Origin: a virus
Lineage: Duplodnaviria; Heunggongvirae; Uroviricota; Caudoviricetes
Virus record (IMG/VR): IMGVR_UViG_2547132269_000011
Coordinates: 1 to 7,675 of that record
Direction: 5' to 3' (one strand)
Length of the DNA: 7,675 nt
The notes below the pieces were generated by a model that searched no databases, was not told the origin of the DNA, and was given only the letters and a program-made list of their open reading frames with translations. Numbering within the stretch: the first letter of the stretch is position 1; every line of letters starts with the position of its first letter. The position numbers were made by a program, and so were the translations under genes. This document shows positions 1-7,675 of the stretch, one piece after another.

Positions 1-1212
1 GTGGCAAGAACGACACGCCCCCTGACCAACACAGAAGTTCTGCGCGCTAAAGCGTTAGAAAAGGATCTAACGTTACATGATGGCGATGGCCTTTTTCTGC
101 TCGTTAAAACGAACGGTAAGAAGTTGTGGCGTTTCCGTTATCAACGTCCAGCAACAAAACAGCGGACAATGATGGGGCTTGGTGCTTTCCCCGCCCTTTC
201 ACTTGCTGATGCTCGACGGTTAAGAGCGGATTACCTTGCTTTGTTGGCTAATGGTATAGACCCACAAGTTCAAGCTGAATTTATCGAAGAACAACAACAG
301 ATAGCTCTAGACAGTATTTTTTCGACTGTTGCGACCAACTGGTTCCAGATAAAAAGCAAAAGCGTTACCCCTGATTACGCTAAAGATATATGGCGCTCAC
401 TGGAAAAAGACGTATTCCCTGCCATCGGGGAGATTCCTGTCCAGCAAATAAAAGCCCGAACACTAGTTGAAGCCCTTGAGCCAATCAAAGCTCGTGGAGC
501 ACTCGAGACAGTGCGCCGACTTGTACAGCGCATTAACGAGATAATGATTTATGCCGTAAACACTGGTCTGATTGATGCCAATCCAGCATCAGGTGTTGGG
601 ATGGCCTTTGAAAAGCCCAGAAAACAAAACATGCCGACGCTGAGGCCAGAAGAATTACCAAAGCTGATGCGTTCTTTGTTCATGTCAAATCTGTCTGTTC
701 CGACTCGCTGTCTCATTGAATGGCAGCTTCTGACTCTAGTGCGTCCTGCTGAAGCTTCCGGTGCTCGATGGGCAGAGATCGATCTCGATGCAAAGCTCTG
801 GATGATTCCAGCCGAACGGATGAAGGCCAAACGAGAGCACATAGTTCCTTTATCCACGCAGGCATTAGAAATTCTAGAAGTGATGCAACCTATTAGCGCA
901 CATCGTGAGCATGTTTTCCCAAGCAGAAATGACCCTAAACAACCAATGAATAGCCAGACTGCGAATGCCGCGCTTAAGCGCATTGGTTATGGTGGGAAGC
1001 TTGTTGCTCATGGATTACGTTCTATAGCAAGTACAGCACTAAATGAAGCTGGTTTTAATCCGGACGTAATTGAAGCGGCACTTGCTCACAGTGATAAAAA
1101 TGAAGTTCGAAGAGCATACAATCGTTCAACTTACCTTGAACAACGTATAGACTTGATGAATTGGTGGGGTGAATTTGTGCACAACCGCCACCGCCTCATG
1201 CAAGCGATTTAA
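1..1212 (+). CDS. int: P4-family tyrosine integrase (site-specific recombinase); the 5' end may be clipped by the window edge
   Basis: 403-codon ORF from a GTG at position 1 to TAA at 1210-1212. N-terminal arm-binding-type region (LTNTEVLRAKALEKD...DGDGLFLLV...ANGIDP) and C-terminal catalytic motifs typical of tyrosine recombinases (AHGLRS H-x-x-R box; RAYNRSTY with the candidate catalytic Tyr). Sits at the element edge, as P4-like integrases do next to a tRNA attachment site. Confidence 0.9.
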   Translation: MARTTRPLTNTEVLRAKALEKDLTLHDGDGLFLLVKTNGKKLWRFRYQRPATKQRTMMGLGAFPALSLADARRLRADYLALLANGIDPQVQAEFIEEQQQIALDSIFSTVATNWFQIKSKSVTPDYAKDIWRSLEKDVFPAIGEIPVQQIKARTLVEALEPIKARGALETVRRLVQRINEIMIYAVNTGLIDANPASGVGMAFEKPRKQNMPTLRPEELPKLMRSLFMSNLSVPTRCLIEWQLLTLVRPAEASGARWAEIDLDAKLWMIPAERMKAKREHIVPLSTQALEILEVMQPISAHREHVFPSRNDPKQPMNSQTANAALKRIGYGGKLVAHGLRSIASTALNEAGFNPDVIEAALAHSDKNEVRRAYNRSTYLEQRIDLMNWWGEFVHNRHRLMQAI

Positions 1213-1239
1213 TAAGATTGCACAGCAAAGGAGTCTTAA

Positions 1240-2578
1240 ATGCCAAATAACTACCATCAATACATCGAAGACGTTAGTGATGATATAAAGACATGTCTTG
1301 AAGGAATGGGATGCCAACCCATACTTTTTGTTGGATCGGGATTAACCAAGAGATATCTTTCTGGCCCAAACTGGGAAGAACTTCTTCAGCAACTTGCTAA
1401 TGAATGTCCTAACATCGATAAAAGATTTGCCTATTATAAACAGAAATACCCCGAGTTGATTGATATCGGCAGTGTATTTTCTGATTCTTATAACGAGTGG
1501 GCATGGGGTGATGGAGAGAAAGAATTTCCAGCAGAGTTATTTGATGCAGGCAATGAGCCAAGTATTTATTTTAAATACAAAGCATCTAGTATTTTCAACT
1601 CATTGTTACAAGAAAAAGAAATCGTAAACAACGGTGAAATTGAACTTCTGAGAAAGATTCACCCTCATTCAATCATCACAACAAATTACGACAAATTACG
1701 ACAAATTACTTGAATCGATATATCCTGAGTTTACCCCCATTATAGGCCAAAAAATCCTTTACGCTAATCACGGTAGCATTGGTGAAATACTTAAAATACA
1801 TGGTTGCTGCTCCACTCCTGAAAGCATAATAATAAACCGCGATGACTACGATGACTTCATAAAGAAGAAGAAATATTTAAGCGCAAAACTGCTTACTTTC
1901 TTTGCTGAACACCCTCTTCTATTTATAGGTTACAGCGCAGAAGACTCGAACATAAAAAACATACTATCTGATATTGATGAACTACTTTCAGAAAATGGAG
2001 ATGTCATTCCAAATATATACATTTTAGAATGGACGAGCAAACAAAATGAAAGTGAATACCCACGCCGTGAACGGCTGATTCAAGTATCTGCAAATAAAAG
2101 CATTAGAATAAAAAGTATAGTAGCAAATGACTTCTCTTGGGTATTTTCAGCGTTTGGCGCGAACAGAGCACTTGATAACATAAATCCAAAATTATTGAGG
2201 GCACTTTTAGCTCGCACTTACGATCTCGTCAGAACTGATATACCTCGCAATCCTGTCCAAGTTGATTACCGAGTTTTATCAAGCATTAGCGAGTCAGAAG
2301 GTGAATTAGCGAAATTATATGGTATCGCCACATCGTCAGATGGTATGGCATTTAATGCCAGTTATCCTTTTACTTTAACCACGCTAGGGCAATCACTTGG
2401 TTTCAAAGGCTGGCATGATGCGAACAAACTATTAGAAGTAGTTAAAAACATCACGAACGTAGACATCAAGACATTCGATAACAAATACCACTATGCAATA
2501 ATGAACGGTGATGAGATTCAGTCCCATAGATATTCAAACTATCTTCGAGAACTCCTCGAAAAGGTTAGGGATGGATAG
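1240..2578 (+). pseudogene. SIR2-like (SIR2_2 / ThsA-DSR-type NAD+-dependent) candidate antiphage gene, interrupted by a +10 bp frameshift; repaired product about 442 aa
   Basis: ATG at 1240 with AAGGAG 6 nt upstream. Frame 1 gives 157 aa with a Gly-rich loop (PILFVGSGLTKRY) and ends ...IITTNYDKLRQIT* at 1711-1713. Frame 2 is open without stops from 1712 to 2578 and continues the domain (ESIYPEF...KIHGCC...LLFIGYSAEDSN...). Deleting one 10-bp unit joins them as ...ITTNYDKLLESIYPEF.... The Asn motif and the His motif fall on opposite sides of the shift. Visibly AT-richer than the flanking P4 core genes. Confidence 0.75.
1681..1710 (+). repeat. Three tandem copies of the 10-bp unit ACAAATTAC(G/T); two copies are coding-native, the third is the frameshifting insertion
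   Basis: Sequence acaaattacg acaaattacg acaaattact at 1681-1710. 10 is not a multiple of 3, so the extra unit shifts frame 1 into frame 2 and creates the TGA at 1711-1713. Confidence 0.9.
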
Positions 2579-2637
2579 GAGTTTGAGTTAGGAATAAAGG
2601 CTCCATAATTATTCATATAGCCTTACTACTTTTTATG

Positions 2638-2659
2638 GCCGCTTTAATAGCGGCTTTTT
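2638..2659 (+). terminator. Candidate intrinsic terminator downstream of the SIR2-like gene
   Basis: Stem GCCGCT (2638-2643) / AGCGGC (2649-2654), loop TTAAT, followed by TTTTT (2655-2659); 60 bp after the cargo stop codon. Confidence 0.5.
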
Positions 2660-2795
2660 CACAGCATTATTCATGCTTCTAGCACGATATGATGAACCGC
2701 AATAATCATAGCTAACAGGATTAATTTAAAGCATTACTCCTCGACTGAAGCGTGCTGTCATGCGAAAAAAATTTAAACTACCACGTTAGCGCGCA

Positions 2796-2814
2796 GTGCT
2801 TTCCCCGCCTCGCC
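2796..2814. other. cos: P2/P4-type cos cohesive-end sequence (reverse complement of GGCGAGGCGGGGAAAGCAC)
   Basis: The plus strand reads GTGCTTTCCCCGCCTCGCC at 2796-2814, an exact reverse complement of the 19-nt P2/P4 cohesive end as I recall it. Its position just beyond the 3' end of psu matches P4 organisation. Confidence 0.75.
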
Positions 2815-2860
2815 CGCACGCTTTGCGGGGCGGTTTTAATGCAGTTGCACTGACACGCTC

Positions 2861-2886
2861 AGACCGCGCCGGGAATGGCGCGGTCT
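2861..2886. repeat. Perfect 10-bp inverted repeat with a 6-nt loop near cos; possible packaging or protein-binding element
   Basis: AGACCGCGCC (2861-2870), loop GGGAAT, GGCGCGGTCT (2877-2886). No U-tract follows on either strand, so it is not a classical terminator. Confidence 0.4.
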
Positions 2887-2916
2887 GCAGAAAATGAGGC
2901 AGGGAAACGCATGCAA

Positions 2917-2948
2917 AGCCATGCACCTTATCGATGCATGGCTTTTTT
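2917..2948 (+). terminator. Candidate intrinsic terminator between the cargo/cos region and the convergent psu gene; may act in both directions
   Basis: Stem AGCCATGCA (2917-2925) / TGCATGGCT (2935-2943), 9-nt loop, then a T-run to 2948. On the minus strand it is preceded by an A-run and followed by a partly U-rich stretch, 30 bp past the psu stop. Confidence 0.45.
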
Positions 2949-2978
2949 CAGTAAAAACAGGCGGATTTTCGGGAAATT

Positions 2979-3551
2979 TTACACAGACTGACGTGATGCC
3001 AGTTGCGCACTTTTACGCGAAAAAATCATGTTCTGCGCAGGGGTGAATTTTTCACGGCTGTCGTCCACCGAAGCCGCGTCAGGCCTGAATCTGATGGTCG
3101 TTAAAATGTCGCTATCCTGTGCGGAATAATTAATTTTTTCACCCTTCGCAAGCCAGGACAGAAGGGCTTCACGCAGGGCATCTGTGGCACGCTGTATGGC
3201 ACAGTTTCGGGCAATGGCCGTCAGCTCACTGTAGCCCATCAGCTCCGGTGCCAGTGCCGCCGCCAGTGCTGTGCCGTGCTGCTGCATAAAATCATTCAGC
3301 CGGTCGCGGATGCTGATGTGCTGAACGGCTTCATGCGAACGAATATAACGACCGGCGGCCTGATTCACCTGCCATTTTCTGACTTCGATAATATTGCGTA
3401 ATTCGTCCAGGCGACTGACGTTTCTGCCTTCTCCTGACAGAAGCCGCAGATATTCCTGTTCGGCCGCAGCCAGCTCATTTTTGCGTTGCAGCCATGCTGC
3501 TTTGTTATTCTGACAGGTGTCAAAGGCCTGCTGTAAGGCTGTGCTTTCCAT
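2979..3551 (-). CDS. psu: Psu, polarity suppression protein (Rho antagonist / capsid decoration), 190 aa
   Basis: 190-aa ORF beginning MESTALQQAFDTCQNNKAAW..., which I recognise as near-identical to phage P4 Psu. Last gene of the sid-delta-psu block and ends next to cos. Confidence 0.92.
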   Translation of the reverse strand: MESTALQQAFDTCQNNKAAWLQRKNELAAAEQEYLRLLSGEGRNVSRLDELRNIIEVRKWQVNQAAGRYIRSHEAVQHISIRDRLNDFMQQHGTALAAALAPELMGYSELTAIARNCAIQRATDALREALLSWLAKGEKINYSAQDSDILTTIRFRPDAASVDDSREKFTPAQNMIFSRKSAQLASRQSV

Positions 3552-3624
3552 CGTTATCTCTTTCTCATCATGCTGAAGAATAAAAATACGGTGTGTGGCG
3601 ACGGCCGGTGTTAACCGGCAGCCC

Positions 3625-4125
3625 TCATTCCAGACGCAGCGAATATGATTGTGTTTTTAACCGTACTGGCGGCAGTTCCTGTTTTTCATGCAGGCGTTCT
3701 GCCAGTTCGTCCGGCGTGACCGGGCGGACAATGAAGCGGGTGATGGTCTGAAGCGTTTTAAACACCAGACCACAGCCCGGATCCGTGCACACATAAAAAC
3801 GCTCGGTGACTTCCTGAGACAGACGCCGCGATGTTCTTGACAGCGCAAGGCCTTTACATCTCCGACAACAATATCCGGTAACAAGCATTCTTTTCGGGCG
3901 CTTCATGCTGCCGGAGGCTGACGTCAGTGAATCGCGGTATCTCTGTTTGCCTGAAATGTATTCCATTCCTGAATCTTTACAGTCAGAGAAAAAGCTTTCA
4001 CTCGCTTCAAATGTCGCAGAGCAATAAATATTCCGGCACTGTGCAATCATTATCTTGGTGCCATCGTCCATGAAATGTGCGCGACGGGTGTGAGCAACAT
4101 GTCCACACGACGGGCAGTAAATCAT
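3625..4125 (-). CDS. delta: Delta, late-gene transcriptional activator with two Ogr-like zinc-finger domains, 166 aa
   Basis: The ORF track gives 185 aa from 4182, but the internal Met (MIYCPSCGHVAHTRRAHF...) gives 166 aa, the length I recall for P4 Delta, and its ATG (4125-4123) overlaps the sid stop (4124-4122) as ATGA. Two Cys-rich Ogr-type motifs (CPSCGH...C..C and CCRRCKG...CTDPGCG). Confidence 0.88.
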   Translation of the reverse strand: MIYCPSCGHVAHTRRAHFMDDGTKIMIAQCRNIYCSATFEASESFFSDCKDSGMEYISGKQRYRDSLTSASGSMKRPKRMLVTGYCCRRCKGLALSRTSRRLSQEVTERFYVCTDPGCGLVFKTLQTITRFIVRPVTPDELAERLHEKQELPPVRLKTQSYSLRLE

Positions 4126-4856
4126 GACAGCAGTCCTCTGGCCTTCAGCTCTGCTCCCTGCTGGTCTATTTTGTCCTGCCACACCTTGCGCTGTGCCGGT
4201 GTGCCTGCCACCTCATAATCCATGTGCGGGAGTGTTGCCGCTGACAGTCCGGTCAGCCGGAGAACCGGCTCGCCGGTGAGGCTGATTTGCATCTGTTTAA
4301 TTTTCTGTTCCAGCGATGATTTCACCTGCTGCATGACAGCCTTTTCCGGTGCGACGTAGCCCTGATGGCCGGTGGTGTTGGCGAGCGGATTTTCCTGTAC
4401 CAGAATGCTCAGATGCATTGCCCGGACAAGCGCCTCACAGGTTTCATTCAGGGCGTGTTCCAGCTCATGCTCTGCATACAGACTCAGAAGGTGATGATGT
4501 GCCTTCCGGTAGGCGGTGGCCGTGCTGTCACACGCCCCTTTCAGGCGTTCACGTTCGAAATTCAGCACCACGGCCAGATTGTCATATTCCTGTACCAGCT
4601 CCCGGCGTGCCACGCGCTCAATGTGGCGCTGTTTCAGCTCGTCGCTCAGGACACCACCGGCTGCACGAAAGGCCGTGCGCCAGTCGTCAGCGTCGTTTCC
4701 GTCGGCCTGCGTCAGCGCATTTTTTTCCTGCTCTGCCCGTTCAATGGCCGTGACGGTCTCATCCATCAGGCGGGCGTTCTCAAGATGAGCGGCTCTGGCC
4801 TTTTCCAGTTGTGCCAGTGCGGGTTGCAGATATTCAGGGATGGTGTTGTCAGACAT
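4122..4856 (-). CDS. sid: Sid, external scaffold / capsid size determination protein, 244 aa
   Basis: The track ORF is 266 aa from 4922. The internal start MSDNTIPEYLQPALAQLEKA... at 4856 gives 244 aa, the length I recall for P4 Sid, and has a GGAG Shine-Dalgarno (reverse complement of 4863-4866) upstream. Coupled to delta by the ATGA overlap. Confidence 0.9.
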   Translation of the reverse strand: MSDNTIPEYLQPALAQLEKARAAHLENARLMDETVTAIERAEQEKNALTQADGNDADDWRTAFRAAGGVLSDELKQRHIERVARRELVQEYDNLAVVLNFERERLKGACDSTATAYRKAHHHLLSLYAEHELEHALNETCEALVRAMHLSILVQENPLANTTGHQGYVAPEKAVMQQVKSSLEQKIKQMQISLTGEPVLRLTGLSAATLPHMDYEVAGTPAQRKVWQDKIDQQGAELKARGLLS

Positions 4857-4928
4857 TTTCCGGCTCCTCGTCACTTCAGGTTGAGAAAATTGTGACGTAC
4901 ACCGGACAGCAACACGACGCATTGCAGA

Positions 4929-4946
4929 TGTGCCAGCCCTGACACA
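4929..4946 (-). promoter_or_regulatory. Candidate Delta/Ogr-binding dyad (TGT-N12-ACA) for the sid late promoter
   Basis: TGT (4929-4931), 12 nt, ACA (4944-4946), centred about 81 bp upstream of the sid ATG. P2/P4 late promoters carry this dyad near -55. Pattern match only. Confidence 0.35.
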
Positions 4947-5025
4947 GGAGACTCATCCTCAGACCGGCAAGCCAGGAAAAGGTCGCAGGAAAAACCGGCT
5001 TACTGTTTGTTTTTTTATATTTTAC

Positions 5026-5129
5026 TGTTCACCTCTGTTCACCATAAGAAAAAAGATAAGTAATACAGTAAGTTAAAGGGTGAACAATCGCAGTGATGAC
5101 TGTTCACCGTCTGTTCACCACTGTTCACC
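5026..5129. repeat. crr: Cluster of six TGTTCACC octamer iterons (P4 crr/ori-type alpha-binding repeats)
   Basis: TGTTCACC at 5026-5033, 5036-5043, 5101-5108, 5112-5119 and 5122-5129 on the plus strand, and one inverted copy (GGTGAACA) at 5079-5086, mostly at about 10-bp spacing, flanked by AT-rich DNA. It lies between sid and the early operon, where P4 has its cis replication region. Confidence 0.7.
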
Positions 5130-5287
5130 CGTTGATGGGCTTTTTATGCTGTTTATTACTGTTTATTTTTATTAATTAACTGAAATAAATAAGAAAAAAC
5201 AATTTGCATTTCACTATAAAAAACTCCAGGTCCTTCAGAACCCTTTGAGACCCTTCCAGTCTGGATGGATAAAAAACACACAGCCAT

Positions 5288-5305
5288 TGTAAGGTTGCCG
5301 GAACA
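5288..5305 (+). promoter_or_regulatory. Candidate Delta/Ogr-binding dyad (TGT-N12-ACA) for a PLL-like late promoter upstream of vis
   Basis: TGT (5288-5290), 12 nt, ACA (5303-5305), about 110 bp upstream of the vis ATG. Pattern match only. Confidence 0.3.
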
Positions 5306-5407
5306 AATTCCCCCTGTTGCGTCTGCTGAAAATATTCACAAAATAAAGCGCTACCCGAAGCCGGACGGACTTATCCGGTGCTGTATGGACATTAACGAGG
5401 TAGCCCG

Positions 5408-5674
5408 ATGCAAGCTGTTTTTTCTTCCCCGTCTCCCGCCCCTGTTACGCCACTGATGCCGCTGCCGGACATCACGCAGGAGCGTTTTTTACGTCTGCCG
5501 GAAGTGATGCACCTGTGCGGCCTGTCACGCTCGACCATCTATGAACTCATCCGTAAGGGGGAATTTCCGCCGCAGGTGAGTCTTGGCGGTAAAAATGTGG
5601 CCTGGCTGCACTCTGAAGTCACCGCATGGATGGCCGGACGCATTGCCGGACGCAAACGGGGGTACGACGCATGA
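5408..5674 (+). CDS. vis: Vis / AlpA-family helix-turn-helix regulator, 88 aa
   Basis: 88-aa ORF with GAGG 7 nt upstream of the ATG. Contains the AlpA-type motif [48 protein letters not shown]. Length and position (between the late and early promoters) match P4 vis as I recall it. Confidence 0.75.
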
Positions 5675-5709
5675 TGATGCCCGCTCTGCAAAAAGTCCCT
5701 TTTTCTGGC

Positions 5710-5739
5710 TTGCCTTTTTCCGGCATTTGCGGATATAGT
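5710..5739 (+). promoter_or_regulatory. Candidate sigma70 promoter (PLE-like) driving the immunity/early operon
   Basis: TTGCCT (5710-5715), 18-nt spacer, TATAGT (5734-5739), just downstream of vis and about 30 nt upstream of seqA. A 5' stem-loop GCTGCCG/CGGCAGC follows at 5746-5765. Confidence 0.45.
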
Positions 5740-5769
5740 TTTTCCGCTGCCGCAAAATCGGCAGCCGGG

Positions 5770-5794
5770 CGTAGGAACCCGTGTAACTCGAAGG
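5770..5794 (+). promoter_or_regulatory. seqA-like target site for the immunity RNA
   Basis: CGTAGGAAC (5770-5778) and CTCGAAGG (5787-5794) recur in the same order at 6013-6021 and 6046-6053. Both blocks are complementary to blocks in 5967-5987. Confidence 0.55.
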
Positions 5795-5929
5795 CGACAT
5801 ATGACGCGCCATGCGTCTTTTTTTGTGTCGCAATCAACGCCACAGAGCGCCAGATTATGGTGTGGCGTGTGGTTTGCCGTGCAGGTATGATCCTGTTCGC
5901 AATCGCATGTTATGCCACTGAGTCAATGG

Positions 5930-6010
5930 TAGCTCAGGCGGGGCAGCCTCCGGGCTGGCCGGTATTCTTCGAGGCCGGTATTCCTACCCCCGTCTGGGCT
6001 ATCGCCATCG
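5930..6010 (+). ncRNA. cI: P4-type CI immunity RNA region containing seqB; exact ends not determinable from sequence
   Basis: CTTCGAG (5967-5973) and TTCCTAC (5981-5987) are antisense to the CTCGAAG and GTAGGAA blocks of seqA and seqC. Local hairpin CAGCC/GGCTG at 5944-5957. The position between the two target sites matches the P4 immunity architecture. Confidence 0.45.
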
Positions 6011-6012
6011 AG

Positions 6013-6055
6013 CGTAGGAACTCCGGCGATAGCAGTTATTTGCTACTCGAAGGAG
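6013..6055 (+). promoter_or_regulatory. seqC-like target site for the immunity RNA, overlapping the kil ribosome-binding site
   Basis: CGTAGGAAC (6013-6021) ... CTCGAAGGAG (6046-6055). The GAAGGAG Shine-Dalgarno for the ATG at 6064 lies inside the target, so RNA pairing would occlude translation initiation. Confidence 0.55.
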
Positions 6056-6063
6056 ACTGCCTT

Positions 6064-6261
6064 ATGGCTACAACCCTTACCCCTTCACACCCTGAATTTG
6101 TCTTTGTGTTTGCGGCTGTCCGTCGCGCAGACCGTCATCCCCGTATCTGCATGCTTCGCACCGTCGCCGGTGATGAACGCAGCGCCCGCCGTTCCCTTGT
6201 CCGTGACTATGTGCTCTCCCTTGCTGCCCGTCTGCCGGTGGTGGAGGTGTCCCGTGCGTAA
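6064..6261 (+). CDS. kil: Kil-like small protein, 65 aa, first translated gene of the early operon
   Basis: ATG at 6064 with GAAGGAG 8 nt upstream, 65 codons, stop at 6259-6261. Length and placement immediately after seqC match my recollection of P4 kil. The protein sequence itself was not recognised independently. Confidence 0.55.
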
Positions 6262-6541
6262 TAAAAAAGCCCCTCAGACCGTCTCAGCACGTCATGACGC
6301 CCGTGAACACCTCAGCATTGAGGCTTACCATAAGCTCAACCGCGCCAGCGCCGTATCCCAGTTTGTTGGGGGTGATTTGATTCACCGTGAACTCTCCGGC
6401 CTGCATCAGCTCTACATTCCGCATATTTTCAGCTACCTGAATGAAGATATTGATTTTGTGCTGAATGAGCTGAAAGCCAAAGGCCTGTGCCGCGATTTTC
6501 TCGCCCAGCAGAAAGACCGGGGAGACAAGACGCATGTTTGA
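6254..6541 (+). CDS. Hypothetical P4-like early protein, 95 aa, GTG start
   Basis: GTG at 6254 preceded by GGAGGTG. The track ORF 6098-6541 begins further upstream but that extension overlaps kil in another frame. Stop overlaps the start of the next ORF. Confidence 0.5.
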
Positions 6542-6914
6542 TTTTCCCCAGCCCGGTGAGATTTACCGTTCTGCCGGTTTTCCCGATGTGGCCGTGGTCG
6601 GCATTCTGGAAGACGATATTCCGTGGGAAATGCCGTACCGCTGCCCGGACATTGTCTGGAATCCGTACCGCCGTAAATTCAGTATCCTTGTGCGTATCCT
6701 CGCTGACGGGCGCACCACAGACATCCCGCTGGGGCGTTTTCTGCGGGAATTTACCTGTGACCGTCCTGACCTGTTCAAACGCAGCCCCGTAAACCGGCAT
6801 GCGGTACTGAAAGAAATGGCCGGAGACCCGGAATTACAGAAATGGCGGGAAATTCCCCGCACGGAGCCTGACCCGGAAACCACCCCGGATAACAGTTACC
6901 GCAATTATCTGTAA
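6534..6914 (+). CDS. Hypothetical P4-like early protein, 126 aa
   Basis: ATG at 6534 overlaps the upstream stop (ATGTTTGA), which suggests translational coupling. GGGGAGA lies about 10 nt upstream. No recognisable domain. Confidence 0.6.
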   Translation: MFDFPQPGEIYRSAGFPDVAVVGILEDDIPWEMPYRCPDIVWNPYRRKFSILVRILADGRTTDIPLGRFLREFTCDRPDLFKRSPVNRHAVLKEMAGDPELQKWREIPRTEPDPETTPDNSYRNYL

Positions 6915-6987
6915 TTAAAAAACGACACCCGAAAAATTAAATGTGCGTATTCGCGCAGGGATACGCACGTCTTCAGGAGACGCAGAT

Positions 6988-7053
6988 ATGCCTTATCAGT
7001 TAATGCAACCGGCACGGAATGCAGTCATCTGTCACAGGGAGGAAAGCAAATGA
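6988..7053 (+). CDS. Possible 21-codon leader ORF coupled to the next gene
   Basis: ATG at 6988 with AGGAGA 7 nt upstream; its TGA (7051-7053) overlaps the ATG at 7050 as ATGA. Preceded by a hairpin GTGCGTAT/ATACGCAC at 6943-6968. Too short to support on sequence alone. Confidence 0.2.
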
Positions 7054-7370
7054 AAACACCCTTACCGCCCGTCTTACGCGCAGCCCTTTACCGTCGCGCT
7101 GTCGCCTGTGCCTGGCTGACCGTGTGCGAACGTCAGCACCGCTACCCGCATCTCACCCTTGAATCACTGGAGGCGGCCATCGCCGCTGAGCTGGAGGGCT
7201 TTTATCTGCGCCAGCACGGTGAGGAAAAAGGGCGTCAGATAGCCTGTGCCCTGCTGGAAGATTTAATGGAATCCGGCCCCCTGAAGGCCGCGCCGTCGCT
7301 GTCCTTTCTCGGGCTGGTTGTGATGGATGAACTCTGTGCCCGTCACATAAAAGCGCCGGTACTGCACTGA
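7050..7370 (+). CDS. Hypothetical P4-like early protein, 106 aa, immediately upstream of alpha
   Basis: ATG at 7050 with GGGAGG 6 nt upstream. Same strand and tight spacing with the alpha start. Confidence 0.6.
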
Positions 7371-7384
7371 AGGAGAACAACACC

Positions 7385-7675
7385 ATGAAAATGAACGTAA
7401 CCGCCACCGTCAGCCATGCGCTCGGCCACTGGCCGCGTATTCTCCCGGCGCTGGGGATTCAGGTGCTGAAAAACCGTCATCAGCCCTGTCCGGTCTGTGG
7501 CGGGAGTGACCGCTTCCGTTTTGATGACAGGGAGGGGCGCGGCACCTGGTACTGCAATCAGTGTGGTGCCGGTGACGGCCTGAAACTGGTTGAAAAGGTG
7601 TTTGGTGTTTCCCCGTCCGACGCGGCCGCAAAGGTGGCTGCCGTGACCGGCAGCCTGCCACCGGCTGACCCGGCA
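7385..7675 (+). CDS. alpha: Alpha primase/helicase, N-terminal zinc-ribbon region; 3' end beyond the window
   Basis: ATG at 7385 with AAGGAGA upstream. Translation MKMNVTATVSHALGHW...CPVCGGSDRFRFDDREGRGTWYCNQCGAGDGLKL carries a CxxC...CxxC zinc ribbon typical of P4-type primases. Open to the last base of the window. Confidence 0.85.
   Translation, partial: MKMNVTATVSHALGHWPRILPALGIQVLKNRHQPCPVCGGSDRFRFDDREGRGTWYCNQCGAGDGLKLVEKVFGVSPSDAAAKVAAVTGSLPPADPA

Follow-up and report, generated by a model that had tools for sequence, protein, structure and literature searches.

A disrupted single-gene SIR2_2 candidate defence cassette in the cargo slot of a P4-like phage satellite

We analysed a 7,675-nucleotide stretch of viral DNA (henceforth the window), which covers a P4-like satellite from the first codon of its integrase gene into the alpha primase gene, and found that its variable slot carries a SIR2 gene disrupted by one extra copy of a 10-bp unit, ACAAATTACG. 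The extra unit causes a +10 frameshift within the codons of the TTNYD motif, ahead of the catalytic histidine, and removing it restores a protein of 442 amino acids (the repaired protein). Because the frameshift splits the catalytic Asn149 from His184, neither of the two resulting fragments can form an active enzyme; it is close to certain that the window copy is a pseudogene, i.e., a non-functional remnant, unless the duplication is an assembly error, and such a pseudogene could not itself provide defence. On balance, we read the region as a one-gene candidate defence cassette of the SIR2_2 (‘SIRim’) type that has become a pseudogene; its intact form would deplete NAD+ when triggered by a phage.

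The cargo slot of the satellite

The window (see Table 1 for its features) is 97% identical to phage P4 across positions 2815-7675, which include psu, delta, sid, the origin, the immunity region, orf106 and the start of alpha; this homology begins at the end of the linear P4 record. The integrase is not P4 int, and an identical gene adjoins ssrA (tmRNA) in loci of E. coli, E. kobei and E. albertii (L001, L006, L014 and L015). The cos region forms the right-hand boundary of the variable slot, and the SIR2 gene (positions 1240-2578) is the one gene-sized feature of the int-cos interval: in the list of open reading frames, nothing of 40 or more amino acids was found between the int stop codon (1212) and cos, except for frames that overlap the SIR2 gene. 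Its location between int and cos/psu of a P4-like element is that of the P4 psu-int hotspot defined by Rousset et al. 2022 (Cell Host Microbe, PMC9122126). These observations agree with the first-pass annotation of this DNA, which had described an AT-rich gene, not belonging to P4, as the sole cargo of the slot: the gene is foreign to the P4 reference, and its GC content is 0.372, whereas int has 0.468 and the P4 backbone 0.542.

Table 1. Coordinates of features in the window
Feature	Position	Strand	Evidence
Tyrosine integrase gene, 403 aa	1..1212	+	ORF; phrog_1 integrase, E=2.8e-71
Shine-Dalgarno-like AAAGGAG, 5 nt ahead of ATG 1240	1228..1234	+	Read from sequence
5' fragment of SIR2 gene, 157-aa ORF; Gly-rich loop and TTNYD, then out of frame to TGA	1240..1713	+	
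Perfect tandem repeat of the 10-bp unit	1681..1709	+	Tandem Repeats Finder: period 10, 2.9 copies, 100% match
Rest of SIR2 gene in +1 shifted frame; KIHG, GYSAED and family-specific C-terminal domain	1691..2578	+	
TAG where 452-aa alleles have GAG; last 10 residues lost	2576..2578	+	Alignments
Terminator-like hairpin GCCGCT-TTAAT-AGCGGC followed by TTTTT, downstream of SIR2 gene	2638..2659	+	Read from sequence
cos region, common to P2-like helper phages	2786..2861	.	89-94% matches to P2, 186-like and Yersinia P2-like phages
psu, 190 aa; first conserved P4 backbone gene past the slot	2979..3551	-	ORF; 97% identity to annotated P4
delta (3625-4125), sid (4122-4856), then ori, immunity region, orf106 and alpha start	after psu		97% identity to P4

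The ATG of the SIR2 gene lies 27 nt past the stop codon of int. A simple consensus scan of positions 1000-1240 detected no sigma70-like site on the + strand, and the gene may be transcribed together with int. The terminator-like hairpin that we read downstream of the gene was absent from the output of the consensus scanner.

We rejected decay of the satellite as a whole, given that psu, delta and sid have the same lengths as their P4 counterparts. Relative to a sister satellite (L001), the window carries, besides the 10-bp duplication, two in-frame deletions (of 9 bp and 75 bp) and two indels, +1 and -1, which compensate each other. The 75-bp deletion lies near position 6840 in the orf151 homologue (ORF 6534-6914) and shortens its product from 151 to 126 amino acids; P4 orf151 corresponds to the longer form. 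The int and SIR2 genes of the window are 99.7% identical to those of L001, while 48 of the 96 differences from this satellite fall within positions 5500-6500 (the cI/ash immunity region), where the substitution density is about 10 times higher. This disparity suggests different histories for the int-cargo module and for the immunity region. Short tandem repeats at 5025-5129 (CTGTTCACCT-type, period 10-11; Tandem Repeats Finder) coincide with the annotated P4 ‘ori type 1’ repeats.

Protein family, domain and fold

The repaired protein matched the Pfam SIR2_2 domain (PF13289) over residues 144-266 with 95.5 bits (E=4e-27; gathering cut-off of 24.5 bits), and the Pfam search returned no second domain. 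All four of the motifs on which the SIR2_2-type assignment had been based are present (FVGSG at residues 31-35, TTNYD at 147-151, KIHG at 182-185 and GYSAED at 227-232), and the assignment stands. Residues G32, G34, N149, H184 and D232 are invariant in 53 homologues, which span enterobacteria to Firmicutes and an archaeon and reach down to 51% identity. The best solved relatives by sequence were SeThsA (7uxt), DSR2 (8k98/8wkt), BcThsA (6lhx) and KomC (8zsf), with the TTNYD and (K/L)xHG motifs aligned; specifically, the catalytic residues of DSR2 and ThsA align with the Gly loop, Asn149 and His184 of the family. An AF2 model, built on a 96%-identical cluster representative with the 53-sequence alignment, had a mean pLDDT of 77 and was confident in the SIR2 part (residues 1-310). 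When this model was compared with the PDB using Foldseek, the top 50 matches were all ThsA, KomC or DSR2, with a probability of 1.0. The proposed likeness to the NAD+-depleting proteins ThsA and DSR is thus upheld by both the fold and the matching catalytic Asn and His, and it extends to KomC.

The best PADLOC match was the candidate system PDC-S25 (E=1.5e-83), with weaker matches to ThsA, LmuA, Dsr1 and Dsr2, and the best PHROG was phrog_2695 (E=1.7e-83). The PDC-S25 and phrog_2695 profiles comprise 517-531 positions, of which approximately 3-357 were matched (for PDC-S25, profile positions 10-357 of 517 aligned with protein residues 12-364). Their N-terminal ~350 residues (i.e., the SIR2 domain and flanking helices) resemble those of the family, whereas their C-terminal third differs. 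Since these ~520-530-position profiles align over the first ~350 positions only, the family is, as judged by profile comparison, a sister of PDC-S25 with a different C-terminus. Members of both PDC-S25 and phrog_2695 are single proteins on mobile elements, as is the case here; the homologues carried by temperate Bacillus, Mycobacterium, Streptococcus and Lactococcus phages share about 30% identity with the family, confined to the N-terminal two thirds. In the literature on PDC-S25 we found one incidental mention and no characterisation.

The C-terminal ~150 amino acids were found only in this ~450-aa family. A profile of the region retrieved 218 representatives among 1.84 billion proteins, with all full-length matches being ~440-600 aa long, and SIR2_2 was present in 10 out of 10 matching proteins that were checked. 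We considered whether the C-terminal domain might be a sensor shuffled onto other effectors, and rejected this as every such match was a SIR2_2 protein. The region is unusually conserved across phyla. Residues 318-365 are highly conserved, yet were modelled with pLDDT below 50, and residues ~365-442 bear a weak winged-helix (MerR/excisionase-like) resemblance; a Foldseek search with the C-terminal model returned nothing significant, and we do not assert a winged helix. Altogether, the search retrieved over 1,700 homologues of ~450 aa, from enterobacteria, Pseudomonas (73% identity), Xenorhabdus, Vibrio, Firmicutes and one Methanoperedens archaeon.

Genomic contexts of homologues

Homologues were found in P4-like satellites of E. 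coli, E. kobei and E. albertii, next to an integrase gene in Cohnella and alone in Vibrio. The 73%-identical homologue of P. aeruginosa (L003:8001-9353) lies at the accessory end of a Pf-like filamentous prophage (Zot, DUF2523, integrase), and a 256-aa protein with no Pfam domain is encoded 34 nt downstream of it. The hotspot of the E. kobei satellite contains a second gene between the SIR2 gene and psu (298 aa, L006:9457-10353, - strand), which is likewise devoid of Pfam domains and lies on the strand opposite to the SIR2 gene. A two-gene system with a missing partner was rejected, as the evidence that these two proteins are related is unconvincing (over 116 aa they share 24% identity, with E=3e-4 for a single comparison). 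No neighbouring gene was conserved across the Pseudomonas, Enterobacter, Vibrio and Cohnella contexts, and by this measure the family is best described as a single-gene unit. In E. coli E47 (L002, 1-19558) the SIR2 satellite adjoins the end of a P2-like prophage, a gene annotated as ‘anti-phage dCTP deaminase’ and a second integrase gene, so that a helper-like prophage, a satellite and defence cargo make up one compound island.

Comparison with known defence systems

Among characterised systems, the best structural and sequence neighbour is ThsA of Thoeris (8btp, 8bto, 7uxt, 6lhx), in which the TTNYD and HG motifs are aligned and the protein is of similar size (~450-480 aa). Unlike ThsA, the family has neither a SLOG/STALD nor a Macro domain and no ThsB/TIR gene nearby, and it shares ~17% identity with ThsA; accordingly, nothing points to activation by gcADPR. 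The PADLOC ThsA matches span the SIR2 part only (residues 117-251). With SIR2_2 as the sole Pfam domain and no TIR gene in the window, membership of ThsA was rejected.

DSR2 and DSR1 are, like the intact form considered here, single-protein SIR2 systems (in their case NADase defence), and His184 aligns with the catalytic H171 of DSR2. By contrast, DSR proteins are ~1,000-1,200 aa long and possess an alpha-solenoid sensor that binds the tail tube protein, whereas the present family is 452 aa long. The Dsr2 equivalog NF041819 was the only NCBIfam match and scored far below its threshold (14.7 bits against a cut-off of 1,400). Given this score, and 452 aa against the ~1,000-aa architecture with MID and CTD, we rejected membership of DSR2.

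The same SIR2_2-type effector fold occurs in KomC (Kongming), SIR2-HerA and the SIR2-type LmuA of Lamassu. These systems need partners (KomA/B, HerA and LmuB, respectively), none of which was present in the window or conserved beside the homologues. Membership of SIR2-HerA, Kongming or Lamassu was rejected because the SIR2 gene is the sole gene in the slot and the neighbours of its homologues differ everywhere we examined them. The ‘SIR2’ of the published clone pFR88 (WP_001133507.1), on the other hand, is the same gene in the same satellite slot, from which the window copy differs in being frameshifted and, almost certainly, non-functional.

Earlier records of the gene and a published phage assay

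Published work already covers the gene, where it lies in the P4 hotspot and its SIR2 nature, and the novelty implied by the first-pass annotation did not hold up. Specifically, WP_001133507 appears at least 21 times among the P4 hotspot loci in Table S1A (PMC9122126), the related profile PDC-S25 exists, and the Domainator paper (PMC11754643) describes a one-gene ‘Sir2-like (likely a NADase)’ cluster in the P4 hotspot, which (as cluster 12 / system 9) is probably the same gene as pFR88 ‘SIR2’. pFR88 is a clone of the intact gene from E. coli M605 (PMC9122126). The ~400 residues of its protein that are given in Table S2B agree with the intact allele, and its primers map to window positions 1119 and 3100, its insert corresponding to 1119-3100.

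pFR88 is found in Table S2B alone, under the ‘additional tested systems’, and is absent from the seven validated ones (PMC9122126). The assay used a low-copy plasmid and challenged the systems with eight coliphages in MG1655, and with P2 and four P2-like phages in E. coli C, where protection was conferred by the TIR-NLR system only (PMC9122126). Phage protection, on which the first-pass annotation had staked its proposal, has therefore in effect been assayed once on the intact allele, with a negative outcome that is subject to caveats of expression and of the phage panel. The pFR88 insert includes 121 bp 5' of the ATG, which lie inside int and, in a simple scan, contain no sigma70-like site. 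It thus probably lacks a native promoter, and the clone may be poorly expressed if the gene is co-transcribed with int. As the native promoter is probably missing, the negative pFR88 test is not proof that the gene has no function. A literature search for validated short single-gene SIR2 systems returned only DSR2, Avs5, SPARSA and similar systems, and for the ~450-aa family it found no demonstrated activity or NADase assay.

Function of the intact protein

If the intact gene is indeed a defence cassette, its protein would be held inactive until an infection cue is sensed by the C-terminal region. Given the weak MerR/excisionase-like winged-helix resemblance of this region, a nucleic acid may serve as the cue. 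NAD+ would then be hydrolysed by the SIR2 domain and the infection aborted, to the benefit of the satellite and the satellite's host. Against a role in defence stands the fact that, in the assay with eight coliphages in MG1655, the intact allele was missing from the protective systems (PMC9122126). In addition, the unusual conservation of the C-terminal region across phyla is atypical of sensors engaged in an arms race with phage proteins.

A more elaborate reading, which we put forward only tentatively, takes the intact ~450-aa family to be a still unvalidated single-protein NADase defence with a new, possibly nucleic-acid-binding, sensor domain. The published negative result would then stem from missing trigger phages or from missing expression, the latter because the gene appears to be co-transcribed with int, and the natural knock-outs (10-bp duplication, A-run frameshift and IS insertion) would stem from an autoimmunity cost.

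It is also conceivable, if unlikely, that the intact protein is not antiphage at all, and instead has another role for the mobile element or its host, such as that of a DNA-associated, NAD-dependent ADP-ribosyltransferase or deacylase, or of a regulator acting via a helix-turn-helix-like C-terminal domain. Such a role would accommodate both the negative pFR88 test and the very high cross-phylum conservation of the C-terminus. However, that test may have been carried out without a promoter, and SIR2_2, to which the domain belongs, is described in a published phylogeny (10.1101/2024.09.18.613514) as the immune clade, with all validated bacterial antiphage SIR2 proteins in it. All significant structural neighbours of the protein are, moreover, defence NADases, its gene occupies mobile-element cargo slots that are also used by validated defence systems, and sister families are found in temperate phages. 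We thus retain the candidate defence cassette as the preferred reading of the intact gene.

The lesion in the window copy

Read in frame 1 from the ATG at 1240, the gene encodes 157 amino acids ending in ...IITTNYDKLRQIT*, with the stop codon at 1711-1713. Alignments to L001 and L015 showed 1.9 copies of the 10-bp unit in intact alleles vs. 2.9 in the window, and one unit fewer together with an open frame was found in six complete E. coli genomes and one E. albertii contig. In the downstream frame, neither the frame translations nor the list of open reading frames contained a usable start codon before the TTG at 2195. As the intact E. coli sequence already holds the 9-mer ACAAATTAC twice, within the codons for TTNYDKLL, the 10-bp duplication is of the slippage type, at a direct repeat that was there natively. 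In the P. aeruginosa homologue, the TTNYDKLL peptide is spelled by different codons, and the repeat is absent.

It seems to us improbable that the duplication arose as an error of sequencing or assembly and that the source organism has an intact gene. The three-copy allele was absent from all 5,426 complete E. coli genomes and from the representative genomes searched, as one might expect of an artefact. On the other hand, exact 10-bp tandem duplications are atypical of short- and long-read errors, which mainly concern homopolymers, replication slippage classically acts on direct repeats such as the native 9-bp one at this site, and other natural alleles of the gene have been broken independently. 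We give hardly any credence to the idea that the repeat is a reversible on/off switch (contingency locus) which toggles a costly NADase by one 10-bp unit: although the lesion lies within the catalytic motif on a tandem repeat able to contract and so restore the frame, two or three copies are far below those of known phase-variable loci, the repeat is a by-product of E. coli-type codon choice that is missing from the P. aeruginosa homologue DNA, the lesions in other broken alleles are unrelated to it, and the three-copy allele was found in none of the other genomes searched.

Allelic variation and independent breakage

The window gene also ends earlier than its intact counterpart, which is 452 amino acids long in six complete E. 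coli genomes (WP_001133507.1). The roughly 440-aa format given in the first-pass annotation consequently holds for the repaired protein, but not for the intact E. coli allele, nor for the window gene as it stands, which is interrupted. Over 1,568 bp, the differences between the window and the intact allele are the 10-bp duplication, A115 in place of V115, the terminal TAG (created by a T at 2576) and two other substitutions. No match to the TAG allele was found in the representative genomes searched. The same TAG is carried by an E. albertii allele with an intact TTNYD (a 442-aa form), and the final 10-residue block has a pLDDT of 49 and a variable consensus. Since the tail is variable and poorly modelled, and the same TAG accompanies an intact TTNYD in E. 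albertii, we treated the 442-aa form as a natural variant; the TAG change is probably harmless. The E. albertii allele (GCA_027565795.1, L015:3001-4353) has a run of ~31 A where other alleles have CAAAAAA, which translates as a poly-Lys insertion within the SIR2 domain and is either an assembly artefact or a homopolymer expansion.

Several other alleles were found to be broken in different ways. These included an A5-to-A4 frameshift at codon 287 (P0083, a lineage with 42 member sequences), the insertion of ISKpn26 close to the 5' end, in an isolate from Swiss soil, and the variants P0016 and P0018, which are truncated or chimeric (i.e., with a replaced N-terminus or a shifted C-terminus). A fitness cost or relaxed selection would plausibly account for the breakage here and in these other lineages, with recurrent pseudogenes being equally compatible with neutral decay and with toxicity.

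Implications

Given that the gene has already been catalogued and that this copy is almost certainly dead, the discovery value of the window copy is small. The several independent inactivations nevertheless offer a small set of natural data on what it costs to carry SIR2 effectors. Finally, the family is widespread (over 1,700 close homologues; at 50% identity, 218 representatives) and is a fair target for biochemical work.

What the first reader, a model, noticed from the sequence alone, without database searches (positions are those of the whole stretch)
1681..1710. 10-bp tandem duplication splits the SIR2-like gene between its two catalytic motifs
Two copies of ACAAATTAC(G/T) arise naturally from the codons for TTNYDKLL; a third copy shifts the frame and truncates the product at 157 aa, while about 290 downstream codons stay stop-free. 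This indicates a very recent inactivation, an assembly error, or a slippage-prone on/off switch. Recent inactivation would be consistent with selection against a toxic NADase, but that is speculation.
Basis: seen in the sequence. Interest (0 to 1): 0.6.

Follow-up and report, generated by a model that had tools for sequence, protein, structure and literature searches.

The report
Frameshifted SIR2 gene on P4-like satellite
A candidate anti-phage NADase gene carried by a P4-like phage satellite in Escherichia albertii has been knocked out by one extra copy of a 10-base repeat; this is an ordinary loss-of-function mutation at a spot that is naturally prone to copy-number slips, not an assembly error and probably not an evolved on/off switch.

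Summary
Window 1681-1710 holds three tandem copies of ACAAATTAC(G/G/T). The reading frame stops at 157 aa, and deleting one copy restores a full-length SIR2_2 ORF. The allele is real: an independent Logan re-assembly (SRR8358079) is identical over all 7675 bases, and the exact 157-aa product is in NCBI for E. albertii (WP_024164950.1, MCZ8871427.1). All 25 related loci whose DNA or match length I could check have two copies, and the intact two-copy proteins occur on more than 1,700 contigs. The site is slippage-prone. A three-copy product also occurs in Salmonella sp. NW101, and a one-copy (-10 bp) product occurs in S. enterica. Each off allele sits on only about 5 contigs. The DNA repeat is not conserved in diverged homologues that keep the same amino acids. 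There is no restart codon and no +1 frameshift signal. The duplication is not the first lesion: an older nonsense change (E443*, TAG at 2576) is shared with a two-copy E. albertii sister allele. The best reading is a lineage-fixed pseudogene made by slipped-strand duplication at a chance repeat. The gene itself (system 9 in the later numbering of the hotspot systems of Rousset et al. 2022; PADLOC PDC-S25) showed no defence phenotype when tested. Interest is low.

The parts
1..1212 (+). P4-type tyrosine integrase (403 aa), the left border of the satellite's variable 'hotspot'
   Evidence: Pfam Arm-DNA-bind_3, Phage_int_M and Phage_integrase. The exact protein is listed in 879 blocks of the collection and sits next to an intact 452-aa SIR2 in all 10 places shown.
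1228..1233 (+). Shine-Dalgarno-like AAGGAG, 6 nt upstream of the ATG at 1240
   Evidence: Read directly from the sequence.
1240..1713 (+). Truncated SIR2_2 ORF (157 aa). It keeps the GSG loop and the TTNYD Asn motif but lacks the catalytic His.
   Evidence: The exact product equals WP_024164950.1 / MCZ8871427.1 of E. albertii.
1583..1583 (+). Lineage-specific non-synonymous change (GTA to GCA, V115A), seen only together with the three-copy allele
   Evidence: The A115 two-copy protein is absent from the collection.
1678..1692 (+). Codons for T147-T148-N149-Y150-D151, the SIR2 catalytic Asn motif. They overlap the first repeat copy.
   Evidence: Invariant in 35 homologues; aligned with ITTNYD of DSR2 and TTNYD of SeThsA.
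1681..1710 (+). Three tandem copies of ACAAATTAC(G/G/T). One copy (10 bp) is extra relative to every intact relative.
1711..2575 (+). Out-of-frame remainder of the gene: 288 stop-free codons in the +1 frame, including the His motif (H184 codon at 1799-1801) and the whole C-terminal domain. The first ATG/GTG/TTG in this frame is TTG at 2195.
2576..2578 (+). Second, older lesion: GAG to TAG (E443*). It removes the last 10 residues (EEFELGIKAP), including an aromatic residue conserved in 35 of 35 homologues.
   Evidence: It is shared with the two-copy E. albertii allele L007.
2579..2608 (+). The former last 9 codons plus the original TAA stop of the 452-aa gene
   Evidence: Alignment to WP_001133507.1 genes.
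2637..2659 (+). Terminator-like hairpin GGCCGC-TTTAATA-GCGGC followed by TTTTT
   Evidence: Read from the sequence. The consensus scan did not flag it.
2979..3551 (-). psu (190 aa), the right border of the hotspot. This exact allele occurs only on the 5 contigs that carry the 157-aa ORF.
   Evidence: Pfam Psu.

Best explanation
The window is a P4-like satellite integrated at ssrA in Escherichia albertii. Its variable int-psu hotspot carries a single-gene SIR2_2 protein, normally 452 aa, with a ThsA/DSR2-type NADase fold. It is a candidate defence gene, but that role is unproven. In the Enterobacteriaceae alleles of this gene, the codons ACA-AAT-TAC-GAC-AAA-TTA-CTT for TNYDKLL happen to form a near-perfect 10-bp tandem repeat. 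Slipped-strand mispairing during replication added a third copy in one E. albertii lineage. That shifts the frame by +1 directly after the catalytic Asn motif and ends translation at 157 aa, before the catalytic His. The product cannot be an active SIR2 enzyme, and the downstream part has no usable start codon, so the gene is a pseudogene in this lineage. Shown here: the allele is real, it is fixed in the sampled lineage, all checked relatives have two copies, the site has also produced +10 and -10 alleles elsewhere, and an older nonsense change (E443*) came before the duplication. Inferred: the mechanism (replication slippage), the loss of function, and that the event was neutral or nearly so because the gene may already have been impaired by E443*.
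For: The repeat and frameshift are confirmed.

The allele is real. Logan contig L004 is identical to the window over 7675 nt. The exact 157-aa product is in NCBI for E. albertii and was read on 5 contigs. The window's exact Psu occurs on those same 5 contigs only.

Two copies is the norm. This holds for 7 of 7 complete E. coli genomes, 10 of 10 loci with the identical integrase, L005, L006, L007 and L013, and the more diverged homologues L008-L012. The intact proteins are on 715 and at least 1000 contigs.

The site is a hotspot. P0004 (Salmonella sp. NW101) equals the simulated three-copy product on the V115 background. P0005 (S. enterica) has the tail expected of a one-copy allele. The repeat is the longest near-tandem repeat in the intact gene.

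It is not a designed feature. Homologues with the identical TTNYDKLL peptide have ACAAATTATGACAAACTACT, ACCAATTATGACAAATTACT or ACAAACTATGACAAGTTATT. The Lys that the repeat needs varies across the family as K/G/N/T/Q/C/E/R.

There is no rescue route. No ATG/GTG/TTG lies in the downstream frame before 2195, and no SD-like element lies near the stop.

Order of lesions: E443* and the synonymous change at window 2188 (A) are shared with the two-copy L007 allele, while V115A and the synonymous change at window 2095 (T) are private to the window.

Other null alleles arose by other routes: an ISKpn26 insertion, a -1 frameshift in an A5 run and a Pectobacterium frameshift.

Family identity: Pfam SIR2_2 at 95.5 bits, PADLOC PDC-S25 at E = 1.5e-83, and a fold nearest to ThsA, DSR2 and KomC.
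Against: Recurrence of ±10-bp alleles at one site in up to three backgrounds could also be the footprint of a usable switch. The three-copy state can revert precisely in principle. No read-level data were available, so a minor two-copy subpopulation in the isolate cannot be excluded. Whether E443* truly impairs the protein is not shown: the tail is conserved but is modelled as coil in the monomer. Whether the Salmonella sp. NW101 three-copy allele is an independent event or the same allele moved by the satellite could not be decided, because I could not fetch its DNA.
Confidence: 0.8

Rival explanations
1. Reversible contingency switch. The 10-bp repeat toggles between two copies (ON) and three copies (OFF) by slippage, which lets satellite-bearing lineages silence and later re-activate a costly NADase.
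For: The frame-shifting repeat lies inside the coding region. Three-copy alleles occur in E. albertii and Salmonella sp. NW101, and a one-copy allele occurs in S. enterica. Two-copy and three-copy alleles exist in closely related E. albertii. The downstream frame is still stop-free.
Against: There are only 2-3 copies of a 10-nt unit, far below the tract lengths of known contingency loci (own knowledge). The DNA repeat is not conserved where the peptide is. Off alleles are on about 15 of more than 1,700 contigs. All 5 contigs of the lineage are three-copy. The one-copy allele cannot revert. No 4- or 5-copy alleles were found. A revertant of this allele would still carry E443* and V115A.
Confidence: 0.07
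2. Adaptive loss. The frameshift was selected because the SIR2 NADase is toxic or costly in this host, so inactivation is favoured rather than neutral.
For: Several independent null alleles of the same gene exist (+10, -10, -1 in an A5 run, IS insertion, E443*). Related SIR2 effectors deplete NAD+ (PDB entries for ThsA, DSR2 and KomC).
Against: The gene is intact on more than 1,700 contigs against a few dozen nulls. The family is strongly conserved, with 67% mean column identity across distant taxa. Rousset et al. cloned the gene under its native promoter (pFR88) among the systems they introduced into E. coli K-12 (PMC9122126). No signal here separates selection from drift.
Confidence: 0.1
3. 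Assembly or sequencing artefact: the true sequence has two copies.
For: Short tandem repeats can be miscounted by some technologies. A sister assembly (L007) contains an implausible A31 run in the same gene.
Against: The window is identical to an independent Logan assembly of SRR8358079. The same product appears under two NCBI accessions and on 5 contigs of different lengths. A 30-nt array is shorter than an Illumina read and is not a typical collapse or expansion error.
Confidence: 0.02
4. Recoding or a split gene: a +1 ribosomal frameshift in 1652-1713, or re-initiation, still yields a functional enzyme, or two fragments that reassemble.
For: The 0 and +1 frames overlap for 59 nt. A +1 shift at ACU-UGA-A would give ...DKLRQIT-ESIY..., a net insertion of only three residues (read from the sequence).
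Against: There is no SD-like stimulator. By inspection of the sequence, using own knowledge of the prfB site, tRNA-Thr on ACU re-pairs poorly with CUU in the +1 frame. No canonical start codon lies in the downstream frame before 2195. No relative has this arrangement, so it is not a conserved recoding site.
Confidence: 0.02

Closest known systems
The lacI CTGG x3 frameshift hotspot and the Streisinger slipped-strand model (own knowledge: Farabaugh et al. 1978; Streisinger et al. 1966; Levinson and Gutman 1987)
   Same: A short tandem repeat inside a coding region gains or loses exactly one unit, giving recurrent frameshift null alleles at the same site. The gain allele can revert precisely.
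   Different: The unit here is 10 nt with 2 copies, against 4 nt with 3 copies. The rates are unmeasured. The alleles here come from natural populations of three genera, not from a laboratory mutation spectrum.
Simple-sequence contingency loci, for example phase-variable type III restriction-modification mod genes in Haemophilus and Neisseria (own knowledge)
   Same: A defence-related gene is switched off by a copy-number change of an intragenic repeat.
   Different: Those tracts have many copies of 1-7-nt units, are conserved as tracts, switch at about 1e-2 to 1e-5, and vary within strains. Here there are 2-3 copies, the repeat is not conserved, and off alleles are rare and lineage-bound.
The SIR2_2 single-gene cargo of the P4 int-psu hotspot: WP_001133507.1, cloned as pFR88 by Rousset et al. 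2022 (PMC9122126); their system 9, 'Sir2-like (likely a NADase)', in the Domainator paper (PMC11754643); PADLOC PDC-S25
   Same: Same gene, same position between int and psu, and 99.7% nucleotide identity apart from the 10-bp insertion.
   Different: The window copy is frameshifted and also carries E443* and V115A. The intact gene was not among the 7 of 19 cloned hotspot systems that protected against the 8 phages tested, so its defence role is unproven.
ThsA (Thoeris), DSR2 and KomC SIR2 NADase effectors
   Same: The SIR2 fold is the nearest structural neighbour. The Asn (TTNYD) and His (KIHG) motifs align.
   Different: Sequence identity is only 16-21%. The protein lacks the SLOG domain of ThsA and the long sensor region of DSR2, and no partner genes are present. 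Its C-terminal domain of about 150 aa matches no Pfam family. NADase activity is untested.

Membership tests
SIR2_2 (PF13289) defence-type sirtuin-like NADase | Pfam model hit above the gathering score | tested here: met
   The repaired ORF scores 95.5 bits against a cutoff of 24.5, over residues 144-266. The match begins at residue 144, so at most the last 14 residues of the 157-aa product fall within the matched stretch.
SIR2_2 (PF13289) defence-type sirtuin-like NADase | Catalytic Asn and His motifs present in one polypeptide | tested here: not met
   Both motifs are encoded (N149 at 1684-1686, H184 at 1799-1801) and are invariant in the family. In the window they lie in different reading frames.
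SIR2_2 (PF13289) defence-type sirtuin-like NADase | NAD+ hydrolase activity and anti-phage protection | not testable with these tools
   Literature only: the intact gene (pFR88) was not among the seven systems validated by Rousset et al..
P4-like satellite hotspot cargo (Rousset et al. 2022) | Located between int and psu of a P4-like element that also carries delta, sid, an alpA-like gene, the immunity RNA and the DUF5375/primase genes | tested here: met
   Pfam on the neighbouring genes, annotated relatives, Rfam C4/isrK hits, and WP_001133507 listed 21 times in their Table S1A.
Frameshift pseudogene | Reading frame disrupted relative to intact orthologues, with no alternative start or recoding signal | tested here: met
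.
Simple-sequence contingency (phase-variable) locus | Intragenic repeat whose copy number sets the reading frame | tested here: met
   One, two and three copies give OFF, ON and OFF.
Simple-sequence contingency (phase-variable) locus | Repeat tract conserved among orthologues | tested here: not met
   Homologues at 79-93% identity with the same TTNYDKLL peptide have 2 or more mismatches between the two copies. The Lys varies in the wider family.
Simple-sequence contingency (phase-variable) locus | Frequent ON/OFF polymorphism among close relatives | tested here: inconclusive
   One two-copy and five three-copy E. albertii contigs, but they carry different psu alleles. Off alleles are under 1% overall.
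Simple-sequence contingency (phase-variable) locus | High measured switching rate | not testable with these tools
   Needs a fluctuation assay or deep read data.
Programmed +1 ribosomal frameshift (prfB type) | Slippery P-site codon before a poor stop, with an upstream SD-like stimulator, conserved in orthologues | tested here: not met
   The site reads ACU UGA A and no SD-like motif lies in 1660-1713. The arrangement is absent from all relatives.

The most novel reading that the evidence does not exclude
The chance 10-bp repeat has been co-opted as a low-copy, reversible mutational switch. Enterobacterial lineages carrying this P4-like satellite silence the SIR2 NADase by a 2-to-3 copy gain and can regain it by precise loss when phage pressure returns. 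The +10 and -10 alleles seen in Escherichia and Salmonella would be its population footprint.
Probability: 0.06. Interest if true: 0.55.

Novelty: new member of a known kind. Interest (0 to 1): 0.22.

Why it matters
The main value is for annotation. In this E. albertii lineage the PDC-S25/SIR2 gene should be scored as a pseudogene with two lesions, not as a defence system or a 157-aa 'hypothetical protein'. More generally, it gives a clean natural example of codons for a conserved catalytic motif creating a slippage hotspot that produces recurrent null alleles of a mobile candidate immunity gene. It also supplies ready-made natural alleles (452 aa, 442 aa, and the +10, -10 and -1 frameshifts) for testing whether this still-unvalidated SIR2 protein has any activity or cost.

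Tried and rejected
One gapped pattern able to catch 1-4 copies found only two-copy hits in genome contigs and metagenome contigs and nothing in viral contigs. Those two alleles therefore rest on protein sequences plus simulation.

2. Exact look-ups of simulated 4- and 5-copy products, one-copy products on the E. coli and E. albertii backgrounds, a three-copy product on the S. enterica background, and 'clean' 442-aa or A115 452-aa proteins: none is in the collection.

3. The phage and plasmid collections gave no match.

4. Structure prediction to judge whether E443* is damaging was inconclusive. The tail has pLDDT of about 78 but is coil in the monomer model.

5. The literature held no description of this frameshift or of PDC-S25 function.

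6. A split gene with two functional halves was rejected because no canonical start codon lies in the downstream frame before 2195.

7. The many 'partial' Salmonella proteins were considered as possible IS insertions. I rejected that as unlikely because the contig ends fall at variable positions in the most AT-rich part of the gene.

Full report
**1. Observation**

Window 1681-1710 reads ACAAATTACG ACAAATTACG ACAAATTACT. Tandem Repeats Finder reports period 10, 2.9 copies, 100% matches and score 58. The ORF starting at ATG 1240, preceded by AAGGAG at 1228-1233, ends at TGA 1711-1713 after 157 codons with the tail ...TTNYDKLRQIT. The +1 frame is open from 1652 to the stop at 2576-2578, with 288 codons after the repeat. 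Deleting one 10-bp copy gives a continuous 442-aa ORF. A period-10 run of 19 matching positions never occurred in 300 Markov-1 simulations of the window (maximum 11). The two-copy state of intact genes is within chance expectation: 21 of 500 simulated genes hold an equally good near-tandem duplication.

**2. What the gene is and where it sits**

The repaired protein matches Pfam SIR2_2 (95.5 bits) and the PADLOC candidate PDC-S25 (E = 1.5e-83), with weaker hits to ThsA, LmuA, Dsr1 and Dsr2. By sequence it aligns with SeThsA, DSR2, BcThsA and KomC. TTNYD matches their Asn motif and LKIHG matches the catalytic His motif. An AlphaFold model of a 96%-identical homologue (mean pLDDT 76) has ThsA, KomC and DSR2 as its nearest solved folds. 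N149 and H184 are invariant in 35 homologues that share 52-96% identity with the intact protein. The frameshift falls directly after the Asn motif and 33 residues before the His, so 'between its two catalytic motifs' is right.

The neighbours are a P4-type integrase (1-1212), psu, delta, sid, an alpA-like gene and a DUF5375 gene. The P4-type immunity RNA region is also present (Rfam c4-a1b1, isrK and C4 at 5733-6009). Annotated relatives sit next to ssrA. This is the int-psu hotspot of P4-like satellites described by Rousset et al. 2022. Their Table S1A lists the intact protein WP_001133507 as a 'SIR2_2' cargo 21 times. They cloned it with its native promoter as pFR88 from E. coli M605, and the insert starts with the same bases as window ~1120. 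It was not among the seven cloned hotspot systems that protected against their eight phages. The Domainator paper lists it as their system 9, 'Sir2-like (likely a NADase)'. The gene is therefore a candidate defence gene whose function is unproven.

**3. Is the three-copy allele real?**

Yes.
- The exact 157-aa product is in NCBI as WP_024164950.1 and MCZ8871427.1 (Escherichia albertii) and was read on 5 contigs.
- The Logan re-assembly of SRR8358079 (L004) is identical to the window over all 7675 bases.
- The window's exact Psu variant occurs on those same 5 contigs and nowhere else. The allele therefore marks one E. albertii lineage, in which 5 of 5 sampled contigs have three copies.

**4. 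What relatives carry**

Two copies is the norm.
- All 7 complete E. coli genomes that hold the gene match over 10 fewer bases than the query. The three I aligned have two copies.
- All 10 loci retrieved through the identical integrase have two copies and an intact 452-aa ORF.
- So do the one genome-contig hit, the one metagenome hit, L007 and L013.
- The intact proteins are on 715 contigs (Enterobacteriaceae allele) and at least 1000 contigs (Salmonella allele).

Three facts show that the site is mutable.
- P0004 from Salmonella sp. NW101 (5 contigs) is exactly the product simulated by adding one copy to the WP_001133507 gene.
- P0005 from S. enterica (four TPA accessions, 5 contigs) ends TTNYLNRYTLNLPPL. 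That is the product of deleting one copy, given two changes that are synonymous in the native frame.
- The repeat is the longest near-tandem repeat in the intact gene.

No 4- or 5-copy products exist in the collection. Null alleles made by other routes also exist: an ISKpn26 insertion in E. coli MEI4BO-21, a -1 frameshift in an A5 run at codon 287 in GCA_902850075.1, and a frameshifted Pectobacterium allele. In this rough count, 2-3 of about 7 independent lesions map to 20 nt of a 1359-nt gene. That makes it a hotspot, but all the nulls together are under 1% of contigs.

**5. Is the repeat a designed feature?**

No.
- Homologues that keep the peptide TTNYDKLL but are 93%, 87% and 79% identical at the protein level read ACAAATTATGACAAACTACT, ACCAATTATGACAAATTACT and ACAAACTATGACAAGTTATT. 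Synonymous drift has freely destroyed the repeat.
- In the wider family the Lys that the repeat needs is K/G/N/T/Q/C/E/R.
- With this gene's own codon usage, the chance that TNYDKLL is written as a perfect 9-mer repeat is about 0.002. It is a lineage-specific accident.

**6. Order of events**

Compared with intact alleles, the window also has V115A (1583), two synonymous changes (2095, 2188) and GAG to TAG at 2576, which is E443*. L007 (E. albertii GCA_027565795.1) sits at the same ssrA site, with 6.8 kb of chromosomal flank 99.97% identical to L004's. It has two copies and V115 but shares E443* and the synonymous change at 2188 (A).

With E. coli as outgroup, the E. albertii ancestor was two-copy plus E443*. 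The window lineage then gained the 10-bp copy, V115A and one synonymous change. L007 gained an L-to-P change and an odd in-frame A31 run. E443* removes EEFELGIKAP. Position 445 is aromatic in 35 of 35 homologues, and positions 447 and 449 are mostly hydrophobic. The tail is therefore under purifying selection and its loss may already impair the protein. That is an inference: the monomer model shows the tail as coil. Neither a 'clean' 442-aa protein nor an A115 452-aa protein exists in the collection.

The duplication is recent, with 5 point differences from L007 in about 5 kb, but it is the second lesion and not the first.

**7. Can the gene still work?**

This is unlikely. The 157-aa product lacks the His and everything after it. 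The downstream frame has no ATG, GTG or TTG until TTG at 2195, which would give only the last 127 aa, a segment with no Pfam match. A +1 shift at ACU-UGA-A would restore the frame. However, no SD-like stimulator is present, and by inspection tRNA-Thr on ACU would re-pair poorly with CUU in the +1 frame (comparison with prfB rests on my own knowledge). No relative has this arrangement.

**8. Verdict**

This is a real, lineage-fixed frameshift pseudogene of a candidate SIR2 defence gene. It was produced by slipped-strand duplication at a chance 10-bp repeat that is a genuine but low-frequency mutational hotspot. Assembly error is rejected, and an evolved phase-variation switch is not supported. 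Adaptive loss of a toxic NADase is untested and is not suggested by the population data. It is a new instance of a textbook mechanism, useful for annotation and as a set of natural alleles, and of low general interest.

Noticed in passing
It cuts the last 10 residues, including an aromatic residue conserved in 35 of 35 homologues. It is shared with a two-copy E. albertii allele, so it is older than the duplication.
   Followed up: yes
L007 8496-8529 (E. albertii GCA_027565795.1, JAQANX010000049.1); corresponds to window ~1747: The sister allele has an A31 run in place of CA6 inside the SIR2 gene. It is in frame and gives 8 extra Lys plus a Q-to-K change. This could be a real homopolymer expansion or an assembly artefact.
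   Followed up: partly
L003 4765-5951 (E. coli MEI4BO-21, NZ_CM149565.1): An ISKpn26 (IS5-like) element is inserted in the 5' part of the same SIR2 gene. The 414-aa protein P0046 has the same IS-derived N-terminus.
   Followed up: partly
L013 1444-2313 (GCA_902850075.1): Another natural null allele: a -1 frameshift in an A5 run at codon 287, with the normal two-copy repeat. P0115 from Pectobacterium versatile (310 aa) is a further frameshifted allele.
   Followed up: partly
cluster members P0003, P0006-P0012, P0018-P0020, P0024, P0025, P0029 (Salmonella enterica): Dozens of 'partial' SIR2 proteins end at aa 99-117 or restart at aa 119-139. Contigs break at variable positions in the most AT-rich part of the gene, which looks like coverage drop-out in draft assemblies and not an insertion.
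   Followed up: no
window 5733-6009 (+): Rfam hits c4-a1b1 (5733-5785), isrK (5746-5823) and C4 antisense RNA (5922-6009), all above their gathering scores. This is the P4-type immunity RNA region of the satellite.
   Followed up: no
window 5026-5129: Six TGTTCACC octamers: + strand at 5026, 5036, 5101, 5112 and 5122, and - strand at 5079. TRF also picks them up as 10-11-bp repeats. From memory they resemble the iterons bound by the P4 alpha protein (crr/ori).
   Followed up: no
L014-L023: The identical int plus intact SIR2 module occurs at two chromosomal sites: next to ssrA (L017-L019, L021, L023) and next to ABC-transporter/HlyD-type genes (L014-L016, L020, L022). In L015 and L017 delta is called as 81 aa instead of 166. 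In L018 an rve/Mu-type transposase gene lies where psu should be.
   Followed up: no
window 1240-2578 versus the whole window: The SIR2 gene has 37% G+C against 49.5% for the window. It differs from the E. coli copies by only 0.3%, while the rest of the satellite differs by about 1.4%. This fits a recently exchanged cargo cassette.
   Followed up: partly

Follow-up and report, generated by a model that had tools for sequence, protein, structure and literature searches.

In bacterial immunity SIR2 NADases form one of the major effector classes, and the systems built on them differ in how the enzyme is switched on. The window analysed here, a stretch of 7,675 nucleotides, carries a SIR2 gene between an integrase gene and a cos site, and the first-pass annotation could assign no motif to the ~190 aa that follow its SIR2 domain; it suggested that this tail may be a novel sensing domain of a single-gene system. 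Two questions follow: what is the tail, and is the gene that encodes it a new and working defence system?

By its gene content (int, cos, psu, delta, sid, C4 RNA) the window is a P4-like satellite, and the SIR2 gene occupies its cargo slot, which is delimited by the following features:

Positions 1 to 1212, plus strand: P4-type integrase gene, an ORF of 403 aa and the left boundary of the int-psu cargo hotspot.
Positions 2637 to 2659, plus strand: terminator-like hairpin (GGCCGCU/AGCGGCU, at 2637-2655) followed by a U-run, downstream of the SIR2 gene.
Positions 2796 to 2814, minus strand: cos core of P2/P4 type, an exact match to GGCGAGGCGGGGAAAGCAC on the minus strand and the right edge of the cargo slot.
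Positions 2979 to 3551, minus strand: psu (polarity suppression), an ORF of 190 aa and the right boundary of the hotspot.

All 7675 bases are matched at 100% identity by a contig from the short-read Logan assembly of SRR8358079. In this identical locus the integrase carries Arm-DNA-bind_3, Phage_int_M and Phage_integrase domains and psu carries the Pfam domain Psu; an E. coli reference annotates an integrase at the same place, and psu as well. The cos core was located with GGCGAGGCGGGGAAAGCAC, which we take to be the P2/P4-type cos sequence. The same string is also present in cloned P2/P4 hotspot sequences (Rousset et al. 2022, Table S2; PMC9122126). Besides psu, the minus strand carries an ogr/delta-like gene and a sid-like gene, and the satellite further carries an AlpA-type regulator and the C4 antisense RNA immunity region. 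The cargo gene (1240-2578) is AT-rich, with 35-40% GC vs 52-58% in the satellite backbone. Its start, the ATG at 1240, lies 28 nt past the end of int and is preceded by AGGAG at a distance of 7 nt. Upstream of the gene we saw no convincing sigma-70 promoter and no operator-like repeat, and promoter-like sites were fewer than in shuffled sequence. Between int and cos there is no second ORF. The only feature 3’ of the gene, before 2796-2814, is the hairpin at 2637-2655, which folds with -11.9 kcal/mol (z -3.8) and for which a consensus terminator scan returned no call. The first-pass statement that no partner gene precedes cos is thus borne out.

The gene itself is not intact. Its reading frame is broken twice in the window:

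Positions 1240 to 1713, plus strand: N-terminal fragment of the SIR2 gene, a frame-1 ORF of 157 aa with a TGA at 1711-1713.
Positions 1681 to 1709, plus strand: run with a 10-bp period (ACAAATTACG, 2.9 copies) found by a repeat scan; the extra copy is aligned as 1681-1690.
Positions 1706 to 1989, plus strand: continuation of the SIR2 domain (residues 153-247) in frame 2, cut off from the start codon by the frameshift.
Positions 2576 to 2608, plus strand: premature TAG (2576-2578), then the last 9 codons, untranslated, and the original TAA (2606-2608).

Intact alleles hold 1.9 copies of ACAAATTACG vs 2.9 here, and the alignment to NZ_AP021894 shows a 10-nt insertion in the window copy. Because of this extra copy (a 10-bp tandem duplication at 1681-1690) the frame shifts by +1 and translation stops at 1711, so that the fragment holds residues 1-152 of the intact protein followed by five out-of-frame residues. 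The duplication sits at the catalytic TTNYD motif: of the two catalytic residues the short fragment retains Asn149; His184, like the entire tail, is out of frame. The 442-aa protein that had been read as one ORF therefore does not exist as such, the frame-1 stop falling after 157 aa; removing one copy of ACAAATTACG yields exactly the 442-aa sequence, which arises only by this frameshift repair. Nor is position 2578 the natural C-terminus. Codon 443 is GAG (Glu443) in intact alleles and TAG here (2576), a nonsense change by which the last 10 codons (EEFELGIKAP) are lost; the intact allele encodes 452 aa (WP_001133507). The same TAG end is found in an E. albertii protein (P0001).

Compared with the E. 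coli reference allele (annotated WP_001133507), the window DNA has four substitutions and the 10-bp insertion; beyond both lesions the differences are A115V and two synonymous changes. With so few other differences, the inactivation is recent. The duplication was absent from all seven gene-carrying complete E. coli genomes (5426 genomes searched). Both lesions are probably real and not an artefact of the window, since the Logan contig is identical and the exact 157-aa truncated product is called on five assembled contigs. Past the frameshift, the first in-frame start for the tail is a TTG at 2195; no AGGAG-like ribosome-binding site is visible upstream of it, so stand-alone translation of the tail from the window copy seems unlikely. 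On long metagenomic contigs we also came across stand-alone tail ORFs and considered them as a sign of recurrent pseudogenisation; they proved to be split genes beside N-terminal fragments, and may be long-read assembly errors. Read from its sequence, then, the window copy is a pseudogene, predicted to be inactive, from which intact SIR2 protein cannot be made.

The intact gene has been catalogued before. Rousset et al. 2022 list a P4 hotspot system #39, ‘SIR2_2’, with 40 loci, ‘Number of genes: 1’ and the comment ‘Likely a NADase’, and WP_001133507 is listed there as a P4 hotspot SIR2_2 system (PMC9122126). It is the same gene in the same place, a P4-like satellite between int and cos/psu. 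An intact allele from E. coli M605 was cloned with its native upstream region as pFR88 (PMC9122126). In those parts of the protein and of the cloned upstream sequence that are shown for system #39 and pFR88, the published sequence equals that of the window except for A115V and the lesions; the published allele is intact (452 aa), whereas in the window copy the 10 bp are duplicated and codon 443 is TAG. The construct pFR88 appears in Table S2B (‘additional tested systems’) and is absent from Table S2A (‘validated defense systems’); seven systems were protective against the panel of eight phages, and only TIR-NLR was against P2-like phages (PMC9122126). Because pFR88 is not among the seven protective systems, defence activity is only a candidate property of this gene. 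The C-terminal region of system #39 gets no analysis in that paper (PMC9122126), and searches of the literature on PDC-S25, on SIR2 combined with HTH and on SIR2 in Pf prophages turned up no later functional study of the SIR2_2 #39 family or of the related candidate PDC-S25. The family itself is not new: it is catalogued as #39 (PMC9122126) and is matched by the PADLOC model PDC-S25.

To place the tail, the extent of the SIR2 domain must be known. Pfam finds SIR2_2 at residues 144-266 (E 4e-27), the sole Pfam match in the protein. The GxG motif FVGSG occupies residues 30-34. Catalytic Asn149 (codon 1684-1686, TTNYD motif) aligns with DSR2 N133 and catalytic His184 (codon 1799-1801, KIHG motif) with DSR2 H171; both are invariant among 61 homologues. 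A sequence-profile search of the PDB matched only the SIR2 domains of DSR2, ThsA, KomC and FAM118B, the ThsA alignment ending at query residue 301. For structure, we used an AlphaFold2 model of an intact, 96%-identical homologue (P0002), built with 61 homologues (mean pLDDT 73.7). With this full-length model as query, Foldseek picked out ThsA, KomC and DSR2 through their SIR2 domains (E 1e-8 to 2e-10; ~300-337 columns), and the SIR2 domain spans approximately residues 25-303 of the intact protein. This part is strongly acidic (median charge -16).

Bases 1990-2578 do encode, in frame 2, the tail text that had been quoted (from NIYILEWTSKQ to LLEKVRDG), that is, residues 248-442 (...SENGDVIPNIYILEWTSKQ...LLEKVRDG*). 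This stretch can be divided into four parts:

Positions 1990 to 2158, plus strand: last strands and a helix of the SIR2 fold, residues 248-303 (Pfam to 266, ThsA alignment to 301, AlphaFold2 model, Foldseek).
Positions 2159 to 2269, plus strand: post-SIR2 helix, residues 304-340, a predicted helix common to true PDC-S25 proteins.
Positions 2270 to 2356, plus strand: family-specific linker, residues 341-369, poorly modelled.
Positions 2357 to 2575, plus strand: compact basic C-terminal module, residues 370-442, family-specific and winged-HTH-like.

The model places strands at 256-261, 274-280 and 283-292 and a helix at 296-303; as modelled, residues 248-303 are part of the SIR2 fold and not an extra domain. 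The stretch that follows, residues 304-340 (NPKLLRALLARTYxLVRxDIP), is the most conserved of the tail, with 16 of its 37 columns at least 90% conserved. Within it a helix is modelled at 313-327, and pLDDT is low over 306-367. The linker is the least conserved internal stretch; its pLDDT, 35-47 in the full-length model, rises to 50-67 in a tail-only model built from 76 sequences. In that second model the C-terminal module is well defined: residues 372-442 (full-length numbering) have pLDDT 84-91, and the predicted topology is a strand, two helices arranged as a helix-turn-helix, a beta-hairpin and a final helix. The module is basic (median pI 9.1), and in the intact protein it is followed by a short acidic end.

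Neither sequence nor predicted structure gave the tail a confident domain. Alone, it has no match in Pfam or NCBIfam and none in PHROGs; against PDB sequence profiles (E<=10) the only matches were spurious, for example 2KZX, where the matched part looks from its sequence motif like an FMN-binding-type domain. In the PDB, Foldseek found no structure similar to the tail-only model at E<1. The earlier reading that no recognisable motif lies past the SIR2 domain is therefore upheld, on the predicted structure as well. One lead was Bro-N (PF02498). Among 20 family tails one had a Pfam Bro-N match on the module segment, at 21.3 bits (E 4e-4) vs a gathering score of 25.6. For a profile comparison, a Bro-N consensus served as seed (phage HK022 Roi was dropped as a seed, its N-terminus being unlike Bro-N by eye); 7904 proteins were retrieved, with PF02498 present in 120 of the 120 matches listed. 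Aligning the module to the 120-sequence Bro-N alignment with hhalign gave P 0.004, a probability of 8.6% and 29 columns, covering only an xLGY/F helix-turn-helix motif. With a sub-threshold Pfam score and this weak hhalign result, membership in Bro-N was rejected. At the sequence level the module belongs neither to Bro-N nor to the MerR/excisionase/RacA-type winged HTH domains. Because the Bro-N profile comparison is weak and Foldseek is empty, we call the module HTH-like without assigning it to a family, and even this fold call is a tentative one.

Is the tail peculiar to this family? The intact protein has >1800 detectable relatives, and the best 120 of these are nearly all 450-460 aa long with 53-98% identity; their hosts are Enterobacterales, Pseudomonas, Xenorhabdus, Vibrio, Thioalkalivibrio, Paenibacillus, Cohnella and a Methanoperedens bin. 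Some members carry the RefSeq name ‘SIR2 family NAD-dependent protein deacylase’. Conservation of the tail is about equal to that of the catalytic core: W388, D410, Y413, Y428 and S429 are invariant in the tail, and in the module conservation falls on polar or aromatic surface-type positions (D410, N411, Y413, H414, Y428, S429). An exhaustive HMM search with a tail profile through 1.84 billion representative proteins retrieved 222 sequences, all of the same ~450-aa SIR2 architecture. In the full-length matches the tail lies at about 293-455 of a 440-500-aa protein, and SIR2_2 was the sole Pfam domain in those tested; longer outliers (485-598 aa) also had SIR2_2 alone. When the tail profile was run in a further protein search, nothing but fragments of this family came back, and no new domain architecture appeared. 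Judged by these searches, the tail is not a shuffled module.

The single-gene arrangement also holds up outside the window. At the P4 locus the SIR2 gene stands alone between int and cos/psu, and the E. coli annotation is identical in layout. The Pseudomonas aeruginosa homologue is at the edge of a Pf-like filamentous prophage; that of Thioalkalivibrio adjoins an Eco57I-type restriction-modification gene, an Mrr-like nuclease and ParE toxins, and the Vibrio and Paenibacillus homologues have unrelated neighbours. Mobile elements and defence genes abound around these homologues, and across the Pseudomonas, Thioalkalivibrio, Vibrio and Paenibacillus contexts no neighbour gene is conserved. One candidate for a conserved partner, a 256-aa gene downstream in Pseudomonas and the 256-aa Mrr-like gene in Thioalkalivibrio, was discarded, the two being unrelated (E 0.81).

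One of the closest known systems is PDC-S25, a PADLOC candidate. Like the system #39 family it consists of a single-gene SIR2_2 protein, and both are found in prophages or mobile elements; an example is BC1912 of Bacillus prophage phBC6A51 (538 aa, PHROG 2695). The PDC-S25 HMM matches the window’s protein with E 1.5e-83, but over profile positions 10-357 of 517 only. In members of the system #39 family it covers positions 10-357 or 10-378 with about 270-285 bits, the match extending to residues 364-405 of the proteins, whereas in the true PDC-S25 member BC1912 positions 9-515 are covered (590 bits). By BLASTP, BC1912 and the window’s protein align with 31% identity across residues 20-338, a span that takes in the post-SIR2 helix. 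Beyond this shared part, PDC-S25 has a C-terminus of ~200 aa and the system #39 family a shorter, unrelated one of ~110 aa. From these alignments, about residues 341-452 are the only family-specific part of the tail, 248-340 being common to ThsA-like SIR2 folds and to PDC-S25. The ~190-aa tail that had been placed outside the SIR2 domain thus stands for its family-specific end (341-452) and does not for its first ~55 residues, which are SIR2 fold, or for 304-340, which PDC-S25 shares. A common SIR2-plus-helix chassis with differing C-termini would be consistent with a swappable C-terminal module.

Thoeris ThsA (PDB 6LHX, 8BTO) is the best structural match of the SIR2 domain (Foldseek E 2e-10), is similar in size (about 476 aa vs 452 aa) and has the same catalytic Asn and His; its SLOG domain and its ThsB/TIR partner are missing here, and we found no sign of a signal of the cyclic ADPR type. 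No TIR (ThsB) gene is present in the P4 locus or in the E. coli, Pseudomonas, Thioalkalivibrio, Vibrio and Paenibacillus contexts. DSR2 (PDB 8WY8 and others) is, as the intact protein would be, a single-chain SIR2 NADase, whose C-terminal region senses a phage protein, and its TTNYD and K(V/I)HG motifs align with the window’s protein. However, DSR1 and DSR2 are about 1000-1200 aa long (DSR2 ~1000 aa) and have a large helical C-terminal domain, whereas in the window’s family some 150 aa, including an HTH-like module, make up the C-terminal region; against the NCBIfam Dsr2 model the protein scores 14.7 bits vs a cut-off of 1400, and the PADLOC Dsr1 and Dsr2 matches are confined to the SIR2 core. 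In SIR2-HerA (Gao_Her/Nezha) the SIR2 gene has an adjacent HerA (DUF87) gene, which is absent at the P4 locus, and SIR2_2 with DUF87 is a separate system in the tables of Rousset et al. 2022 (PMC9122126). In agreement with the first-pass annotation, neither Pfam, NCBIfam, the tail model nor Foldseek identifies the tail as SLOG or as a DSR-type C-terminus.

Altogether, we consider it on balance probable that the window holds a recently inactivated single-gene SIR2 cargo of the int-psu hotspot, the intact allele of which would be an abortive-infection NADase triggered through its C-terminus. The intact enzyme would stay inactive as long as no phage-derived ligand has bound its C-terminal module; the ligand-bound protein would then form an active oligomer, as in other defence SIR2 enzymes, which would deplete NAD+ and abort the infection. 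For intact alleles the abortive-infection NADase role is inferred. A regulatory or sensor role of the C-terminal region is our conjecture, and the kind of ligand, most plausibly a nucleic acid or a DNA-associated phage protein, is suggested by the HTH-like character of the modelled module. The place of pFR88 among the unvalidated systems counts against the defence part of this explanation. Further points against it are the weak fold assignment of the C-terminal module and the low model confidence over 306-367, the segment of the tail that is conserved most. A stronger version, in which the intact family would form a distinct class of single-chain immune NADases whose DNA-binding-type module senses phage nucleic acid or a DNA-bound protein, the C-terminus being an exchangeable specificity module relative to PDC-S25, strikes us as rather unlikely, if by no means far-fetched.

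The same features of the tail admit other readings. The conserved helix 304-340, common to PDC-S25 and poorly modelled in the monomer, has the traits usual in segments that fold when a protein assembles, and the closest SIR2 structures (ThsA, KomC, DSR2) form helical filaments or tetramers; the tail could thus be mainly a structural or oligomerisation element for tetramers or filaments, with the signal sensed elsewhere, for instance by a SIR2 domain that binds a nucleotide signal. KomC and ThsA are precedents for nucleotide-signal binding. We think this unlikely, as it leaves unexplained both the differing C-terminal ends on the same chassis and the conserved polar and aromatic surface-type positions of the last module. 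The basic charge of that module and its resemblance to MerR/excisionase-type DNA-binding winged helices could instead point to an autoregulatory domain that represses the gene’s own promoter and does not sense infection at all. HTH domains autorepress their own promoters in many toxin-type operons; the NADase encoded here is potentially toxic, and no gene for a separate regulator lies close by. Yet the gene starts 28 nt after int with no convincing sigma-70 promoter or operator-like repeat upstream, the unrelated upstream contexts across genomes make a conserved operator unlikely, and the fold call itself is weak; we regard autoregulation as distinctly unlikely.

It is also conceivable that the protein has no anti-phage role and is a sirtuin-like protein deacylase, an ADP-ribosyltransferase or selfish cargo that serves mobile elements in some other way, with a tail that targets the substrate. 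That no defence phenotype is reported for the cloned intact allele keeps this alternative alive, and the RefSeq deacylase names and the decay of the window copy would fit it. It is nonetheless improbable in our view: the protein falls into the SIR2_2 clade of the defence effectors ThsA, DSR and LmuA and not with classical sirtuins; it lies in the P4 defence hotspot and elsewhere near restriction-modification, Mrr and ParE genes or prophage edges; it strongly matches a PADLOC defence-candidate model; and the phage panels tested were small. Hardly credible, finally, is a divergent Thoeris ThsA (SIR2-SLOG) or short DSR with a C-terminal domain too diverged to see. PADLOC ThsA models do match the SIR2 part (E 1e-20) and the sizes are close (452 vs about 476 aa), but the ThsA matches end at residue 250-301, the predicted tail is a helical linker with a small HTH-like module and not a Rossmann-like SLOG, no context contains a TIR gene, and Dsr2 scores 14.7 against 1400; this reading is effectively refuted already.

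As the pseudogene of a catalogued gene, the window copy has no place in a count of active defence systems. The family to which it belongs is widespread, being found in Enterobacterales, Pseudomonas, Vibrio, Paenibacillus and a Methanoperedens bin, and is carried by P4 satellites and by Pf-like prophages. Its members seem to act alone, each with a small conserved C-terminal module that is unlike the SLOG and DSR sensors. If this module truly senses nucleic acid or a phage protein, few known sensor-effector designs would be as compact as the intact protein, which would also make a tractable model.

The frameshift in the window copy of the SIR2 gene originates at a near-repeat that is already there in intact alleles (1681–1709), where the 10-bp unit occurs in 1.9 copies as ACAAATTAC-G-ACAAATTAC. 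This near-repeat, which coincides exactly with the segment encoding the catalytic TTNYD motif, makes a natural hotspot for strand slippage: if one 10-bp unit were gained or lost here, the gene would be turned off or on. Further downstream, a GAG to TAG change at 2576 removes the last 10 residues (2576–2608), a short acidic C-terminal end with the consensus GExYxΦxΦ. Since the same change is found in the Escherichia albertii homologue P0001, which is otherwise uninterrupted and ends in ...VRDG, the acidic end may be dispensable, or else the P0001 copy may be decaying too. The P0001 sequence further has an unusual poly-K insertion, apparently an artefact of assembly.

Downstream of the gene lies an exact match to the P2/P4 cos core:

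2796–2814, minus strand, P2/P4 cos core GGCGAGGCGGGGAAAGCAC

As this core sits between the SIR2 stop codon (218 nt upstream of it) and the psu stop (165 nt further on), the cargo slot reads int-SIR2-terminator-cos-psu. GC content falls to 35–40% across the SIR2 gene (1200–2800) versus 52–58% in the psu/delta/sid backbone, as would fit a recent gain of the cargo by horizontal transfer. A second AT-rich dip (about 4800–5400) matches the intergenic stretch upstream of an AlpA-like gene (5408–5674). Beyond that gene, an Rfam scan of the window returned three RNA matches, each above the gathering threshold:

5733–5785, plus strand, c4-a1b1 targets
5746–5823, plus strand, isrK
5922–6009, plus strand, C4 antisense RNA

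These matches confirm that 5733–6009 is a P4-type immunity region; long spurious ORFs overlap it (e.g. 5626–6261).

In Pseudomonas aeruginosa (L003–L005; gene at 6001–7353 or 2567–3919), a homologue with 73% identity borders a Pf-like filamentous prophage, recognised by Zot, DUF2523 and XisF-like HTH_17. The 256-aa ORF that begins 34 nt downstream of it had no match in Pfam or PADLOC and is not conserved elsewhere; it may be separate cargo.

Two stand-alone "tail-only" proteins from metagenome contigs (P0144 and P0182; L013 and L014) each represent the downstream half of a split SIR2 gene. Directly upstream of the tail-only ORF, L014 has a 238-aa SIR2_2 fragment, and in L013 a 178-aa ORF without Pfam match lies upstream; either true pseudogenes or frameshift errors in long reads may account for these splits. 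Further truncations, unlike those above, are seen among close homologues: P0082, with 42 member sequences, is 289 aa long, P0085 from Pectobacterium (310 aa) has a frameshifted end, and P0017 (414 aa) carries a foreign N-terminus. These forms suggest, allowing for possible assembly artefacts among them, that the SIR2 gene is frequently inactivated, as one would expect if the effector is costly or toxic.

What the first reader, a model, noticed from the sequence alone, without database searches (positions are those of the whole stretch)
2796..2814. cos site places the cargo exactly in the P4 gop/beta/cII position
The exact 19-nt cohesive-end sequence lies between the cargo gene and psu. The cargo is therefore in the int-cos interval and would be packaged and mobilised with the satellite. 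The organisation int - one cargo gene - terminator - cos is compact.
Basis: partly seen in the sequence, partly recalled or inferred. Interest (0 to 1): 0.45.

Follow-up and report, generated by a model that had tools for sequence, protein, structure and literature searches.

The report
P4 satellite cos beside defence slot
The 19-base sequence is the DNA-packaging cut site of a P4-like phage satellite, and the gene next to it sits in the satellite's already published swappable anti-phage gene slot, although in this copy that gene is broken.

Summary
Observation confirmed. Window 2796..2814 (minus strand) is the exact P2/P4 cohesive-end 19-mer GGCGAGGCGGGGAAAGCAC. It is unique in the window and in the surrounding 20-kb contig, even with 3 mismatches allowed. 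It lies inside a ~60-nt core (2789..2849) shared with P2-type helper phages. The two ends of the linear P4 record meet exactly at it.

Interpretation supported. The interval from the int stop to cos (1213..2788) corresponds to P4 nt 31..2606 (gop/beta/cII). Related satellites carry at least five unrelated cargos there.

This is already published. Rousset et al. 2022 describe the psu-int hotspot next to cos. They list this very cargo protein (SIR2_2, WP_001133507) and cloned it as pFR88, which is in their table of tested but unvalidated systems.

Two corrections:
- The "one cargo gene" is a pseudogene here. An extra 10-bp unit (array 1681..1709) shifts the frame after codon 153, upstream of the catalytic His184. 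A second lesion, E443* at 2576, follows.
- Packaging follows from lying inside the att-bounded element (ssrA to beyond alpha, ~10.4 kb). It does not follow from lying between int and cos.

The integrase is not P4's (36% aa identity) and it targets ssrA. The host is not E. coli (flank 91% identical), yet the satellite is ~99% identical to E. coli copies.

The parts
1..1212 (+). Tyrosine integrase with arm-binding domain. It is of the ssrA-targeting type, not the P4 leuX type.
   Evidence: Pfam Arm-DNA-bind_3, Phage_int_M and Phage_integrase. 35.6% aa identity to P4 Int and no DNA similarity. Lies directly after the tmRNA gene in L004 and L002. 99.9% identical to the E. coli copy in L002.
1240..2608 (+). 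Cargo: pseudogene of a single-gene SIR2_2 protein (PADLOC candidate PDC-S25; intact allele 452 aa, WP_001133507). As it stands it is split into 1240..1713 (157 aa) and a start-less +1 frame that runs to 2578.
   Evidence: The repaired ORF hits PF13289 SIR2_2 at 4e-27 and PDC-S25 at 1.5e-83. The intact allele is in 7 of 5,426 E. coli genomes. The SIR2 domain aligns with DSR2, ThsA and KomC.
1681..1709 (+). Tandem array of ACAAATTACG, 2.9 copies. Intact alleles have 1.9 copies. The extra 10 bp shifts the frame after codon 153, within the TTNYDKL motif, giving a stop at 1711..1713.
   Evidence: TRF; alignments with L002; translation. The same allele is in the independent assembly L005. Catalytic His184 (aligned to DSR2 H171) lies downstream of the shift.
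2576..2578 (+). Second lesion: TAG where intact alleles have GAG (E443*). It removes the last 10 codons; the ancestral stop is TAA at 2606..2608.
   Evidence: The relic copy in L007 also keeps Glu at this position.
2637..2660 (+). Intrinsic-terminator-like hairpin (GGCCGCU/AGCGGCU) followed by a U-run, about 30 nt after the ancestral cargo stop.
   Evidence: RNA fold -11.9 kcal/mol, z = -4.1, 0 of 200 shuffles as stable. Not listed by the consensus scan.
2789..2849 (-). cos core shared by P4-like satellites and P2-type helper phages: GCGCGCA + 19-mer + CGC(A)CGCTTTGCGGGGCGGTTTTAATGCAGTTGCA.
   Evidence: Alignment A1 of 8 satellites with P2, pro147 and YpM50. Megablast to P2-type phages covers 2788..2853, or up to 2861 in pro147, at 88-94% identity. 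Agrees with the 55-bp cos core of Ziermann & Calendar 1990 as cited in PMC5694545 and PMC2231350.
2796..2814 (-). The 19-nt cohesive-end sequence GGCGAGGCGGGGAAAGCAC. Inferred staggered nicks at 2795/2796 (+ strand) and 2814/2815 (- strand).
   Evidence: Exact and unique. Equals P4 nt 1-19, and the P4 right end (11624) abuts window 2815. The nick positions are inferred from the ends of the P4 record, not measured.
2858..2887 (-). Strong GC hairpin between cos and psu. Conserved in all satellites compared but not in the helpers.
   Evidence: -24.4 kcal/mol, z = -5.1; alignment A1. Function not determined.
2910..2945 (-). Hairpin just downstream of psu, with T/A runs on both sides (terminator-like on both strands).
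   Evidence: -21.5 kcal/mol, z = -5.1; conserved in satellites.
2979..3551 (-). psu (capsid decoration / polarity suppression), 190 aa.
   Evidence: Pfam Psu 1e-86; 98.9% identical to P4 Psu over the full length.
3625..4125 (-). delta (Ogr/Delta zinc-finger transactivator), 166 aa.
   Evidence: Pfam Ogr_Delta; 97.6% identical to P4 Delta over the full length.
4122..4856 (-). sid (capsid size determination), 244 aa.
   Evidence: 99.2% identical to P4 Sid over the full length.
5408..5674 (+). orf88 / alpA-type regulator.
   Evidence: 98.9% identical to P4 ORF88; PF05930 Phage_AlpA in L004.
5733..6009 (+). Immunity RNA region: c4-a1b1 targets (5733..5785), isrK (5746..5823) and C4 antisense RNA (5922..6009). 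I take the C4 hit to be the P4 CI RNA equivalent; that equation rests on my own knowledge.
   Evidence: Rfam hits above gathering score.
6254..7675 (+). epsilon (6254..6541), orf151-like (6534..6914), orf106 (7050..7370) and the first 291 nt of alpha primase (7385..7675; full length in L004).
   Evidence: tblastn with P4 proteins: 97.9%, 82.8%, 100% and 99.0% identity.

Best explanation
The window is the left two-thirds of an integrated P4-like satellite of about 10.4 kb. It sits at the 3' end of ssrA in a non-coli Escherichia-like host.

After excision and circularisation, a P2-type helper's terminase should recognise the ~55-60-bp cos core (2789..2849) and make staggered nicks around the 19-mer (2796..2814). 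That gives a linear molecule whose left end starts with the cargo slot, just as gop/beta/cII occupy nt ~20-2600 of mature P4 DNA.

The interval between the int stop and the cos core is the published P4 defence hotspot, where cassettes are exchanged by recombination between the conserved int and cos-psu flanks. The cassette here is a single SIR2_2 gene with its own terminator. By homology it is a predicted NAD+-consuming abortive-infection effector.

In this copy the gene is dead. Slippage between two 9-10-bp direct repeats added a third ACAAATTACG unit, which shifts the frame upstream of the catalytic His. A later nonsense change (E443*) followed.

Shown here: sequence identity, synteny, conservation, the gene lesions and the element boundaries. 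Inferred: terminase cleavage, mobilisation, NADase function and the order of the two lesions.
For: - Exact, unique 19-mer.
- The P4 record ends meet at 2814/2815, and homology crosses the junction.
- The core is shared with the helper phages P2, pro147 and YpM50 and with satellites carrying five different cargos. Conservation ends 7 nt from the 19-mer on the cargo side.
- 2,226 of 5,426 E. coli genomes match the cos-psu flank, but only 7 match the cargo.
- All P4 core genes are full length, most at 98-100% identity. The immunity RNA is present.
- The element is bounded by ssrA and a 56-nt repeat, giving ~10.4-10.5 kb. This is within the 5-11 kb known to package in P4 capsids (PMC2231350).
- Host flank 91% versus satellite 98.6-100% identity to E. 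coli copies, which points to recent inter-species transfer.
- Cargo identity and lesions.
- Literature: PMC9122126 describes the hotspot, states that gop/beta/cII occupy it in P4, lists WP_001133507 and cloned it as pFR88. The de Sousa & Rocha preprint (10.1101/2021.03.30.437493) reports 1-9 genes between int and psu and says the region includes cos.
Against: - No experiment here shows cleavage or transduction.
- The window and its closest E. coli relative have A at 2818, where every other satellite and helper compared has C. This is 4 nt from the 19-mer, inside the core, and its effect on terminase recognition is unknown.
- attR is degenerate (84% over 56 nt), so excision competence is not proven.
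- The intact cargo gave no protection in the published phage panels (Table S2B of PMC9122126), so its defence role is inferred only from domain homology.
Confidence: 0.9

Rival explanations
1. The element is a decaying, immobile prophage remnant. The 19-mer is a fossil cos that no longer functions, so the cargo is not mobilised.
For: The cargo is a pseudogene. attR is only 84% identical to attL over 56 nt. There is one unusual base (A2818) in the cos core. The orf151-like and cI-region ORFs are only ~82-83% identical to P4.
Against: Every hijacking and replication gene is full length; int, psu, delta, sid, alpA, epsilon, orf106 and alpha have no frameshift. The cos core otherwise matches the helpers. 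The element is 99-100% identical to copies in E. coli while the host flank is 91%, which indicates recent horizontal movement. The A2818 variant is shared by the E. coli copy, so it has travelled too.
Confidence: 0.08
2. The 10-bp insertion is a sequencing or assembly artefact and the cargo gene is really intact.
For: The insertion lies in a short tandem repeat, a context in which assemblers occasionally err.
Against: The exact 157-aa truncated product is called on 5 contigs. These include a Logan assembly of SRR8358079 and the independent GenBank assembly GCA_027566395.1, whose coordinates differ by an indel elsewhere. A clean 10-bp unit gain is not a typical short-read error. A second lesion (E443*) is present in the same lineage.
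Confidence: 0.03
3. The 10-bp repeat is a reversible slippage switch (phase variation) that turns a costly NADase defence gene off and on.
For: The frameshift arises by gain of one unit between pre-existing direct repeats and could revert by loss of a unit. The same cargo is also inactivated by an IS5-family insertion in another strain and reduced to a relic in others, which would fit a costly gene.
Against: Only two states were seen: 2 units in 7 E. coli genomes and one cryptic-clade Escherichia, and 3 units in the window lineage. Two to three units is far fewer than in known contingency loci (my own knowledge). The additional E443* change means that reversion would not restore the ancestral protein.
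Confidence: 0.05

Closest known systems
Phage satellite P4 (NC_001609 / X51522): cos and the non-essential gop-beta-cII region
   Same: Identical 19-nt cohesive end. Homology is continuous across the joined ends. The order is the same: int - slot - cos - psu - delta - sid - alpA - immunity RNA - epsilon - orf106 - alpha. The core region (window 2815..7675) is 97% identical in DNA.
   Different: The slot holds one SIR2_2 (pseudo)gene of 1.37 kb in place of gop, beta and cII; the slot measures 1,583 bp against 2,587 bp in P4. The integrase is only 36% identical, and the element is integrated at ssrA. In my own knowledge P4 integrates at leuX. The element is ~10.4 kb against 11.6 kb.
P4-like defence hotspot between psu and int, adjacent to cos (Rousset et al. 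2022, PMC9122126; de Sousa & Rocha 2021/2022)
   Same: Same locus, same flanks and the same logic of cassette exchange. This very protein (WP_001133507, 'SIR2_2') is listed at least 21 times in their Table S1A. The gene was cloned from E. coli M605 as pFR88, starting within the same int 3' end.
   Different: The copy here is frameshifted and truncated, and it sits in a non-coli host. The published tests of the intact gene did not validate defence (Table S2B).
SIR2-domain NADase defence effectors (ThsA of Thoeris, DSR2, KomC; PADLOC candidate PDC-S25)
   Same: SIR2_2 fold signature. The TTNYD Asn and the His aligned to DSR2 H171 are present in the intact allele.
   Different: Single 452-aa protein with an uncharacterised C-terminal ~150 aa. 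There is no SLOG domain and no partner gene in the slot. Similarity to the solved proteins is confined to the SIR2 domain (E = 1e-10 to 1e-6). No activity has been shown.
cos-proximal cargo replacement in P2/186-type prophages (Dodd & Egan 1996, retrons Ec67/Ec86; P2 hotspot in Rousset 2022)
   Same: A variable cassette is bounded on one side by the shared cos core, and a transcription terminator lies on the cargo side (reference seen).
   Different: Those cases are in the helper phages (between gpA and gpQ), not in the satellite.

Membership tests
P2/P4-type cos site | 19-nt cohesive-end sequence GGCGAGGCGGGGAAAGCAC | tested here: met
   Exact match at 2796..2814 on the minus strand; unique; 0 of 200 shuffles give a match; equals P4 nt 1-19.
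P2/P4-type cos site | ~55-bp core shared between satellite and helper phages around the 19-mer | tested here: met
   Window 2788..2853 is 88-94% identical to P2-type phages. Alignment A1 shows the shared core at 2789..2849, with one lineage-specific base, A2818. The 55-bp core is cited.
P2/P4-type cos site | Syntenic position: downstream of psu, facing the int-proximal non-essential region | tested here: met
   The P4 right end (psu side) abuts 2815 and the P4 left end runs into the cargo side.
P2/P4-type cos site | Cleavage by P2-family terminase and packaging of the element | not testable with these tools
   Needs helper infection and end-mapping. The only indirect support is ~99-100% identity of the element between hosts whose flanks are 91% identical.
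P4-like satellite (seven core components of de Sousa & Rocha) | [quoted passage not shown] | tested here: met
   All are found full length in P4 order in the window and L004. Alpha is complete only in L004 because the window ends 291 nt into it.
P4 defence hotspot cargo (Rousset 2022) | Located between int and psu next to cos, and variable between otherwise homologous elements | tested here: met
   Five unrelated cargos were found between the same flanks. 2,226 genomes share the cos-psu flank and 7 share the cargo.
P4 defence hotspot cargo (Rousset 2022) | Confers anti-phage protection | not testable with these tools
   The published test of the intact allele (pFR88) is listed under 'additional tested systems', not under validated ones. 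The copy in this window is disrupted.
SIR2_2 / PDC-S25 NADase-type effector | SIR2_2 domain with the catalytic Asn (TTNYD) and His | tested here: met
   For the repaired or intact allele: PF13289 at 4e-27, PDC-S25 at 1.5e-83, and His184 aligned to DSR2 H171.
SIR2_2 / PDC-S25 NADase-type effector | Intact open reading frame in this window | tested here: not met
   The extra 10-bp unit causes a frameshift after codon 153 and a stop at 1711..1713. There is also E443*.

The most novel reading that the evidence does not exclude
This SIR2 cargo may be recurrently lost in nature. It is seen here inactivated in three independent ways: a slippage duplication in the window lineage, an IS5-family insertion in strain MEI4BO-21, and an N-terminus/C-terminus relic beside a replacement cargo in at least 9 E. 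coli genomes. That would be a counter-example to the recent claim that P4 hotspot defences are swapped 'without pseudogenization' (PMC13586616). In the most adventurous version, the 10-bp repeat would be a reversible off-switch for a costly NADase.
Probability: 0.12. Interest if true: 0.4.

Novelty: already known. Interest (0 to 1): 0.15.

Why it matters
The cos call anchors the annotation of the whole element. It shows where the mature linear genome begins and where the exchangeable defence slot ends, 7 nt from the cohesive end. None of this is new: the hotspot, its adjacency to cos and this particular cargo protein are all in the literature.

The small additions are these:
- A naturally pseudogenised hotspot defence gene sits inside an otherwise intact satellite. 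The 2026 NAR survey (PMC13586616) reports that fewer than 1% of P4 pseudogenes resemble defence genes.
- There is evidence that this satellite crossed between Escherichia species.
- SIR2 relics remain beside a replacement cargo, which records a cassette exchange.

Tried and rejected
1. Using P4 to delimit the replaced segment on the int side failed. The integrase shares no detectable DNA similarity with P4 int. I used ssrA-type relatives instead. These showed that the first ~75 nt and the last ~70 nt of a SIR2 gene can survive a cargo replacement.

2. A second candidate cos was rejected. This is the 14-nt partial match GTGCTTTCCCCGCC at 182..195 inside int. It encodes G-A-F-P-A, varies synonymously in relatives, is absent from P4 int, and lacks the flanking core.

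3. The consensus terminator scan did not list the cargo terminator. Folding showed it clearly.

4. I looked for homology between the cargo and gop/beta/cII and found none.

5. I tried to name the host. The flank is 91% identical to all E. coli. The species-representative scan found only an intact two-unit allele in Escherichia sp. MOD1-EC7003.

6. A literature search for PDC-S25 gave no functional study.

7. Several fetched loci did not appear in the Python sandbox, so their alignments were done with DNA alignment.

8. I did not run the large protein searches or structure prediction, because the verdict does not depend on the cargo's C-terminal domain.

Full report
**1. The observation.** Window 2796..2814 reads GTGCTTTCCCCGCCTCGCC on the + strand. 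Its reverse complement, GGCGAGGCGGGGAAAGCAC, is nt 1-19 of the phage P4 record. It is the only site in the window within 3 mismatches, and none of 200 dinucleotide-preserving shuffles gives a match. The same holds for the 20,474-bp contig L004, which contains the window exactly at 8762..16436.

**2. Is it the functional-type cos?**
- Megablast against 50,697 phage records aligns window 2815..7675 to P4 11624..6679 at 97% identity, so the right end of the linear P4 record abuts the 19-mer exactly.
- A sensitive blastn against circularised P4 shows the alignment running unbroken through the joined ends. Window 2785..2814 equals P4 30..1, and homology stops 11 nt beyond the 19-mer.
- P2-type helper phages (P2, pro147, 9W, 10W, Yersinia YpM phages, Salmonella STYP1) match only window 2788..2853, or up to 2861 in pro147, at 88-94% identity.
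- I aligned eight satellites carrying five different cargos with three helpers (A1). They share a core of GCGCGCA + 19-mer + CGCCCGCTT..GGGGCGGTTTTAATGCAGTTGCA, which is window 2789..2849.
- On the cargo side, conservation ends 7 nt from the 19-mer. Beyond that there is only a loose A-rich patch at about 2763..2775.
- This agrees with the 55-bp cos core of Ziermann & Calendar 1990, as cited in PMC5694545 and PMC2231350.
- One base differs. The window and its closest E. coli relative have A at 2818 where all others have C. Its significance is unknown.
- Some other satellites have variant 19-mers: one mismatch in L009, and ATGCTCCCCCCGCCACGCC in L011/L012. From memory, the latter resembles the phage 186 cohesive end. 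The window's 19-mer is the exact P2/P4 type.

**3. The surroundings.** All P4 core genes are present, full length and in P4 order.

| Gene | Length | Identity to P4 |
|---|---|---|
| psu | 190 aa | 98.9% |
| delta | 166 aa | 97.6% |
| sid | 244 aa | 99.2% |
| orf88 / alpA | 88 aa | 98.9% |
| epsilon | 95 aa | 97.9% |
| orf106 | 106 aa | 100% |
| alpha (complete in L004) | 777 aa | 99.0% |

- Rfam finds the C4 antisense RNA and its targets at 5733..6009. I take the C4 hit to be the P4 CI immunity RNA equivalent; that equation rests on my own knowledge.
- The integrase (1..1212) is a different lineage from P4 Int: 35.6% aa identity and no DNA similarity.
- In the window's contig and in E. coli relatives the element lies directly after the tmRNA gene ssrA.
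- A 56-nt repeat (84% identical) covering the ssrA trailer/terminator recurs downstream of alpha. This bounds an element of about 10.4-10.5 kb.
- P4 is packaged from monomeric closed circles cut at cos, and molecules of 5-11 kb fit P4 capsids (PMC2231350).

**4. The slot.** The interval between the int stop (1212) and the 19-mer (2796) is 1,583 bp. It corresponds to P4 nt 20..2606, which holds gop, beta and cII. The cargo has no similarity to those three proteins.

- In 5,426 complete E. coli genomes, 2,226 match the cos-psu flank but only 7 match the cargo.
- Sampled elements carry other cargos in the same place:
  - a 294-aa unknown protein on the opposite strand (ssrA integrase);
  - an ATP-dependent nuclease plus UvrD helicase (tRNA-Thr integrase);
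  - an AAA ATPase (tRNA-Sec integrase);
  - a reverse transcriptase plus a partner protein.
- It is also exactly what Rousset et al. 2022 (PMC9122126) published. They describe a hotspot between psu and int, adjacent to cos, with more than 300 gene arrangements in 5,251 loci, and they state that gop/beta/cII occupy it in P4.
- de Sousa & Rocha report 1-9 genes between int and psu, frequent integrase exchange and near-identical elements across genera.

**5. The cargo.**
- Removing one 10-bp unit restores a 442-aa ORF. It has a SIR2_2 domain (PF13289, 4e-27) and a best PADLOC match to the candidate family PDC-S25 (1.5e-83).
- The intact allele in E. coli is 452 aa (WP_001133507).
- Its SIR2 domain aligns with the defence effectors DSR2, ThsA and KomC. 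The TTNYD motif is conserved, and His184 aligns with DSR2 His171, the residue changed in the PDB entries named H171A.
- Rousset's Table S1A lists this protein at least 21 times.
- Their Table S2B lists the gene as pFR88, cloned from E. coli M605 from within the same int 3' end. Table S2B holds the 'additional tested systems'; the validated ones are in S2A. A defence function is therefore predicted but unproven.

**6.
- The cargo is a pseudogene here. TRF finds ACAAATTACG in 2.9 copies at 1681..1709, while intact alleles have 1.9 copies.
- The extra unit shifts the frame after codon 153 and gives a stop at 1711..1713, upstream of His184.
- The same allele occurs on 5 contigs, including two independent sources (SRR8358079 and GCA_027566395.1), so it is not an assembly artefact.
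- A second lesion, GAG to TAG at 2576 (E443*), removes the last 10 codons. The other three substitutions are V115A and two synonymous changes.
- The cargo has decayed in other ways elsewhere. An IS5-family element (ISKpn26) interrupts it in strain MEI4BO-21.
- In the ssrA-type elements whose cargo is the 294-aa protein, a relic remains right after int. It joins the first 24 codons to the last 22 codons of a SIR2 homologue (E = 2e-11 and 8e-9).
- PMC13586616 reports that fewer than 1% of P4 pseudogenes resemble defence genes, so this is a minor counter-example.

**7. Mobility.**
- The host flank (nadK-recN) is 91.0% identical to every one of 5,426 E. coli genomes. The host is therefore a different Escherichia-like species.
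- Against the E. coli copy, int is 99.9% identical, the cargo-to-psu intergenic region including cos is 100% identical, and the window as a whole is 98.6% identical. This fits recent transfer between species.
The cargo is packaged because it lies inside the att-bounded element. Its position next to cos only determines that it forms the left end of the mature linear DNA.

**8. Terminator and other structures.**
- A hairpin plus U-run at 2637..2660 follows the ancestral stop (2606..2608) by about 30 nt (-11.9 kcal/mol, z = -4.1). This supports the description 'cargo - terminator - cos'. The consensus scan missed it.
- Two further strong hairpins (2858..2887 and 2910..2945) lie between cos and psu. 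They are conserved among satellites but not in the helpers.

**9. Verdict.** The feature is an ordinary, already described part of P4-like satellites. Interest is low. The only mildly notable points are the pseudogenised defence cargo inside an otherwise intact satellite and the relics of cassette exchange.

Noticed in passing
window 1681..1709: ACAAATTACG is present in 2.9 tandem copies, while intact alleles have 1.9. The extra unit frameshifts the SIR2 cargo after codon 153, inside the catalytic TTNYD region. The same allele occurs in two independent assemblies.
   Followed up: yes
window 2576..2578: A second lesion in the cargo: TAG where E. coli alleles and the relic copies have GAG (E443*). 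It shortens the ORF by 10 codons.
   Followed up: yes
L006/L007/L008 about 2641..2814 (E. coli FORC 064, N61, DETEC-P793): Elements with the same ssrA-type integrase but a different, opposite-strand cargo keep a relic of a SIR2 homologue right after int. It joins the first 24 codons to the last 22 codons. In N61 it is annotated as a 57-aa hypothetical protein. It looks like a scar of cassette replacement.
   Followed up: yes
L003 3243..4429 (E. coli MEI4BO-21): An IS5-family element (ISKpn26) is inserted near the 5' end of the same SIR2 cargo. This is a third, independent way in which this cargo is disrupted.
   Followed up: partly
window 182..195: A 14-nt exact copy of the first 14 bases of the cos 19-mer (GTGCTTTCCCCGCC) lies inside int and encodes G-A-F-P-A. 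About 3e-4 such matches are expected from base composition. It varies synonymously in relatives, is absent from P4 int and lacks the cos flanks, so I judge it a coincidence.
   Followed up: yes
window 2818: A where all other satellites and helper phages compared have C, 4 nt from the 19-mer inside the conserved cos core. It weakens the small GC hairpin there. The closest E. coli relative (L002) shares it.
   Followed up: partly
L004 1..8700 (the window's own contig): The host flank (nadK-recN) is only 91.0% identical to all 5,426 complete E. coli genomes. It also carries an extra DUF1706 gene between bamE and the RnfH-family gene (yfjF), and the tmRNA tag reads ANDENYVLAA; from memory the E. 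coli tag is ANDENYALAA. The host is a non-coli Escherichia-like species, yet the satellite is ~99% identical to E. coli copies.
   Followed up: partly
L009 and L011/L012, cos region (alignment A1): Other E. coli P4-like satellites carry variant cohesive-end sequences: one mismatch in L009, and ATGCTCCCCCCGCCACGCC in L011/L012. From memory the latter resembles the phage 186 end. This may reflect adaptation to different helpers.
   Followed up: no
window 5850..5950 and 6841..6852: The cI/ash region and the orf151-like gene are mosaic relative to P4 and to the E. coli copy: ~82-83% aa identity, a 9-bp indel near 5940, and about 63 bp missing relative to P4 7514..7576. In L004 the Ash-family ORF is called as 134 aa, against 196 aa in L005.
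   Followed up: partly
window 2858..2887 and 2910..2945: Two very stable hairpins (-24.4 and -21.5 kcal/mol, z about -5) lie between cos and psu. They are conserved in all satellites compared but not in the helpers. The second looks like a bidirectional terminator after psu. The role of the first is unknown.
   Followed up: partly
window 5025..5167: Short 10-11-bp tandem repeats (CTGTTCACCT / ACTGTTCACC / CTGTTTATTA) lie in the sid-orf88 intergenic region, which corresponds to the region annotated as the origin of replication in P4.
   Followed up: no

Follow-up and report, generated by a model that had tools for sequence, protein, structure and literature searches.

A P4-type RNA immunity module with its own recognition blocks in the eta–kil region of a P4-like satellite prophage

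Features of the immunity region

The DNA analysed here (hereafter the window) is a stretch of 7,675 nt that is matched over its whole length by P4-like prophages in ~3000 complete E. coli genomes, and phage P4 itself (X51522) is 95% identical to positions 5400–6700. In the closest E. coli genome, which we refer to as L002, the element adjoins ssrA, a point in which it differs from P4, and its genes follow the order int, SIR2-family cargo gene, psu, delta, sid, vis/alpA, a long ORF, epsilon, orf151, a DUF5375 gene and alpha primase, which is the order of the annotated P4 map. The presence of int, psu, delta, sid, vis and epsilon in P4 synteny, together with Pfam matches to the AlpA and Derepression families, places the locus in the context of a satellite; the alpha gene lies outside the window, beyond its end, and is present in L002. 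Two lesions were seen in the element, a frameshift in the SIR2-family cargo gene caused by expansion of a 10-nt tandem repeat and a 75-nt deletion in orf151.

The initial annotation, made from the sequence alone, had read the segment between vis/alpA and epsilon as an RNA-based immunity module of the P4 type consisting of seqA, the CI RNA (seqB) and seqC. This reading is borne out by three Rfam families that match the segment above their gathering scores and by its 95% identity to P4. From the putative promoter, the leader and its terminator through CI RNA and seqC to kil, eta and epsilon, order and spacing are those of P4, among the same satellite genes. The features of the region are as follows.

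5408–5674, plus strand: vis/alpA homologue (orf88 of P4), 88 aa; Pfam Phage_AlpA, E 7e-21; ORF88 in P4 at the aligned position
5671–6261, plus strand: eta ORF, 196 aa from the ATG at 5671; overlap with the vis stop, PGAP start in L002, Pfam Phage_ASH, open frame
5710–5739, plus strand: putative PLE-like constitutive promoter, TTGCCT, 18-nt spacer, TATAGT; consensus scan
5746–5823, plus strand: seqA leader, IsrK-like RNA; Rfam isrK 72.3 bits, c4-a1b1 49.1 bits; terminator scan
5771–5777, plus strand: seqA block b1, GTAGGAA; complement of 5981–5987, covariation at 5/7 pairs
5787–5793, plus strand: seqA block a1, CTCGAAG; complement of 5967–5973, covariation at 6/7 pairs
5922–6009, plus strand: CI RNA, C4 family, 88 nt; Rfam C4 (RF01695), 74.4 bits
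5967–5973, plus strand: seqB loop a', CTTCGAG, the loop of the second CI hairpin; Rfam, fold, relatives
5981–5987, plus strand: seqB segment b', TTCCTAC, a single-stranded stretch that separates hairpin 2 from the basal stem; Rfam, fold, relatives
6014–6020, plus strand: seqC block b2, GTAGGAA; covariation at 5/7 pairs, 100% of cells paired
6046–6055, plus strand: seqC block a2, CTCGAAG (6046–6052), with the overlapping kil Shine-Dalgarno sequence AAGGAG (6050–6055)
6064–6261, plus strand: kil, 65 aa, Icd-like; NCBIfam phage_ICD_like (NF033153), E 1.6e-21
6254–6541, plus strand: epsilon, the 95-aa helper derepression protein, with a GTG start codon; Pfam Derepression family, E 8e-51; annotated in P4 at the aligned position

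The promoter candidate at 5710–5739 is sigma-70-like, agrees with the consensus at 9/12 positions, was the sole match in a scan of 5200–6600, and is identical to P4 at the aligned positions. Downstream of it the leader presents, in order, a hairpin (5746–5765), a second hairpin with b1 in its loop, a1 in single-stranded form, and an intrinsic terminator at 5803–5823, which the terminator scan resolved into 5803–5817 followed by a T-run. The Rfam isrK model (RF01394) covers exactly 5746–5823, and the model of the a1b1 target motif (c4-a1b1, RF03163) covers 5733–5785, both on the plus strand and above their gathering scores. The C4 model is matched over its full length, against a gathering score of 45 bits, and the isrK, c4-a1b1 and C4 matches stand in the order found in P4. 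Folding of the 88-nt CI RNA, which the initial annotation had proposed as a check, gave a basal stem (5928–5943/5988–6003) and two internal hairpins with a minimum free energy of −48 kcal/mol (z-score −4.7), and the basal stem covaries in the alignment of relatives.

Two direct repeats about 245 bp apart had been noted as flanking a segment that carries both antisense blocks, and both were found. The first, CGGGCGTAGGAAC at 5766–5778, recurs as CGAGCGTAGGAAC at 6009–6021 with a separation of 243 nt, and the second, ACTCGAAGGCGAC at 5786–5798, recurs as ACTCGAAGGAGAC at 6045–6057 with a separation of 259 nt; between the copies lie the inverted sequences CTTCGAG (5967–5973) and TTCCTAC (5981–5987). 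CTCGAAG occurs four times on both strands of the 7,675-nt window, three of them in this region (shuffles expect 0.70), and all three occurrences of GTAGGAA in the window are in this region (shuffles expect 0.51). The complementarity is bipartite, as had been described, with unpaired spacers of unequal length between the blocks (seqA, 9 nt; seqB, 7 nt; seqC, 25 nt). Of the two partners in each helix, one is displayed by a hairpin loop, b1 by that of the leader and a' by that of CI, as is typical where antisense recognition is fast. An alternative hairpin around b2, itself covarying, was also observed. The proposed placement of seqC over the ribosome-binding site of kil was likewise correct, as a2 shares positions 6050–6052 with the Shine-Dalgarno sequence and the ATG of kil at 6064 sits 8 nt past it.

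Covariation of the recognition blocks in relatives

We collected close relatives from IMG/VR in a scan that used the invariant 5' half of the CI RNA and left the loops free. It yielded 73 loci; 70 were usable, a number that includes the window itself, P4 and L002 from E. coli. These loci vary mostly in the recognition blocks and in the spacer between terminator and CI, and contain seven forms of a' and four of b' in 13 combinations. Full 7/7 pairing of the four intermolecular helices is seen in 66 of the 70, across 13 loop combinations. The seqA–seqB helices are 99.6% and 97.2% paired, with changes on both sides at 5/7 and 6/7 pairs, respectively. For the seqC–seqB helices, where segments were anchored on GGAG since MAFFT had put a gap inside the a-block, 96.7% of cells are paired and both sides have changed in 11/14 pairs. 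When covariation was scored over 54 pairs (the seqA–seqB helices together with the CI and leader stems), none of 500 shuffles reached the observed score, and sliding the partner by 1–3 columns made pairing of the same 54 pairs fall to 36–45%. This covariation is far stronger evidence for the module than the count of motifs in a single sequence.

The same arrangement was found well beyond the close relatives. A scan of one genome per species returned 78 loci, from genera that include Edwardsiella, Citrobacter, Raoultella, Pantoea, Erwinia, Serratia, Pectobacterium, Dickeya, Brenneria and Hafnia, and in all 40 of the loci that were examined with Rfam, isrK precedes C4 as it does in the window. 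All four sites match the locus's own a' and b' exactly, at fixed positions upstream and downstream, in 34 of 42 cross-genus loci, whereas 0 of 1076 non-cognate combinations, built with the two loops of another locus, gave such a match. An exact a2 match directly abuts GGAG, with an ATG a few bases on, in 38 of the 42. Conservation of the complementary blocks in related elements, on which the initial annotation had staked its reading, is thus seen both among close relatives and across genera. Two loci, L028 and L070, have a seqA mismatched to their own CI, which indicates that the persistence of an element does not strictly depend on seqA pairing.

Pooling of the two sets gave 151 loci with 19 a' alleles and 10 b' alleles in 38 classes, with the RNA scaffold kept throughout. 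The class of the window has 11 members (the window and 10 further loci) and that of P4 has seven, and identical alleles are found again in different genera on scaffolds that have diverged. Where satellites reside together, their classes differ in 11 of 12 pairs; as random pairs already differ in 90–96% of cases, this count allows no inference that co-residents avoid a shared class.

The RNA family extends to other elements. P1/P7 c4/icd/ant and the CB RNA of N15 belong to the same family (Rfam C4 clan) and share the a1b1/a'b'/a2b2 layout, in which the ribosome-binding site of an Icd-like gene carries a2b2, and the N15-like phages phiKO2 and PY54 match about positions 5723–6034 of the window at 77–80% identity. 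The P1/P7 system controls an antirepressor (icd-ant), whereas in the window's element epsilon, orf151 and alpha lie downstream and there is no ant; moreover, P1/P7 and N15 are plasmid prophages, whereas the element described here is a satellite.

Recognition blocks compared with those of P4

Alignment to the cI region of P4, another of the proposed checks, revealed near-invariant flanks and differences concentrated in three short patches, which are the recognition blocks. The sequences at the three sites are as follows.

seqA: window GTAGGAA ... CTCGAAG; P4 GTGAGAA ... TTCACAG
seqB: window CTTCGAG ... TTCCTAC; P4 CTGTGAA ... TTCTCAC
seqC: window GTAGGAA ... CTCGAAG; P4 GTGAGAA ... TTCACAG

Relative to P4, a' (CTTCGAG in place of CTGTGAA) and b' (TTCCTAC in place of TTCTCAC) have both changed and the targets have changed to match, so that at each of the three sites 5/14 positions differ (three in block a, two in block b) and every change is compensated. 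Outside the blocks, the spacer from leader to CI differs by a 9-nt in-frame indel and seqC by a compensated +1/−1 indel pair. The initial annotation had raised the possibility of an immunity specificity different from that of P4 and had based it on the unequal spacers. The difference in specificity is supported, by way of the compensatory substitutions in the blocks, whereas the reason given for it was rejected: the unpaired spacers of P4 are 9, 7 and 24 nt, nearly identical to those in the window, so spacer length does not set the element apart from P4.

Duplex prediction, which had also been suggested, gave the following energies for block a and block b. The values refer to duplexes of the loops only; RNAduplex applied to full-length CI is blind to intramolecular structure and gave long spurious duplexes everywhere.

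Window CI with its cognate targets: block a −10.2, block b −8.5 kcal/mol
Window CI with P4 targets: block a −2.3, block b −1.6 kcal/mol
P4 CI with window targets: block a −2.4, block b −2.0 kcal/mol

For block a, cognate duplexes are thus predicted at −9 to −10.2 kcal/mol and cross-duplexes at −2.3 to −2.4 kcal/mol. The seqB loops of the window are neither identical to those of P4 nor fully complementary to the seqA and seqC of P4, the pattern by which homoimmunity with P4 is recognised. Specificity is determined by the 7+7 nt of a' and b', and the weak predicted pairing with P4 sites, set against that with cognate sites, suggests that the element is probably heteroimmune to P4, without cross-reaction. 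The b alleles of the window and P4 differ by transitions only, and 6/7 positions still pair when G-U is allowed, so discrimination may rest mostly on block a.

This residual pairing of block b, along with a scaffold and flanking extensions (CCCC/GGG) that are identical to those of P4, is what would be expected if the module were homoimmune with P4, with the changes at five positions per site tolerated and the two CI RNAs cross-repressing both ways. We consider such cross-repression unlikely. Block a, which lies over the ribosome-binding site, has changed at 3/7 positions with the loss of predicted duplex energy given above, and changes that are exactly matched at three sites, here and across 38 classes, are those expected from selection for a separate specificity. 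In addition, the immunity specificity of phi R73 is reportedly set by these same determinants. Phi R73 is a P4-like retronphage heteroimmune to P4 and provides the same concept, a P4 relative with a specificity of its own. A screen of our loci for retron reverse transcriptase motifs produced one retron-type candidate, L014, whose retron is of the St85 family and not Ec73 and whose a' differs from that of the window.

The proposed switch and the eta reading frame

Taken together, the region is very probably the RNA immunity switch of a P4-like satellite prophage, working by the mechanism proposed here and heteroimmune to P4. The proposal builds on the anatomy, homology, covariation, ribosome-binding-site overlap and eta frame conservation observed at this locus and in its relatives; the processing of CI, the early end of transcription and the part played by eta translation would be as in P4, from whose experiments they are carried over. 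We infer from this combination that this prophage has a working switch, which would be unresponsive to the CI of P4.

In P4, according to PMC4825925, PMC3632133 and PMC10111431, CI RNA is processed from the untranslated PLE transcript and pairs with seqA and seqC, leading to premature termination and leaving the replication genes silent; in PMC4825925 and PMC3632133, seqA is described as required to establish lysogeny and as having a role in termination. By analogy, PLE (5710–5739) would make a constitutive transcript whose leader (5746–5823) bears seqA and a leaky intrinsic terminator. Read-through transcripts would contain the CI RNA (5922–6009), which would be cut out and accumulate as a small stable RNA. 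Its a', displayed in a hairpin loop, and its single-stranded b' would then pair with b1/a1 of seqA and b2/a2 of seqC on new PLE transcripts. Pairing at a2 would hide the Shine-Dalgarno sequence of kil, presumed to be the first gene translated from PLE transcripts, so that kil would go untranslated, and transcription would stop on the bare C-rich kil start before reaching alpha primase and epsilon, the latter being the first downstream gene under the switch. This termination is reportedly Rho-dependent, and the strongest C-over-G skew of the region, at 6040–6140 (including the first ~80 nt of kil), is weakly suggestive of a Rho entry site. The outcome would be a quiescent satellite that is immune to a superinfecting element sharing its recognition sequences.

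When an upstream late promoter is active, ribosomes would pass from vis straight into eta (5671–6261) and across seqA, CI and seqC, and eta-translated transcripts would thereby be insensitive to the switch. Forti et al. 1999, as cited in PMC10111431, describe eta as containing the constitutive promoter and as translationally coupled to the alpA/vis homologue, with full-length Eta translatable only from the upstream late promoter, termination prevented by eta translation, and Kil a truncated Eta made on occasional read-through.

The leader might also be given a different part. As in IsrK/STnc1160 of Salmonella Gifsy-1, whose model it fits from 5746 to 5823 including the intrinsic terminator, a processed read-through RNA lies downstream, and the short RNA ending at 5823 could act as a trans activator or, because it bears both CI target blocks, as a decoy that sequesters CI, with activation rather than repression as the main output of the module. 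PMC4825925 has the short IsrK of Gifsy-1 activating translation of the long transcript, on which the gene activated is antirepressor-like. As the main output, however, this seems improbable, since P4 genetics, as quoted in PMC4825925 and PMC3632133, give seqA its role in termination and lysogeny, and since the close homology of the region (95% identity) is to P4, where the module represses, while its likeness to Gifsy-1 is structural only. An activating or decoy role is possible as an extra layer.

The repressive switch proposed above could instead be an inert remnant in a decaying prophage, and the cargo-gene frameshift and the orf151 deletion do mean that the prophage may no longer be a working satellite. 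We give little credence to decay of the module itself, as the four recognition blocks, the putative promoter, terminator, CI scaffold, eta frame and Kil have all stayed intact and the same allele is carried by 10 further loci.

From the RNA elements, the initial annotation had concluded that the long ORF called at 5626–6261 was probably not a gene, and this conclusion was mistaken. The ORF is the eta gene of P4, with kil nested in the same frame, which spans seqA, CI and seqC. The ORF caller starts the frame at 5626, giving 211 aa; PGAP starts eta in the near-identical L002 at the equivalent of the ATG at 5671, which overlaps the vis stop codon as ATGA. Over the ~97 codons of the RNA region that lie between seqA and the kil ATG, the frame is stop-free in 40 of the 41 cross-genus loci examined, whereas the other two frames have means of 2.3 and 4.2 stops and are open in none of the same 41. 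The isrK match ends 63, 69 or 99 nt before the C4 match begins, a distance that changes in steps of 3, the sole exception being one locus with 62 nt and a broken frame. Likewise, 1-nt indels in the segment from b2 to the kil ATG cancel each other out within every type of allele except in L027 and L037, two loci with uncompensated deletions in the a2 block.

The Kil protein is identical to that of P4, with only three synonymous differences in its DNA. Upstream of kil, eta has 17 non-synonymous and eight synonymous codon differences from P4, indicating that the protein sequence of its N-terminal part is poorly constrained, and the pattern fits selection for an open, translatable frame better than selection for a particular protein sequence. 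The region is dual-coded, carrying RNA elements and a reading frame. A mainly protein-coding feature (Eta/Ash), with the repeats and complementarity as by-products of protein or DNA repeats, could draw on the conservation of the ORF, its openness across genera and a Pfam Phage_ASH match (aa 37–158 of the 211-aa ORF; the NCBIfam Icd-like model covers the Kil part only), yet it is very improbable, as the variable positions are the very ones that covary as base pairs between sites 80–210 nt apart, the Rfam structure models match far above threshold, and the excess of non-synonymous change in N-terminal eta is absent from kil. Both protein and RNA layers are present, and the RNA layer accounts for the pattern of variation.

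The P4-type system has been known since the 1990s, and its specificity principle since the work on P1/P7 c4 and phi R73. It is recognised automatically by Rfam, the allele of the window is common, and the locus is an ordinary member that by itself adds nothing new on mechanism. For annotation, it calls for three overlapping labels, namely the small RNAs (the IsrK-like leader and CI), the nested kil, and the eta frame; PGAP calls the whole ORF "Icd-like protein", and Pfam Phage_ASH models the RNA-encoding part as a protein family.

The allele survey bears on P4-like satellites as a group. We tentatively suggest, with slightly less than even confidence, that these satellites carry a modular, combinatorial RNA "address code" made of two loops on a near-invariant CI scaffold. 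Such a code may be exchanged as a cassette between near-identical elements and kept matched at two targets inside a translated ORF; the window and L002 are 98.6% identical, with 59 differences within 5750–6100. We found no population-level description of such an allele code in the open-access literature searched. If true, the address code would be consistent with selection, diversifying or frequency-dependent, that favours satellites which do not repress one another, and its alleles would be a naturally occurring library of orthogonal antisense/target pairs. The survey itself supplies a candidate set of orthogonal RNA repressor/target pairs. Satellites shape the spread of P2-like phages and carry defence cargo, and the allele at this locus predicts which P4-like satellites would coexist in one cell and which would exclude each other.

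Exchange of the immunity cassette

The specificity of this antisense-RNA immunity module is probably set by the two loop blocks of the CI RNA, a' and b', which read CTTCGAG/TTCCTAC in the window. The closest E. coli relative, the locus L002, is 98.6% identical to the window over its whole length, and 59 of the differences between the two lie in a 350-nt stretch (5750-6100). Unlike the window, L002 belongs to the immunity class CGTTAGA/TTCTCAC. From this alignment, the immunity cassette has evidently moved between near-identical satellites.

The window and L002 also differ in two protein-coding genes:

1240-2598: SIR2-family cargo gene
6534-6914: orf151 homologue, the next P4 gene downstream of epsilon

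A 10-nt unit, ACAAATTACG, is present in ~2.9 tandem copies at 1681-1709 of the window versus 1.9 copies in L002 (4681-4699), and the additional copy leaves the cargo gene frameshifted, its ORF ending at 1713 in the window while the L002 product is 453 aa long. In the orf151 homologue the window lacks 75 nt of L002 (25 codons, in frame) at ~6840, and the product is 126 aa long in the window; both L002 and P4 encode one of 151 aa.

Among the related loci are several natural exceptions. Two (L028 and L070) carry a seqA from a different class while their seqC still fits their own CI, and these look like recombinants whose crossover lies between seqA and CI. Two others (L027 and L037) have lost part of a2, the seqC target block, and in L037 the frame of eta, the long ORF running through seqA, CI and seqC, is broken as well. 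In a Serratia locus (L113) the spacer is 1 nt shorter and the eta frame contains three stop codons.

The RNA module in other elements

Window positions 5723-6034, spanning seqA to CI (the span varies slightly by match), are 77-80% identical to N15-like phages, namely phiKO2, PY54 and the Klebsiella phages 48ST307 and KpLi5. Outside this segment the genomes of all four, which are linear-plasmid prophages, are unrelated to the window. Judged by this similarity, the RNA module is common to satellites and telomere phages.

Separately, a P4-like locus from a metagenome (L014; class CTTTGTT/TTCCTAC) carries as cargo an St85-family retron, comprising a reverse transcriptase and an effector (876-2769, minus strand).

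The immunity region of the window is also modeled as protein. Within the ORF called at 5626-6261, PF10554 (Phage_ASH) covers aa 37-158, corresponding to 5734-6099; the DNA under this match doubles as seqA, CI RNA and seqC, and it is the translation of this DNA that Pfam models. A census of P4-like satellites takes PF10554 as its epsilon marker (PMC8628076). The actual epsilon ORF (6254-6541) hits PF25738, not PF10554.

An alternative hairpin and the divergence of loop alleles

Positions 5998-6006 could pair with 6025-6033 in a perfect 9-bp hairpin that displays b2, the other seqC target block, in an 18-nt loop. This hairpin and the CI fold compete for the 3' strand of the basal stem in CI and are therefore mutually exclusive. 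The arms of the hairpin covary between genera (for example, GCTATCGCC/GGCGATAGC, GCTACCACC/GGTGGTAGC and GCCACCGCC/GGCGGTGGT). The predicted b2 hairpin may represent a conformational switch, or the structure of the unprocessed transcript.

Among close, E. coli-type loci, the differences between a' alleles include transversions, and C/T transitions alone separate the three b' alleles that are common (TTCCTAC, TTCTCAC and TTTCCAC). Since these three differ solely in this way, new specificities could emerge stepwise, and G-U wobble intermediates could carry b' to a new specificity with pairing kept throughout.
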